64,000 nt of DNA, taken from positions 192,001 through 256,000 of the forward strand of contig CBDANS010000006.1 of NCBI GenBank assembly GCA_965197745.1. Reading direction: 5' to 3'. The notes beneath the pieces are model-generated. The model was not told where the DNA came from, did no database searches, and saw nothing but the letters and a program-made list of their open reading frames with translations. This DNA is from Opitutales bacterium (GTDB taxonomy: Bacteria > Verrucomicrobiota > Verrucomicrobiia > Opitutales > PNEW01). How positions within the stretch are numbered: position 1 is the first letter of the stretch; each line of letters opens with the position of its first letter. A program made the position numbers and the translations under genes. Shown piece by piece: positions 1 to 64,000 of this stretch.

Positions 1-169
1 TATTCGTATAAAAGACTTTGTACCCTTTCCAGGTCCACTGAGGATTTCCATTCCATTCTTCATGGCCATATCCGTATTTGTGAGTGTAGCCCGCTGTGCT
101 GGGACAACCGGCGGGTCGCTGATAGCCTTGGTCGTTCCACATGATCGGTTTGAGTACTGTTAACTTCAT
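1..169 (-). pseudogene. N-terminal part of a hypothetical gene with a 1-nt frameshift; runs off the window
   Basis: ATG at 169 reads MKLTVLKPIMWNDQGYQRPAGCPSTAGYTHKYGYGHE. Removing one A near 58-60 continues EWNGNPQWTWKGYKVFYTN. Confidence 0.4.
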
Positions 170-1087
170 TACATAATCTTGTCACTATAATGGGTAAAGT
201 GAGGAGTCCTAGCAAGGTGTTTACATTGATGGACCAGAGATTTTCAGTCGAAATTTCATATATCTTAATGAAATGCACGTTTTGCGTTTCGCGGGTGGTC
301 GCACTGTAAGCAATTTCGAGTAGTTCCCTCGATCGCGATTAGGGATGATGGATCAGAGGCTCGATGCCGCCGAGTTGAGTAGCTTAAGGATTACCTGAAA
401 ACCCCTCTCTCAAATACCAGTTAGTATATTCGACTATTAACTGGGCTCAGTAACGTCTAATAAGTTACTTGTTAATAAAGAGTTAAACTTAAAATAGCTA
501 TGCATAAATAATTTATATTTTCCTCTGATTTCACGACCTTTCCTCAATGCGTTTGGCAGGAATCATACTTATTTGGTGATCTTCAGCCAAGAGGTTGTGA
601 GTGGATTTAATGTCAATTAAGTGCCCTTTGTGATAAAACACAATAAATTTGGGGGATGATATATATTGCTAGTCAACTTTACCTCTTTTCTTAGTCTTAT
701 TAAGTTTCTGTCTTCTGAATTACCCGCTACCGAAAATCAAAAGAAAAAAAGACGATGAACCACAATCTAAAGACAATGCAGAACCCGAGTCGAGATTTGG
801 AGAAGTTACTTTAAAAACTAGTACGGTCTTTGAAAGACGGCGACTAAGAAAATAACATTAATATTGCCTGTGAATCACGTTCTCAGTCTTCTATACTGGC
901 AATATTAATTTTAGTATACCCTTGAAACTAAAAATCGTTTAGATTTCGACTGAATAATATATTATGTTTAAGTCGATTGAAATCACTCTTAAAAAGACAT
1001 ACGATGATGATTCAGGTGAGCGGTTGCGTGCAGATAATAGCTACTGGATCAGGTCTTCCTTCTTTTTCTTATATTCCCTGCCTAAAA

Positions 1088-2194
1088 TCATCGTATTGAT
1101 TCATATCCTCCAAGAATACCTCCTTTGGAGAAAACTACCTGCCATAAATTAATACTGCGCGCGCGAAAAGCACCGGCACACTTCAAAAGATAGTAATTCC
1201 ACATTCGATAAAATCTCTCGTTATATCGATCCTTAAGTTGATCCCAATTCTTGGTAAAATTTTCATGCCATGCCATGAGTGTTTTATCGTAATGCGGTCC
1301 GAAATTATGCCAATCTTCCATTATGAACAAACCTTCGGCAACTTTAGAAATCTGCTGTATCGATGGAAGATGCCCATGGGGAAAAATATACTTAAGAATC
1401 CAGGGATTCCCCGGTGTCCAAAGAGAAGTATTTCTTCCTATCGTATGTAAAAGAAAGATCCCTTCATCTTTAAGGCTTCGATAAGTCAGTTCCATCAGTG
1501 TTTTATAGTTTTTATATCCGACATGTTCAAAAAATCCTACGTTCACCACTCGATCATAGATACCCTTTGCTTCTCGGTAATCTGCTTCTACAATAGTTAC
1601 CGGGAATCCCTCACAAGCTTTTCTTGCATATTTAACCTGCTCTTTCGATATATTATAACTTACCACATTACATTTGTATTCTTTAGCCATAAATCGTGCC
1701 AAAGTACCAAAACCCCCTCCTAATTCTAATATATCCATCTCCGGTTTAAGCTGCATCTTTTTACAAATAAGGTGAGCTTTGTTTATTTGTGCCTGATCAA
1801 GGCTGTCTGTATCTTTCCAATAGGCACAGGTGTATTGCATATTTTTAGAGAGCATAAGCTCAAAAAGATCATTACCCAGGGCGTAATGCTTTTTCGCCAC
1901 CTCGGTTGATCGCTTTTCTGACTGCATGTTTGCCAATTTATATTTCAAGTTCTTGAAGAACTGAACGAGAGAACTTAATTTTATGTCTAATTCAGATCTT
2001 TCAATTTGATAAAAAAATTGGTCCAAAGCGTCACAACTCCACCACCCATCCATGTAGGATTCTCCCAAAGCAAGAGAACCTCTTTTCAAAATTCTTTTAT
2101 ATAGTCCCTGATCATGGACTTGAATGTCCCATGGCCGATCTCCGTTGATTTTGATGTCAGCGAGTTCGAATATATCTTGAATAACTTGTTTCAT
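1088..2194 (-). CDS. cfa: Cyclopropane-fatty-acyl-phospholipid synthase
   Basis: Motifs GSLALGESYMDGWW, HYALGNDLF, MQYTCAYW, ILELGGGFG, RFYRMWNYYL..CAGAFRAR. Start placed at ATG 2194 (MKQVIQ), not the TTG at 2287. Confidence 0.9.
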   Translation of the reverse strand: MKQVIQDIFELADIKINGDRPWDIQVHDQGLYKRILKRGSLALGESYMDGWWSCDALDQFFYQIERSELDIKLSSLVQFFKNLKYKLANMQSEKRSTEVAKKHYALGNDLFELMLSKNMQYTCAYWKDTDSLDQAQINKAHLICKKMQLKPEMDILELGGGFGTLARFMAKEYKCNVVSYNISKEQVKYARKACEGFPVTIVEADYREAKGIYDRVVNVGFFEHVGYKNYKTLMELTYRSLKDEGIFLLHTIGRNTSLWTPGNPWILKYIFPHGHLPSIQQISKVAEGLFIMEDWHNFGPHYDKTLMAWHENFTKNWDQLKDRYNERFYRMWNYYLLKCAGAFRARSINLWQVVFSKGGILGGYESIR

Positions 2195-2384
2195 CTGAGA
2201 TGTCCCATATAAACATTCACAATCATCAAAAAGTCGCATTTTTTTGATATTTCGATGTAATGTTCTGATTTCATTGTGATTTGGCAATCTTATCCTTCGT
2301 TATTTGATATACAAATCGGCAGAATTTAACAATTATTGCTGATCTTCCCTTTGCTCGGTAAAATCAGGGAAAGATCTTTGCTTC

Positions 2385-2565
2385 TGTTACCAGCGCATGA
2401 AGTTACGCAGCTTGTAGGCTAAGGCGAAGAGATCAAGCCAAACGGCATTGTCCTGAAAGTCATGGCAGGACAATCGGGTCCAGTGAATGGAGCATCTTTG
2501 CCCTCATTGATCCACTACTCTTTGATGACCCGATGGTAGTAAAATTACACTGCCTTCTTGGGGTT
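2385..2565 (-). pseudogene. IS1380-family transposase C-terminal relic
   Basis: Reads V*FYYHRVIKE*WINEGKDA / IHWTRLSCHDFQDNAVWLDLFALAYKLRNFMR, matching the IS1380 FYNxRGxAEQWIKEGK..WTRLSC..F..NAVRLQLxALAYNLxNF region, with stops and a frameshift. Confidence 0.75.
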
Positions 2566-2672
2566 GACCTGCTCTCGTTTACTGAACCAGAGCCAGTGTT
2601 AGTTCCGGCAGGGTGGCAAGGGCTTTCGAGTGGTAAGGGTTTTCATTTGCTTAGACATAGCTCTCTGGGCTA

Positions 2673-2868
2673 TGTGGTCTTTGAGCCTTTAGTTTGGAGT
2701 TCAACTCTCTCCACTGTAATCGATTGTTAATCAACGATTTATATTAAAAATTAAGCACTTACAAATCAGTATATCGCCTAAGTCAAGAGAAATTAAATAA
2801 TAATAAATAGCGAAAAATGGGGAGCATTGGGGGAGCAGATTCACCCACTCTCATTATATTTTTTTAAC
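2673..2868 (+). repeat. Left copy of a ~200-bp imperfect inverted repeat (partner 4817-5025)
   Basis: Shares blocks GGAGTTCAACTCTC, ATTAAGYACTTA and AATAGCGAAAARTGGGGAGCATTSGGGGAGC with the reverse complement of 4817-5025. Confidence 0.8.
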
Positions 2869-3034
2869 TACACTTATTGCCTACATAAGCAAATCAAGTC
2901 TGAAAATAATGAAGATGCAACTAAAGGTTCGATTCACAGATGATCGAGTCTAATATTTTACAAACACATCTCTGACTCTAAATCCAGAGATGACCGCATT
3001 TTTTGCTCATTGATTGTGACTGCGATTGCTGCCC

Positions 3035-3388
3035 CTATTGTAATCCTGTCGTCGAATCACTCATTGCACCGTCATTACCCGACTGCCGTACGGATCTTAA
3101 GACATGGCTTGCGAAATTCAATACACGCGACGAGGCAAACCATTCAGTCCTATCGTTTCGAGTCCCCCATCGCCGGGTTGGGCTTAAATCATCAAGCTTT
3201 ACCCAGATGATCTTGTCATCGACGAAGCGAGCGACTTTATCGGATCCGATCTTGACAAGCCCCTGAAGGACTGTGGCGTCAATACTCTTCTTATCGAGGG
3301 TTTCAGCACAACTACGGGGTACTCTTCCTCCGTGATGGAACTGGTCCACAAGGAACAAAAGAGTTTCCAGATACCAAATATGAGCCAT
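3035..3388 (-). CDS. Hypothetical protein, probably a C-terminal fragment cut by the adjacent IS3 element
   Basis: 117-aa ORF beginning 3 nt from the IS end at 3391; no recognisable motif. Confidence 0.3.
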   Translation of the reverse strand: MAHIWYLETLLFLVDQFHHGGRVPRSCAETLDKKSIDATVLQGLVKIGSDKVARFVDDKIIWVKLDDLSPTRRWGTRNDRTEWFASSRVLNFASHVLRSVRQSGNDGAMSDSTTGLQ

Positions 3389-3390
3389 TC

Positions 3391-4708
3391 TGATCGGGTT
3401 ACGTAAACTGGTCCACCGAGAGAGTTAGTCTGGAGAGGTTAATGTTGAAGTTAAGTTGGTAGAGGAAGTCAAGGCTTGGGCGCAATGAGGGCGTAGCCCG
3501 AATGGAGCCCAAGCCTTCGGTATTAATGTCTTCAGCGAAGCACCGTGGGGTGATATTGCCGAGGCTGCGGTGGGGTCGGACATTATTGTAAAGCCAGCGC
3601 CAGTCCTCGATCACCACGCGGGCTTCGGTCAAAGTCCATAGCTGTTCACGGTTTAAACACTCCTCGCGAAAACGGGCATGCAACGATTCGATGTATCCGT
3701 TCTGCCAAGGGCTTCCTGGTTCGATATAGAGGGTTTTGATTTTCATCGCAGTTAGCCAGGCTCTCAATTCCTTTTCAATGAATGGCTTCGCATGTCGTCG
3801 CTTCGCTCCTCGGAACGGAACCGTTGTCACTGCGAATATATTGTGGCGGCCCATGACGGGCAAGCAGTTTTTGCATGATACCGCGCACCGTTTCCGCATT
3901 GATATGGCGATCAACATGGATCACTCGACACTCGCGGGTGTACTCATCGAGCACGGTCAACATTTTTAAACTGCCACCGCGGACCGTCTTATCGTGGATA
4001 AAATCCCAGGTCCAAACATGGCCGGGATGTTCGGCCTTGGTCGGCAGCCCGGTGGAAACACCCCTGCCCCGACGTCTTGGCTTGCGTTGGGGGATCGCCA
4101 AGCCCAGTTCGCGTCGTAGACCTTGCACGAGACGTTTACCCACCTCCCAGCCTTCGTCTTTCAACAGCTTCGTGATCTTCGGATAGCCCCACCTGGCATA
4201 TTGCCGTGATAACCGCCTTACTGCCGCCTTCAGTTTCATTAACCAGGCATCCGGATGCTTCGCCTTATACGCATAGGTGGAACGGTGCAGCCGAAAGTAC
4301 CGGCACCCCGCTCGCATCGAACACTGGCCCCGAGCCACAAGTCTCTCTGCCACTTGCCGCTTGTGCCCAGGGCTTACAGTTTTTTTTCGAGGGTCTCCTG
4401 CAGGATCTCTATCCCCAGCATCTTGTCCGCCAGCATCCGTTTTAACCGCGCGTTCTCCTTCAAAGAGTTCCTTCATCCGCTTGGCCTGGTCGACATCAAT
4501 CATCCCAAACTCACGCTTCCAGCGGTGGAAAGTCTGTTCGCTAATGTTGTTCTCGCGGCATGCTTCCAGGATCGTTTTCCCTTTGTCCGCCTGCCGCAGC
4601 ATCCGTATTTTCTCTTCAGTTGTGTATCTTTTGCCTTTCATTGTCTGAGTCCTTTCTAGGTTACCCAGACTAACTTTTCAAGTGTACCAGTTTTCGTGGT
4701 CACGACCA
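3391..4708 (-). mobile_element. IS3-family insertion sequence, copy 1 (orfA 1-nt indel; orfB split by a 32-nt insertion)
   Basis: TG..CA ends with imperfect IRs TGGTCGTGACCACGAAAACTGGTACAC / TGATCGGGTTACGTAAACTGGTCCAC. OrfA MKGKRYTTEE..; A-run at the orfA/orfB junction; OrfB motifs WTWDF, RSDNG, PGSPWQNGYIES, YNNVRPHRSLG. Confidence 0.93.
3784..3815 (-). other. 32-nt hairpin insertion in IS3 orfB (site 2)
   Basis: TTCCGAGGAGCGAAGCGACGACATGCGAAGCC lies between the G and A of the expected Glu codon in SDNGS-E-FI. Confidence 0.9.
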
Positions 4709-4816
4709 TGTAGGTAAAATCGGCAAAATCTTGGGCTCGATCACCTGGGAATCGAATTAGAAATTGTATCTTCATAATGTTCAGGACTTACATAATAGTT
4801 GTTGTCTCTTCTAACA

Positions 4817-5025
4817 ATTAATAACATGCAATGAGATCATGCGACTCTCGCTCCCCGAATGCTCCCCACTTTTCGCTATTGCACGCTATATGCTACTATT
4901 TAATTTTACGGGGAACAAGTGAAATATTGATTCATAAGTACTTAATAATTAATATATAGTGTTAATTAATAGGTAGTTATATATTGGAGAGTTGAACTCC
5001 GTAACAAAGGCTTTAAAAGCCCACA
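4817..5025 (-). repeat. Right copy of the ~200-bp imperfect inverted repeat (partner 2673-2868)
   Basis: Reverse complement aligns block by block with 2673-2868. Confidence 0.8.
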
Positions 5026-5044
5026 AGAGTTTATCACATTCCTT

Positions 5045-5172
5045 TCCGCTCTTGCCCGCGTTCGGGCTACGCCCTCACTTCGCCAAGATCTCTCATATAC
5101 ATCAATCCTAAAACCATTAATACCCGGGAACTCTCTCACTTAATAATTGGTACGAAAAACGGGGTCCGATCA
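5045..5172 (+). mobile_element. Orphan right end of another IS3-family element
   Basis: CGGGCTACGCCCTCACTTCGCC, the same motif as in the 3' tails of IS copies 1 and 3, followed by an IR ending TGGTACGAAAAACGGGGTCCGATCA. Confidence 0.7.
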
Positions 5173-6368
5173 TGGGGAATAAATTATTACACTAAAAGCT
5201 TATAATTCTTTGGATTTTTAAACCTCCACTTCACAGGCTTAAGTAAACTTACTATCGGCAATAAGGGCAATAAGCCTTTAGATGACTAACCTCCATAGTG
5301 TTTCATCAGTAGTGGAATCATATTAGATATTGACCGGATTCTATAATTAATTTCTCGGTTTATATATGCCAATTTACTATACAATAAGAAGATGGCGACT
5401 CCTTGTAATATACTCAATTATAGGCGGTCTTTTTTCATTGATAGATATTAACTTAATCTTTCTGACGCAAATTATGATGAATTGATTAAATTATATTACT
5501 GTCTCTTTTCCGTTGGAATTATAATTGTCAACCAAATATCTAGAGTTATACTTTATCATTTCAGATTTATTTTAACCTATCCCCCATTTATAATATCAGT
5601 AATCGTTGCGCTGCTTATTACCCTTGGTCGTATCCACGAAAACTGGGGCACTTGAAAAGTTAGTCTGGTCAACTTAGAAAGGACTAAGACGATGAAAGGG
5701 AAAAGATACGGGTATTGCGGAAAGCAAACAGAGGGAAATCGATCCAGGAAGTGTGCCGCGAGAGAAATATCAGCGAGCAGACGTTTCACCGATGGAAACG
5801 AGAGTTCGGGATGATTGATGTGAATCAGGCCAAACAGCTGAAAGAGCTGAAGTTGGAGAACGCACGGTTAAAGCGGATGCTGGCGGACAAGCCGCTGGGC
5901 ATGGAGATTCTACTGGAGACTCATGAAAAAAAACGGTAAGCCTTGAGCATAAGCGTCAATTGGCAGAGAGATTTGTAGTTTGGGGCCGGTGTTCGATGCG
6001 AGAGGTGTGCCGATATTTTCGCCTGCACCGTTCCCCCTATGCGTATAAGGTTGGGTAACCGGACGCGTAGTTGATGAAGTTGAAAGCGGCCATACGACGA
6101 CTATCACGGCAATACGCCAGCTGGGGCTATCCAAAGATCACGAAGCTGTTGAAAGACGATGGATGGCAGGTGGGTAACCGTCTTGTGCAACGCTTGCGTA
6201 ACGAACTGGACTTAGCAATCCCGCAGCGCAAACCGAAACGCCGGTGCAGGGGCGTCTCCACAGGATTATCTACGGTTGCCGATCATCCCAACCACGTATT
6301 TACCTGGGACTTCATCCACGATAAGACGATTCGTGGTGGCAGTCTTAAGATGCTGACGATACTCGATG

Positions 6369-6411
6369 TCCCGAGGAGCTGAAAGCAAGGACACTCGAGC
6401 GAAGCGAAGAC
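6369..6411 (+). other. 43-nt hairpin insertion in IS3 orfB (site 1)
   Basis: TCCCGAGGAGCTGAAAGCAAGGACACTCGAGCGAAGCGAAGAC lies between the G and A of the expected Glu codon in LTILD-E-xTRE. Confidence 0.88.
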
Positions 6412-6539
6412 ATGTACGCGTGAATACCTGCTGATTCATGTCGACCGTCATATTAATGCACGGTGCGTACGCACCACCATGCAGAAACTGATCGACCGAC
6501 ATGGACTTCCGCAATGCATTCGTAGTGACAGCGATTCGG

Positions 6540-6571
6540 TTCCGAGGAGCAAAGCGACGACATGCAAGGCC
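6540..6571 (+). other. 32-nt hairpin insertion in IS3 orfB (site 2), mutated copy
   Basis: TTCCGAGGAGCAAAGCGACGACATGCAAGGCC lies between the G and A of the expected Glu codon in RSDSDS-E-FI. Confidence 0.88.
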
Positions 6572-7019
6572 ATTTATTGAAAGCGAATTAAGAGCTTGGC
6601 TGGCGTTCGTGAACATCAAAACCATCTACATTGAACCAGGGAGTCCTTGGCAAAACGGCTACATCGAATCATTCCACGCCCGTTTTCGAGAAGAGTCTTT
6701 AAATCGTGAGCAGTTATGGACGTTGACTGAGGCTCGCGTGGTTATCGAAGATTGACTCTGGCTCTATTACACTGTCCGCACAAACCTTAGTCTCAATAAT
6801 ATTACTCCGAGGTGCTTTGCCGAGGATGCCTATAAACAAGGCTCGGGCTCCACTCGGGCTTACGCCTCGTTGCGGCCAAGCCCTGTACTTCCTCTACCAA
6901 CTTAAACCTCTCCAGACTAACTTTCTAGGTGGACCAGTTTGCGTATCCTGACCAATTATTCTTGATTAATAAAACGCACGCATAGGCTTGTTCAGGGAAT
7001 TACCCGGGCATTTACATAA

Positions 7020-7052
7020 TTGACAATTCGCAAGTAAGACGTCATCTTACTT
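7020..7052 (+). promoter_or_regulatory. Sigma70-type promoter overlapped by a palindromic operator for the TA operon
   Basis: TTGACA at 7020-7025. The inverted repeat AAGTAAGA-CGTCA-TCTTACTT (7032-7052) covers the -10 region just before the ATG at 7056. Confidence 0.65.
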
Positions 7053-7055
7053 ACA

Positions 7056-7289
7056 ATGAAAACTGTCATCTCATCGGAAGGTCAAATCGTCATTCCAGTC
7101 GCGTTTCGCGATCAAGACAAAATCGAACCTGGTCAAGCGTTTGATATTGAACGGGTAGATAGAGGCGAATATCGTTTGGCTGTAGCTGACCCCCCGAAGA
7201 ACCAGGGACTGTTGAGTATGCTCCTTGCATGTCCTGTTAAGGGTTGGTTTGTGCCGATCGAATCGGAGTCTACTGACTCACTCGGCTAA
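7056..7289 (+). CDS. AbrB/MazE/SpoVT-family antitoxin (VapB-like)
   Basis: MKTVISSEGQIVIPVAFRDQDKIEPGQ, a swapped-hairpin signature, directly upstream of a PIN gene. Confidence 0.85.
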   Translation: MKTVISSEGQIVIPVAFRDQDKIEPGQAFDIERVDRGEYRLAVADPPKNQGLLSMLLACPVKGWFVPIESESTDSLG

Positions 7290-7294
7290 CCCTC

Positions 7295-7702
7295 ATGGCG
7301 TGTCTCGTTGATGCCAACGTGCTGTGCGAAGCGACTAAACCGAGCCCTGATTTGAGGGTTATCGAGTGGTTGACGCGTAACGAACGCGACTTGGCAATTG
7401 ATCCAGTGATCCTGGGTGAAGTTCGCTTCGGGGTCCTTCTTCTTCCCTCTGGGCAACGGCGACAAGATCTCGAACGTTGGTTCGACGAGATTGCCCGTCG
7501 CATTCACTGTGTACCGTGGAATGCCGAGACAGGGTTGCGCTGGGCCGAACTCCTAGCGCATCTGCGTTCTCTCGGGAAACCGATGCCAATAAAGGACAGC
7601 CTTATTGCCGCAACGGCTCTCGCTAACGGATTCCAGTTAGCTACACGAAATCGTCGAGATTTCGAAGCCAGTGGCGTAGAACTCGTCGCTCCATTTGTTT
7701 GA
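7295..7702 (+). CDS. vapC: PIN-domain toxin (VapC family)
   Basis: LVDANVLCE, LGEVRFG, DSLIAATALANG..LATRNRRDF PIN motifs. Confidence 0.9.
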   Translation: MACLVDANVLCEATKPSPDLRVIEWLTRNERDLAIDPVILGEVRFGVLLLPSGQRRQDLERWFDEIARRIHCVPWNAETGLRWAELLAHLRSLGKPMPIKDSLIAATALANGFQLATRNRRDFEASGVELVAPFV

Positions 7703-7744
7703 AGGCGACGGTGAGTAAGTTTCGATTGGGACCCCAACCAAATC

Positions 7745-8120
7745 AGGATCAGCATAACGAGCTGAAATAGGGGATTATCATTGACCAGCTTTTGCCTATT
7801 TTAGGAAGCAGACTCCACACTAAAAATAAAGAGGAGTGGCACATAATGATAGCAGAGGATAAGATAAGCCCAACTCCACCTATAGAGAGGTTGCAGATCA
7901 AGTTCTTCAATGAAATGGGAAGTAGCCAGAACGCTTTGGCGAAGGTGATTAAGGTACTTTCTTCAAGGGGCGGCGGATGGTAACGGTAGATACGGAAATG
8001 CAGCTTGGACTTTATTTCGGGACAACCGCTGTGGTGCCGATGGACTTGCAGACTAATGACTATTTGCGCCCGGCGCTAATGATTAGGATGGTGCGATTGG
8101 ATACCAGCGCAGTGCCGTAA
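7745..8120 (+). pseudogene. HigBA toxin-antitoxin relic (tail of higB, frameshifted higA)
   Basis: AEIGDYH* ends at 7784 (HigB-type C-terminus). GAGGAG RBS and ATG 7846 give ..EMGSSQNALAKVIKV.. and, in a shifted frame, ITVDTEMQLGLYFGTTA..MDLQTNDYL (HigA HTH). Confidence 0.7.
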
Positions 8121-8307
8121 GGAAGGTGGAAATAAGATTTTACTTTAATGTGTTGCCTATAAGCAACACAGGTACGATAATGGTCGCGACGCTGACGAAG
8201 AACAGGTTGCCACCCACTGGCTCAGACGAACTGGTGCAACAGGAAATGCCGAGCACAACGATCAAGGAGGTACGGATATTAACAAGCTGGAGCGACAGAT
8301 TACCGTA

Positions 8308-8990
8308 TTAATGGGTGTTCTCCGAGAATGAGTAGTAGATATCTCCTAATCCGACATTGCCGCTATGCGTATGCACATTGATGTGCAGAGTTACCAGGTC
8401 CATACTACTATTTACAACGGTGCAGGCGAAGGTTTGCGGTTCGGTCGATGCGAACAGGTTGCGAAGACTCTCGATGCTGTCTAGTTCGGCGTCAGCAGAC
8501 TGAAAATAGGCGCGAATTTCATCGAACGATTTATCGCAGTAGTCACCGCGGGTATTGCAGCGGCGTCTTCGGATAAGATCAGACGCAGTTAGGTTTCGAC
8601 ATCCATAAACACCGTATTCTGGTTTCTCCAATCGACCGACAAGCTTGCCTTTATGCGGGAGGATCTTGAGTTTTCTGAGCGGTGATGCTGTCCAGTCGAA
8701 GGGTTTAATGGTTATTGGAACGCCACGCACGTAACCAGCCTTGTGCCGCTCAAGCGCCCACGCCAATTCTTTTTTTTAGCAATAATGGGAAGCAATAAAG
8801 TCTGGGCTGACCAATGGAAGGAAGAGATAGCAAGATTCGAGTTGTTATGGAATTTCTTGATTGAGGTCCCCACCTGCCAAGATTTCTCGGTCAAACCATT
8901 CGATGAATCTGCCCTAGCGGCGGAGCATCGCGAGATGCATGTGAAGGCGATCCAGAACCTTATCGGCTTTGTGCGACTATGAGATGGACT
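8308..8990 (-). pseudogene. TIR-domain protein pseudogene
   Basis: One frame reads IS*SHKAD..LDRLHMHLAMLRR*GRFIEWFDREILAGGDLNQEIP*QLESCYLFLPLVSPDFIASHYC*KKELAWALERH. In-frame stops at 8977, 8914, 8845 and 8776. Confidence 0.8.
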
Positions 8991-9406
8991 GTACTAGTTA
9001 CGATAAGATCTGGCAGCGAATCATTGTACAGGAAAGTGAACAGTTCATACAAATTAACGGCAGTGAATTAGCGTACTCGACATATGGGGCAGTGCTCATT
9101 CTAGGTCGCAAAAATTAAAATATATTCCAAAGATCCATTTCCGAGAATCAAGTGGATTGATTCCTCTAGAAAATACCAGGCTCGTACGGGATCTGCACGG
9201 CCCATCGTATATTTATGCAGTTTTAATGGATCACCATATCTGGCTGGAGAATTGAAGCATGTAAAGGCCGTATTACCAAAATATATCGCTGGTTGCTTAC
9301 ATCCTATGCGCTCAATATTCCTCGCGTGTTTGATGTGGCGAAAAGCTTGTCGTCGGTTAATATTAACTAAAATCGTTAATACACCAAACCGTCAAATTGA
9401 CCTTCG

Positions 9407-10042
9407 ATGATACTTGATATCACTAACCTAATGAAGGGCTTATCTTCAGAGCGCCCAATCTTTCATACAGAAGCAGACTTCCAACACGCACTCGCGTGGT
9501 ATATTCACAAGAAGATGCCAGATTGTCAGCTTCGCTTGGAGTTAAAGCCTTTCAAGAATGAAAGGAAGTACTTGGATATTTGGCTTCGGGGCATGGGAAT
9601 CGCGATTGAACTGAAGTACAAAACTAAAAAACTGGTGTACTGTGGTGATGAGCCCTTTGCTCTCCGCAATCAATATGCTCAAGACTTCGGCCGATACGAC
9701 TTCATCAAGGATATTTGCCGGCTGGAGCAAGTAGTAACTCATTTTGAGACAGCCAAGGTCGCGTTCGCGATATTGCTAACAAACGATTCGTCCTATTGGG
9801 AACTATCGAAACCAGATCTCGAGGATGCTGCCTTCCATCTCAACAATGGGACGAAGATTATGGGCAAAAGGGAATGGTCCATGAAGGCCGACCTAGAAAA
9901 GAAGAAAGGCAGAAAAATGCCGTTATGTCTAGAAGGGGCCTATGATTGTGTCTGGCGAAATTACTCATCCCCTAAATTCGTGGAAGGAAAGAACCGGCAG
10001 TTCCAATATCTAATGGTAAAAGTGCCATGTCCAGGAACGTAA
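9407..10042 (+). CDS. Hypothetical protein, possible PD-(D/E)XK nuclease fold
   Basis: Intact 211-aa ORF with EADFQHALAW..LDIWL..IAIELKYKT (E..D..ExK spacing). Confidence 0.6.
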   Translation: MILDITNLMKGLSSERPIFHTEADFQHALAWYIHKKMPDCQLRLELKPFKNERKYLDIWLRGMGIAIELKYKTKKLVYCGDEPFALRNQYAQDFGRYDFIKDICRLEQVVTHFETAKVAFAILLTNDSSYWELSKPDLEDAAFHLNNGTKIMGKREWSMKADLEKKKGRKMPLCLEGAYDCVWRNYSSPKFVEGKNRQFQYLMVKVPCPGT

Positions 10043-10329
10043 CGCTACAGACACCTATTTAGTCGCCGAGCCATCGGAAGTGGTGGAGTTGTGAAAGTCG
10101 CCCACAGATCCTATCGCAGTTTTAAGGGAATGTCGGTCTCGGCCAATGCAAGCTCTTGCAACTAAATTATCTCTTCTTTCTCGATGAGATAACGAGATTA
10201 TCTTTTCAATCTTTAAGACGTGAATTCGTTTAGGTGTCCTATGACGATAATATGAATCATTCCACCACCTTCTCAGCTAACACCTTTTTTCTACTGTAAC
10301 CCCACCCCTATAGATGATCAACCCGGCTG

Positions 10330-11147
10330 CACGCAGAGCGGGTCGTTACCCAATTCAGAGCTTCAACTTGCGGGGCACGACCTATCATGCCATACCAGCG
10401 GCTTACCAGTGGTAGAATCAAGGACGCAATCGTGTAATCTGGGCGGATTATTCAGGTCGGCGCAAGCTTGATTCAGTTGCTTCTGAGTTAGCCCTTTAAC
10501 TGGCGATTTGTTTCCATTGCCAGGATAACACAGCTTCGCACCGGATAGATTCGATTTAAAAGATTTGCCCCAGAAAGGTCTGCGTTCTTTAGAAACGCTT
10601 CGGATAAATTTGCCATCACAAGTTCTGAATCACACAGCTTCGCGTTAGCAAGGTTTGCACCCTCTAGAAACGCACCAGACAGATTCACCCCCACAAGGCC
10701 CGAACAGTAAAATTTTGCGCTCTGGCATTGTGCGTTAGACAAGTTGGAGCCCCAAAGATCTGTGTGTGAAAGACTCGCCTCCCTGAAGTTCGCACTGGAC
10801 AGATCTGCGTCCTTGAGCATCAACCCATGTAAATTAGCAGAGCTAAAATCCAAGTTAAACCTCTCTTTATTTTCGAGATCAATACCTTCTTTACTGCGAT
10901 CTCCGATAGCTTCCATAATTGCCTGAATATCTTTACCGAGGAGGAGGTCGGTAGCCTCTCTGGATATGGGTGGATTGCATACAAAGGCACAGAACTGACG
11001 CATGATCTGAATGTGATATTGCTCGAGATATTCCCTGGCTAGGTATTGCAACACGTAAATGCCGTTTAAACGCTCCAAGAGAACAGGGCTGAGCATTAAT
11101 TTTGTACCCTCCTGAGGTGTGTCTATCGAGGTCTCGCTACCGCCCAT
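10330..11147 (-). pseudogene. Pentapeptide-repeat protein fragment (frameshifted near the C-terminus)
   Basis: A(N/D)LSxA repeats preceded by RLNGIYVLQYLA..YHIQIMRQFCAFV. The tail GLTQKQLNQACAD..GKPLVW is in another frame. Confidence 0.7.
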
Positions 11148-11609
11148 TTATGCAATCTCGTCGGGCTTGGCTATATCAGTCGAGCTACCTCGTCTCAAGT
11201 ATACTGTATTCTTTTCGAGTTTACCAAATTTGGTAGTGAGGTAAACGGGGCGCTTCTGGACCGCTATCGAAATGACTCCAATTTTGTCGCCGTTAATTAA
11301 GTGGGTATGGTATGAGAACTTAATTGACCGCTGAATTTTAGAGTTAACAAATTGCTGGAGCTGTGAGTCGTCCAGATCTTTTGAGATACCAACAACCTTA
11401 CTCCGCCCGCCTTTTCTCTCCTCCACACCGATCAGAACGTACGCAGTTTTATCGCGCTAGGCATTAGTGAAAGCGAGGATATCCTTGAGTAACTCACTTC
11501 TGGCATTCTTATCCGCTCCTTCGAACGGATACCGAGAACTCTTAAAGTCAAGGGTAATCCCTTCATCCTCATGGAGTAGCTGCTCAATGAAATTAGGATC
11601 TAAGGGCAT
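11148..11609 (-). pseudogene. AlbA_2 (Schlafen-like) domain protein pseudogene
   Basis: ATG 11609: FIEQLLHEDEGITLDFKS..ELLKDILAFTNA*RDKTAYVLIGVEE..VYLRRGSST. Internal TAG at 11457-11459. Confidence 0.78.
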
Positions 11610-12063
11610 CAGTTAAATTCTATATGATTTATGAACTGGCTTATAGGTCTTTCCATCTTCCCTGTCAAGGTGATCGGGTTAGGCAAACTGGTCCACCGGG
11701 AGAGTTAGTCTGGAGAAGTTAATGTTGAAGTTAAGTTGGTAGAGGAAGTCAAGGGTTGGGCGCAATGAGGGCGTAGCCCGAATGGAGCCCGAGCCTTCGG
11801 TCTTGAGGTTTTCAGCGAAGCGCTGTGGGGTGATGTTGCCGAGACTGCGGTGGGGGCGGACATTATTGTAAAGCCAGCGCCAATCCTCGATCACTACACG
11901 TGCTTCGGTTAAAGTCCATAGCTGTTCACGGTTTAAGTACTCCTCACGGAAACGGGCATGGAACGACTCGATGAAACCGTTTTGCCAGGGACTGCCCGGA
12001 TCGATATATATCGCCTTGATCTTTTTGTCGGACAACGACTGCTGCACTTGATGAGCAATGAAT

Positions 12064-12095
12064 GGCTTCGCATGTCGTCGCTTCGCTCCTCGGAA
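12064..12095 (-). other. 32-nt hairpin insertion in IS3 orfB (site 2)
   Basis: Identical to 3784-3815 although the flanking codons differ. Confidence 0.9.
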
Positions 12096-12223
12096 CACTG
12101 CCGTTGTCACTACGGATATAGCTGGGAGCTCCCTCCTTTTCAATGGCCTCGCTAAGCACAGAGAGGACATCCGATGAGGGGAGTTCACGAGCGACCCGGA
12201 TATCCAGACATTCACGCGTATAT

Positions 12224-12266
12224 GTCTTCGCTTCGCTTGAGTGTCGTCGCTTTCAGCTCCTCGGTA
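12224..12266 (-). other. 43-nt hairpin insertion in IS3 orfB (site 1)
   Basis: TACCGAGGAGCTGAAAGCGACGACACTCAAGCGAAGCGAAGAC lies between the G and A of the expected Glu codon in TLID-E-YTREC. Confidence 0.9.
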
Positions 12267-13102
12267 CATCGATCAGAGTCATCATCTTTAATGGACCGCC
12301 ATGGTCTGTGCGATCATGGACAAAGTCCCAGGACCAAAGGTGATTGCGACCGGTTGCTTTAGTAGGCGACCCCGTAGAGACCCCTTGACGGTGTCTACGC
12401 TTTTTAGGTGGCTTTACCTGCAACCCTTCTGAACGTCGTACCGCCTGAACAAACTTCCTGTTTGTTGTCCAGCCTTCCTTTACGAGCAAGGCACGGATGC
12501 GCCGGTAACCGTAGCAGGGATGTTCCCAGGACAGGGTTATAATCCGCTCGGCCAACCGCTGAGCTTTCTTACTGGCCTGCTTGGGCTGGTAGCTGAAAGT
12601 TGACCAACTGAGGCTGAGGTAGGAACAAGCCCTTCGCAACGAGCACAGCCCTCTCTCAGCCGCATCTTTTACTACTCGCTTCTTCTGCTTGGGGCTCACC
12701 ACTTTTTTGACAGCGTTTCCTCCATTACCTGATTCTTAAGCATTTGATCAGCGAGCATCTTCTTCAACTCGGTGTTTTCTTTTTCCAGCTCTTTAAATCG
12801 CTTCGCATCGGCTAGTTCCAAATTGCCATACTTTTTACCCCAGCGATAGAAGGTCTGTTCACTCACGTTGTTGCCTCGGCAGATTTCCTCTACCGTTTTT
12901 CCGGTATCGGCTTGCCGCAGTATTGCGATGATCTGTTCTGTTGTGTATCTTTTTCTTTTCATGAGGTTATCTGTTTATCCCGATAACCTCTCTCTGTTAA
13001 TGATACCATTTTTGGGGGTCACTCCACCGGTATAAAAAATAAGGTGATAAAAATTATTAATGAGGGAAACAAAGATTGGCCTGCGAACATCGAATCTCTG
13101 CA

Positions 13103-13780
13103 TTAACTATTCTCACGCGCCATCACGGCGCGGGCATTTTCACTGGCATGCAGCGAGCGAACGGCCCCCGCCCGGAGCAAGGCAATATCATGCTCCGCGA
13201 GTTGGAATTCAATTCCATCCACGGTAAGGTCAATCGTTCCCTCCAACACATTCCAGTGTTCGTTCAGATTCAGCCTGGCTTCATCGAACTTTTCCCCATC
13301 GGCAAAATTAACAGCCCGCAATTCACTCAGTGGACAGCGTGATCCCGGATCGGCTATGGGCCCGTGGTTTTTTTCGCCGTTAACGACGAATCCGTCCACG
13401 GTCGGCTCCGGCGTACCGTCCTCTGAGACGAGAATATGGATGGGTCTTTTCTTGCGTTCCATGGGAGTGACAATGGCGGTGTTTTCCCCGTGGGAAAACA
13501 TCTGAAAGCGATGAATGACACCCATCGGGGTATAGACCATGGTATTCGGTGTAATATCATAGCGCTGGTCGTTCAGCCAGACCTCACCATGCCCCTTGCT
13601 GAAGAGCCAGATTTCGTCACAGTCGTGGTAATGCGGCTCGACGCCGAGCCCCGAGAACATATCGGGAAATGCTCTGAAACAATTAATCGCGGACCAGTCA
13701 GGAAATTCACCCAGTTCCCAATATATGAGGTCATTCGAATTCTTAGAAATGGTCGTATAATTTTTGCCCGTGATTTTCAT
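13103..13780 (-). CDS. Cupin-domain protein (probably two cupin repeats)
   Basis: PHYHDCDEIWLFSKGHG..PMGVIHRF metal-binding cupin motif; second repeat EHWNVLEGTI..LLRAGAVRSL. Confidence 0.75.
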   Translation of the reverse strand: MKITGKNYTTISKNSNDLIYWELGEFPDWSAINCFRAFPDMFSGLGVEPHYHDCDEIWLFSKGHGEVWLNDQRYDITPNTMVYTPMGVIHRFQMFSHGENTAIVTPMERKKRPIHILVSEDGTPEPTVDGFVVNGEKNHGPIADPGSRCPLSELRAVNFADGEKFDEARLNLNEHWNVLEGTIDLTVDGIEFQLAEHDIALLRAGAVRSLHASENARAVMARENS

Positions 13781-13998
13781 CCTTTAACCTCCCGTTGGAT
13801 ACGCATTTAATTCCGCATGCACGCAGCTTGAATAGGATCGGACCATATTTCAGATAACGGCATAGGGATTGTTTATTTAAGTTGATTTTATTGTTTTTAT
13901 AAATGTAGACACTGTTTGTCGAAATTCGATTTACAATTTCCCATTGCGCACAGCTAATCGCAACCTGATCATCAACTTTAAACTGGAGCCCCTGTATA

Positions 13999-14931
13999 AT
14001 GCTGACCCTTGATAATTTAAAAGGAATATTTGCCGCCATCCCCATTGCAGCACGACCCGACGGAAGCTATATTGAAGAAGATTACCGTGCGGATATTCGC
14101 ACGGTTTGCGAGACTGGCACCCACGGCGCTTATACGACGGGAACTACGGGGGAATGGTACGCCATGGACGATAAAGAGTTTGCCTGGATGGTTGAGGTAT
14201 TTCTCGAGGAAACAAGCGGTCATCCCACCTTAACCCAGATAGGCTGTGGCGGTCTGAGCACAAAAGCCACCCTCGATCGAATCAGAATCGCGATAAAAGG
14301 ACCGCACCAGCCCGATGGATTGCAAATTCTCCTGCCCCCCTGGCAGCCGTTAACCAATGCCGAAGTTCTTGATTATTTTAAAGCGGTGGCTGATGCCGCC
14401 GAGGGAATTCCTATAATCCACTACAATACCATCAGGAGCAAACGCCTGTTATTGGAAAAGGAATATGAAGAAATTCTCTCGTCCGTTCCCACCCTGATTG
14501 GTTCGAAATCAGCCGTTTCTTCATACCCTGATATCGTAAATCTGCTCCGCGCCGGTCTTCCCATGAATCATTTTGTTGGTGGAGAATACAACCTCGTGCC
14601 GATGACGATCCTGGGCAGCAAGGGTGTTTACAGCGACTTCATCAGTTACTGGCCCCGGGCCTGTCTTAAGCTGTATGAATTATGCCAGGAGAGGCAATGG
14701 GAAGAGGCCATTGCCCTTCAGGAGAATTTTATCGCCTTTAACCTCGAAGGGCAAAAACCGTTGGAAACCCGCGGGTACACCGACTCCGGATGGGATAAGG
14801 GAAAGACCGAAGCCGCCGGATTTTTAAGATGCAAACGCTTTATCCGACCGCCGCATCATGCGATGAAAGAAGAAGACATCAAGCATTTGAGAAAAATCGG
14901 GCAGAAGTATTTCCAGGACTGGATCGGATAG
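13999..14931 (+). CDS. Dihydrodipicolinate synthase/aldolase (DapA-like) family protein
   Basis: GTTGEW motif, IIHYN Tyr and IGSKS Schiff-base Lys. Confidence 0.8.
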   Translation: MLTLDNLKGIFAAIPIAARPDGSYIEEDYRADIRTVCETGTHGAYTTGTTGEWYAMDDKEFAWMVEVFLEETSGHPTLTQIGCGGLSTKATLDRIRIAIKGPHQPDGLQILLPPWQPLTNAEVLDYFKAVADAAEGIPIIHYNTIRSKRLLLEKEYEEILSSVPTLIGSKSAVSSYPDIVNLLRAGLPMNHFVGGEYNLVPMTILGSKGVYSDFISYWPRACLKLYELCQERQWEEAIALQENFIAFNLEGQKPLETRGYTDSGWDKGKTEAAGFLRCKRFIRPPHHAMKEEDIKHLRKIGQKYFQDWIG

Positions 14932-14959
14932 GGAGTAAATGATTTCAAAAATCTCGCCG

Positions 14960-16309
14960 TCACGATGAGGCAAATTTTTCCTGGGGATTATCTATTTTAA
15001 AAGATAACAATAATAGTATGAGGGAAAAGCTCATACAAAATAACGCCGCCGCGCCATAGCTGCTGGTGTATTTATTAGAGAGACTGAAGACGATGGTTCC
15101 AAGCGCGGCTATAACGATGCTTAAAGAGTAAGCCAGGCTGCTGATAGTGCCCAGATGACGCAGCCCGAAATATCGAGGCCACATCACGCTGAAGAGCGCT
15201 ATAAAAAATCCTCCCACGGTGCCCTGGCAGAAGATAAACATAATCAAGCCAAGCGATGATGGTGTTAGAAGCAATCCCGTCATGGCAAGGATTTGCATCG
15301 CGGCAAAAGCAATCTGCAGGTACTTCAATTTTACCCGATCACTGAGCCAACTCAGGAAAAATCCGCTTGATACATTAAAAACAGCAATAGGTATAAAAAG
15401 CCCAAGCGATTGATTTCTCCCCAGACCCATTTCAGCGCCAATGGAAACAAGGTTAAAGGAAATCCCGGAAAACATGAAAGAAGTCATCGTAAAAGTCAGG
15501 GCATGAACCCAAAAAGCCAATGTCTTAACGGCTTCCTTCAAAGAAAACTCATGATGGGTAATAAATTTACTATCTAATGCAGTCTTGGAAGGATTTGGCT
15601 CCACCGGCGCGTTATCCATCCGCAACCCACATTCTTCGGGATTATCACGGTAAAAGAACCAGGCAATTGAAGTAAAGCCAAGGCAAATGAAGAACCCTGT
15701 AATGAACCATGTAGACTGCCAACCTATTAGTCCGATACAATAATTAAAGAACATCGGTGAACCGGCAAAAAAGGCAGCAGTGGTAGACCCGCTGATACCC
15801 ATCACTAACCCGCGCTTCTTATTGAACCACTTTGAAATCATGACGCGGGAAATAGTCTGCATGACACCGTGACTGAATATCCGCAATCCGACAAACCCGG
15901 TGATGATGACACAAAAAGCCATGGCCGAGGAGGTGGATAGATCAAATGCCAGCACAAGCATAGTTGTTATCCATTCACTCGCAGAAAGAAAAATAAGATG
16001 CGTTCCAATGGCGATGGAGCAAATGATACCGATGAGGCGAGCCCCGTATTTATCGAGCAGATAACCCATCCAGGGCAGGACAAAGGCTACGGGAATCGTC
16101 CCTATAAAATAGGCGCTGCTTAATTGTACACGCGACACTCCCAATGATTTTATAAGGGGGTCTATAAAAGCGCTGAATCCCATGGGATGGCCAGGGATCG
16201 ACATCAGGGCACCTACCGTTCCAATGACAAGGATTATCCATCCGTAATAGATAAAGCACCGGGCAGGATTTATAGGAAAGTCAGGCTGCAGAATACGGGG
16301 TGATGTCAT
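14960..16309 (-). CDS. MFS transporter
   Basis: About 12 hydrophobic segments; GYLLDKYGAR motif A, WLSDRVKLK, PRYFGLRHLGTI. Confidence 0.88.
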   Translation of the reverse strand: MTSPRILQPDFPINPARCFIYYGWIILVIGTVGALMSIPGHPMGFSAFIDPLIKSLGVSRVQLSSAYFIGTIPVAFVLPWMGYLLDKYGARLIGIICSIAIGTHLIFLSASEWITTMLVLAFDLSTSSAMAFCVIITGFVGLRIFSHGVMQTISRVMISKWFNKKRGLVMGISGSTTAAFFAGSPMFFNYCIGLIGWQSTWFITGFFICLGFTSIAWFFYRDNPEECGLRMDNAPVEPNPSKTALDSKFITHHEFSLKEAVKTLAFWVHALTFTMTSFMFSGISFNLVSIGAEMGLGRNQSLGLFIPIAVFNVSSGFFLSWLSDRVKLKYLQIAFAAMQILAMTGLLLTPSSLGLIMFIFCQGTVGGFFIALFSVMWPRYFGLRHLGTISSLAYSLSIVIAALGTIVFSLSNKYTSSYGAAALFCMSFSLILLLLSFKIDNPQEKFASS

Positions 16310-16390
16310 TAAATTAAAAAATTAATACTTATACCCAAGGGAATAGTCGACGCGGTAAAGAGTAAATAGCGATCACCCTGCCCGGTCGAA

Positions 16391-17224
16391 CTAAGTAGCA
16401 ATCGCTCCACTCCTCTCCCCATCAGCAATTTTGCCCTCGACGCGTTTAGATACGAGCAAGGCCATCTCATAGAGGAAACTCATTGGAACTGCCAGGAGGA
16501 GAAAAGTAAAAGGATCCGTGGTCGGTGTTATGACCGCGGCAAGACCTAGGAACGCGATAATACTGTAGGGGCGGAATGATCGCAGTTTCTCGACATTAAG
16601 AATCCCAATATAAACAAGGAGGATAACAATAAGCGGAAATTCAAAACTGATTCCGATTCCCAAAACCATCCACATGAGCAATCCATAATAACGATCGGCG
16701 GTCCAGAGAACCTCAAACCCAAACAAATGGTTAAAGAATATGGATGCTTTTAATGAAGCCGGCACGAGGGCAAAGAAACTGAATAGCGCGCCGATTAAAA
16801 ATAAAGAGAAAGCCAGAATACAGCCCGGTTTGAGAACTTTAAGTTCCTTTTCCGTTAAACCGGGCGCGACAAAGCTGGTGATAAAATATAAGATGAAAGG
16901 TAGTGCCAGGGCAAATCCACCGAGAAAAGATACTTGTAAGATGACTGAAAAAACAGCCATGGGAGATGTGGTAATTAACCCCTCTTCCGCATGTTGCCCG
17001 AGCGCCATTCGCAGTGGCCAATTGAGCAAACCCGCGAAGTACTTGAGAAAGCCCATGACCAGCATGCAGGAGACAATGAGCGTAACAATACAGCGAATAA
17101 GCGTGCCCCGTAAGTCTTCGAGGTGTTCTAAAAAACTCATTTCGCCCTTTTCAGGCTTCGAATTTTCCCCATCTATAGGGCTATTGTCTTCCATCGAAGG
17201 CCCCTCTGGTTTATCGTCCGGCAT
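16391..17224 (-). CDS. tatC: Twin-arginine translocase subunit TatC
   Basis: MSFLEHLEDLR, FVAPGLTEKE, FEFP, AAVITPTTDP, LYE. Confidence 0.95.
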   Translation of the reverse strand: MPDDKPEGPSMEDNSPIDGENSKPEKGEMSFLEHLEDLRGTLIRCIVTLIVSCMLVMGFLKYFAGLLNWPLRMALGQHAEEGLITTSPMAVFSVILQVSFLGGFALALPFILYFITSFVAPGLTEKELKVLKPGCILAFSLFLIGALFSFFALVPASLKASIFFNHLFGFEVLWTADRYYGLLMWMVLGIGISFEFPLIVILLVYIGILNVEKLRSFRPYSIIAFLGLAAVITPTTDPFTFLLLAVPMSFLYEMALLVSKRVEGKIADGERSGAIAT

Positions 17225-17463
17225 GGAGTAATTTTATAGGTTTAAAAAGGTCGAATATAATTGGTTACGGTTTTAAGAAAAGGTTAATCGCTAACTCTAC
17301 GCGCTTGCTCACAGCTATTCGCTGAATATTATTACTCCATTTAATAATTTGTTCCATTGACACAATTGGTGAAATAATCTTTTTACCTTTCTTCACGTTG
17401 ATTACGCCGCAATAAGTCTAAATACTTAAAATAACGAAATTAAATTTAAATTAATCCAAGAGG

Positions 17464-20220
17464 ATGCCTACAAAAACCAGTCGAAAAAAAATGACAAAAC
17501 CCAGTCCGGCTGTTTCACGAAAAAAGAAAGTGAAGTACATTTATAATTTTGGCAAAAAAACGGATGGCAACGTAAAGTTAAAAAACCTGCTTGGCGGGAA
17601 GGGAGCCAATCTTGCCGAAATGGCGCGCATCGGGCTGCCTGTGCCCCCGGGGTTTACGATTACGACAGAAGTCTGCACCTATTTTTATAAGAACAGAAGA
17701 AACTACCCTCCTTCTTTAGTCACAGACACGAAAGCGGCGGTCGTCTCAGTTGAAAAGCAGATGGGCAAAATATTCGGGGACCCGAACGACCCCCTCCTGT
17801 TCTCCGTTCGTTCAGGCGCCCGCGAATCCATGCCGGGAATGATGGACACCATCCTTAATCTTGGACTCAATGATAGGACGGTTGTCGGCCTGACAAATTT
17901 AACCGGTAATCCGCGATTCGCCTATGATTGTTATCGGCGCTTTATCCAGATGTATGGCGATGTCGTGATGGGAGTACAACCGCGCAATGAAAAAGAGCCG
18001 GAGCCTTTCGATGCGATCATGGAAAAACTTAAGGAAAAAAAGTCGATTGTCGATGACACCGATTTAACCGCCGATGACCTGAAAGAATTGATCAGGCTTT
18101 TTCAAAAACTGATCAAGGAGCGAACCGGTAAAAGCTTCCCCCAGGATGTTTACGCCCAACTCTGGGGCTCGATCGGAGCGGTATTTGGTTCCTGGCAAAA
18201 TGACCGCGCTATGGTCTACCGGCAGAAATACAATATCCCTGTTGAGTGGGGAACAGCGGTCAATGTGCAGACCATGGTCTTCGGTAATATGGGCGACACT
18301 TCAGCAACCGGGGTCGCATTCACGCGCGACCCGGCCAACGGAGAAAAAGTATTTTACGGAGAGTATCTCATCAATGCGCAAGGGGAAGATGTAGTCGCCG
18401 GCATACGCACCCCTAAGCCGATCGCTCAACTTAAAAAAGAGATGCCAAAGGCCCATGCTGAACTTGAAACAGTGCGCAGGACTCTGGAAAAACATTTCAA
18501 GGACATGCAGGACTTTGAGTTCACGGTGGAGGAAGGAAAACTCTACATGTTACAAACGCGTAACGGTAAACGCACCGGTCTCGCCGCTGTCCGCATCGCC
18601 GTAGAAATGGTCGTAGAAGGACTCATGAAAAAACAGACGGCACTTAATAAAATCCCCGCTGATTCCATCTCCAGTCTGCTCGTTCCGGTATTCGACGCGC
18701 AGAGTCGTAAAAGCGCCAAGATCATCGCCACCGGTCTTCCCGCCGGTCCCGGCGCGGCATCGGGGAGGGTGGTATTTACGGCCAGCACGGCTGAGAGATT
18801 AGAGCGGCAGGGGGTCAAAGTAGTCCTCTGCCGAGTGGAGACGACACCTGAAGATCTTCGCGGGATGATCGCGTCGGAAGGTATTTTAACTTCACGCGGA
18901 GGAGTCAGTTCCCACGCCGCGCTCGTCGCCCGTCAGATGGGAAAAGTATGCGTATGCGGCGCCCACGAAATAGTTATCGATTATGAAAAGCGAACGCTTA
19001 CGGCAGGGAAGACGGTGCTCAATGACGGTGATGCCATATCAGTTGACGGCACTACGGGGGAAGTATTCTCCGGACATGTAGACACCGCTCCATCGGAGGT
19101 AAATCAGGTTCTTGCGGGTAAACTTAAACCGAAAAAAAGCTACACCTTCAAATTATTTGCGCAGGTAATGGAGTGGGCCGACCATCATAGAAAGTTAAAG
19201 GTTAGAACCAACGCCGACACTCCCGCCCAGGCAAAAATGGCCGTCGCTCTTGGCGCCCAGGGCATCGGATTGTGCCGGACGGAACACATGTTTTTCGAGG
19301 GGGATCGCATTACTTTCATGAGACAAATGATACTGGCCAGCAACGAAGAAGAGCGCCGCGCCGCATTGAAAAAGCTGCTCCCCTTCCAGCGAAACGATTT
19401 CGTCGGGTTATTTAAAGCCATGGAGGGCCGCCCGGTTACGATTCGACTGCTTGATCCCCCGCTGAATGAATTCCTTCCGATGGACACAGCTTCCCGCAGT
19501 GCCCTTGCCGAAGAACTTAATGTTTCTACCGAAGTGATCGCCGATCGTGTTAAAAGCCTGCACGAACAGAATCCCATGCTCGGGCACCGTGGTTGCCGTT
19601 TAGGGGTCTCTTACCCGGAGATCACCGAAATGCAGGCGAGGGCAATATTTGAAGCGGCCGCGCAATTAGTGAATGGAAAGAAGCCCGTGCCGGTAGAACC
19701 TGAAATTATGGTTCCCCTGATAGGTTTCACCGGTGAATTGAAAAACCAGGTAGACATCATTCACCGTATTGCCGATGAGGTGATGAAAAAGAAAAAGGTA
19801 AAGTTGCATTACCTGGTCGGAACAATGATTGAAATTCCGAGAGCCGCATTGATGGCCGAGCAGATAGCAGAGATGGCGGAATTTTTCAGTTATGGGACCA
19901 ATGATCTGACGCAGACAACACTTGGCATGAGTCGAGACGATTCCGGAAGTTTTCTTCCCGAATATAAAGATCTGGAAATTCTTGCACAGAACCCATTTGC
20001 CACTATTGACCAGGAGGGCGTTGGACAACTCGTCGAAATTGCTTCGGTAAATGGCCGGAAATCACGTAAAAATATTAAACTGGGAATCTGTGGTGAACAT
20101 GGCGGCGATCCCGATTCCGTAAAATTTTTCCATCGTGTCGGGCTCGATTATGTAAGCTGTTCACCTCCTCGCGTGCCTGTAGCGCGACTGGCTGCAGCCC
20201 AGGCAGCATTGGGTGATTAG
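17464..20220 (+). CDS. ppdK: Pyruvate, phosphate dikinase
   Basis: [61 protein letters not shown]. Confidence 0.97.
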
Positions 20221-20297
20221 CCGGGAAGATTTACACAACGGCTTTGTCTCTATCTCCATAAAGCGGCATAAAACAGATTTTTCTCTTTCTTAAAATC

Positions 20298-20325
20298 AGG
20301 GGTTACGATTGCAAAGCCCCTTTTT
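20298..20325 (+). terminator. Probable intrinsic terminator after ppdK
   Basis: AGGGGTT..AGCCCCT stem followed by a T run. Confidence 0.55.
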
Positions 20326-20343
20326 CCAGAAAAGAGTAAAACC

Positions 20344-20460
20344 ATGAAAACATTCAAAGGCAGTCTATTCTTCGTAATCAGTTTATTGCTGTTTAATCCC
20401 GCAGGTTATGCAGGCGCCGTGGCTATAACGGGAGATACCAGTCCCCCTCGAATTGACTAA
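20344..20460 (+). CDS. Possible 38-aa small protein resembling a signal peptide
   Basis: MKTFKGSLFFVISLLLFNPAGYAGAVAITGDTSPPRID*, with purine-rich sequence upstream. Confidence 0.3.
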   Translation: MKTFKGSLFFVISLLLFNPAGYAGAVAITGDTSPPRID

Positions 20461-20542
20461 AAGTCATATTTCATATATTATACTTCTCAAAATTTGCGAA
20501 ATGATCGTACCCTTATTGTGAGACGAAACACGGGACCGTTGT

Positions 20543-21889
20543 ATGTTTGAGGTAGAGGAAAAACCAAAATTAGTAGAACTCGCTTTTCTTGTTGGTGTGG
20601 AATATCCGGGTGACAAACCCAGCGATACGGAATCATTGCTTGATGAACTTCGGGATCTTGTAGAAACCCTTCAAATTAATGTCGGGGGAAGAGAAGTTGT
20701 ACGGATAAAAAAACCCAAAAACAAATTCCTTCTCGGAACGGGTAAAACCGAGGAAATAATTAACCTCGCTAAAAAATCGGGGTGCGACTGCATAATTTTC
20801 GATGTGGAGCTATCTCCCGGTCAACAGCGTAACTGGGAGCGCGAGAGCAAAATCTGCGTAATCGATCGCCAGGAAGTCATTCTCGATATTTTCGCTGAAC
20901 GCGCTCAAACAAAGGATGCGGTTCTGCAGGTGGAACTCGCGCGCATGGAATATTCTCTTCCACGATTAAAACGCGCCTGGACCCATCTCAGCAGACAGCG
21001 AGGGGGCGGTGTCACTCAGCGTGGTGAAGGTGAAGCGCAACTGGAACTCGACCAGCGCATGGTACGCACCCGCATCGCGCATTTAAAGCGTGAGCTTACC
21101 AATGTAGTCAGGCACCGGACTCTGCAGCGCAAACGCAGGCAGAAAGTGCCGGTGCCCACTGCGGCTATTGTCGGTTACACCAACGCGGGGAAGTCATCTC
21201 TTTTAAATCGTTTGACCGGAGCTTCCGTTTTGGTTGAAGACAAACTTTTTGCCACTCTTGACCCGACCACCCGATACCTTGTTCTTCCTTCCGGGCAGAA
21301 ATTACTGTTGACCGATACTGTCGGATTTGTCCAAAAATTGCCTCACCATCTTGTCGACGCATTTAAAGCCACTCTTGAAGAAGCGGTGGTATCCGATTTT
21401 CTTATCCACGTAATCGACATCACCAGTTCCCAGAAAGTGCAGCATCGGGATACAACCTTGAGTGTTCTTAAGGAACTGGGCGCTGATGAAAAAAAGATTA
21501 TAACCGTCTATAATAAAATTGATCTTCAGCCCTCTGAGCAGGATAGAGCCATAATACCTAAGTCAGGCCCTAACACCTGTTGTCTCAGCGCACATACGGG
21601 AGCGGGAATAGAAAATCTTATCAACCGCATGGAAGGATTACTCGAAGACGGTATTACACCCATGGCGCTTATCATCCCGCACCAGCGGTATGACCTTGTT
21701 TCACAACTTCATAAATGTGGTGCCGTGAAAAAAGAATATTCACGCGAGGATGGTGTTTTTATTCAAGGGAATATTCCCCGTCAAATGCTCAAACAATTTA
21801 AACCCTACAGCATACGGGCGTACAACGGTTCATTCACCCATGTGAATGGAGAGAATATCGATATCGAGGATAAATCTCGAAAATTATAA
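20543..21889 (+). CDS. hflX: GTPase HflX
   Basis: LQVELARMEYSLPRL, VGYTNAGKSSL, KLFATLDPTTR, TDTVGF, NKID. Confidence 0.96.
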   Translation: MFEVEEKPKLVELAFLVGVEYPGDKPSDTESLLDELRDLVETLQINVGGREVVRIKKPKNKFLLGTGKTEEIINLAKKSGCDCIIFDVELSPGQQRNWERESKICVIDRQEVILDIFAERAQTKDAVLQVELARMEYSLPRLKRAWTHLSRQRGGGVTQRGEGEAQLELDQRMVRTRIAHLKRELTNVVRHRTLQRKRRQKVPVPTAAIVGYTNAGKSSLLNRLTGASVLVEDKLFATLDPTTRYLVLPSGQKLLLTDTVGFVQKLPHHLVDAFKATLEEAVVSDFLIHVIDITSSQKVQHRDTTLSVLKELGADEKKIITVYNKIDLQPSEQDRAIIPKSGPNTCCLSAHTGAGIENLINRMEGLLEDGITPMALIIPHQRYDLVSQLHKCGAVKKEYSREDGVFIQGNIPRQMLKQFKPYSIRAYNGSFTHVNGENIDIEDKSRKL

Positions 21890-21965
21890 CGGTATTAAGA
21901 TAGGCGCAATGCTTTGTCTTGGTTTTCGGCCCTGAGTAAATTTCAATTTAATTTGTTTGTTTTAA

Positions 21966-22715
21966 GGACGAAGACGAAGAGTCTTCTTATTATAAAATAA
22001 TCCTTCTTTCTGGAGGGCCACGCGTTGTCGTGGCCGTGAATAGGTATGGGCTATCTATTGCAGATTATTGGACGAAGAGATAGATGTAGACGAAGACGAA
22101 GAGTAATTACGTATTATGATAATCCCCTATCTTCGTCTTGGTCCTCGTCTTCGTCCACGTTGAAGGGGATTAAGGTTTGGGCGATCTTCCACAATTATAT
22201 AATGTATCTATGAATTAATTGATTGCTCGATATGAGAACGGCCACGACGACGCGTGGCCCTCCGGAGATTAGGATGGAAGCGGGAAAGGGTGAATGCGTA
22301 GAAGCGATCATGTGTGAATATATATAAGCGAGAATGCTTGGATTAAATAACGGGAGGGCCACGCGTTGTCGTGGCCGCGAAATAGGGATGGGCTATCTAT
22401 TACAGATTATTAGACGAAAAGATAGACGTGGACGAAGACGAAGAGTAATTACCTATTAAGATAATCCCCTATCTTCGTCTTGGTCTTCGTCTTCGTCATA
22501 ATTTGCATGGGATTAAGGTAAGGGCGATTTTTGACATTTATTATGTGTATCTCAGTGTCTATTGATTGCTCGATCCGATAACGGACGCGACGGAGCGCGT
22601 CCCTCCCAATTTACCCTCTTTCCGGAGGGCCACGCGTTGTCGTGGCCGCGAAAAAGTTATGGGCTATCGGCTAAGATTATTGGACGAAGAGATAGACCAA
22701 GACGTAGACGAAGAG
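21966..22715. repeat. Composite REP/BIME-like array (about 2.5 units)
   Basis: GGAGGGCCACGCGTTGTCGTGGCCG at 22012, 22353 and 22624, with inverted partners at 22239-22263 and 22582-22606. They enclose inverted GACGAAGACGAAGAG / CTTCGTCTT(C/G)GTC blocks. Confidence 0.85.
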
Positions 22716-22746
22716 TTGTCTAATTCTTATAAAACTTTACGTGTGC

Positions 22747-23136
22747 TTAAATAAGCTCCCCCGAAAATGGGGGAATATCTGCGCCTTCATAATCGGGCAT
22801 TGTATGTTCGGCAACGACAACGGTTCGAATGCCTCCTCTACCCTTCCAGATTGACTCCACGCGCATCCAACGCGGTTGGCAGGCACTTAGCAGATCGTCC
22901 AAAATTTTATTGGTTAAAGCCTCATAGAATATACCTTCTGAACGATATTCCTGAAGATATAATTTATAGGCTTTTAATTCGATACATTGTTTATCCGGAA
23001 TATAGGTAAGGACAATCGACCCAAAGTCCGGATTCCCGGTTAAGGGGCATAATGAGGTAAACTCCGAAGCAACATGACGAATGGTGTAATCCCGATTCGG
23101 ATAAGCATTTTCAAATGTTTCTATTTTAGCTGCCAT
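22747..23136 (-). CDS. queF: 7-cyano-7-deazaguanine reductase (short type)
   Basis: EFTSLCPLTGNPDFG, ELKAYKLYL, RGGI. Start placed at ATG 23136. Confidence 0.92.
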   Translation of the reverse strand: MAAKIETFENAYPNRDYTIRHVASEFTSLCPLTGNPDFGSIVLTYIPDKQCIELKAYKLYLQEYRSEGIFYEALTNKILDDLLSACQPRWMRVESIWKGRGGIRTVVVAEHTMPDYEGADIPPFSGELI

Positions 23137-23140
23137 TTTA

Positions 23141-23821
23141 CTAATAACTATTCTCAATCTTACCCCCCAGTGGAGCAGGTGGCTTGGCGTTTGGATCCAT
23201 GATGTCCACATTATATAATTTGTGCATTTGATAACCCGCGCGAAAGGGACTGCCGTACTTTTTTATGGTCATTGAGATACTCTTGAGAACTTCAGCGTTA
23301 TTCCGTTGTGTCCACTCCGGATTAAGCCAGACATGCTCGGTATTGATGAAATCACTTATTTCATCCATCCATCGCTCAATTGTGGTCTCATCTTCAACGA
23401 TAATTTTAATCTCATCTGCCTTTTCAATGTTCTCTTTGAGTGGCATCTTCCACCATTTCGGACTGACGGTAATCCAGGCAAAATCACCTTTAATTTCATA
23501 CCCACCGCTGGTCTCCAAATGAGAATCGAGCCCGGCTTTATTTAAGGCCGCAGTCAGTGGTTTTAAATTATGTATTGCCGGTTCTCCGCCGGTGATAAGA
23601 ACAAACTCGCAGGGGTACTGTTGCGCTTTTTCCACCAGTTCTTGCGGTGAGAATTTGTCGACTTTTTCCGGTACGTAATCCGGGTGCCATGTTCCCGCGG
23701 AATCACACCAGGGACATTTTACCGGGCACCCGAAAGTTCTAATAAAGTAGGCGGCTTTTCCGACGTGAAATCCCTCACCCTGCCAGGTATAAAAACATTC
23801 GTGAATCGGCAGTAATTTCAT
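23141..23821 (-). CDS. queE: 7-carboxy-7-deazaguanine synthase (radical SAM)
   Basis: FYTWQGEG, CPVKCPWCD, ITGGEP, HLETSG, WITVSPK. Confidence 0.92.
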   Translation of the reverse strand: MKLLPIHECFYTWQGEGFHVGKAAYFIRTFGCPVKCPWCDSAGTWHPDYVPEKVDKFSPQELVEKAQQYPCEFVLITGGEPAIHNLKPLTAALNKAGLDSHLETSGGYEIKGDFAWITVSPKWWKMPLKENIEKADEIKIIVEDETTIERWMDEISDFINTEHVWLNPEWTQRNNAEVLKSISMTIKKYGSPFRAGYQMHKLYNVDIMDPNAKPPAPLGGKIENSY

Positions 23822-23832
23822 CCTTAAATTAA

Positions 23833-24540
23833 TTAAGATACCCGTTTCCAACTATTATTAACCATTTCGCCTACCGAAGGCGCTGATGACTCATAGGATG
23901 TTGGATCACTAATCCCGGCGAGGTAAAAAGCTTCCCGTCTTTCAATGCAAGTGCCGCAACGTCCACAGTGGTGTTCCCCTCCTATATAACAGGACCAGGT
24001 CTTTTCAAAAGGCACTTTAAGTTTTGCTCCCAGTTTTATAATGTCCGCCTTGCTCATGTCTACAAAAGGACGATGAAGCGACACGCAATGCCAGTCAGCC
24101 AGTTGAATGGTCTTGTCTAAGGCTTGCGCGAATTCTTCGCGGCAATCGGGATATATAGCATGATCACCTCCGTGCGCGGCATAAGATACGTTGTCGTATT
24201 TATGAGAAATGGCCCATCCTACGGCAACGGACAGCATAATCATGTTACGATTGGGAACTATGGTTTGTTTCATGCAATCCTCCTCGTAGTGCCCTTCGGG
24301 GACAGCGAGTTCGGGTGAGGTAAGACTACTGCCGGCAAGCAAATGAGTAATCCCTCTCAAATCCGCAACTTCATGCTCCACACCTGCATTATGAGCGATG
24401 TCTTTGGCACAATCGATTTCTATACAATGGCGCTGTCCGTAATCAACGGACAGGGCTTTAACGTCATGCCCTTCGTCTAACAAATGATAGAGCAAGGTTG
24501 TAGAATCTATCCCTCCGGAATAAATCAGCACTGTCTGCAT
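23833..24540 (-). CDS. queC: 7-cyano-7-deazaguanine synthase
   Basis: [37 protein letters not shown]. Confidence 0.96.
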
Positions 24541-24662
24541 AGCTTAAAATAAAGTATTTTTACTTTAGTTATATTTTAATAAATCTTTACACAGGGCCCC
24601 ATAAGTTGTCAATGAGCGCGCTTATGTATTGGATCATCGTTATAGATTTGCCCCAATATTTT

Positions 24663-27600
24663 CTAATTATTCTTCAGGTTATTAAAATATTTGATTTTCA
24701 ATTCAGCGATTGAACAGTAGAGAACAGGGACAACTAAAACGGTAATGATCGCCAGGATCATGCCACCGAATGTCGGAATGGCCATGGGCACAATAACATC
24801 TGATCCTCTCCCTGTTGATGTAAGTACAGGAAGAAGTGCTAAAATGGTAGTTCCCGCCGTCATCATCGCTGGCCGGATTCTTCTCACCCCGGCGAAGACC
24901 GTGGCTTTTCTTACCGCTTCAATATCGCCGGGTTTATTTTCTTCAAAAACCTGCTGAAGATAAGTCCCTATAATTACCCCATCGTCCGTGGCGATGCCAA
25001 AGAGAGCGAGAAAGCCTACCCAGACCGCAACGCTTAGATTAATCGGATGAATCTGGAAAAGTTCCCGCATACCCGTCCCAAAAAGTGAAAAGTTGAGAAA
25101 CCAATCCTGGTTATAGAGCCAGATCATGATAAAACCACCCGACCACGCCACGATGATGCCTGAGAAAACCATGAGCGTTGTCGCAACGGTCTTAAACCGA
25201 AAGTAGATAATTAGAAAAATTGCCAATAGGGCTATGGGTAATATCAGCCGCAGTTTTTTTTCCGCTCTTACCTGGTTCTCATAACTCCCGGTAAATTTAT
25301 AACTCGCACCCGGGGGAATGAAAAGTTCACCTGAAATTCTTTTCTCATCGAGGTAAGTACGAGCTTGTTCAACGACGTCTACTTCAGCAAAGCCCGGTTT
25401 TTTATCGAAAATTACGTAGCCAACAAGAAAATTATCTTCACTTTTAATCACCTGTGGGCCGCGCAAATAATGAATACTTGCCAGTTGCCCGAGGGGGATC
25501 TGCGCACCAGTCGCAGCGGGCACCAGAATTTTCGTAATACTCTCTATATCATCGCGTAATTCACGCAGATAACGTATGCGAATAGGATACCGTTCACGCC
25601 CTTCCACCGAAGTCGTTATTTTCTTTCCCCCAATAGCCACCTCAATAACATCCTGCACCTGGCGAATGCTCATTCCATAGCGGGCAATAGCCTCGCGATC
25701 GATCTGGATCTCGAGGTATGGTTTTCCGACGACACGATCCGCAAAAACGGTGGCAGGTTCAATAGAGGGAACGTTATGGAGCAGTTTTTCTATATCAAAA
25801 CCGATTTTCTCAAGCGTTTGCAAATCCTGACCGTAGATCTTGAGACCCATAGGGGCTCGCATACCGCTTTGGAGCATAACTATGCGTGCGGCAATAGGTT
25901 GGAGCTTTGATGCTGATGTTGTCCCCGGCACGGCAGAGACTTTCACAATTTCATTCCAAATGTCATCCGCTGATTTAATTTCATCACGCCACTGTCTGAA
26001 GGGCCTGCCATTTCTATCCTCGATAAGTTCACCCTTAGCATTGCGCATATAGGTTCGCGTTTTATTGTCGTATTTAAATTTCAGCCATCTCCCATCATCA
26101 CCAACAATATATTCAGGTTTATAGTTTACAACCGTCTCCACCATGGAAATCGGAGCGGGATCGAGGGAGCTTTCAACCCGACCTATTTTCCCCACGACAC
26201 TGTCGATTTCAGGAATTGAGCGTATGGCCATATCCTGGATTTGAAGGACATCGAGAGATTCACCCAGAGAAGCGTGGGGCATGGTCATTGGCATAAAAAG
26301 GTAAGACCCTTCATCAAGAGGAGGCATGAACTCTTTTCCCAACCCAGGGAAGGTATGCTGCACTGCAATCCAGGGTTTAGTATTTTTTATAAATCCAGGG
26401 GTAAATCCAAAAACGGTTCCAAAACCCAGCCAGATAATTCCACCGCAAAGGACAATACTCACTACGAGCAGAAGAAATGCGCTCTTATAATTAAGAATAT
26501 ACTGAAGGATGAGGGCATAACTCCTTATAAAGAGATAGAATAATCCCAGGAGCACGCTGATTATGAGGATGACAAAAAAAACGTTGAGGACTCCTTTTTC
26601 TGGACCGAGCGGCGACCAGAAAAAGGCGAGATAAACTGAAACGATAAGCGCGATTACATAATTTAATCCCTGTGACAGGGCCCCATGAAATTTTTCAGGT
26701 ATATAATCCTCTGCCAGGTTAAGAACGCCAATGACAATACAGATTCCACCAGACCACCAGGGCATCATCTGAATAAAAATGGGCAAGATAAATCCGAGAA
26801 GAATGAGCCCTGAATAAAAACTTTTTTTCAACCAATCCGAACGCAATCGTCCAGACATAAGTGAATGGGCAAGAGGAGGAATAATGGTCAGGGCAATAAT
26901 AATTGAAGCGATAAGGGCAAATGTTTTGGTATAAGCCAAAGGTTTAAAAAGTTTTCCTTCCGCTCCTTCCATCGCAAAGACCGGTAAGAAGCTGACCACC
27001 GTAGTGAGCACCGCGGTCATTATTGCTCCCCCTACTTCCGAGCTAGCCCTGAAAATGACTTCTAACCGGTTTTCATCAGGTTCGGCACGGTCCAAATTTT
27101 TTAGAATATTTTCACTCATTACGATACCCATATCGACAATCGATCCAATGGCGATAGCGATACCGGACAAGGCAACGACATTGGCATCTACTCCAAAAAG
27201 TTTCATGCCGATGAAAGTGAAGAGCACCGCAATCGGCAATACCACGGAAATCATGAATGAACTGCGTAAATGCATAATCATGACCACGACCACGATAATG
27301 GTAATTAGTATCTGCTGGCTGACCGCTGTTTCCAAAGTGCCCAGAGTCTCATTGATTAGACCAGTGCGATCATAGAAAGGGACAATTACCAGTTTACTGA
27401 CAGTTCCATCGGCCAGAACTTTTTCGGGAAGGCCATGAGAGATCGATTGAATTTTTTCTTTTATACGTTTGATAACAGCCAGGGGATTTTCCCCAAAACG
27501 AATCACGGCAACACCGCCAACGGCTTCCACCCCTTCCTTGTCAAGAACCCCACGCCGAATGGCAGGACCCAGTCCAATCTCTGCGATCTGTTCAAGCGTT

Positions 27601-28448
27601 ATGGGAACATTATCATATACTTTAACTACGGTTTTACGCAGGTCATCAATTCCTTTCACAAACCCCAAACCCCGTATGACATATTCAACTTTATTCAGTT
27701 CAAGGGTGCGCGCTCCAACATCGATGTTGGAACTGCGAACAGCATGGTAGACCTGGCCCAGGGTAACACCGTGTGCGCGCATCGCGTTGGGATCGACATC
27801 GATCTGATACTCCTTGACAAAACCTCCAATAGAAGCCACCTCCGCTACACCGTCCACACCTTGCAGGCCATAGCGAACATACCAGTCCTGAACACTACGC
27901 CGTTCCTGTAAGTCCCAACCTCCAGCGGGATTACCCTTTTCATCGCGACCTTCAAGGGTATACCAGAAGACCTGTCCTAATGCTGTTGCATCGGGTCCAA
28001 GCGTCGGTTGCACACCTTCGGGTAGCATGCCTGCTGGAAGGCTGTTTAATTTTTCCAGAATACGACTGCGTGTCCAATAATACTCTGCCCGTTCCCGGAA
28101 TATGATATAGACAGTGGAAAATCCAAAGTTGGAGAAGCTGCGAATGGTCTTAACTTCCGGCAATCCGAGAAGAGCGGTAGTAAGGGGATAAGTAATCTGG
28201 TCTTCCACATCTTGAGGTGAGCGCCCATGCCATTCAGTATAGACAATCTGTTGATTTTCACCGATGTCAGGTATGGCATCTACGGGGACTGGAGAGCGGA
28301 TTAATCCGGGTATATCCCAATCAAAAGGTGCTACCAGGATTCCCCAGGCAATCAGAAACAAGGTAGCGAGAAAGACGACCAGCTTATTTTCCAGACAGTA
28401 ACGTATTATCCTGTTTACAGGTGACAGTGGTTTTTCTCCATTTGCCAT
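24663..28448 (-). CDS. cusA: CusA/CzcA-family heavy-metal RND efflux permease
   Basis: DAIPDIGENQQIVYTEW.GRSPQDVEDQITYPL, LGPDATALG, EFMPPLDEG, RRIRPAMMT. Confidence 0.92.
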   Translation of the reverse strand: MANGEKPLSPVNRIIRYCLENKLVVFLATLFLIAWGILVAPFDWDIPGLIRSPVPVDAIPDIGENQQIVYTEWHGRSPQDVEDQITYPLTTALLGLPEVKTIRSFSNFGFSTVYIIFRERAEYYWTRSRILEKLNSLPAGMLPEGVQPTLGPDATALGQVFWYTLEGRDEKGNPAGGWDLQERRSVQDWYVRYGLQGVDGVAEVASIGGFVKEYQIDVDPNAMRAHGVTLGQVYHAVRSSNIDVGARTLELNKVEYVIRGLGFVKGIDDLRKTVVKVYDNVPITLEQIAEIGLGPAIRRGVLDKEGVEAVGGVAVIRFGENPLAVIKRIKEKIQSISHGLPEKVLADGTVSKLVIVPFYDRTGLINETLGTLETAVSQQILITIIVVVVMIMHLRSSFMISVVLPIAVLFTFIGMKLFGVDANVVALSGIAIAIGSIVDMGIVMSENILKNLDRAEPDENRLEVIFRASSEVGGAIMTAVLTTVVSFLPVFAMEGAEGKLFKPLAYTKTFALIASIIIALTIIPPLAHSLMSGRLRSDWLKKSFYSGLILLGFILPIFIQMMPWWSGGICIVIGVLNLAEDYIPEKFHGALSQGLNYVIALIVSVYLAFFWSPLGPEKGVLNVFFVILIISVLLGLFYLFIRSYALILQYILNYKSAFLLLVVSIVLCGGIIWLGFGTVFGFTPGFIKNTKPWIAVQHTFPGLGKEFMPPLDEGSYLFMPMTMPHASLGESLDVLQIQDMAIRSIPEIDSVVGKIGRVESSLDPAPISMVETVVNYKPEYIVGDDGRWLKFKYDNKTRTYMRNAKGELIEDRNGRPFRQWRDEIKSADDIWNEIVKVSAVPGTTSASKLQPIAARIVMLQSGMRAPMGLKIYGQDLQTLEKIGFDIEKLLHNVPSIEPATVFADRVVGKPYLEIQIDREAIARYGMSIRQVQDVIEVAIGGKKITTSVEGRERYPIRIRYLRELRDDIESITKILVPAATGAQIPLGQLASIHYLRGPQVIKSEDNFLVGYVIFDKKPGFAEVDVVEQARTYLDEKRISGELFIPPGASYKFTGSYENQVRAEKKLRLILPIALLAIFLIIYFRFKTVATTLMVFSGIIVAWSGGFIMIWLYNQDWFLNFSLFGTGMRELFQIHPINLSVAVWVGFLALFGIATDDGVIIGTYLQQVFEENKPGDIEAVRKATVFAGVRRIRPAMMTAGTTILALLPVLTSTGRGSDVIVPMAIPTFGGMILAIITVLVVPVLYCSIAELKIKYFNNLKNN

Positions 28449-28508
28449 AATGATGCCTTACCCCAGTTAGTTTTGATTACGGTTTGTCTTTAAGTTCGAG
28501 TGATCACT

Positions 28509-29969
28509 TCAGTGGTCGTGACCCGGCATGGGACTCCCGCCTTCAGGATTCATCATGCTCGTTTTGGCTTGGATCTGCAGGGCACTGTCAATTTTGAAGT
28601 TACCGTTAACAACGACACGTTCTCCTGCCATAAGCCCTTCTTTTACGATGAATACATCATCCGCCCGTGACCCGAGAGTAATTTCACGTCCCTCATAAGT
28701 TGGTTTATCCAGGTCCGGTAACTCTACATAAACAATGGCCCGTTTGCCGGTTCGCAGAACAGCTTGTGTGGGCACGACAAGGGGAGCCGTGACATTCTCT
28801 TTTGCTTCAATATAGCCGAGCGCTTCAGCTCTAACGAGAGGCATCCCACATATGTCGCAATTGCCCGGCCCCTCTTTTACAATTTCCGGATGCATGGGAC
28901 CTATCCATTTATTGGCAAGATCCATACTTACGACCTTACCCCCATCAGCAATACTTGAATTGACAGAGGCGCGAACAAACATTCCGGGTTTTAGTCGACC
29001 ATCTTCATTTGTAACATTAACCCTTACTTTGATAGTACGCGTATCACGATCCATCACGGGATTGATAAAAGCAATTATGCCATGAAAAGTTTCCCCCGGA
29101 TAGGCCTCAACCTCGAACTCAACTTTCTGGCCATACCGAATCCATGCAATGTCAGACTCATAAGCGTCGAGGAAAACCCAGAGCTTAGCCAGGTCGGCAA
29201 TTTTAAAGAAACCTGTTCCCGTTTGCAGGTAATCCCCTTCTTTGACATTTTTTTCTATGACAATACCCTCCAGGGGTGCATTGATCTGAACTTGATCAGA
29301 TGCATTACCACGCTCTTCTATTTCTATAATTTGTTGCGCTGATAATCCCCAAAGTCTCAATTTCTCACGGGCCACTTGAGTTGACGCTCCCTCGGGATCA
29401 TATTTTAGTGCGGCGAGCAGCTCACTTTGTGCCGTTAACAGTTCCGGGCTGTAAACAAGAGCAAGATGGTCCCCAATATTAACGCTAATCCCTTCATAAT
29501 CTACATAAAGCCGGTCAACCCGGGCCGGAAAGCGAGCGGTGATTGATCTTAATCGGGATTCATCATATTCAATCATGCCGACCATACTGATTTTCGCTGT
29601 AGGGTAACGTCTCTCAACCGCTATGGTTTCAATTCTAGCTAATTTTTTTGCGGCTCCGGATAAAGTAAGGGTACTGAGAATTTCTTCAGAATCATCAGCG
29701 GTCGTAACGGGAATTAATTCCATTCCACAGATAGGACAGTTTCCAGGATTGGGCTGACTAATTTGCGGGTGCATCGCACAGGACCATGTCGTTTCGGCTT
29801 TCGCGACTTCATGCTTAGCCGTTTCATCATGGAGGTGGGTAGTTTCAATTACATCATCGTGTTCATCAGACAACCGACCCATGATATAGCCTCCTATGAC
29901 AAGAGCTATTATGGCCCCTGTCTTCCAATAGATGCTTTTCTCTCTTAAAAATAGTTTATTAATTTTCAT
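28509..29969 (-). CDS. cusB: CusB-family RND periplasmic adaptor with heavy-metal-binding domains
   Basis: CAMHPQI..PGNCPICGMEL and PMHPEI..GNCDICGMPL domains, YSPELLTAQ, LKPGMFV. Confidence 0.9.
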   Translation of the reverse strand: MKINKLFLREKSIYWKTGAIIALVIGGYIMGRLSDEHDDVIETTHLHDETAKHEVAKAETTWSCAMHPQISQPNPGNCPICGMELIPVTTADDSEEILSTLTLSGAAKKLARIETIAVERRYPTAKISMVGMIEYDESRLRSITARFPARVDRLYVDYEGISVNIGDHLALVYSPELLTAQSELLAALKYDPEGASTQVAREKLRLWGLSAQQIIEIEERGNASDQVQINAPLEGIVIEKNVKEGDYLQTGTGFFKIADLAKLWVFLDAYESDIAWIRYGQKVEFEVEAYPGETFHGIIAFINPVMDRDTRTIKVRVNVTNEDGRLKPGMFVRASVNSSIADGGKVVSMDLANKWIGPMHPEIVKEGPGNCDICGMPLVRAEALGYIEAKENVTAPLVVPTQAVLRTGKRAIVYVELPDLDKPTYEGREITLGSRADDVFIVKEGLMAGERVVVNGNFKIDSALQIQAKTSMMNPEGGSPMPGHDH

Positions 29970-31348
29970 TGAATTTCTCCTCCATAAATAGCTTCCATAC
30001 GCGCCAGGTTTTGTTGATAGTCAGCTACCGCTCTCCAGTAGGTAGTTTCCAGTTCCAGGAGTGTCCGCTGGCTGTCGATATAATCAAGGATCGAGGCTTG
30101 TCCCGACTGATAGGCGGTCTCGGTAACGGCAATCGCCTGTCGCGCTGTAGGCAACAAGGTTTCAGAAAATATCTCAGCCCTATTCCTTGCTTCTATCGAT
30201 CTTTGAAAGAATGCCGTAAACGCTGCCTCAATTTGATTCTGTTTTTGTATGCTTGTTGACTCCAGGAATCGCTTCTCATTCAAAGCTTCATTTTGAGCGG
30301 CACGATTTTTTGCCCACCATAAGGGAATATTAAAAGAAAAGGTAACTGACCAGGGATCTTCACCGCTTCCTAAAGTCGTGGGACTCAAGGCCGTGCCTGT
30401 ATTAATATAATTAAACCCAACGGTGATATCAGGAAATCGCTGAAGCTCGGCGACACGCTTACGACTTTCCTGTGCATTAATACGCTCTTGAATGCTTTGC
30501 AGTTCAGGATTATTTTTCTCAATATTTTCAGTATGGCTTCCCTCTAAAAGCGGGTGAAATTCGACCTTACTTAATTCTGGCCAAGGTAGTATAACATTGT
30601 AATCACGGTTAATCAGGGCGTTTAACCGCGCACTGATTATGGGCTGCAGCTGCTGCAAACTATTAAGATAGTCTTCGAGGCGGCCGATTTCAACCTGAAG
30701 TCGCAGCAACTGATTAAGCCCACCCCCAGCCTTAACTTTTTCCTGAACAACGGGCTCTACCTTTTTTAGAAGTTTAAGGTTTTCCCCCGTAAGTTTAGTA
30801 GCTTTACCGAGGTGGGCATATTCATAATATTCTACTTTTATGTCTCTTTCAACAGCCAGTTTCCTGGCCTCAAAGAGAGACCATAGTGCTTCCGCTTCTC
30901 CCTGGGCCGCTTCTTTTTTGTGATGCAGTTTTCCCAACCAGGGTATAGTCTGGGATAGAGCCAGTTGGTTTTCTTGCGGTCCTGTGCGCGTCTGCACTTC
31001 TTCGACAGCTTGAGAAATATTCAGCCGCGGGTCGGGTAGCGCTTTTGCCAGAGTGACTCTTTCAACCGCCGCCCGGTAGCGCTCGTAGGCCGCTTTGAGA
31101 TCCGGATTATTTATTAATGCCAGGGAAATGTAATCTTCTAATAATGGTTCACCGGGTAATTTTGGAATGACATCTGGAAAATCAACCGTACGGTTATCGT
31201 CACTTGAATTAATTGACGCATCTGCCCCAAGAGGTCCGAAAATACCCATTACCAGGAGTAAACCGGGAGCCATGAGAGAAGTATTCACCCTGTGAATTTC
31301 GTATATATTTAAAGACAATAATAATTTTAGGAATTTAATAAAATGCAT
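29966..31348 (-). CDS. TolC-family outer-membrane efflux protein (CusC-like)
   Basis: ALINNPDLKAA, LPDPRL, QTIPWLGKL, AYQSGQASILDYIDSQR; located directly upstream of cusB. True start may be downstream. Confidence 0.88.
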   Translation of the reverse strand: MHFIKFLKLLLSLNIYEIHRVNTSLMAPGLLLVMGIFGPLGADASINSSDDNRTVDFPDVIPKLPGEPLLEDYISLALINNPDLKAAYERYRAAVERVTLAKALPDPRLNISQAVEEVQTRTGPQENQLALSQTIPWLGKLHHKKEAAQGEAEALWSLFEARKLAVERDIKVEYYEYAHLGKATKLTGENLKLLKKVEPVVQEKVKAGGGLNQLLRLQVEIGRLEDYLNSLQQLQPIISARLNALINRDYNVILPWPELSKVEFHPLLEGSHTENIEKNNPELQSIQERINAQESRKRVAELQRFPDITVGFNYINTGTALSPTTLGSGEDPWSVTFSFNIPLWWAKNRAAQNEALNEKRFLESTSIQKQNQIEAAFTAFFQRSIEARNRAEIFSETLLPTARQAIAVTETAYQSGQASILDYIDSQRTLLELETTYWRAVADYQQNLARMEAIYGGEIQ

Positions 31349-31483
31349 GTTTAATTTTACCGGGCTGAAAACAGGTATGAGACACCTGTTTAGTTAATTA
31401 TTGAGATAGAGATGTACCCAAACCGCCGCTGAGGACATTAAGTTCACAGCAAGACGGCTTTAATTATTCAACACCCGGTAATA

Positions 31484-31867
31484 TTACAATAAGTAGACAC
31501 AATGCACCTGTAATAGGGGTGGCGCATTTGGCTCACTATTTAAGTGTCTCCCTGTGTATACAGGGGTGGGTGCTAATTGGTTATTAAATGATAGCTTGTA
31601 AACAGGCGCAAATACGGGTGATTGCAGATTAGCCTGGCTTTTATCAATAACCAGAAACTCGTTAAGCAGTTTCTTTAAATTTTTGTGATCGCAATCGTTT
31701 TCATTTCCCTGGTTATTGCGATCGGCATCAGAAGGAGTTATGGGGCAGCAGTCACGCGCCTCTTCAGCGGCCTTTTCAAATTCAAGTGCTCCAGTTCCCC
31801 AGCAACAACAAAGAGGAATGATAATAGAAAAAGTAAGAAAAAGCGTTATCGCTTTAGTGTAATACAT
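31484..31867 (-). CDS. Cys/His-rich hypothetical protein upstream of cusCBA
   Basis: Hydrophobic N-terminus, CCC/DCC/CDH motifs, C-terminus NAPPLLQVHCVYLL. Confidence 0.6.
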   Translation of the reverse strand: MYYTKAITLFLTFSIIIPLCCCWGTGALEFEKAAEEARDCCPITPSDADRNNQGNENDCDHKNLKKLLNEFLVIDKSQANLQSPVFAPVYKLSFNNQLAPTPVYTGRHLNSEPNAPPLLQVHCVYLL

Positions 31868-31955
31868 ATCAAAATATGATGATCTGATTAATAATATATT
31901 CCACAACTCTATAAGTATTCAAGTTACAAAACGCGAATTTACGTGCATTATACAT

Positions 31956-33251
31956 TCACTTTACCTGACCTGATCCATATATCAGGTACTTGTAGCTGGT
32001 CAATTCGCGGAGGCCCATGGGCCCACGCGCGTGTAATTTATCGGTAGAAATACCGATCTCCGCGCCGAGGCCAAATTCAAAACCGTCGGTAAATCGAGTG
32101 CTCGCATTCCAATATACAGTCGCGGCGTCAACCGCTGTCAAATAAGCGCGAGCCGCGGATTCGTCTTCAGTCACAATGGCATCGCTGTGACAGGACCCGT
32201 ATTGATTAACGGCACCAATCGCATCCTCGAGAGAATCGACCACTCTCACCGATAATATTAAATCGAGGTACTCTTTATAGAAATCTTCCTCCATGGCATG
32301 TTTAACCGGGATGCCATCGGCTTCGACAAGGATCTTTTCAGCTTCACCATCGGCCCGCAACTCGACACCCTGGGCAACCAGGGCTTTTCCAAGATCGGGG
32401 AGTAATGTGCCGGCAACATCTTTATGAATAAACAGATTTTCCGCGGCATTGCAGACGCTGGGGCGCTGACACTTGGCATTGACTACGATTTTTTCCGCGA
32501 GGTTGGAATCGGCGGCCCTGTCGACATAGACATTACATACCCCCTCATAGTGCTTGATAACAGGCACGGTGGCATTTTCTGCAACAAACCGGATAAGACT
32601 TTCACCCCCGCGAGGGATAATGCAATTGATTGCGTTGTCACACCTCAATAAAGTGTTGAGAGCGCTGCGATCTGTTGTCGGTATGAGCTGAACAGCGTCG
32701 GGATTAAGGGCATTATCGGTTAGCGCCTGACGAATCAATTCCGCTAACGCGGTATTGGTATGAAAAGCCTCTTTGCCTCCACGCAAGATAGAAGCATTAC
32801 CACTTTTAAAACATAAAATGGCACAATCAATAGTGACATTAGGTCGGGATTCATAAATAATTCCAATAACTCCGATAGGCACACGCACCTTGCGAATATC
32901 AAGACCGTTAGGGCGTTTAGTTTTCTCCAACTCTTCTCCGACAGGGTCGGGCAATGCTATTACCTCTCTAACCCCTTCTGCCATTGTCGAAATGCGCTCA
33001 GGTGTGAATTTAAGACGGTCGAGCAAAGCCTGACTGAGTCCCGCGGCCTCCCCATCCTTGATATCTTTCAGGTTTACCTCAATAAGTTGATCGGCTCTTG
33101 CATCGATCAAACGAGCGAGGGTGTCTAAAGTCTGGTTTTTCTTATCCGTGGACAGCGTAGCGAGTGACTGTGACGCTTCTTTGGAACGAACAGCCATCTG
33201 CTGAACCATACTTTCAATGTCGTTGGTGACCCTGGTATTGATTGTGTCCAT
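31956..33251 (-). CDS. proA: Gamma-glutamyl phosphate reductase
   Basis: VPIGVIGIIYESRPNVT, RPSVCNAAE, NASTRFTDGFEFGLGAEIGIST.KLHARGPMGL. Confidence 0.96.
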   Translation of the reverse strand: MDTINTRVTNDIESMVQQMAVRSKEASQSLATLSTDKKNQTLDTLARLIDARADQLIEVNLKDIKDGEAAGLSQALLDRLKFTPERISTMAEGVREVIALPDPVGEELEKTKRPNGLDIRKVRVPIGVIGIIYESRPNVTIDCAILCFKSGNASILRGGKEAFHTNTALAELIRQALTDNALNPDAVQLIPTTDRSALNTLLRCDNAINCIIPRGGESLIRFVAENATVPVIKHYEGVCNVYVDRAADSNLAEKIVVNAKCQRPSVCNAAENLFIHKDVAGTLLPDLGKALVAQGVELRADGEAEKILVEADGIPVKHAMEEDFYKEYLDLILSVRVVDSLEDAIGAVNQYGSCHSDAIVTEDESAARAYLTAVDAATVYWNASTRFTDGFEFGLGAEIGISTDKLHARGPMGLRELTSYKYLIYGSGQVK

Positions 33252-33295
33252 TAAATTTTACGCAAGCTTCGTTACGCCATAGCGCGACTCAAGAA

Positions 33296-34234
33296 TTAAA
33301 GGCTTATCATGCGGAGGAACTCATTATATCTGTCTACTATTTTGGCCGTGCCAGCGGATTCCAGGCTGTCACAACTGAATGCTTCTACAGTAAGACTTGC
33401 CGTAACCGTAGCATAAACCATGGCTTGTTTCAAGGTGGCAAAGTCGGATCGACCAGCGGCAGCGAGATATCCCAGTAACGCTCCGGCGTAAGAATCCCCT
33501 GCCCCGGTAGGATCGTGCAAATTTGTGACAGGGTAAGCGGGCAGGGCGAAAATTCCTTCCTTGTGAAAGAGGTGGGCGCCGTGTTCACCTCTCGTCGTAA
33601 TGGCTAATTCAGGCCCCAAATCCAACAGCTTACGCCCCGCTTCAATGGCATTAAATTCCTGGGTAAGCAGTTTCGCCTCATTATCGTCGATGACCAGACA
33701 ATCGATTCTTTTGATCAGAGATAAAAATTCCTCACGTTTAGTTTCAATCCACAAGTCTATGGTATTGGCGATGATAAAGGCCTGACTGTTTAGCTGATCA
33801 AGGACATGAAGCTGAAAGGCAGGTTCAATATTACCGAGCATAACATAGTCGGTATCTTTATAATTATCCGGTAAAACCGGACGAAAATTTTCAAAAACAT
33901 TGAGCCTTATATCCAGGGTTTCTCTATGATTAAAATTTTCATGGTATTCTCCTTTCCAGTAAAAGGTGGGGCCTGACGGATCACGCTTAAGACCCTCTAA
34001 ATCGATTCCGCGACGTTCCAGTCTTTCTACTAAATCATCACCAAAGTCATTACCGACCACACCCACCATGCGGACGGAGGTATAATAACTGGCGGCCAGA
34101 CTGGCATAGGATGCCGAGCCACCGAGGATCCTCTCCCCTTTCATATAAGGAGTTATAATGTCATCAATGCCGACCGAACCGACAACGAGCATAGGTTTTG
34201 GATTTGCCCCATCTACAGGTATTCTATCAATCAT
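33296..34234 (-). CDS. PfkB-family sugar/nucleoside kinase
   Basis: LGGSASYAS and DPTGAGDSYAGA PfkB signatures. Confidence 0.9.
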   Translation of the reverse strand: MIDRIPVDGANPKPMLVVGSVGIDDIITPYMKGERILGGSASYASLAASYYTSVRMVGVVGNDFGDDLVERLERRGIDLEGLKRDPSGPTFYWKGEYHENFNHRETLDIRLNVFENFRPVLPDNYKDTDYVMLGNIEPAFQLHVLDQLNSQAFIIANTIDLWIETKREEFLSLIKRIDCLVIDDNEAKLLTQEFNAIEAGRKLLDLGPELAITTRGEHGAHLFHKEGIFALPAYPVTNLHDPTGAGDSYAGALLGYLAAAGRSDFATLKQAMVYATVTASLTVEAFSCDSLESAGTAKIVDRYNEFLRMISL

Positions 34235-34336
34235 CGTTATGCTTTAAACTATTATCAGTGAATGCCTGTTCTCCAACAGGCATTAAAATAAACCGCCAAG
34301 CTTGTAAACAGAAGTCACATAGCGTCAATCACAATG

Positions 34337-35010
34337 CAGATTGCAGAAACTCTTTTCTAATATTCATAGATAATTAAATATTCACAATATTACGCGGACG
34401 CAACGGAGTGCGTCCCTCCAACTATTCAAATATTTTTTATGCCACTTGCCTGCCAGGCATAGTCCCGCGGCTACGGAATATTTCCGTTTTCGCCTGGATC
34501 GCCGCGGCTGACAAACAGCCTCGCGATGACAATTGGGACCTAAGTAGTAAAGTGATGTGGAGGTATTGGGTTAGTCCATTGCTGATTTTCCCTTTGTCAT
34601 TGCGAGAAGCGGAGAGACGAAGCAATCCAGGCGAATTTAATTTCGCGCCCGATATTCCATGGGAATGGAAGTATTTAAATACAGATTGCAGAATTTCTTT
34701 TCTAAAATCATCGATAAATAATTATTCATAATATATCGCGGACGCAACGGAGTGCGTCCCTCCAACTATTCTAATTTATTTTGTACCTCTTGCCAGCTTG
34801 GCAAAGTCCCGTAGCTACGGAATATTTCCGTTTTCGCCTGGATCGCCGCGGCTGACAAACAGCCTCGCGATGACACTAGAAATATACACAATATAGGAAT
34901 ATGTAATACATCCTCTCGGTTCACTCATTTGTCATTGCGAGGAGTAACACGACGCGGCAATCCAGGAGAATTTAGATACGCGCCCAATATTCTACATAAA
35001 TGGAAGATTT
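34337..35010. repeat. Tandem ~345-bp duplication carrying two REP-like palindrome classes
   Basis: Units start at CAGATTGCAGA (34337, 34682). Each has CGGACGCAACGGAGTGCGTCCCTCC, CTGGATCGCCGCGGCTGACAAACAGCCTCGCGATGACA and TGTCATTGCGAG..GCAATCCAGG. Confidence 0.87.
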
Positions 35011-35036
35011 CTTATCCCAGCGGTATAGCACCATAG

Positions 35037-35762
35037 TTACTGATGCTCTTTTTGAGAAATCTGGTAAAGGACGATGCCGACGGAAACGGCGAGGTTCAGG
35101 GAGTCGATGCTATCATCGTGCGCAATCCTGACAGTCGTGCTGTGAGAGAGAATAGCGGGCGGCAATCCTGCGCCCTCATTACCAAAGACGAGAGAGGAAG
35201 GATATTTAAATTTTACATCGCGCAATTCTTCCACTCCGAGGGGTGTGAATGAATAAACCGGGTGATCATTGAGATTATAATAATCTTCAAATTGATTAAA
35301 ATACTGAAAACGCGTTTGAAAAACAGCGCCCATGGAAGCACGAATGACGCGGGGATTCCATATGTCCGCAGCGGGACGGACAAGGGCAAGGTTTCTGATA
35401 TTCAAACCGACCATACTGCGCAAGACAGCCCCAAGGTTGCCCATATCACCGGGGTTCACAAGAACGAGGTGATGGTCTTCCCTATCCAAGTCTGTGTCAT
35501 ATTTATGGAAAACGCCGAGGGCATTGCAATCTTCCCGGGGTGAAAGATTATCAATAATTCGATCTTCACAATCAAGCGGGAGAGAAAGCTCTTCGCAGAG
35601 TTTTATTATCTCTGAAACACCCTCATTATTTAGCGAACCGGATTTGATAAAAACGTGTTCCACATGCTCAGAACAGTATTTTAATAACTCCAGCGTTGGA
35701 TAAACACCCAGCGAATATGAAAAATCAAAGTTATTCCGGTAACGTTTATACTTTTTCGGCAT
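35037..35762 (-). CDS. TrmH/SpoU-family RNA methyltransferase
   Basis: DMGNLGAVLRS, IRASMGA, FGNEGAGL, DSLNLAVSVGI. Confidence 0.88.
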   Translation of the reverse strand: MPKKYKRYRNNFDFSYSLGVYPTLELLKYCSEHVEHVFIKSGSLNNEGVSEIIKLCEELSLPLDCEDRIIDNLSPREDCNALGVFHKYDTDLDREDHHLVLVNPGDMGNLGAVLRSMVGLNIRNLALVRPAADIWNPRVIRASMGAVFQTRFQYFNQFEDYYNLNDHPVYSFTPLGVEELRDVKFKYPSSLVFGNEGAGLPPAILSHSTTVRIAHDDSIDSLNLAVSVGIVLYQISQKEHQ

Positions 35763-35916
35763 GTGACTTACGGTATAAAAAGATTCCAAGTATAATTTTT
35801 GCGGGTTTCACCTCAAGAATTGTTAGCTCATTTATAATCAAGTAGAGAGTATTACTGAATATAATTGCCATCATTGCCTATTTCTTCTAAAAGTAATAAA
35901 TCATTCTTTAAAAAAA

Positions 35917-36717
35917 ATGTCTCTAAATATAATAATAATAAAAACCCGAATCCTATCGACGATCCTCCCATTGATCGTAGTGCTAGCCGGCTGCGGGAAA
36001 GGTCAAATTGAAGAGCTCCAAAATGAACTGGCCAATGACCGAGCCGAGAATGAGCGTTTGCAAAAACAGTTAGCTGAGCAGGTTGAAAAAGGACAAACAG
36101 CTGAATCCACTTATTTGAGCAAGATTCAAGATCTGGAGTCATCGCTCACTGAAATGAAAGATCGTGAAAAGGCCATGTACGCTGAGTACCGGTCCAAGCT
36201 ATCGGCCAAAAATAAGGATATTCAAAAAATAAAGCGTGCTTACATCGCCCTCAAATCCAAGGATCAGACCGAGTGTGCCCGTCTGAGTAAGCTCATGGTC
36301 GAGAAACAGTGGGACGAAGCCAGCGAAGGACTCAAAGCCTTCATCAGTGCCTATCCCAATAGCGAATTCCTTGATGAAGCGCAAAAAGATTATTCGCGTG
36401 CGGTGAGTGAATCCCGCCAGCAAGGGACACAGGAATCTGCAGCTCAACGCAGGGAGGAAATCGCACAACGTGATGGGAAACTGAAATCTCAAATTGAAAA
36501 TGGCGAACTTACCCCCGAGCAGATCAAACCCTATCTCATGGGAAAAACACCCCAACAGGTCCGCGATTTTTTAGGGGAACCCTCCAGCACTTACACCGGA
36601 AATAAATGGCGGTACACCGACCAGGTTTTTAATCCCGACAGCGGAGTCAAGAATTCCCTTAAAATACAATTCAATAATGGAGTTGTAACCCTTGTTGACT
36701 ACTGGGGTGGCAAATGA
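35917..36717 (+). CDS. Hypothetical coiled-coil lipoprotein
   Basis: Lipobox VLAGC, heptad-rich N-half, FISAYPNS TPR-like segment, C-terminal VRDFLGEPS..WRY (BamE/SmpA-like). Confidence 0.65.
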   Translation: MSLNIIIIKTRILSTILPLIVVLAGCGKGQIEELQNELANDRAENERLQKQLAEQVEKGQTAESTYLSKIQDLESSLTEMKDREKAMYAEYRSKLSAKNKDIQKIKRAYIALKSKDQTECARLSKLMVEKQWDEASEGLKAFISAYPNSEFLDEAQKDYSRAVSESRQQGTQESAAQRREEIAQRDGKLKSQIENGELTPEQIKPYLMGKTPQQVRDFLGEPSSTYTGNKWRYTDQVFNPDSGVKNSLKIQFNNGVVTLVDYWGGK

Positions 36718-36929
36718 TTTTACCCAATTGCTGATACCCCGTCCCCGATCAGGATCCGCATAGACTATTGAGAACACGTTTTATCCAATATATTATATTT
36801 TTTTATATTGCCTCAAAGACATATTGTTGCCTATAAGGCATTGACGGGTTAGCGCAATCCGACTCGAAGTACCAATTCAATCCAGGTGAATATATTAAAG
36901 TTTTTATGGGGTAAGCTCAGATTTATTTT

Positions 36930-38555
36930 ATGAGTTGTTACATATTTATTACCGGAGGAGTCGTTTCTTCCCTGGGGAAGGGGCTTACCACAGCGGCTCT
37001 GGGTGCCATTCTCGAACAGCGCGGTCAAACCGTTCGGCTGCAGAAATTTGACCCTTACCTCAATGTTGATCCCGGCACCATGAACCCGTATCAGCATGGT
37101 GAAGTTTATGTCCTTGATGATGGGGCAGAAACGGACCTCGACCTCGGGCACTATGAACGCTTTACATCGGGAAAGTTGACTCGCCTTAATAATCTCACCT
37201 CCGGTCAGATATATGAGTCGCTTATTGCAAAAGAAAGACGGGGTGAATACCTCGGTGAGACCGTCCAGGTCATCCCCCATGTCACCAACGAGATTATAGA
37301 ACGCCTATTTGCGGTGGGCAAGGATGTCGATATCCTGATCACGGAAATCGGTGGCACGGTAGGCGATATCGAGGGATTACCGTTTCTTGAAGCTATGCGC
37401 CAGTTCTCTCTCGAAGTAGGCAAAGATAAAGTGCTGTTTATTCATGTTACCCTTGTCCCCTTTCTTCAAGCCGCGGGTGAACTTAAAACAAAACCCTCGC
37501 AGCAGAGCGTGGCCAAATTACGCGAGATCGGCATCCTGCCTGATATTCTTGTTTGCCGGACGAGTCAACCGTTACCCGAAGAACTGCGCCATAAGCTAAG
37601 TCTATTTTGCAATGTTCCCTATAAAGCGATTATCGAGGAACGTGACGTCGAGTGCTCGATATATGAAGTTCCCATGATGCTCGAGGAGGAAAAACTCGAC
37701 GACCTTGTAATTGATCTGCTCCATCTCGATGTTCCCGACAAGGTTGAAGATGGCTGGAAGGATATTGTCCGCCGCCTTAAACATCCGGCAAAGAGTGTCA
37801 ATATAGGCGTTGTGGGTAAATACATTGAGCTGCAGGATGCCTATAAATCCGTTTATGAATCATTATGCCATGGTGGCATTCACAATGACTGCAGGGTAGA
37901 TATACACCGAATAGATTCCGAGTTGCTTGTAGAAAAGGATGATTACCTGCTCCTTGAAGAGATGGATGGTATTCTCGTGCCCGGTGGGTTTGGCAAGCGT
38001 GGTACTGAAGGTATGATAATAGCGGCACGCATAGCCCGTGAAAATAATATCCCCTATTTTGGCCTCTGCCTGGGAATGCACATCGCAGTAATTGAATATG
38101 CGCTCAATGTCATAGGCCTTGAAAATGTAAATAGCAGAGAATTCGACGAAAACACAACGCATCCCGTTATCGACATAATGGAAGACCAGAAACAACTGAC
38201 CGATAAAGGCGCAACGATGCGACTGGGATCATATGAATGCAAACTTGTCCCCGACACACGCACCCAGAATGCCTATGGAGGAGAAGTGGTCCGTGAAAGG
38301 CACCGTCACCGCTTTGAATTTAACAACAAATACATCGATCAATTTAAAGAATGCGGCATGAAGGTAACAGGGATTAATCCAAAACGTAAGCTTGTCGAAA
38401 TAATGGAAATAACTGATCATCCATGGTACATCGGCGTCCAGTTTCATCCCGAATTCCAATCTAAACCCCGGCACGCCCACCCCTTATTTGCCGATTTCAT
38501 CGCCACTGCCATAGTTCCCAAGGAAGAACGCCAACCCGTGCATGATCTACGATAA
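36930..38555 (+). CDS. pyrG: CTP synthase
   Basis: YIFITGGVVSSLGKG, DPYLNVDPGTM, GLCLGM, ERHRHRFE, QFHPEF. Confidence 0.97.
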   Translation: MSCYIFITGGVVSSLGKGLTTAALGAILEQRGQTVRLQKFDPYLNVDPGTMNPYQHGEVYVLDDGAETDLDLGHYERFTSGKLTRLNNLTSGQIYESLIAKERRGEYLGETVQVIPHVTNEIIERLFAVGKDVDILITEIGGTVGDIEGLPFLEAMRQFSLEVGKDKVLFIHVTLVPFLQAAGELKTKPSQQSVAKLREIGILPDILVCRTSQPLPEELRHKLSLFCNVPYKAIIEERDVECSIYEVPMMLEEEKLDDLVIDLLHLDVPDKVEDGWKDIVRRLKHPAKSVNIGVVGKYIELQDAYKSVYESLCHGGIHNDCRVDIHRIDSELLVEKDDYLLLEEMDGILVPGGFGKRGTEGMIIAARIARENNIPYFGLCLGMHIAVIEYALNVIGLENVNSREFDENTTHPVIDIMEDQKQLTDKGATMRLGSYECKLVPDTRTQNAYGGEVVRERHRHRFEFNNKYIDQFKECGMKVTGINPKRKLVEIMEITDHPWYIGVQFHPEFQSKPRHAHPLFADFIATAIVPKEERQPVHDLR

Positions 38556-38582
38556 AGTCGAGCTACTCCACATAGCTGTTCC

Positions 38583-39446
38583 ATGCTCACCAGTCGCCGC
38601 AAGTTCAACAGATTTATATACTACCTGCCTGTCTCATTAGGGCTTATACTGTTTTTCAGTGCCTTTCGATTACCTCATAATACGGCCCCGGAAATCGTAA
38701 AGCGATTTGATCAATCGTTCATCGTCGATTCACAGGTTGAACCCTATAAAACGATTGAAATCGATATAGAGGGCAATACCGATATTGGAAAAATGCTGAT
38801 AATGTATCAGTACACTGAAGATGCCGTGTATGGGATTTTCCGCATACTTTCCTCGGAGCAGAACGCCGGATTCATAAACTTGACGATTCAAAAGCAAGGC
38901 GAGAAGCCAAAAATATTTCTATACGATCCTAATGAGGATGAGGTTAGTGAAATTAAAGGTCGAAGAATGAAACAGTCATTTGGCCAGACGGCTTGGAATC
39001 TGGAAGACACCCTGGATGATGACAAGGAAGAGTGGCTTCATAAAACAGTCGGCTGGGGTAATTACGGAGGGCAGGACTGCAACATTATTGAAGGTCATTT
39101 TGCCAGTGAAGAACTACAAGCGCAGAGCGCTTATAAAAAACGCCTTCTTTATTTAACCAGAGATAACGGTCTATTAATTCAGGCCGAAGCATTTGATCAC
39201 CAGGACCGGCTGATTAAAACGTTCCGTGCCTCAGAACATGTAAATGTAATAGATGAAGGGCCGCCGCAGATACGTGCCAGACGCATGGAGATTACACACC
39301 ATCTTAAACGTACCATCACCGTGCTTATTGCTATTAAATCACGCTATAATCTTCCCCTGCCTAGAGGATTATTCTCTCAAGAATATTTAAAAAGCTGGAA
39401 CGCCGATACGGATGAGGAAATCCTATCACTGCTGGAAGAAGAATAA
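38583..39446 (+). CDS. Outer-membrane lipoprotein-sorting (LolA-like) protein
   Basis: N-terminal hydrophobic segment, SFGQTAWNLED, AEAFDHQDRLIKT, LPRGLFSQEYL. Confidence 0.55.
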   Translation: MLTSRRKFNRFIYYLPVSLGLILFFSAFRLPHNTAPEIVKRFDQSFIVDSQVEPYKTIEIDIEGNTDIGKMLIMYQYTEDAVYGIFRILSSEQNAGFINLTIQKQGEKPKIFLYDPNEDEVSEIKGRRMKQSFGQTAWNLEDTLDDDKEEWLHKTVGWGNYGGQDCNIIEGHFASEELQAQSAYKKRLLYLTRDNGLLIQAEAFDHQDRLIKTFRASEHVNVIDEGPPQIRARRMEITHHLKRTITVLIAIKSRYNLPLPRGLFSQEYLKSWNADTDEEILSLLEEE

Positions 39447-39489
39447 TTGATCCTGTTTAATATTCCATGCTTCCATAAAATTTCCAGGT

Positions 39490-40125
39490 CTAAGCAGCGC
39501 CGAGGCTGAGCGCTTCCTTCGTTAATTGGACGATTTCCTCAAATTTACGATCATTGACAAGTGATTTGTCCACAAACCATGAACCTCCTACTGCGGCCAC
39601 CGTTGAGAGTGATAAATAGTCCCCGGCATTTTTTGCATTTATACCGCCAGTCGGTATAAAGCGTATCCCGGTATGACCATAAGGGCCGGATAGCGCTTTG
39701 AGCATTTTTGCACCGCCTGCTGATTCTGCGGGGAAAAATTTCAATAAATTCAGACCCAGATTACGTGCTCGATCGATTTCACTCGGCGTAATCACCCCGG
39801 GAGTTAATGGCAGGTTAACGCGTTGTGCTTCCTCCAGCACTTTTTCATCCAGTCCCGGGGAAACGCCAAAACTCACTCCCCTATCGACAAGTTCAGAAAT
39901 GATATTGGCATCGAGAATGGTACCGGCACCGACAAGCATTTCAGGGTAGGTACCACGTATGGCGGTGATTGCCTTAAGTGCCGCCTCAGTACGTAGCGTA
40001 ATTTCGATCAGATTAAGCCCGCAGGATAGCAATGCTTCAGCCAATGGTAACGCTGATTCCTCATCGTCAATCACCACCACCGGGACGACCCTTACTTTTT
40101 CAATAACTTCAAAGGCGGGTATCAT
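39490..40125 (-). CDS. eda: KDPG/KHG aldolase
   Basis: IEITLRT, VGAGTIL, FGVSPG, PGVITPSEI, KFFPA, FIPTGGI. Confidence 0.95.
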   Translation of the reverse strand: MIPAFEVIEKVRVVPVVVIDDEESALPLAEALLSCGLNLIEITLRTEAALKAITAIRGTYPEMLVGAGTILDANIISELVDRGVSFGVSPGLDEKVLEEAQRVNLPLTPGVITPSEIDRARNLGLNLLKFFPAESAGGAKMLKALSGPYGHTGIRFIPTGGINAKNAGDYLSLSTVAAVGGSWFVDKSLVNDRKFEEIVQLTKEALSLGAA

Positions 40126-40197
40126 ATTTTAAGTTATCGTTATTTTTATCGCGCCCGAGATTGTAACAATTGAATTCATCTCCAGTTTTTTTAAAAA

Positions 40198-41724
40198 TCA
40201 GTAACCTTTGCCCCAAACTACCCTGCCTTCACTAGGTTTACCGCTAATCACACATTTCCCTTTTTCCTCATCACGATTAAATGGGATACAGCGTATTGTA
40301 ACATTGAGATCGTTTTGCACCTGTTCTTCAATTGCCGCATCCCCGCACCAGTGTGCCATGGCAAATCCACCATGGATCTCAGGTTTATCTTTATTCTCTG
40401 GGGTAAATAATTCATAAAACGCTTCCTTTGAATCGATGTTTACGGTGTGATCATTCAGAATCTTTTTGGCACGTTCGAATAAATTTTTCTGTATTTCATC
40501 AAGCATCGCTCCAACTTCTTTTATAAATTCATTTCGTTTAAGGCTAAATCGTTCACGGAGTCCTTTATCCCGTCTTCCGACAAATACATTGTCCTCAGCG
40601 ATGTCTCGTGGGCCCACTTCAACACGAAGAGGGATCCCTTTTTTGATCCACTGCCACATCTTATCGCCTCCCCGAATATCACGATGGTCCAATTCGACTT
40701 CTAACGGCCTCCCGTCCCAGGTGATTCCTTTCAACTCGTGGGACAGCTTATCACAGTAGTTTAGAACGTCGTCTCTTGATTTATCATCGCGAATAATCGG
40801 TAGAATCACGATATGTGTGGGCGACAATCGTGGCGGTATGATAAGTCCGTCATCATCGCTGTGCACCATGACAAGCCCTCCCACCAGACGGGTTGAAACC
40901 CCCCATGATGTAGTCCATCCATGTACCTGATCACCATTCTCATCTAAAAAAGTAATGTTGCTGGCCTTCGCGAACTTTTGACCAAAATAGTGTGAACTGC
41001 CCGATTGTAGTGCTTTGCGATCCTGCATCATCGCTTCAATGCTGATTGTTGTTTCAGCGCCCGCGAATTTTTCACTGTCCGATTTTTCACCCTGGATTAC
41101 GGGGACGGCCATATACTGCTCACAGAAATCAGCGTAAACTTCCAGCATTCGACGCGTCTCATCCATCGCTTCTCCCGATGTGGCATGTACCGTGTGCCCT
41201 TCCTGCCACAGAAATTCTGAGGTCCTCAAAAAGAGCCTGGTGCGCATCTCCCACCGCATTACATTTGCCCACTGGTTGATAAGAATGGGCAGATCGCGAT
41301 AGCTTTGCACCCAACGAGAGTACATCTCGCCGATGATCGTTTCCGAAGTTGGACGCACCACGAGGGGTTCTTCCAGTGGGGATGCGGGTACGAACTTCCC
41401 ATCTTCACCCATTTCCAATCGCGTGTGCGTGACGACCGCGCACTCCGTGGCGAATCCCTTCACGTGCTCGGCCTCTTTTTCCAGGTAGCTTTTGGGAATG
41501 AGGAGGGGAAAGTAAGCATTCCGGTGTCCGGTATCTTTAAACTTTCTATCGAGCACCCGCTGCATATTCTCCCACAAAGTAAAACCCCAGGGCTTGATCA
41601 CCATGCACCCGCGCACCGGTGAGTTCTCAGCCAGGTCCGCGGCCCGTACAACTTGCTGATACCATTCCGAGAAATCCTCGGATCTTTTTGGTGAAATTGC
41701 GTTTTTCTCTTCTTTCGCCGCCAT
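40198..41724 (-). CDS. proS: Proline--tRNA ligase (eukaryote/archaea-like type)
   Basis: DFSEWYQQVV, VRGCMVIKPWG, RPTSET, FLRTSEFLWQEGHT, TSWGVSTRL, TIRCIP. Confidence 0.96.
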   Translation of the reverse strand: MAAKEEKNAISPKRSEDFSEWYQQVVRAADLAENSPVRGCMVIKPWGFTLWENMQRVLDRKFKDTGHRNAYFPLLIPKSYLEKEAEHVKGFATECAVVTHTRLEMGEDGKFVPASPLEEPLVVRPTSETIIGEMYSRWVQSYRDLPILINQWANVMRWEMRTRLFLRTSEFLWQEGHTVHATSGEAMDETRRMLEVYADFCEQYMAVPVIQGEKSDSEKFAGAETTISIEAMMQDRKALQSGSSHYFGQKFAKASNITFLDENGDQVHGWTTSWGVSTRLVGGLVMVHSDDDGLIIPPRLSPTHIVILPIIRDDKSRDDVLNYCDKLSHELKGITWDGRPLEVELDHRDIRGGDKMWQWIKKGIPLRVEVGPRDIAEDNVFVGRRDKGLRERFSLKRNEFIKEVGAMLDEIQKNLFERAKKILNDHTVNIDSKEAFYELFTPENKDKPEIHGGFAMAHWCGDAAIEEQVQNDLNVTIRCIPFNRDEEKGKCVISGKPSEGRVVWGKGY

Positions 41725-41839
41725 GATATCAATGAAATCAGACGCTAATAGGAAGGTTCCCTTTCTGACAACGCTATTATTTCGGTAAAGGTTTTAGTCG
41801 GCACCCTTACAGTTCACCCAACTTTTTCACCGCGTAGAT

Positions 41840-41872
41840 AAAAACAGGCGGTCCCAAGAGACCGCCTGTTTT
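41840..41872 (-). terminator. Intrinsic terminator (symmetric, potentially bidirectional)
   Basis: AAAAACAGGCGGTC-CCAAGA-GACCGCCTGTTTT. Confidence 0.85.
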
Positions 41873-41911
41873 AACAATAATGACGTATTATATTGTTAGT
41901 ATCGGGTGCAA

Positions 41912-42720
41912 TTAACTTTCGTCGGGACGGCGATCACCACTGAGATCTTCTCTTATCTCTTCGCGGTGCTCCCTGCGTGATTCTTTCATATCGCGGTGCC
42001 GCTGACGATTTTCCTCGCGATGTTCCCTGATCATACGTTCGCGATCTTCTCTCGGAGCGTCTTCCAACCGTGCCTGAAAGGCGCGCCTGCGATCATTCAT
42101 TTCATCTCTCTGATCATTGTAGGCGCGGCGCCGAGCGATTGAATCTTCGTCTTGCGCATTGTAGGCACGACGACGGGGATTCACTTCATCATCACCATCA
42201 CCCTCAGCATTGTAATAGCGCCGGCGGGCATTGTTTGGATCGGTATTCTCGTCATCCTGGTTCGTCCGCGCATTATAGATACGGCGTTTCTTGTGATTCT
42301 GATGATCCTCACGCCAGTCATGGATTGCTCTGCGAAGATGATCCGCATGATCTCTCTGCGCTCTAATTCGGTCGGCGTTTTCCCTTTTGAAAGCATCGAT
42401 CTCGGCGCGGACATCTTCGCGGGTCGGATCTTCCAGTTCATCTATACGCGCTCGTAATTCTTCACGCAAAGATTTGCTCTCGTCCTGGTATTGTCTCATC
42501 CAATCTCTAATTTCATCGGGAAATTCGACGGGACGAATATCCGGGGGCCCAGTAATTCTACATCAGAACCCTGGTCAACTGTAACATCTACTTCTCCGCC
42601 AGCTGTCAGTTCATCGCTAACGACAAGAACATCTGTTGTGTTATCTTGACCTACAGCTTTTAGTCCAAAGTAGAAAATAGCCAATAATACGGCGAATGTG
42701 ATATTGATTGTTTTATTCAT
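41912..42720 (-). CDS. Secreted Arg/Glu/Asp-rich helical protein, split into two ORFs by a 1-nt frameshift
   Basis: The signal-peptide ORF 42496-42720 joins ORF 41912-42499 (..LGPPDIRPVEFPDEIRDWMRQY) if one C is added to the C5 run at 42543-42547. AGGAG RBS upstream. Confidence 0.7.
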
Positions 42721-42769
42721 GGTAATTTCTCCTATTTTCTTTTGGTTTAATTTAACAGCTCAGGATATT

Positions 42770-42786
42770 TGCAAGGGACATGCCAA
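42770..42786 (-). promoter_or_regulatory. Sigma54 (-24/-12) promoter
   Basis: Minus strand TTGGCATGTCCCTTGCA matches TGGCAC-N5-TTGCW spacing, about 50 nt upstream of ATG 42720. Confidence 0.75.
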
Positions 42787-42895
42787 TCTTCAGATTAATT
42801 TTGTTAATAATTGATTAACAATGATATAAATAATATTATGCTGTATTTCCAGGCCTCTGAGTTACGATTCCTCCTGGGTTTAAATACCAAATAAA

Positions 42896-42932
42896 TGGGA
42901 ATTTTATCCTCAAATTGGGGAATATTCCCCAA
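42896..42932. promoter_or_regulatory. Tandem palindromic sites, candidate enhancer (UAS) for a sigma54 activator
   Basis: Perfect palindrome TTGGGGAATATTCCCCAA (42915-42932) next to the related TGGGAATTTTATCCTCA (42896-42912). Confidence 0.6.
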
Positions 42933-42995
42933 GCCCCACTCGACTTATTGCCAGGACCCTAAAAGCGCTGTTTCAGGGATAATAGAAAAGTTCGA

Positions 42996-43478
42996 TTATT
43001 TTTTACGCTCTCGGACATCACCTGTAATGCGAGCCGGGACACCAACCGCAATCGCGAAGTCCGGGACATCCTGAGTAACGACGGCCCCCGCGCCGACAAG
43101 GGCATTTTCACCTATCGATACACCCCCAAGGATAGTCACATTACTGCCAATCGAAGCCCTGCGCTTGACCTGGGTATTAATGACTTTCCAGTCATCATCG
43201 GTTTTGAGACTACCGTCATCGTTGGTAGCCAGGGGGTAATTATCATTAATGAAAACCACGCCGTGTCCGATAAACACTTCTTCGCCGATGCTGACTCCTT
43301 CACAGATAAAAGTATGTGAAGAAATTTTAGACCGCGAACCTATGGAAGCATTTTTCTGTACTTCGACAAAAGAACCTATTTTTACCTCATCTCCAATGTT
43401 GCAGCCATATAAATTAACCAACTCCGGATGATAAATACTTACATTTTCTCCAAGCTGAACATCTGTTGAAACAGGCAT
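42996..43478 (-). CDS. Hexapeptide-repeat acyltransferase (sugar N-acetyltransferase-like)
   Basis: KISSHTFICEGVSIG, ASIGSNVTI..IGENALVGAGAVVTQDVP, GVPAR. Confidence 0.88.
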   Translation of the reverse strand: MPVSTDVQLGENVSIYHPELVNLYGCNIGDEVKIGSFVEVQKNASIGSRSKISSHTFICEGVSIGEEVFIGHGVVFINDNYPLATNDDGSLKTDDDWKVINTQVKRRASIGSNVTILGGVSIGENALVGAGAVVTQDVPDFAIAVGVPARITGDVRERKK

Positions 43479-43651
43479 AATATTTATCTTCTATTCGTAA
43501 GGGTGAACAATAAAATGAATATATAAAAGGGTTTTAATTTTCATGACAATATGAATTAATCGTCCCCTTATTCATTGCCTCTCTGCAATGCTTGACTGGC
43601 CAATTCTATTGACTACCTTAATAAAAAAAAATCACCTGTAATTTATAATCT

Positions 43652-44458
43652 ATGCCAGGATCAGAAGATAATAACAATCAAAAGCTACCCCTGGGAAAAC
43701 CCGGAGTATTTAGCGAGAAGGAACGGTTCCTTTTTGACACCACGGGATTTCTAGTGATTCCGAATGCTCTCAGTCCGGAAGAGACGGAGGGCTGCATGGA
43801 ATCTGCAAAGCGTGTTCATTCTTCTTATCCACAGGATGCATGGCGCCAACTCGGTAATACTTTTGAAACTGAAAAAGCATTTGAAGATCTGATCGATCAT
43901 CCCTCAGTCTTTCCCAAGGTTCGAGAACTTCTTGGAGACAAATTCATACTCCAGAGCAGCTGGTGTACGATGGTGCCATCGGGATACATAGGTCAAGGCC
44001 TACACCAGGATGGTTCATCCTCTTATGAGTTCCGTCGTTTAGCAACGCCTACACCCCTTGTTCAACTGCGCATCGGATACGTGCTCACTGACTTATCGGA
44101 AGACGGGTGTGGAAATTTAATATTGATACCGGGAACACACAACAGCTCTGTCCCCCTGCCCAAAGGACTCGGCCCGGATGATGTCCCCATCGCCATCTCA
44201 CTGCGGGCCAAACCGGGAACCGCAATTATGTTTCATCAAGGTGTGTATCATTGTGGCGGGACAAATGAGTTGAACTATAATCGCTATATGATCCATATGG
44301 TCTATGCCCCTCCCTGGTTAATACGTTCTGACCGGAAAGGAAACTCTAAAGAATTTCTAGAGCGATTGTCGCCTTTAAGACGCGCGTTGATGGGCGAATG
44401 GGACCGACCTGAAGATCCCTTTGGCGGTGGATTAGATGCGCTTCCAGTAGAGGATTAA
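43652..44458 (+). CDS. Phytanoyl-CoA dioxygenase-family Fe(II)/2OG oxygenase
   Basis: FDTTGFLVIPNALS, LHQD, LIPGTH, FHQGVYHCG..R. Confidence 0.85.
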   Translation: MPGSEDNNNQKLPLGKPGVFSEKERFLFDTTGFLVIPNALSPEETEGCMESAKRVHSSYPQDAWRQLGNTFETEKAFEDLIDHPSVFPKVRELLGDKFILQSSWCTMVPSGYIGQGLHQDGSSSYEFRRLATPTPLVQLRIGYVLTDLSEDGCGNLILIPGTHNSSVPLPKGLGPDDVPIAISLRAKPGTAIMFHQGVYHCGGTNELNYNRYMIHMVYAPPWLIRSDRKGNSKEFLERLSPLRRALMGEWDRPEDPFGGGLDALPVED

Positions 44459-44491
44459 AGATTTAACCTTCCAGAGAATCTTTTGCATGCG

Positions 44492-45190
44492 TTAAATACC
44501 GGACTTCGTGAACTTATCAATTAGATCGATAAGGTTATGAGCCGCCTGTGTTTTTACCCCTTTGTCTTCAAAGAGAATTTCACGCAAGGTAATTTTTGCT
44601 CTATTGTGATAGAGCGCATTCGCTCTATTATCCGGTTTCAGGAACCCGCCTTCTAAAGACACCCCAGCATAAATTCCGTCTACATTATTGTAGACAACGA
44701 TCTGAGCCAGACCCAACTTAGCATCGGCTTCCGCGCCTATATTACCGGCTGTCGCGCCCACATCAATTCCTATCTGGAATTTCGATTTATTCAACAGACG
44801 CAAGCTCGATTTACTCATAAGGAGAATAGCAGTATCCGTTTTGCTTCCACCAGCCTGTAGTCCAAAACTGCCTTCTCCGGATTTAAGGAATGCTGGAGCA
44901 CTCCATGACCCGGTTAATTGATCGCGCACCAGGGCAACTCCATCGGCTCCCTTCACCGCGAAAATGAATCCTCCTTTGTATCCTCGAAGTAATATTATGC
45001 CCCGGGCTTCACGCAATAAATTTACGGGTATGCTGGACTCCGGTGATGACATCACCGATTCAAAATAGTTAGATGATCTAATAAGCCGATTGTCCAGTTT
45101 ACTCATGACAACCGCGTGCACTGTAGATCCGGTTACAATCAGGATGGTGACAATCACAATGAGGTGATGAAGGGGTCGGTATATTTTCAT
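44492..45190 (-). CDS. SYLF/Ysc84-domain lipid-binding protein
   Basis: IPVNLLREARGI, WSAPAF, GSFGLQAGG, GIYAGVSLEG, ANALYH. Confidence 0.85.
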   Translation of the reverse strand: MKIYRPLHHLIVIVTILIVTGSTVHAVVMSKLDNRLIRSSNYFESVMSSPESSIPVNLLREARGIILLRGYKGGFIFAVKGADGVALVRDQLTGSWSAPAFLKSGEGSFGLQAGGSKTDTAILLMSKSSLRLLNKSKFQIGIDVGATAGNIGAEADAKLGLAQIVVYNNVDGIYAGVSLEGGFLKPDNRANALYHNRAKITLREILFEDKGVKTQAAHNLIDLIDKFTKSGI

Positions 45191-45390
45191 AATCTGAAAC
45201 TGGTATTTAATTTTAAGGTCGTTACTTCGAAAAATAAATTTAAGGAGTATCTCTCAGCGGAAGATAAACTCAGGTTGTAACCGTTAATTTTATCGATGCT
45301 TTATGAATGTCAATTGGTTTTCCGAAATATAACATCGCATGAGCGCTTACCCAAATGTAGTAAGAAATTATACATCCCTGAGTATTACGG

Positions 45391-47082
45391 TTATTGAATA
45401 GCCCCCTTCTCCCTGCTAAAGCCTGCTAATTGGAAACCAGGCACTGTTAACTCAATTACTTCCTGTAATCGTTGAAAAGCAGCTTCTTCACCATCCAGAG
45501 CAATAGTCTGGGCAAAGACATAAGCCCAACGGTTGGCGTGGAAGCTGAAAAGTCTGTCCTTAGCCATTTGAATTAATCGCTCCTCCTGGGTCGGGACTAC
45601 ATTATCTGCGCCAACAAACCAGTAGGCAAAAAGCGCGGGGATCAATACTTGTGCATCATCCGTATTATATATAGAAGTATTATTCACAGAACGTTCAACA
45701 TGTAAGACCGTAGTCTTGAGTAATCCATTCTTCATCTCGGGAACCGAAAAATCACGAAAAGTTTTGTCTTTGATCGTCCACCCCTGTCCCACGAGGCAAA
45801 GTTCCGGTCGATGGATCGACGATTGATCTTTGCTGCTCAAGACGATGGATAATTGCACTTCATGCTCCGGATGTAACAGATTAATATAGCTTTTACGAGA
45901 AAACCCGGTGTCGGGAGGCAAGGTCTCACGTTCCACTCGGCTTACCGGATAATGCCGACCCGCCCAATCAATATTAAGCAATGACGGCAGGGCAACCGGG
46001 TCTATCTCGTTTTCGGCAAGCATGATTCCACATTCGCTTCCCTGGGACAAGGAATCGAAATGCCGTGTCATCAATAATGTTAGAATAGTCGCTATGCTCA
46101 CAGCACTGATAATGCCTACGGCCTTGACAAATAAGAAATGAGGCGCGTTACCGGGTGGAACAATTGAAGACGCACGCGGAGACGATACCTCATGTTCAGG
46201 CCAACAGCGACGCAGTAGAGACACCGTCAGCATGGCGAGGGCGAGAACGATGATAAAGATGATAAAACCGAACCATTCGTGGACAACCGTGCCCGCTTTC
46301 TCCCCGAATAATTCGGCAGCAATTATGATGGTAAAGATACGAATAACATTTCCGATAAAGGCGAAAGGAATACTGAGGACTAAAAGCACCAGCCGTCGCC
46401 ACCAGCTTCTGAAGTTGAGGTAGCCCATGAGCAGGCTAAGCGCACTAAGCGCCACCAGTGATCGGATGCCTGAACACGCGGGTGCCACATCATACTGATA
46501 GGAGCCGTCAGCGGAAAGCAACTGAGTTCCGTTTAAAATAATTTCAATTCCACATAGCTGGGCTAAAAAATAGGAACATCTAATGACATAAAGCCTCATG
46601 GTGAAGCCGATCGCGTTAGTGAGAAATTCCAGGGGAATGGAGAAAAGCATAAAGGCGCAAGGGAAGATCGTGGCGCGTCCCCATCGCGATCCGCCCAGGG
46701 TAAAAGCGCTGCCCGTGAGAAAAATGAGGAACCCGAAAATGGAAATACGCGTTTGCTGAACGAGATAGCCTAACAAATGAATAAGGAAGGCATCTAAAAT
46801 AAGGGAAATCCCAAGCCAAAAGCGCGATAACGTTTGTTCACCTGAACTTGCTTTTATGTTGCGAACAAATATCCAGAGTGAAAGCGCAAGGATAAAGGGA
46901 CCATGTTCTGTTTCTGACAGAGGATTAAACCATTGGAAACCCCACCAGTAAAATAGAGAGGAAGTATCAATGTAGCCGCGGCCAGCGTTTCCAAATAAAT
47001 TAAATACAATGAAAGCGCAAACGACAAGGCAGAGGCCTGGCAACCAGATAGCCAATCGGACTTTATGTTCTAAATTATTCAA
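45391..47082 (-). CDS. Exosortase fused to an EpsI-like domain
   Basis: EHGP, DVAPACSGIRSL, GNVIRI, HEWFG triad; C-terminal SIHRPELCLVGQGW and YWFVG. Confidence 0.9.
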   Translation of the reverse strand: MNNLEHKVRLAIWLPGLCLVVCAFIVFNLFGNAGRGYIDTSSLFYWWGFQWFNPLSETEHGPFILALSLWIFVRNIKASSGEQTLSRFWLGISLILDAFLIHLLGYLVQQTRISIFGFLIFLTGSAFTLGGSRWGRATIFPCAFMLFSIPLEFLTNAIGFTMRLYVIRCSYFLAQLCGIEIILNGTQLLSADGSYQYDVAPACSGIRSLVALSALSLLMGYLNFRSWWRRLVLLVLSIPFAFIGNVIRIFTIIIAAELFGEKAGTVVHEWFGFIIFIIVLALAMLTVSLLRRCWPEHEVSSPRASSIVPPGNAPHFLFVKAVGIISAVSIATILTLLMTRHFDSLSQGSECGIMLAENEIDPVALPSLLNIDWAGRHYPVSRVERETLPPDTGFSRKSYINLLHPEHEVQLSIVLSSKDQSSIHRPELCLVGQGWTIKDKTFRDFSVPEMKNGLLKTTVLHVERSVNNTSIYNTDDAQVLIPALFAYWFVGADNVVPTQEERLIQMAKDRLFSFHANRWAYVFAQTIALDGEEAAFQRLQEVIELTVPGFQLAGFSREKGAIQ

Positions 47083-47181
47083 TGACCAGGTTGATGATTT
47101 ATTTATAGTGTAATTATAAATTGAAATACCGGATAAACAAACAGCGATCCATTTTAAATAAGAATAAGCCTATGGCAATTA

Positions 47182-48300
47182 CTACAGGTTTTTCAAAAAC
47201 CGGGTGAAGACGGGGGCGATCCGATTTTTTTCGTAGCTGTTTAGAAATTGGGTGCGGTTTTTATTCCCCCATATCTCCCACAGATCTTTTTTCTGAAGAG
47301 CGTTTTCAAGAGCTTGCGTAAGATTTATAATTAAGTCTGGCTCCGTGGGGAAGCAAAGCCCACCCGGATTGTCACCCAGGACCTCAGCATTAGTACGCCA
47401 GTCAGTCGCGACAATCGGAAGTGCCCACATCATTGCTTCAACCATGGACCTGCCAAAGGTTTCCTGGGGCGCAACTGAGGGAAAGACATAAAGATCTGCT
47501 TCGGCAAATTGGTGCCATTTCATATCTCCGGTAAGAAATCCTGTTAATTCAACCGTCTTTTCTATGTTCAGGCTTTTAATATCATCATGTAATTGTTCCT
47601 CCGTGTAGGGTGGTAAGCACTCGCCAACGATAACCAGTCTACAATCAGGATAACTTTCAATTAAACGCGAAAATGCGCGGAGCAATGCCGGTGTTCCTTT
47701 ATCAGGAGTAACGAGACCCACGCAGAGAATTTTTATTATATCCGATTTTCCTCTATTTAACATTGCAGGTTCATAGTTATCCGGTAACCAATGGGGAATA
47801 GCAGACACATTCTTTATGCCCAGGGATTGGGGATCCTGTTTTCCAAATTCAGTCCAGACCATGGCATGCGTGGAATAGCGGTATACGAAGAGGGCAATCC
47901 ACCGGAGAGGAAAATAAAACCGGGGTAAGGCATTGGCAATGCCGCCGGCCTGAAAATTCAATACTACTCGCTTGGCAATAAGGATGCACCACGGCAAAAG
48001 AAGCACGTCACGCATCACCGGGACCTGGTGTGGACCGCCTATAGGATAGAGCAGGCAGTCTATCCTTCCCTCTAAACGGATGGCGAGCAGACGAAAAACA
48101 ACTTTAAACAGTTCCCCAATCTTTGAAACCGTTACTTTCCTCAATCGCTTTAAGTTTAAATTAAATCGAAAGGGTAGATGCCTCACCTCAATATCCGATT
48201 CATTGGATAATATATCGAGAATTTCCGAGATCGTGATATTTTGACCATGGAAAGGGGGTGGTTTCTGACCGGCTACGACAATTCTGATTTTTTCCCGCAT
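47182..48300 (-). CDS. Glycosyltransferase family 4
   Basis: PPPFHGQ, DKG, ADLYVFPS..ETFGRSMVEAM..LPIVAT. Confidence 0.88.
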   Translation of the reverse strand: MREKIRIVVAGQKPPPFHGQNITISEILDILSNESDIEVRHLPFRFNLNLKRLRKVTVSKIGELFKVVFRLLAIRLEGRIDCLLYPIGGPHQVPVMRDVLLLPWCILIAKRVVLNFQAGGIANALPRFYFPLRWIALFVYRYSTHAMVWTEFGKQDPQSLGIKNVSAIPHWLPDNYEPAMLNRGKSDIIKILCVGLVTPDKGTPALLRAFSRLIESYPDCRLVIVGECLPPYTEEQLHDDIKSLNIEKTVELTGFLTGDMKWHQFAEADLYVFPSVAPQETFGRSMVEAMMWALPIVATDWRTNAEVLGDNPGGLCFPTEPDLIINLTQALENALQKKDLWEIWGNKNRTQFLNSYEKNRIAPVFTRFLKNL

Positions 48301-48328
48301 AAAATTGATATAGCCTCTAAAATATTGA

Positions 48329-49213
48329 TCAGGTAATAACGAATCGTTTCACCCATGGAATTTTGGCGAACAAGACATTAAGGATAAGGCGCCATTCCCT
48401 AATCCCCCCAATTTTAATGAGCCGAATGGAATTTTTAAAAAACTGCATCCACCTGCATGATTGAAATTTATCCTTATTTAAAAGAACGCGGGCAAGGTAA
48501 ATCCGCGCTGAACGCCGCGGGTATTTTCTTATAAATTCCAGGTATAGTTTTCTGTGTGTTTTCCAAAATTCAGTGGCACTTTGTGTATTAACCCTTTCGA
48601 TGTTTAATATATAATAGCGAACTAATGCTTCGGCGACATTGGGAACAATTTCCAGCGAATAGCGATGAACGATACTAAAGAATAAGTAAGCGTCATCCCC
48701 TATTTTAAAATCCTCATTATAACGCAATTGGCCATCGTTGCGATGAAAGAGGGTATTGGTATCGGGGATAGTGCGAAGGAATATATCTTCCCCACAGAAT
48801 TCAGAAGCACCCACTTGTTTAACACGTTTACGCAGGCCAAGGTCATAAAAAATCCCGCATAGGACAAGGGGCGAGCGTGTAGACTCCGCCCGTTCGAGTT
48901 GTAACTGAATTTTCTCAGGGTGATACATGTTGTCGTCGTCGAGGTAGGTAATCCAATCCCCGCGAGCATGACTGAGACCGGCATTCTTGGCATTGGCGCA
49001 ACCAATTGAACAGTGATGTTCGATCAAGCGGACGCGCTTGTCCTCGAGCAAAGATGTCAGTTTATTATTATTTGCCAGCCGATTATCGACAGGATTATCG
49101 TCAACAAGGAGGATTTCAAAATCATTGAATGTTTGTTGGGTAAGGCTATGCAAAGCGCGGGGCAGCAAATCATGACGATTGCAGGTAGGAAGAATAACGC
49201 TGACAGCGGGCAT
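48329..49213 (-). CDS. Glycosyltransferase family 2
   Basis: VSVILPTCNR, FEILLVDD, ARGDWITYLDDD. Confidence 0.9.
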   Translation of the reverse strand: MPAVSVILPTCNRHDLLPRALHSLTQQTFNDFEILLVDDNPVDNRLANNNKLTSLLEDKRVRLIEHHCSIGCANAKNAGLSHARGDWITYLDDDNMYHPEKIQLQLERAESTRSPLVLCGIFYDLGLRKRVKQVGASEFCGEDIFLRTIPDTNTLFHRNDGQLRYNEDFKIGDDAYLFFSIVHRYSLEIVPNVAEALVRYYILNIERVNTQSATEFWKTHRKLYLEFIRKYPRRSARIYLARVLLNKDKFQSCRWMQFFKNSIRLIKIGGIREWRLILNVLFAKIPWVKRFVIT

Positions 49214-49480
49214 GATAAAGTAAGGCTTAAAAAAAAATTTAAGACAATTTATTTAATAAAGTATCAGGTCTATCACAATTTATTAGATATCCTATATTAA
49301 AATTTTTTTCTCTAACTCACTAATGCTCCAGTCACCATGCAGCGATTAAAGGAATATATTGAATATTACTGATATTTTCATATTTTAGCTTTTTCCGTTC
49401 TGCGGCTGTCATATTATAATAAATCCATTGAATTGTTTCAGTGAAGATCACTGTGAGACGTTGTATTTGATGTAACTGTT

Positions 49481-50407
49481 GTGAAGAAACCCAATTTTTT
49501 CATTGTTGGAGCGCCTAAAGCTGGCACTACTGCATTCTATGAGTATTTAAGGCAGCATCCGGACATTTTCATGTCTCAGTACAAAAAAGAACCTCATTAT
49601 TTTGCCAAGGATCTGCACCGCTTTAAACGCATTGTCAGAAACTTACACTGGATTACGGAGATAAACGATTATCTGGAATTGTTCGAATCCGCAGAGTCCG
49701 AGTCAAGAATAGGTGAAGCTTCTGTTTTTTATCTTTATTCCGAAACCGCGGCGAGGGAAATTTACCGTTTTAATCCTCAAGCGCGAATAATCATCATGCT
49801 TAGGAAACCGGCTGAACTGATGTATTCCATGCACAGTACATTTCTCCTCCTGCATGAGCGCCACAGGCCCCAGGAATTTCGAAAGGCGCTGGAAATGGAA
49901 AAGCGGGGAGAAATAGAGTCGGGAGTTCCTGACCATGAACGCAGTCACATTTCTCAAACATACGCCATTGCTTCCTTTCTTAATCAGGTAAAACGATTTA
50001 TCGACATTTTTCCCCGAGAGCAGATTCACTTTATTCTCTACGATGACATAAAAAATGATACGTCATCAGTTTACCGGGACACTCTTCGTTTTCTCCAGGT
50101 TGATGATACCTTTCAACCCAGATTAAATATTATTAATAAAAATAAAACGGTGCGAAGTCATTTTATTCATCAAATCGTTGTCACTCGTCCACTCCTAATA
50201 AGTAAAATATTACGTTTATTTACGACCCGAAAGATGAGACAACAGATCAGTCTGTTCATCAATGAGCTGAATTATAAAGAGTTTGAACGCTCACCGATGG
50301 ATCCAATATTGGAAGATGAAATATCCGAATACTTTAAGAAAGATATCATCGAATTAAGCGGAATTATTGAACGCGATCTATCAAATTGGCTAAAAGAGAA
50401 ACAATAG
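49481..50407 (+). CDS. Sulfotransferase
   Basis: PAPS-binding loop PNFFIVGAPKAGTT, KEPHYF, GEASVFY, IMLRKP..MYS. Confidence 0.88.
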   Translation: MKKPNFFIVGAPKAGTTAFYEYLRQHPDIFMSQYKKEPHYFAKDLHRFKRIVRNLHWITEINDYLELFESAESESRIGEASVFYLYSETAAREIYRFNPQARIIIMLRKPAELMYSMHSTFLLLHERHRPQEFRKALEMEKRGEIESGVPDHERSHISQTYAIASFLNQVKRFIDIFPREQIHFILYDDIKNDTSSVYRDTLRFLQVDDTFQPRLNIINKNKTVRSHFIHQIVVTRPLLISKILRLFTTRKMRQQISLFINELNYKEFERSPMDPILEDEISEYFKKDIIELSGIIERDLSNWLKEKQ

Positions 50408-50557
50408 GTTGAAGGTATTACCCTAGTGTGTATTTGCAATATTTGTGACGGTTGCAATGGATAGAAACAGAATGATACTTTCATGTGTTACCCTGGCCGG
50501 CTTTAAGTTACGTCCCAAGGACAAGGAGCGCAAATACTTACCCGGAGAAATAACGAC

Positions 50558-51931
50558 ATGATTATTCGATTATTTCGGTGGATGGAAGCTCATCCGGGAA
50601 AGGCGGGAACCCTGGCTGGCTGGTATCAGCAGGCAATGAGTATAGGAATGGCACTTATACTCATACCGCAAATTATTCTATTGCTTCCATCCTCGGAGAC
50701 GGGCTTGTGGTTTACCTTTCAAAGTCTTGTCCTCTTTTTTTTAATTCTGCAATTTGGACTTCCCATAACCATTGCCCGACAGGTAGCCTATTCCCTGGAT
50801 GCAAAGTCAGAACAAGGCATAGAGCGCAATGACGATTTTATCCCTTTACGTCACGGTTTGGGCGGTATCAGTGATCTACTGTCCATTACGCGAATTATTT
50901 TTTTTGTCCTGTTAAGTCTCTGCCTGGTGCTTATAGTCGTGGTGGGAGAGTATATTCTCCCTCTGGGAAAATTGTTATCGAAAAATAGCAGTGAAGCTTC
51001 GACGGTCTGGTATCTCTTCGGTATCCTCATTTTTTCAACCCTCCTAAATAATCGAACCCAAGCGTTTCTCGAAGGACTGGGTAAAATATACATCATCCAT
51101 CTTATAAGCGGGACTCATAATCTCATCTCCGGAGCCGCAATAATCGCAAGTCTGCATTTGACTCATTCAATGATAGTCATGGCTGCATCCCAAAGCATTT
51201 GTGGATTACTTTTTATGTTCAGTCTGCAACTAATTCTCCACCGGTCATTAAATAAATGCCCTCCTCCTTCGCCCAATCTTGATTGGGCTGTATTAAAGCA
51301 TCTCATTAAGGTGGCATTCCCATTTGGAATCATTCATCTTGGCCGATCCTTGGTTACCGCAATCCAAGTACCCTTAATCGGTTTCATTTTAGGAGCGGAG
51401 ACGGTGTCCCCTTTTTATATCGCACAAAAAATTGGCCATTCAATCAGGTTGGCAACAAACCATATAACTCAACCGCAAATGCCGTTCTTTACCCGCGAGC
51501 TGGCTGCCGAAAAATGGAGCGCGGCTCACTCACGTATAATGCGCACGGTCACGGGAGTATGGGTATTTTCTCTAGCGACCCAGAGTGTCTTTTACCTGTT
51601 AAGCCCCTGGTTTGTTAATTGGTGGATTGGCCCTGATCAATATATAGAACGCACCGTACTGTTCTTTATGGCATTTAACTTTTTTGTAATCGCAAGCACC
51701 CAGGTATGGACGGCATTTACCATTGCCGGCGGACATAACCCTTTTGTTATCTCCATTCTTCTTTCCGGCTTATTAAATATAATATTGTGCGCTCTTCTCG
51801 TTGGCCCTTTCGGTATTCTTGGCATCGTGTGGAGTGGTCTATTGTCGGGTTTAGCAACTATTTACTGGTTTGGTCCGTATCATGGGATAAAACTGCTTAA
51901 GAGGCTCAAAGAAGAACCCGCTTATCAATAA
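50558..51931 (+). CDS. Polysaccharide flippase/Wzx-MATE-like membrane protein
   Basis: About 12 TM segments, LQFGLPITIARQVA, location in an EPS locus. Confidence 0.7.
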   Translation: MIIRLFRWMEAHPGKAGTLAGWYQQAMSIGMALILIPQIILLLPSSETGLWFTFQSLVLFFLILQFGLPITIARQVAYSLDAKSEQGIERNDDFIPLRHGLGGISDLLSITRIIFFVLLSLCLVLIVVVGEYILPLGKLLSKNSSEASTVWYLFGILIFSTLLNNRTQAFLEGLGKIYIIHLISGTHNLISGAAIIASLHLTHSMIVMAASQSICGLLFMFSLQLILHRSLNKCPPPSPNLDWAVLKHLIKVAFPFGIIHLGRSLVTAIQVPLIGFILGAETVSPFYIAQKIGHSIRLATNHITQPQMPFFTRELAAEKWSAAHSRIMRTVTGVWVFSLATQSVFYLLSPWFVNWWIGPDQYIERTVLFFMAFNFFVIASTQVWTAFTIAGGHNPFVISILLSGLLNIILCALLVGPFGILGIVWSGLLSGLATIYWFGPYHGIKLLKRLKEEPAYQ

Positions 51932-53040
51932 TGCGCGCAAAGGGACCCGCTAAGATAACGTTGTTCCTGCCATCTTTAATCGGGGGGGGCGCAGAGAAAA
52001 TTATGGTGAATTTAGCCCGTGGATTTTCAGAGAGAGGCCATAAGGTTGATCTTGCACTGGTTAATGCCGTAGGGCCATTTATAAAAGATATTCCGGATAC
52101 CGTGCGGCTTGTCGATTGCGGGGCAAAACGAATTATAAGCAGTTTACCCAAGTTGGTAAATTATCTGCGCCAGGTAAAACCCGACGTTATGTTGTCCACC
52201 CTGGAACCCACTAATATTATAGCCGTTTGGGCCAGATTCCTATCGCGTGAATCCTTTAAACTGTATTTAAGGATGGAGAACACGTATTCCATCGAATTAA
52301 AGAACATAACCCAGCTTAAAGGGCGTATCATATGGAAGCTGGCGCCCGTTTTTTATCCCTGTGCTGACGGATTGATTACCCTTTCACAGGGTGTTGCCGA
52401 TGATTTTAAAAATTATGTTTCCCTGGCAGATGACCGCATAGCAGTCATTAACAGCCCTGTTGATATAGAAGATATCAAAAGTAAGGCATTACTCCCGATC
52501 GAACATCCATGGTTCAAGGAAGGTGAACTTCCGGTAATCCTGGGAATTGGCCGATTGGCAAAGCAGAAGGATTTTCCCACACTTATCCGGGCATTTGAAT
52601 TGCTTAGAAAAACAAAGCCAGCCCGTCTCGTCATTTTGGGAGAGGGTGAAGAGCGCTCAGTATTAGAAAACCTGGTTCACGAAAGCGGGTTGAATAATGA
52701 TGTCGATATGCCGGGCTTTGTCGATAATCCCTATGCTTATTTATCCAGAGCTTCCGTATTTGTCCTTTCATCAGCCTGGGAGGGCCTGAGTGTCGTAACC
52801 ATAGAGTCTCTAGCTGTCGGGACTCCCATCGTATCTACTGATTGTCCCCACGGTCCAAGTGAAGTTCTCGACTCCGGTCGATACGGAAAGCTCGTCCCCG
52901 TGGGTGACTCACCTTCTATGGCCGAGGCCATATTAAAAACGATGTCTGATAGGCCGGAAAAGTCCTATCTCCAGTATCAGTCCCAAAAATATTCTTTTGA
53001 TATAAAGGTAAACGAGTATCTTAAAATATTACTTCAATAA
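51931..53040 (+). CDS. Glycosyltransferase family 4
   Basis: PSLIGGGAEK, GRLAKQKDF, FVLSSAWEG..ESLAVGTPIVSTDCPHGPSE. Confidence 0.92.
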   Translation: MRAKGPAKITLFLPSLIGGGAEKIMVNLARGFSERGHKVDLALVNAVGPFIKDIPDTVRLVDCGAKRIISSLPKLVNYLRQVKPDVMLSTLEPTNIIAVWARFLSRESFKLYLRMENTYSIELKNITQLKGRIIWKLAPVFYPCADGLITLSQGVADDFKNYVSLADDRIAVINSPVDIEDIKSKALLPIEHPWFKEGELPVILGIGRLAKQKDFPTLIRAFELLRKTKPARLVILGEGEERSVLENLVHESGLNNDVDMPGFVDNPYAYLSRASVFVLSSAWEGLSVVTIESLAVGTPIVSTDCPHGPSEVLDSGRYGKLVPVGDSPSMAEAILKTMSDRPEKSYLQYQSQKYSFDIKVNEYLKILLQ

Positions 53041-53201
53041 TAATATTCATCGAGGATCCAATCCGGCTAATAACAAATTGAAGCGTACTTCCAAATTCTA
53101 GTAATATTATATAGGGTATGAGGAAGATTACATTTTTACGGGTGAATCATGGAAGGCACTCAAATAGTATCCTTCTGGCTACCATTAACTAATCATCAAT
53201 T

Positions 53202-54707
53202 ATGCAGCTGACGATAAGGCAGCAACAGATCATATTACTGGTATTGTGTTCCATTTTGGCCGTTTACTTTTCCGCAAAAATCGGTCAGGGGAGCTGGATA
53301 CTGCCTATACTCATCTGCATCAGTGGATTTTTTGCCCTCACGGTCAGACTTTTAAGGGTAAACTCTGTGGGCTTGATTCTCAGTTTCCTGATATTTGGCT
53401 ACCTTATAGGCAATCGTGGATTCGCGCAAATTACACCCTTGTGGAGTCTACCGATTTTTCTCGGGGAACTGGCGTTATTATTTACCACCATCTACCTGAT
53501 CATTTACATTTTAAACAACCAGACTCTTCCTTTCAGATTAAATGCACTCGGGATTATTATTTTAGTTTGGGTTCTGGATGGTTCCCTGAGAATGCTCTTT
53601 GACATAAAAGATCATGGCCTGATTGCCATTCGAGATTTTGCCACGGTTTATTATTCACTCTACTTTTTTGTTGCTCAACCCATGGCCAATGACTCCCGCT
53701 CTTGGCGGTTCTTTGACCGGGTACTGGGTATTGCCATCTTAATTGCTATCCCATTAATTCAACTCTTCAAACAATATCCAGAATTTTTCGTCTATAATCT
53801 GGTTTTTGATGGGGTACCCATTATTTATTTCAAAGGAGACATTGCTGCCGCAACTTATGCGACAGGTTTTTTTTATTATTACCTAAAATATCTCAAGAGG
53901 CCGTTCATTCCTTACTTTCTTATTGCGACTCTATGCTTCTGGATAACCATATATTCAACGGTAAGAGCGGCATGGGTCGGTTTATTCATTGGTTTTATTA
54001 TACTTTTGTGGGCTCGTTTTTACAAATTAATCATTCATTTATCGGTGATGTCGATATTAGCAACCGTTCCGTTGTTTGTCTATTTAGCTACGATCGAAGA
54101 GGAAATTACAGAAACCAGAATTTATTCCATATATGAACATGCACTGTCACTCATCGACTTCAAGGGAACTGGCACATACCGAAATCCCGGCAGTGAAAAT
54201 ACAGGAGCCAATAATCGCTACCGCCTGATCTGGTGGGAAAATGTTATACGGGAAACCTGGAATAAAGGTCGCATATTCGGATTGGGATTCGGCTATGACC
54301 TGGCTTATAATTTCATGTGGGATTTTTATACCAGCAACGAACCCTCCGATGTTCGAAGCCCCCATAGTATCGTAATGACTGTTTTCGGAAGAATGGGGCT
54401 GTGTGGTTTTATCATATTTGCTTTAATTATGGGAAAAATGTTTGTCGATACTCGCCGCATCATAAGGATGAGTCGCGAGGAAGGTCTGGTATCCGACGCT
54501 CTTCGTTATTGGTGCATGGCATGGGTTATATTTGCCACTTCCTGTTTTGGTGTAGTCCTTGAGGGACCTATGGGAGCAATTATCTTTTGGACCTTACTCG
54601 GCTGTGCCCAGAATATAGAAATAAAACAAGTGTTAAGCAACAGTCTTAGTACTACTGATGATGAAAAGGAAACCCCCGGAATGGAACAACCTGCGCTACA
54701 GCTATGA
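53202..54707 (+). CDS. O-antigen ligase/polymerase-family membrane protein
   Basis: Multi-TM protein with STVRAAW, YRLIWW, FGLGFG, RSPHS..GRMGL motifs. Confidence 0.8.
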   Translation: MQLTIRQQQIILLVLCSILAVYFSAKIGQGSWILPILICISGFFALTVRLLRVNSVGLILSFLIFGYLIGNRGFAQITPLWSLPIFLGELALLFTTIYLIIYILNNQTLPFRLNALGIIILVWVLDGSLRMLFDIKDHGLIAIRDFATVYYSLYFFVAQPMANDSRSWRFFDRVLGIAILIAIPLIQLFKQYPEFFVYNLVFDGVPIIYFKGDIAAATYATGFFYYYLKYLKRPFIPYFLIATLCFWITIYSTVRAAWVGLFIGFIILLWARFYKLIIHLSVMSILATVPLFVYLATIEEEITETRIYSIYEHALSLIDFKGTGTYRNPGSENTGANNRYRLIWWENVIRETWNKGRIFGLGFGYDLAYNFMWDFYTSNEPSDVRSPHSIVMTVFGRMGLCGFIIFALIMGKMFVDTRRIIRMSREEGLVSDALRYWCMAWVIFATSCFGVVLEGPMGAIIFWTLLGCAQNIEIKQVLSNSLSTTDDEKETPGMEQPALQL

Positions 54708-54732
54708 TGCGTGACTGCTGATTATTAACCTT

Positions 54733-55968
54733 GTGTTTAAAAATACAATATATCACAGCTACAATCGTATCCTGAATCAAACCGAGCGGTACCGTATCGA
54801 TTTGATCCAACCGATTTGTATTCTTATTTTATGTATTACCGGGGTATTTTTTATCTATTCAGCGCAACTCTATTCGGGAGGGTCTCTATGGATAAAACAA
54901 ATAGTCTGGATCATCCTCGGAGCAGGTTTTTACACCCTTGTCTCTTTAATCAATTACCAGTTTTTTTTAGAGAAAGGCCATTGGATTTATTACTTCAGTA
55001 TTCTCTTATTGCTCTTGCTTGAGACCCCTTTGGGTGAAGAGCGTAATAATTCGACACGATGGATTGATTTTGGATATTTTTTATTTCAACCCTCCGAAGC
55101 GGCAAAGATCGGCACTCTCATAATGGTTTCGAGCATCCTGGCACGTTCCGAGGTCGGTTCCATCAAAGAGTCGATTGAAGTTATTGTTAAAGTAACAATT
55201 GCAATTTTAATCCCAATAATATTGATTTTTAGGCAACCTGATCTAGGATCAGCCCTGATCTTTCCCCCCATGATTTTTTCCCTCTTATATATCTCTAAAT
55301 TGACCGAACGATTTTTTGCCGTCGTTTTTGCCGTCTTTTTATTGTTCATTGGCATTCTCTCATGGGATATAAAAAGTTATTATTCCTATCTACAGGAAAA
55401 TAATATTAATATTACTGTTGATAAGACTAATTATCAGGCTCAGACGTGGTTCCCGTTGAAGGATTACCAGCGCAACCGAATTCTGGCTTATTTAGCCCCG
55501 GAAGCGGTTGATCCTCGTGGGATAGGAGTCAGCTGGAACCAGAGGCAATCTCATATAACTGTTGGGTCAGGGGGGGCTCTAGGCAAAGGCTGGACTGAGG
55601 GAACACAGGCAAAGCTTGGTTACCTCCCACAATCGGTAGCCTATACTGATTTTATTTTCTCTGTTCTCGCTGAAGAGAAAGGGTTTCTTGGAAGCATCTT
55701 CGTGATTGGCCTGTACGCTGTCTTGGTCTGTAATGGGATCCGCATTGCCGGTATCGCACAAGACCGATTTGGTATGCTCCTTGTCGTCGGAGTCAGCGTC
55801 ATATTTATGGTGCACATATTTATAAATGTTGGTATGACCGTTGGTATCATGCCGATCACTGGTTTACCGCTTCCTTTTTTAAGTTACGGCGGGTCTTTTA
55901 TTTTAAGTTGTTGCATAATGCAGGGACTGGTTCAAAGCGTTTTCAGATTTAGAAGGGAAATCTCCTAA
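54733..55968 (+). CDS. rodA: SEDS peptidoglycan glycosyltransferase RodA
   Basis: FQPSEAAK, QPDLGS, QSHITVGSGG..GKG, TDFIFSVLAEEKG, GLPLPFLSYGGS. Confidence 0.9.
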   Translation: MFKNTIYHSYNRILNQTERYRIDLIQPICILILCITGVFFIYSAQLYSGGSLWIKQIVWIILGAGFYTLVSLINYQFFLEKGHWIYYFSILLLLLLETPLGEERNNSTRWIDFGYFLFQPSEAAKIGTLIMVSSILARSEVGSIKESIEVIVKVTIAILIPIILIFRQPDLGSALIFPPMIFSLLYISKLTERFFAVVFAVFLLFIGILSWDIKSYYSYLQENNINITVDKTNYQAQTWFPLKDYQRNRILAYLAPEAVDPRGIGVSWNQRQSHITVGSGGALGKGWTEGTQAKLGYLPQSVAYTDFIFSVLAEEKGFLGSIFVIGLYAVLVCNGIRIAGIAQDRFGMLLVVGVSVIFMVHIFINVGMTVGIMPITGLPLPFLSYGGSFILSCCIMQGLVQSVFRFRREIS

Positions 55969-56043
55969 TGAACGATTTAACTTATCCAGCCTCTCAGTGT
56001 TGCCGCATCGTGCAGCTCCTAATAAGGACCCCCTCAATCTACG

Positions 56044-57807
56044 ATGGGAATTCGATGCAATATGAAAAATTCAAAAAATGTAAATACGCCTAATAGCTCA
56101 CCAAATTTTGATAAAGAACTTCAAGAACCACCAAAAGAAGAACCGGTTAAAGATGTAAAAGTCGATGAATTGCATGAGGACGCGCGTCAACGAGCGAAAA
56201 CACGACCTCTTTTCCAAAGAGTAGTAACCGCCCTCAAAAAAGATGCTTCTCCATTCCGAGAAGTGATAATAAATTCCGAACCGCTGGAGAAACGTGTAGC
56301 CCTCCTTAACGACGGCGTTCTTGACAAATTTGATATTGAACGGGTAGGTGAAGAGCGCGTAGTAGGAAGTATATTCAAGGGGAAAATACAAAACCTTGAA
56401 CCCGGCTTGAAAGCGGCATTTGTCGATATAGACATGCCCAAGAACGCCTTTCTTCATTACTGGGACATTCTCCCTGCGGCCAATGATTCGTCTGTAGAAA
56501 TTGTAAGGGACAATAAATCAGCCGCCCAGCGAAACGACCGGGATAAAATCAGCCTTAAAGACATCCCCAAGCTCTACCCTATTGGCAAGGAAATCGTTGT
56601 CCAAGTGACCAAGGGCCAGATCGGGAGTAAGGGACCGCGGACAACGACAAATATCGCCTTACCCGGGCGCTACCTGGTCTTTATGCCGTTTTCCGGCCAA
56701 TGTGGAATCTCGCGTAAGATTGAAAGCAGACAAGAGAGACAGCGATTAAAGGATATACTTCGAAATCTCACTATCCCTGAGGGTATGGGAGTCATCATCC
56801 GCACGGCAGGCGAGGGAAAGAAACTCCGCTATTTTGTCCGTGATTTGCATATTCTATTGCAGACGTGGGATGAAATCCAGACTAACATGGACAATGCCGG
56901 AGGTCCCGCATGTATATACAGGGAGCCGGATATAATTGAACGCACAGCACGCGATTTTCTTACTGAAGACATTGATCGCGTTCTCTTCGACGACGAAGAC
57001 GACTACAAAGTCATGCTCGACACCGTAGATAAAATATCGCCGCGTTCAAAATCGAAAATAAATCACTTCCAGGAGAACATTCCGATATTTGAGCGTTTTA
57101 ATATTGAACGCCAGATTGAGCAGACCTTTCAGCATAGAGTACCCCTGCCATCGGGGGGTGAGATTGTAATCGAAGAGACCGAGGCGCTGGTTGCCATTGA
57201 TGTCAATACAGGAGGGCACAAGCATAAAAACGGCGATAGTAAAGATTTCATTGTGCACGCTAATCTTGAAGCGGCAGAGGAAATATCGCGTCAAATCCGA
57301 CTTCGTAATATAGGCGGTCTTATCATCATCGACTTCATAGATATGAAGCAGCGCAAGGACCGAAACGCGGTTTTTAAGAAAATGCGCGATGATATGTCTA
57401 AGGATAAAGCGAAACGTCACATTCTCCCAATTTCCCAATTGGGGATAATGCAGATGACCCGCCAGCGCCATAAAGAAAGTGTTTCATCCGGACTTTATAC
57501 CGGCTGCCCCTATTGTAATGGACGCGGCATGGTAAAATCCCCAAGAACCATGAGTGTTGAAATCCAGCGGCGGTTAGTCAGTGTAATCCGCCGTCTGCGC
57601 CCTCCCGAAAAAACTGATAGTGAAGAAATCACCTTGCGTATACTCTGTCACCCGACCGCGCTTGAAAGGCTTAGCAACGAAGATGAAAAATTGCTCGTCG
57701 AACTAGAAGACCATTATAAGGTTAAGCTCTCTTTTCGTGCCGATCCTTCATACCACGTCGAAAACTTCAAGATTTTCGAGGCAGAAACCGGCGAAGAACT
57801 TCGGTGA
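56044..57807 (+). CDS. Rne/Rng-family ribonuclease
   Basis: S1 domain (AAFVDI), [31 protein letters not shown]. Start may be 56062. Confidence 0.92.
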
Positions 57808-57901
57808 TACCATTTGAGGATCAGCAAACTCTATAAATTGGATAGCTCCAATTAAGACAAAGAACACAGAATAGGATAATTAAACTATTCTTCGATCCAC
57901 C

Positions 57902-59071
57902 ATGAATGTTCTTCTCGCTTTTGACAAATTCAAGGATTCATTCAGTGCCTATGAAGCATGTGATATAGTATCACGGGAACTGGTATCATTGCATTCGGAT
58001 TGGAAAATTGAGACCGCTCCACTATCGGATGGAGGTGATGGGTTCTGCAAGATATTAACCGAAGCCCGGCAAGGGGTCTTAACTGAGGAAATAGTAAACG
58101 GACCTCTTTTCGAAAAAACAAAAGCCCTGTTCGGGGTGGTCGATTTAGAACAATTAGAGCCCGAATTGTGCAAATGGCTGTGTGTTCCTACAGAAGGAAA
58201 GATTTCTATAATTGAGATGGCACAAGCCAGCGGATTAAACCTGCTCACCCAGAAAAACCGCGATTTGTGGCACACCTCAACACTAGGCGTTGGAGAACTC
58301 ATCATTAAAGCATTAGACCTTAAATCGAAGGTTATTTTATTAGGGGTAGGTGGAAGTGCCACCAACGACTTAGGGCTTGGCGCGCTTGAAGCTCTTGGCT
58401 TGCGCTTTTTGAATTCTCAAGGGGTTCCCATTGCTCACCTTACACCGGCATCGTGGAATCAGGTGGAAAGCATTACCGGTGTCATACCATCAGAACTACC
58501 CGCGATCCGCATTGCCTGTGATGTAACGAATCCCCTCCTGGGACCTGATGGCGCGGCGGCAATATATGGGCCACAGAAAGGGATGATACCGGAGGACTGG
58601 GAAAGAATAGAAAAACAGTCTGAACAAATGGCAAAAATGCTGTGTCGCTTTTCCGGTACCGATAAAGCGGTTATACGGGATAAGGGCAGTGGAGCCGCTG
58701 GTGGTATTTCCTTCGGTCTACGAGCCGTCACCGGGGCGCGATTAGTGCCGGGTTTTGATTTGGTTCAGCAATGGTTACAATTTGAGGAAAAAGTAGCAAA
58801 GGCTGATATGATCATAACCGGAGAAGGTCGTTTCGACCGCAGTTCATTACAAGGCAAGGGACCGGGCACACTCATTGATATGGCTATGAAGGAAAAAAAA
58901 GAAATAATGGTTTTTGCAGGTCTCCTCTCCGATGATCTCAACCCCCATTTACCACCGTCGATGAACAGAGAAAACCTTATTCAAATTACACCCCAGAACT
59001 GCCCTCTTCCGAAAGCTTTGCTTGAAGGCCGAGAAAACCTGGCGTGCGCGATTCGTGAAAAGGTGACTTAA
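57902..59071 (+). CDS. glxK: Glycerate kinase
   Basis: AFDKFKDS, PLSDGGDG, GVGGSATND, YGPQKG, GAAGG, ITGEGRFD. Confidence 0.9.
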   Translation: MNVLLAFDKFKDSFSAYEACDIVSRELVSLHSDWKIETAPLSDGGDGFCKILTEARQGVLTEEIVNGPLFEKTKALFGVVDLEQLEPELCKWLCVPTEGKISIIEMAQASGLNLLTQKNRDLWHTSTLGVGELIIKALDLKSKVILLGVGGSATNDLGLGALEALGLRFLNSQGVPIAHLTPASWNQVESITGVIPSELPAIRIACDVTNPLLGPDGAAAIYGPQKGMIPEDWERIEKQSEQMAKMLCRFSGTDKAVIRDKGSGAAGGISFGLRAVTGARLVPGFDLVQQWLQFEEKVAKADMIITGEGRFDRSSLQGKGPGTLIDMAMKEKKEIMVFAGLLSDDLNPHLPPSMNRENLIQITPQNCPLPKALLEGRENLACAIREKVT

Positions 59072-59142
59072 ATTCCGCGAATCAGTAACCTTTTCTTTTT
59101 ATTTGATTGCTTCAGCCAATATCCCTCTTTCTCTAGTTAGGG

Positions 59143-60618
59143 ATGAAGGCGATAATGGTAATGTTCGACACTTTAAATCGCCGCCTGCTCCCGTCCTATG
59201 GCTGCGACTGGACTCATACTCCGAATTTTAAACGGCTGGCGGAACATACTGTTACTTTCGACAATGCTTATATAGGAAGTATGCCGTGTATGCCGGCCCG
59301 TAGAGAATTGCATACCGGGCGTTATAATTTTCTTCACCGTTCCTGGGGTCCCCTCGAACCATTTGATGAGTCAATGCCGGCAATTCTGACCGAGAATGGT
59401 GTCTACACCCATATTGCCACCGATCACTATCATTACTGGGAGCCCGGTGGCAGTAATTACATTCAACGCTATCGCTCGTATCAAACCTGTCGTGGACAAG
59501 AAGGAGATGCCTGGAAGCCTTCCGTCGCAGATCCGAAAATCCCACCCGTTGTTGGCGCAAATAGAAACAGCGAAATGTGGCGGCAGGATTGGGTTAACCG
59601 GCAATACATCAATGAAGAGAAAGACTGGCCTCAATACCGCACCATGGACGCCGGGCTCGCCTTCCTTGAAAAAAACTGGAACGAGGACAACTGGTTTCTC
59701 CAGATTGAAACATTCGATCCCCACGAACCCTTTTTCGCCCCTCAAAAATACCGCGATCTTTACAAGCATGAATATAAAGGTAAGCACTTTGACTGGCCTC
59801 CTTATACCGTTGTTGAGGAAACCTCCGAAGAAGTCGAACACCTGCAATTTGAATACACCGCTCTGTTGAGTTTTTGTGATGCCCAACTCGGGCGTGTCCT
59901 CGATTTTATGGATGATCATGAACTGTGGGAAGACACGCTTCTCATTGTTAATACCGATCATGGTTTCCTTCTCGGTGAGCACGGATTCTGGGCTAAAGTC
60001 GCACCGCCGTTTTACAATGAAGTAGCGCACATACCCCTTTTTATCTGGGATCCACGATGTGAAAAAAAAGATGTTCACTGTGATGCCCTCGTTCAAACCA
60101 TCGATCTACCCGCCACCCTCCTGGAATTTTTCGGAATACCGCTCCCCGATAATATGCAGGGGCATCCACTGCGCGACACCCTGGCCCGTAATATTCCCGT
60201 TCGCGAAGATGCCTTGTTCGGCGTTCATGGGGGTCACGTCAACCTGGTGAACGATCGCTATATTTATATGCGCGCTCCACCTACGGATGAAAATAAACCG
60301 TTATTTAATTATACACATATGCCTTCACGTATGCGCAATATGTTTACTATCGAAGAGTTAAAGGAGGCACAAATGGTTGAACCCTTCAGCTTTACGCAAG
60401 GTTGCCCGCTGATGAAAATTCCATCAGAAGGGATGGTCGTAAAGCGTATTATACCCATGGCCGACCTGCTCTTTGACCGAATCGCTGACCCCCTGCAGGA
60501 ACATCCAATTAACGATCCTGTCATAGAAGAAACCTTGCAAAAACGCATGATTGAGTTGATGCGCGAAAACGATTCTCCCCTTGAGCAGTATGAAAGACTG
60601 GGGCTAAAAGTTGATTAA
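59143..60618 (+). CDS. Formylglycine-type sulfatase
   Basis: CMPARRELHTG (CxPxR), FDPHEP, NTDHGFLLGEHG. Confidence 0.92.
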   Translation: MKAIMVMFDTLNRRLLPSYGCDWTHTPNFKRLAEHTVTFDNAYIGSMPCMPARRELHTGRYNFLHRSWGPLEPFDESMPAILTENGVYTHIATDHYHYWEPGGSNYIQRYRSYQTCRGQEGDAWKPSVADPKIPPVVGANRNSEMWRQDWVNRQYINEEKDWPQYRTMDAGLAFLEKNWNEDNWFLQIETFDPHEPFFAPQKYRDLYKHEYKGKHFDWPPYTVVEETSEEVEHLQFEYTALLSFCDAQLGRVLDFMDDHELWEDTLLIVNTDHGFLLGEHGFWAKVAPPFYNEVAHIPLFIWDPRCEKKDVHCDALVQTIDLPATLLEFFGIPLPDNMQGHPLRDTLARNIPVREDALFGVHGGHVNLVNDRYIYMRAPPTDENKPLFNYTHMPSRMRNMFTIEELKEAQMVEPFSFTQGCPLMKIPSEGMVVKRIIPMADLLFDRIADPLQEHPINDPVIEETLQKRMIELMRENDSPLEQYERLGLKVD

Positions 60619-60811
60619 ATTTCAACTTGCTTTTCCTCTGAAGCGTTCGTGCTGAAGCTGCTTTCTGCTGAGACACATTTATCTATTGGCAGATCAACTG
60701 ATTTATAAAATTAAAATTGTACCGAATCTTGTTGCAAGATAAGAGATTATGAGTTTCTTATTAAAGTGTTCACCCACCCCAAACTAAAATACCGCTGAGT
60801 ATACCCGGATC

Positions 60812-61447
60812 ATGACCGCCGAAGAGGCCAAACTCAAAGAGGCTAGATTTTCTCGAATTCGCCGATTGAAACGGCTATTACGCCCATTGCCACGCCGTGC
60901 AACGCTGCATCGCTATCCCATCCTTAATATGTTTACCGAAACCGCCCGCAAGCGCGCCTACCTTTGGTCTTTTCGTACCAGTGAAGTAGTCCCAGCTTTG
61001 TATGCTGGTTGTATATTAACTTTCATGCCTCTGTATGGCATGCAAATTCCACTCGCCCTTATGGCCGCGGTCATATTCCGTGCTAACCTTCCCGTCCTTG
61101 CCGGCCTTCAACTATTATCGAATCCTATTACTATTCCTTTTATCTACTGGATGGCTTTTTTAACCGGTGATTTTCTTTTAAGCGTCTTCGGAAGCACCGG
61201 CCAGTCCATGGAAATCGTCTCCAGCGTGGAGCAAAGCAATTTCCTCTTAAAGAGTATAAGAAATGTAAGTGCCATGGTTAGCGGGGGGATGATAATTGGT
61301 TATTTTGTCGGATTTATCACCAGCATGATATACCGCATTATGGCAAAACGCGCGGCTCAGACTTACAATAAGCTGAAGGTTACCCAGACGGAAAAAGAAA
61401 AACCCACTGCTTCAGTTGAAAAACCGACATCGCCCCAGAGTATCTGA
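60812..61447 (+). CDS. DUF2062-like membrane protein
   Basis: LWSFR, TFMPLYGMQ, FRANLP, LSNPITIPFIY. Confidence 0.75.
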   Translation: MTAEEAKLKEARFSRIRRLKRLLRPLPRRATLHRYPILNMFTETARKRAYLWSFRTSEVVPALYAGCILTFMPLYGMQIPLALMAAVIFRANLPVLAGLQLLSNPITIPFIYWMAFLTGDFLLSVFGSTGQSMEIVSSVEQSNFLLKSIRNVSAMVSGGMIIGYFVGFITSMIYRIMAKRAAQTYNKLKVTQTEKEKPTASVEKPTSPQSI

Positions 61448-61481
61448 GCCTATGTGCCATGCCTCCAGGAGGTGATCGTCA

Positions 61482-62783
61482 TTGCAGAGAGTGAAGTTCC
61501 TCCTGCTAGCTGTATTCATTCTGGGCACTCCCGAATTGCAATTATCCGCGGCCTCAATCGTTACGCAAGCGAACAGTATTAATGCCGTCAGATCCACAAG
61601 AAAAATCAGCCTGGGTATCGATGTATTAATCGGAAGCCAGGTTCATAAGCTGGCCAATAAAAAAGTGGGGTTACTCACCCACCCCGCAGGAGTAAACCGC
61701 GATGGGGTCAGCACTATCGAAATCCTCAGACGTGAGCCAAAAATATACCTGACGGCATTATTCGGTCCCGAACATGGGATATATGGTAATGAAAAGGCTA
61801 ATGTTTTCATTCATAACCGCAATGACCCGCAAACCGGGCTCCCTGTTTACTCACTCTATGGTAAATACCGTAAACCCTCGCCCGAAATGCTGAAGGGGCT
61901 CGATGTGCTTGTCATTGATCTACAGGATCTGGGCGTCCGCTCCTATACTTTTGTCAGTTGCATGCGCCTGGCGATAGAGGCATGTTTTGAAAACGATGTG
62001 GAGGTTGTCGTTCTCGATCGCCCCAACCCCCTTGGCGGTCTGAAAGTTGACGGTCCACTCTTGGAAAAACGCTGGATGAGTTATGTGGGCGCTTATCGTG
62101 TGCCTTATGTTCACGGTCTAACCATCGGAGAACTGGCTACTATGGCAGCGAAACTTCCTGGCTGGCTTGATATCGATGATATTTCATGGAAAAAAGGAAA
62201 ATTAACAGTTATCCCTATGGATGGATGGCAGCGTTCAATGATGTGGGCAGACACCGGTCTGCGATGGATTCCTACCTCCCCGGCGATAAAAGACTTATCA
62301 GCGGCACTCGGCTATTCAATGATAGGCTTAGGGTGTGAATTAAATAATTTTTCCCACGGCTATGGGTCTGATTATCTATTCAGAGTTATCCGTTATCCTG
62401 GAAAAACTCCGGAAGCGATACAAGCTGCCCTGGCATCCAAACGTGTTCGCGGACTCAATTTCCAGGTAATAAGCATTCCCACCGCTAATGGAACCCCGGG
62501 TAAGGGCGTCTATGCCATGGTTTCAGATTGGGAGACATTACGCCCCACGGAAATCAGTTTTCATATGATGCAATTGGCTTGTTCCTGGAGTCGCAATAAC
62601 CCTTTTGCCCGGGCGAGTGATGACAAAGCCCAGCTTTTCAATAAGCATGTCGGCTCGACGGAATGGTGGAATGCAATCACGACCCAGGGCTCACGTGTAA
62701 ACGTAAATTATTTTATTAATAAATGGGAGCGACAGGCTAAAATATTTCAGGACACCAGTCGAAAATACTGGCTCTATAATTGA
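61482..62783 (+). CDS. Exo-beta-N-acetylmuramidase NamZ (DUF1343) family
   Basis: LFGPEHGIYG, VYSLYG, DLQDLGVRSYTF, LDRPNPLGG, HGLTIGELA. Confidence 0.88.
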   Translation: MQRVKFLLLAVFILGTPELQLSAASIVTQANSINAVRSTRKISLGIDVLIGSQVHKLANKKVGLLTHPAGVNRDGVSTIEILRREPKIYLTALFGPEHGIYGNEKANVFIHNRNDPQTGLPVYSLYGKYRKPSPEMLKGLDVLVIDLQDLGVRSYTFVSCMRLAIEACFENDVEVVVLDRPNPLGGLKVDGPLLEKRWMSYVGAYRVPYVHGLTIGELATMAAKLPGWLDIDDISWKKGKLTVIPMDGWQRSMMWADTGLRWIPTSPAIKDLSAALGYSMIGLGCELNNFSHGYGSDYLFRVIRYPGKTPEAIQAALASKRVRGLNFQVISIPTANGTPGKGVYAMVSDWETLRPTEISFHMMQLACSWSRNNPFARASDDKAQLFNKHVGSTEWWNAITTQGSRVNVNYFINKWERQAKIFQDTSRKYWLYN

Positions 62784-62827
62784 TTCAAAAGCCTGGTTAT
62801 ATTTACCCGTATTATTCTCTCGAATGT

Positions 62828-63664
62828 TCATTGGCCAGCAGGCCAACGTTGCCATGCCGGAGACCAGCATGTTGTTCGGCCACCGATGGTTTCACGGTGC
62901 AGTGCTTTGCCCGTCTTCGGGCAGGTGCCCCTCTTTTCCCAGCGATGATTAAAGAGCCAGCTATCCGGGGGATCATTCCAATCATCGCCAATAACTTTCA
63001 GGGCATCCCCGCACACGGATTTTATCGCGCTGAACAGATCATTCAGTTTTTTTCCTCGAATTCGCCCCGCTTGACAATGAGGACGAATGCGCGCACGCCA
63101 GAGTATTTCATCGGCCATCCAATTACCAAGACCGGGAAACCGCTCCTGCGCTAAAAGTACAGCCTTTATGGCCGACTGGTGCCGCCGCGAGAGGTATGTT
63201 TCCAGAGCGTTACGATCAAAAGCTTGAGAAGTAAGGGAGGGAGGAATACTGCTCCACCATGAAGGAATACTGTCACCCTGGTGAAAACGAATAAGACCAA
63301 ACATTCGATAGTCACTAAAAACTAAAGCCTGACGTGCCTGTAATAGGACCAGATGATCGTGTCTCTCCTGATTGAAAGGTAGGCTGCCGCGTTTGCGATT
63401 TACCTTTAATGGCGTACGGATTAATTTTCCGCTCATGCCGAGATGGATGCCAAGCCAGTTATTGCCACTGAAACGAAAGAGCATCTGCTTCCCCCTGGCT
63501 TCGGAATAACGTAGAAAGCTTCCGGTCAGATGCCGCTTTAATATCCTTGTATTACAATCACGAAAATTTCGCGATCGCGCGTGCAAGAAAACATTACTGA
63601 TTTTCCTGTTTAAGCCGGGATTCCATATTTTTCGGTAATATTCGACTTCAGCAAGTTCAGGCAT
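62828..63664 (-). CDS. Fpg/Nei-family DNA glycosylase
   Basis: PELAEVE N-terminus, RGKQM, HLGMSG, DYRMFG, GLGNWMADEIL. Confidence 0.9.
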   Translation of the reverse strand: MPELAEVEYYRKIWNPGLNRKISNVFLHARSRNFRDCNTRILKRHLTGSFLRYSEARGKQMLFRFSGNNWLGIHLGMSGKLIRTPLKVNRKRGSLPFNQERHDHLVLLQARQALVFSDYRMFGLIRFHQGDSIPSWWSSIPPSLTSQAFDRNALETYLSRRHQSAIKAVLLAQERFPGLGNWMADEILWRARIRPHCQAGRIRGKKLNDLFSAIKSVCGDALKVIGDDWNDPPDSWLFNHRWEKRGTCPKTGKALHRETIGGRTTCWSPAWQRWPAGQ

Positions 63665-63686
63665 CAAAATATCCTAATTAATAACC

Positions 63687-64000
63687 ATGGCTAAAAAAGA
63701 AAGTGCGGGTTTACTGATGTATGATTACCGGGATGATAAACTGCGAGTTTTTTTGGGTCACCCCGGAGGGCCCTATTTTTCTAAAAAGGATAACGGCTAC
63801 TGGACAATTCCTAAGGGGGAGCGCGATCAAAACGAAGAAGGGCTGGCATGTGCGATACGAGAATTTAAAGAAGAAACCGGAATAGAACCGAATACCGATA
63901 AATTTCTTCCCATGGGAGTGATTAAACAAAAAGGGGGTAAAATTGTCACGGCGTGGGCCTTTGAAGGCACCTGGGTAGAAGGACAATTAATTGAATGCAA
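63687..64000 (+). CDS. NUDIX hydrolase (truncated by the window end)
   Basis: MAKKESAGLLMY..GHPGGPY..WTIPKGE..AIREFKEETG Nudix box; absent from the ORF track. Confidence 0.88.
   Translation, partial: MAKKESAGLLMYDYRDDKLRVFLGHPGGPYFSKKDNGYWTIPKGERDQNEEGLACAIREFKEETGIEPNTDKFLPMGVIKQKGGKIVTAWAFEGTWVEGQLIEC

Follow-up and report, generated by a model that had tools for sequence, protein, structure and literature searches.

Why do three diverged IS3 transposase genes carry short inserts in the same glutamate codons? Five such inserts had been described by a model from the letters alone (the sequence-only reading) in the window, the whole 64,000-nucleotide stretch of the Opitutales genome analysed here, and all five were confirmed on the IS sense strands. 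The host elements show the characters of the IS3 family, namely HTH_21, rve and rve_3 domains (Pfam), two overlapping frames and TGG...CCA ends. Copy 1 (c1a type; 3391–4708, minus strand) contains all three domains, has the ends TGGTCGTGACC...CCCGATCA in the alignment of copies, has a 1-nt frame change in orfA and belongs to a cluster of 15 copies with a median identity of 99.75%. Its site 2 (S-D-N-G-S-[E]-F-I) is filled by a 32-nt insert (3784–3815, minus strand), and its site 1 is empty, as had been reported, with GAG followed by T (3943–3945, minus strand; CTC on the forward strand); GAG occupies this position in all 32 c1-type copies. Copy 2 (c2; 5625–6954, plus strand) occurs once, is decayed, has stops in every translated segment and lacks a close paralogue (one match at 100%, the others at 71–75%). 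It holds a 43-nt insert at site 1 (6369–6411, plus strand), in which GCAAGGACA replaces GCGACGACA, and a 32-nt insert at site 2 (6540–6571, plus strand) that departs from the common form at 3 of the 34 positions compared. Copy 3 (11671–13026, minus strand; c3 type, c1-like in its 3' part) is filled at both sites, by a 32-nt insert at site 2 (12064–12095, minus strand) and a 43-nt insert at site 1 (L-I-D-[E]-Y-T-R-E; 12224–12266, minus strand). On the IS sense strand, the 32-nt inserts read G-TTCCGAGGAGCGAAGCGACGACATGCGAAGCC-AT in copies 1 and 3 and G-TTCCGAGGAGCAAAGCGACGACATGCAAGGCC-AT in copy 2; the 43-nt insert reads G-TACCGAGGAGCTGAAAGCGACGACACTCAAGCGAAGCGAAGAC-AT in copy 3, and copy 2 has a decayed version of the same sequence.

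The site 1 insert adds a net 42 nt and stays in frame, but brings a TGA; the site 2 insert adds a net 31 nt and leaves a +1 frame shift. Both orfB positions named in the sequence-only reading are thus filled as it described, but the source genome has a third occupied site, R-D-[E]-C-L-N, with a 36-nt variant in about 14 copies. An assembly artefact was ruled out, because the inserts are present in independent assemblies, isolates included, and in contigs of four public runs.

A motif search of this genome and its relatives, of the kind that the sequence-only reading had outlined, places the inserts in a larger family. The source genome contains 103 copies of the composite motif CCGAGGAGC-N3-6-GCGACGACA, and the reversed control is absent from all 401 genomes, which makes the composite motif significant, whereas the nonamer alone, with at most one mismatch, is not significant in the window (12 found against 10.98 expected). 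Nineteen of the 401 genomes of the phylum carry the composite motif, 18 of the 19 belong to the source order, and the 18 carriers other than the source genome have one to seven copies each. Family members range from 31 to 110 nt, the window inserts being the short form. One end is an invariant module, T(T/A)CCGAGGAGC-N3-6-GCGACGACA, entered throughout the family by the constant junction G-T(T/A)CCGAGGAGC, and the opposite end varies. The module can fold into a small hairpin in which two G.A pairs lie in tandem and the triloop is mostly GNA across the family loci. The short form terminates in ...GCGAAGC(GCC) and has no terminal inverted repeats. The long form terminates in a GACCGG...CCGGA(A/C)C hairpin and its end can pair with its first six bases; GTTCCG is pairable with CGGAAC in 3 of 12 aligned copies, the remaining copies having CGGACC. 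The heptamer d(GCGAAGC) is specially stable; nearest-neighbour folding gave no excess stability for the element as DNA or RNA (z −0.68 to +1.53, at most 2–5 paired bases). Rfam returned no match on the motif in the window, at L001 and L002 or at 20 further loci, and a literature search found no description of such an element. The inserts apparently belong to a wider, so far undescribed family of miniature DNA elements, and each is a copy of one discrete element that has a conserved module of its own and occurs at non-homologous places.

These places include tRNA-gene fragments, interrupted either in the T-loop (GGTTCG-insert-(A/C)ATCC; L001–L003, L007, L011, L013, L028–L030, L032, L104 and L105) or in the D-loop (GGTCG-insert-(C)ATGG; L008, L009 and L019). 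Inverted T-arm duplications surround many of the tRNA-linked copies. Mobile-element genes (IS3, IS630, other rve and group II intron RT) are over-represented among the hosts. The IS3 genes are entered at sites 1–3 and at further sites in L012 and L024 (four IS3 sites in all). In an IS630 gene (DDE_3; L049/L060) the element lies at LNPD-[E]-Y, L057 has it in an rve_3 gene, and a group II intron RT gene is broken at both motif copies (L039). An ORF on a viral contig carries an insert that is in frame and open (L067/L074), and intergenic DNA also hosts the element. Relative to tRNAs and genes, the motif is found in either orientation (antisense to genes in L058 and L039). The usual landing point is G^AAT, after a G, with the first A often lost or changed. 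No target duplication was seen when filled and empty forms were compared at site 1 and in the T-loop, in agreement with the sequence-only reading; one base is lost or changed instead. For the T-loop, one genome (G423) has an intact GGTTCGAATCC in a unit of GIY-YIG and pseudo-tRNA-Asn, and 38 nt are inserted in the T-loop sequence of the matching unit in another (G402). The target is the DNA word G^AAT, rather than the Glu codon or transposases as such. A specificity for transposases or for Glu codons does not hold, as copies also lie in tRNA-gene fragments, in intergenic DNA and antisense in genes; of the proposed tiny element that targets transposases, what survives is a discrete element with mobile genes over-represented among its hosts. 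On the other hand, G^AAT is too common, with tens of thousands of sites expected, to account for so few hosts, which counts against entry at this word as a full explanation. Within the same gene, the T-loop-like GAAT of ATC GAA TCG has no insert in any copy, and CCA GAA TTT stays empty in two genomes in one family.

The inserts are extremely conserved relative to their flanks. The 32-mers of copies 1 and 3, correctly noted before as identical between dissimilar codons, differ at 0 of 34 positions although the flanking codons are saturated at synonymous sites, and the same holds for c1a against c3a (dS saturated, 0/34). Between c3a and c3b, dS is 0.59 in segA and 0.90 in the 126 nt between both inserts (dN/dS 0.12), yet 0 of 79 insert positions differ. 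Identical inserts are shared by IS lineages with a 7–20% flank difference, and the 43-mer is identical in five lineages, 86–93% alike, from two genomes. Decay of the insert was seen only in the dead copy c2.

One alternative is that the insert has no mobility of its own, having been acquired in one or a few captures, for instance out of an attachment region linked to a tRNA, and having spread only by IS transposition, horizontal transfer of IS copies and ordinary gene conversion between paralogues. Of the 103 motif copies here, about 100 are carried by IS copies, the search for a dedicated enzyme gave none, and conversion between copies is rampant: in the c1b cluster of 13, no pair of informative sites, fill state among them, lacks any of the four combinations, and mosaic IS copies are present. 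However, the 126 nt between the identical inserts are 20% diverged, and ordinary conversion is disfavoured because its tracts would have homogenised them too. Moreover, the many non-homologous sites in 19 genomes follow one junction rule, the IS630, RT and phage genes are unrelated to IS3, and the insert variant of a Cerasicoccus IS matches the T-loop type of that lineage, not that of the source genome. We regard this alternative as unlikely. A history of one ancestral event per site and no other occurrences, which the sequence-only reading had set against its own view, is contradicted by the data.

The empty alleles are informative in another respect. At site 1 they read GAA in 20 of 21 pattern matches (three genomes), and one DNA contig joint (run X3) has a single base in place of the 43 nt. 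At site 2 they are nearly all GAG (7/9 in the source genome, 5/5 and 60/61 in two relatives), so that the earlier statement that the empty site is GAA stands for site 1 but not for site 2. The exact one-base replacement at site 1 would fit a reversible DNA switch, in which precise excision in part of the population restores the Glu codon and makes the transposase phase-variable, and filled and empty copies of one IS can otherwise be identical: four insert-free copies match c1b filled copies over about 1300 nt save for G-AG-TTT versus G-(31 nt)-CA-TTC. Yet these flanking changes (AG-TTT versus CA-TTC) mean that the pair contains no clean excision product, the GAG of site 2 is a codon that excision cannot yield, and the joints in reads, seen as contigs only, fit separate empty copies. 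A switch is therefore distinctly improbable. The difference in the filled/empty pair is patch-like, confined to at most 55 nt.

Filled copies outnumber empty ones. The c1-type copies here comprise 4 intact empty and 28 filled, and G402 has about 44 copies filled at site 1 and 6 empty. The copies arose in recent bursts (median identity 99.75–99.9%), and the fill states of the three sites assort independently, being found as filled/filled/empty, filled/empty/empty, empty/filled/empty, empty/empty/filled and filled at all three. The c3 type is bounded by inverted repeats of its own, and this assembly (92% complete) contains no intact copy of it that is free of inserts; a visible helper is consequently lacking for its 24 recent copies. 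Transposases of the IS3 family are said to work preferentially in cis, which makes mass amplification of dead copies awkward.

The inserts are present in contigs of RNA libraries. A contig of RNA library X20 spans the 32-nt insert of copy 3 (12064–12095) without a gap (record 13), and contigs of X20 and X21 span the 43-nt insert (12224–12266), likewise gapless (records 14 and 18). No spliced form was found in the contigs of the two metatranscriptome libraries, in which rare forms are dropped and DNA is possibly present, and the sole insert-free RNA contig is a GAG-type empty copy. Insert-free alleles, for which the sequence-only reading had suggested mapping DNA and RNA reads, are represented in DNA by the one-base joint of run X3 and in RNA contigs only by that GAG-type copy. 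These data bear on a tiny RNA intron, removed from transcripts, whether mRNA or tRNA precursors, by a protein endonuclease acting with a ligase. The insert sizes resemble those of unconventional introns, and one full-length tRNA-Ser gene has the insert in its D-loop (L009). However, L009 yields no tRNA with ARAGORN, L008 and L019 have intact paralogous genes, and, in addition to the retention in RNA contigs and the lack of an Rfam match, the motif points both along and against the direction of transcription and removal of the conserved unit would yield Ala (GCA) or a frame error, not Glu. This explanation is very improbable.

Translation offers a further possibility, namely that the inserts are tolerated, or even retained, since ribosomes hop, shift by +1 or read through, so that filled genes would still give a little full-length transposase and the cassette would act as an attenuator. 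At site 2 the frame reads GTN CCG, 28 nt, CCA TTC, with CCG for take-off and CCA, made of the CC of the insert and the third base of GAA, for landing; take-off is followed by AGG, the least used of the Arg codons here (3007 among about 32,400), and the +1 frame of the 32-mer is open. The CCG/CCA arrangement recurs in an independent Cerasicoccus insert and the pair is present in L024. At site 1, AGC directly precedes the in-frame TGA in the P1 hairpin loop and a matching in-frame AGC follows 21 nt on, an arrangement that recalls the layout of T4 gene 60. The filled families are also abundant and recently amplified, their dN/dS is held near 0.12 and decay is restricted to c2. The same dN/dS would, if the inserts are old, fit continued function and so speaks against the loss of function proposed below. 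Nevertheless, site 3 has no matching codon pair, most site 1 copies have ACA in place of the CCA landing codon (CCA in 4 copies), c3 copies would require two or three rare events per protein, and there is no tRNA-Sec among 44 tRNA genes. The module is equally conserved in non-coding DNA and antisense in genes, and its conservation therefore needs no translational role. Recoding is accordingly improbable, and the removable or skippable expression cassette of the sequence-only reading gains no support, since RNA contigs keep the inserts, Rfam has no match and matching codons exist only at some sites.

The explanation towards which we lean, slightly above an even chance, is that the inserts represent the short form of a miniature DNA insertion element, non-coding and native to this verrucomicrobial order, which parasitises mobile DNA. 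It would enter DNA after a G, typically at G^AAT, without target duplication, and it would settle preferentially in the T-loop or D-loop DNA of tRNA-gene fragments and in genes belonging to other mobile elements; in the source genome it would have hit three Glu codons (GAA then T) of IS3-type orfB genes. By breaking the transposase frame (sites 2 and 3) or introducing TGA (site 1), the insert would be predicted to abolish transposase function and make filled copies non-autonomous, and the few intact empty copies beside many filled ones are in line with this. Filled copies may multiply through IS transposition, with trans help from the few copies that lack an insert, and the insert may also move between resident copies through insert-centred short-patch copying. 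Because it would spread both on IS copies and between them, the element would be a parasite of parasites. As for entry, a trans-acting nuclease may cut G^AAT and repair then copy any filled template through microhomology, a route that we favour tentatively and at somewhat less than an even chance; single-strand transposition of the HUH type is more doubtful. The source genome has a single Y1_Tnp gene, which is flanked neither by the motif nor by notable inverted repeats. Five other carriers have 107 Y1 matches, and the 12 of these loci that were fetched show no credible motif. An ORF of the GIY-YIG type lies next to the motif in one lineage only, so that among these loci the element has no linked enzyme.

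Several known systems share part of this behaviour. As the relevant passages of one source describe them, REP and REPIN sequences are 20–40 nt long, non-coding, hairpin-forming, single-strand-oriented and occasionally intragenic, carry no gene of their own, and have a GTAG or CGTC tetranucleotide at one end (PMC3733652). The element resembles them, on that description, as a very small, non-coding, hairpin-forming repeat without its own gene. It differs in that folding as DNA or RNA gives no imperfect palindrome with a 5–13 bp stem, its ends are T(T/A)CC... and ...GCC with CGTC only internal and on the opposite strand, it is neither extragenic nor, taken alone, high-copy, its insertion point is defined (G^AAT), and no Y1 (RAYT) gene is flanked by it in the loci examined. 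RUP, a pneumococcal MITE of 107 bp whose IS association is unconfirmed in the RUP paper, has terminal inverted repeats and target duplications, whereas the short form here is 31–43 nt long, has neither, and lies at fixed codons. Elements of the IS200/IS605 type make no target duplication, insert in a specific orientation beside a short target word and have subterminal hairpins, all of which applies here; the conserved target of the present element, however, lies 3' of the insertion point (AAT), with only G conserved 5', one end is variable and no TnpA is linked. Rickettsia palindromic elements, 100–150 bp long and as a rule in frame, are likewise small repeats in ORFs and RNA genes, and the viral-contig copy is in frame and open, but most coding copies here break the frame or bring a stop. 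Bypass elements (T4 gene 60, mitochondrial 'byps') are coding inserts of 27–55 nt that are hopped between matching codons, and comparable codon pairs exist at site 2 (CCG..CCA), in L024 (CCG/CCA) and at site 1 (AGC-TGA..AGC); site 3 and most landing codons are unfit, and the element sequence is also non-coding and antisense. Finally, although the element encodes nothing, shows no spliced form in the RNA contigs and also enters non-homologous sites, it circumstantially resembles homing introns and free-standing homing endonuclease genes (e.g. the GIY-YIG Seg genes of T4) in that empty paralogous sites seem to receive the insert along with a few neighbouring bases, synonymous GAG alleles stay empty, and a GIY-YIG ORF lies beside one tRNA-linked copy.

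The three IS3-family elements of the window, copy 1 (3391..4708, minus strand), copy 2 (5625..6954, plus strand) and copy 3 (11671..13026, minus strand), carry five inserts at Glu codons of orfB, and all five were found exactly where the sequence-only reading had placed them. At site 2 (S-D-N-G-S-[E]-F-I), a 32-nt insert is present in copy 1 (3784-3815, minus strand) and in copy 3 (12064-12095, minus strand), in both cases as G|TTCCGAGGAGCGAAGCGACGACATGCGAAGCC|AT on the sense strand of the IS, and copy 2 has the TTCCGAGGAGCGAAGCGACGACATGCGAAGCC form with three changes (6540-6571, plus strand). At site 1 (L-D-[E]-Y-T-R-E), copy 3 contains a 43-nt insert (12224-12266, minus strand; sense strand G|TACCGAGGAGCTGAAAGCGACGACACTCAAGCGAAGCGAAGAC|AT), and copy 2 contains the 43-mer in a decayed version (6369-6411, plus strand). 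Copy 1 has GAG without an insert at this site (3943-3945, minus strand), again as the earlier reading had it. By frame arithmetic, the site-2 insert adds a net 31 nt and shifts the frame; the site-1 insert adds a net 42 nt and is in frame, but it introduces GTA CCG AGG AGC TGA. The Pfam matches of the host elements (HTH_21, rve and rve_3) are those of the IS3 family. Many c1-type copies, copy 1 among them, also have a 1-nt length variant in orfA (TTT vs GA; window 4440-4470, minus strand, and paralogues), which joins the N-terminal part of orfA in frame to orfB well upstream of the A8 slippery run. This variant is a fused orfAB allele without the OrfA C-terminus, and both alleles occur in filled and in insert-free copies.

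The invariant part of the element is T(T/A)CCGAGGAGC-loop-GCGACGACA, in which pairing of GAGGAGC with GCGACGA is possible (C:G, G:C, A.G, G.A, G:C, A.G, G.A) and would form two tandem G.A motifs. Loop sequence and loop length are both variable (GAA, GCA, GTA, GGA, AAA, TTT, ATC, TAC, TGAAA, TACT and others), GNA being the commonest. GNA-triloop mini-hairpins are known to be exceptionally stable in DNA; standard nearest-neighbour folding of the element did not find unusual stability. In the short form (31-43 nt), the module is followed by 1-5 bases and then by GCGAAGC(GCC). In the long form (50-110 nt), it is followed by (A/T)GACCGG, a variable hairpin and CCGGA(A/C)C, an end that in some copies may pair with the first GTTCCG. 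The P2 helix of the long form is represented by 12 distinct sequences, among which one or two compensatory changes were seen by eye.

Almost every copy has a G as its 5' neighbour, and the 3' flank is AAT, CAT or AT. Two comparisons of empty and filled sites define the point of entry: GAT GAA TAT vs GAT G[43]A TAT at site 1, also recovered as a contig joint in the public sequencing run X3, and GGTTCGAATCC in the genome G423 vs GGTTCG[38]ATCC in the same-genus relative G402 for a tRNA T-loop, the latter made within homologous units that combine a GIY-YIG ORF with a pseudo-tRNA-Asn. Neither pair shows a target duplication, and one A has been lost or exchanged. Both A's are retained in some T-loop copies. 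The junction of the IS inserts, CC|AT, is of the type found in T-loop copies from the same lineage, and an IS insert in Cerasicoccus has the junction type of its own relatives, GCGCC|CAT.

The nonamer CCGAGGAGC alone is unremarkable in the window (12 found with one mismatch allowed, 10.98 expected). The composite motif CCGAGGAGC-N3-6-GCGACGACA, however, occurs 103 times in this 4.45-Mb genome, and its reversed-pattern control was absent from 401 genomes. The sequence-only reading had proposed a motif search of this genome and its relatives; in a sample of 401 genomes of the phylum, the search identified 19 carriers, this genome included. One family has 14 carriers among 26 genomes, two further families have 1 of 3 and 2 of 5, and a fourth has 0 of 35; one carrier in this sample is from outside the order, and carriers other than this genome have 1-7 copies each. 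The exact-pattern scan of one genome per species gave at least 31 loci, some of them in isolates such as those of Cerasicoccus and Pelagicoccus, and a few additional matches came from Lentisphaerae and Woeseiaceae. Some matches in GC-rich genomes (L018, L022, L023, L034) look like chance, as do 16 of the 18 pattern matches on viral contigs, which lie in GC-rich coding DNA; only L067/L074 are genuine among the latter.

The junction is constant across non-homologous contexts. Only three motif copies lie outside IS elements in this genome; each occupies the T-loop DNA of a tRNA-3'-end fragment that closely follows a tRNA-Asn or tRNA-Gln gene. T-loop copies, with the junction GGTTCG|T(A/T)CC...GCGCC|(A/C)ATCC, occupy partial tRNA copies that adjoin intact tRNA-Ser, -Arg, -Asn and -Gln genes and are often in tandem, and the opposite side often bears an inverted T-arm copy. 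The 5' side of such copies (L001 718-811, L011, L032, L019) often reads GGAT-GA-GAAC(C)...(G)GTTC-G^A-ATCC, which makes a long hairpin out of the T-arm and its complement and puts a tandem G.A mismatch precisely where the element is inserted; in Rfam, these hairpins gave only a weak RtT-like match (23.7 bits, threshold 45). At L013, in a Woeseiaceae MAG, the T-loop-interrupted 3'-end duplicate of tRNA-Arg ends in CCA and the adjacent intact gene is followed by CGA, which would fit a copy made from mature tRNA or a 3' end carried by the element. D-loop copies (GGTCG|..|(C)ATGG) lie in 5' fragments of tRNA-Ser genes, and in a Puniceicoccaceae MAG a full-length tRNA-Ser(CGA)-like gene has a 35-nt short form in its D-loop (L009, 398-522); ARAGORN called no tRNA there and called the intact paralogues in L008 and L019. 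Two tandem copies of promoter and 5' fragment, each with the same insert, precede this interrupted gene. The longer form (50-110 nt) has an intact tRNA gene on one side and, on the other, a direct duplicate of the 3' part of that gene, starting inside the T-loop; both orientations occur.

Protein-coding hosts include an IS630-type DDE_3 gene with the element at LNPD-[E]-Y (L049/L060), an rve_3 gene (L057), a group II intron RT with breaks in its RVT_1 and maturase matches at the two motif copies (L039) and, as judged by eye, another rve-like gene with the element antisense (L058) and two further IS3-type sites (L012, L024). A 156-codon ORF on two viral contigs (L067/L074) contains a 51-nt long form in frame and remains open. 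Pfam assigned no family to this ORF or to the L058 ORFs examined. Several copies are intergenic, two of them within the loop of a local hairpin (L050, L061). Thus, the proposal of the earlier reading that a tiny element targets transposase genes holds in that mobile-element genes are hosts, and it is too narrow in that tRNA-gene fragments, intergenic DNA and a viral-contig ORF are hosts as well. No uninterrupted counterpart of the IS630-type gene was present in its assembly (G267). About 45-90 nt upstream of the motif, this gene is interrupted in Y-S-P-D|L-N-P by a further, unrelated insert of 43 nt (TCGAGACCGG...GGAGCCGGAT), flanked by direct CCGGAT repeats, and therefore has a different hairpin-like micro-insert in the same catalytic motif.

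We inventoried 79 near-full-length copies of these IS types in this genome. Site 1 is empty (GAG) and site 2 filled in 32 of the 79, both sites are filled in 30, and site 2 is filled with site 1 not parsed in 6; a further 4 are empty at both sites (GAG/GAG), 2 combine GAA at site 1 with a filled site 2, 2 have site 1 unparsed and GAG at site 2, and GAG/TAG, GAA/GAA and unparsed account for one copy each. A relaxed search revealed a third occupied site, R-D-[E]-C-L-N (GAT G^A^A TGT), with about 14 copies of a 36-nt variant. The inserts aside, the genes are largely undamaged: 29 of 32 c1-type copies have an open C-terminal segment of the full 127 codons, and 21 of 30 doubly filled copies have one of 118 codons. 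Four recent bursts comprise 15, 14, 14 and 10 members, with median pairwise identities of 99.75-99.9%. By pattern counts, empty and filled copies number 9 and 69 at site 2 in this genome, 5 and 12 in G401, the second same-genus relative, and 61 and 12 in G402, and at site 1 (c3 type) 8 and 29, 7 and 3, and 6 and 44, respectively. Near-identical families with few intact and many interrupted members were seen twice, in the c1b lineage here (4 vs 9) and at site 1 in G402 (about 6 vs 44). The expectation that empty sites read GAA-T was borne out at site 1, where 20 of 21 matches are GAA, but not at site 2, where the empty alleles are GAG and the only exceptions are one dead copy with AGT GAA TTC and a family with CCA GAA TTT; the genome as a whole favours GAA 2:1 (26,656 vs 13,215 GAG). 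An account of GAG alleles as resistant is accordingly true at site 2 and fails at site 1.

The inserts are far more conserved than the sequence around them. The doubly filled lineages c3a and c3b have diverged to a dS of 0.59 upstream of site 1 and, in the 126 nt that separate the inserts, to a dS of 0.90 (dN/dS 0.12), and the inserts show 0 differences in 79 nt. Ordinary conversion does not fit, because it would have homogenised the 126 nt as well. The identity of the 32-mer in copies 1 and 3 despite dissimilar flanks, noticed from the sequence alone, extends to their lineages: between c1a and c3a synonymous sites are saturated and dN is 0.55, and the insert is the same at all 34 positions. 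In c2, a unique dead copy, 3 of the 34 are changed. The 43-mer is identical in five lineages from two genomes that are mutually 86-93% alike. Fill states assort freely among lineages 80-94% identical, the combinations at sites 1, 2 and 3 being filled/filled/empty, filled/empty (GAG)/empty, empty (GAA)/filled/empty, empty/empty/filled and filled at all three. Furthermore, the four insert-free copies here equal the filled c1b copies over about 1300 nt, the site itself excepted. The sole difference is G-AG-TTT vs G-[31 nt]-CA-TTC, a patch of at most about 55 nt by markers of the next lineage, and in the c1b cluster (13 copies, 9 filled and 4 free) all four combinations occur at every pair of informative positions, fill state included. 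Simple descent does not account for these patterns, and the data do not show the outcome that the earlier reading had named as refuting, a single ancestral event at each site and no occurrences elsewhere. The insert is accordingly either re-acquired repeatedly or copied between resident copies in very short tracts centred on it.

The alternative that the insert is removed from the RNA, which the earlier reading had entertained, found no favour in Logan contigs of two metatranscriptome libraries (X20, X21): these span both inserts without a gap, although such contigs hide rare forms and the libraries may contain DNA. The lone insert-free RNA-library contig is a GAG-TTT-ATC empty copy and not a splice product. 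The motif occurs in both orientations relative to transcription, and Rfam scans of the window, L001/L002 and 20 loci matched it to no family. Neither a BHB-type intron structure nor integron attC core sites fit the junctions when checked by eye. A bolder and rather unlikely reading is that the filled transposase genes still work by gene-60-like hopping, and the inserts would then be bypass cassettes that are mobile, a family occurring naturally in bacteria. The layout of site 2 formally allows hopping: CCG precedes the rare AGG, and a CCA, made of the CC of the insert and the third base of GAA, follows 28 nt on; the independent insert at L024 has the same CCG/CCA layout, and at site 1 an AGC stands directly before the TGA in the hairpin loop with an in-frame AGC 21 nt on. 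On the other hand, hopping is impossible at site 3, and the CCA landing codon occurs in only 4 site-1 copies. Were this recoding real, it would be a second bacterial translational-bypass system, and a mobile one. ARAGORN found no tRNA-Sec among the 44 tRNA genes of this genome; tRNA-His is also missing from them, which probably reflects the 92% completeness of the assembly.

We take the element most likely to act at the DNA level, as a miniature insertion element that inserts at G^AAT and so inactivates its host gene. This reading would account for some 70 IS3 transposase genes here, with further ones in relatives, that resemble pseudogenes interrupted at identical codons. Filled IS copies would be non-autonomous and amplified with the help of a few empty copies, and the insert would also spread among resident copies. 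For the entry step we favour a model in which a trans-acting nuclease would cut at G^AAT and repair of the cut would copy any filled template through the G and AT microhomologies. Such cutting and templated repair would account for the A that is lost or changed, for junction types that differ by lineage, for flanking bases converted along with the insert, for the immunity of site-2 GAG alleles and for the lack of duplications and terminal repeats. An insert copied in this way would also spread efficiently among paralogues and jump only rarely to a new site. Several observations sit uneasily with a DNA-level element. The c3 type has its own terminal repeats and no intact empty copy in the 92%-complete assembly, strong purifying selection has been kept in filled lineages, and this reading does not account for the inverted T-arm duplications; G^AAT alone cannot account for the narrow host range, and ATC GAA TCG in the same gene is never filled.

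Single-strand transposition of the HUH type is an alternative entry step that suits an element with GNA mini-hairpins, one fixed end and one variable end, but the motif is not associated with the sole Y1 gene here or with 12 fetched Y1 loci of other carriers, and no repeats indicating a RAYT/REP link surround the Y1 genes examined. Y1_Tnp (IS200-like) matches number 15-49 each in the carriers G054, G057, G231 and G033, many in ORFs of about 330-360 codons, and one each here and in G165; these numbers represent a large lineage-specific expansion of HUH-type genes. A GIY-YIG ORF was also considered as a general neighbour of the motif and rejected, since among the loci collected tblastn placed it next to the motif in L105 alone; in L107 it adjoins an empty site. 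At these loci (L105 in G402, about 1100-1660, reverse strand; L107 in G423, 1348-1935), one or two tandem units of about 300-400 nt lie beside tRNA-Asn, each with a small GIY-YIG ORF (82-85 aa; PF01541, E 3e-16 and 8e-18) and a pseudo-tRNA-Asn in which a short hairpin replaces the 5' strand of the anticodon stem. The unit has the appearance of a minimal, integrase-free mobile cassette directed at the tRNA-Asn gene.

Overall, the inserts belong to a new Opitutales family of miniature insertion elements, directed at G^AAT, that ride in other mobile elements and probably silence them. If so, this is a new kind of miniature insertion element with an unusually sharp target and a striking habit of residing in tRNA-gene fragments and inside genes of other mobile elements, a case from nature in which mobile DNA is put out of action by mobile DNA of smaller size, and a marker for IS activity and turnover in the order. 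It also poses a biochemical puzzle, namely which enzyme cuts or joins at G^AAT beside a hairpin with tandem G.A pairs. More tentatively, and with doubt outweighing belief, the short form might be a self-propagating element of 31-43 nt, among the smallest known, that enters by trans-acting nuclease and templated repair at G^AAT in catalytic-core codons (transposase, RT) and in T- and D-loop DNA, as a hyperparasite silencing mobile elements. The nuclease would then be the host's or that of a mobile element, and the GAG alleles of the IS would be escape mutants in an arms race.

No description of the element was found in searches of openly accessible full texts. Among known systems, it works most like non-autonomous elements of the REP/MITE type. 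The features that define REPs are a palindromic stem, a GTAG/CGTC tag and a flanking RAYT (PMC3733652), all of which the element lacks, the last as judged from the Y1 loci examined; unlike MITEs, its short form has no inverted repeats and it makes no target duplication. It shares patch copying and escape alleles with homing but encodes no nuclease, and it shares features with gene-60-type bypass cassettes at two of its three sites. Its behaviour resembles that once proposed for the pneumococcal RUP, which was proposed to insert preferentially into IS and so to limit functional transposases, an association later unconfirmed (PMC3049150).
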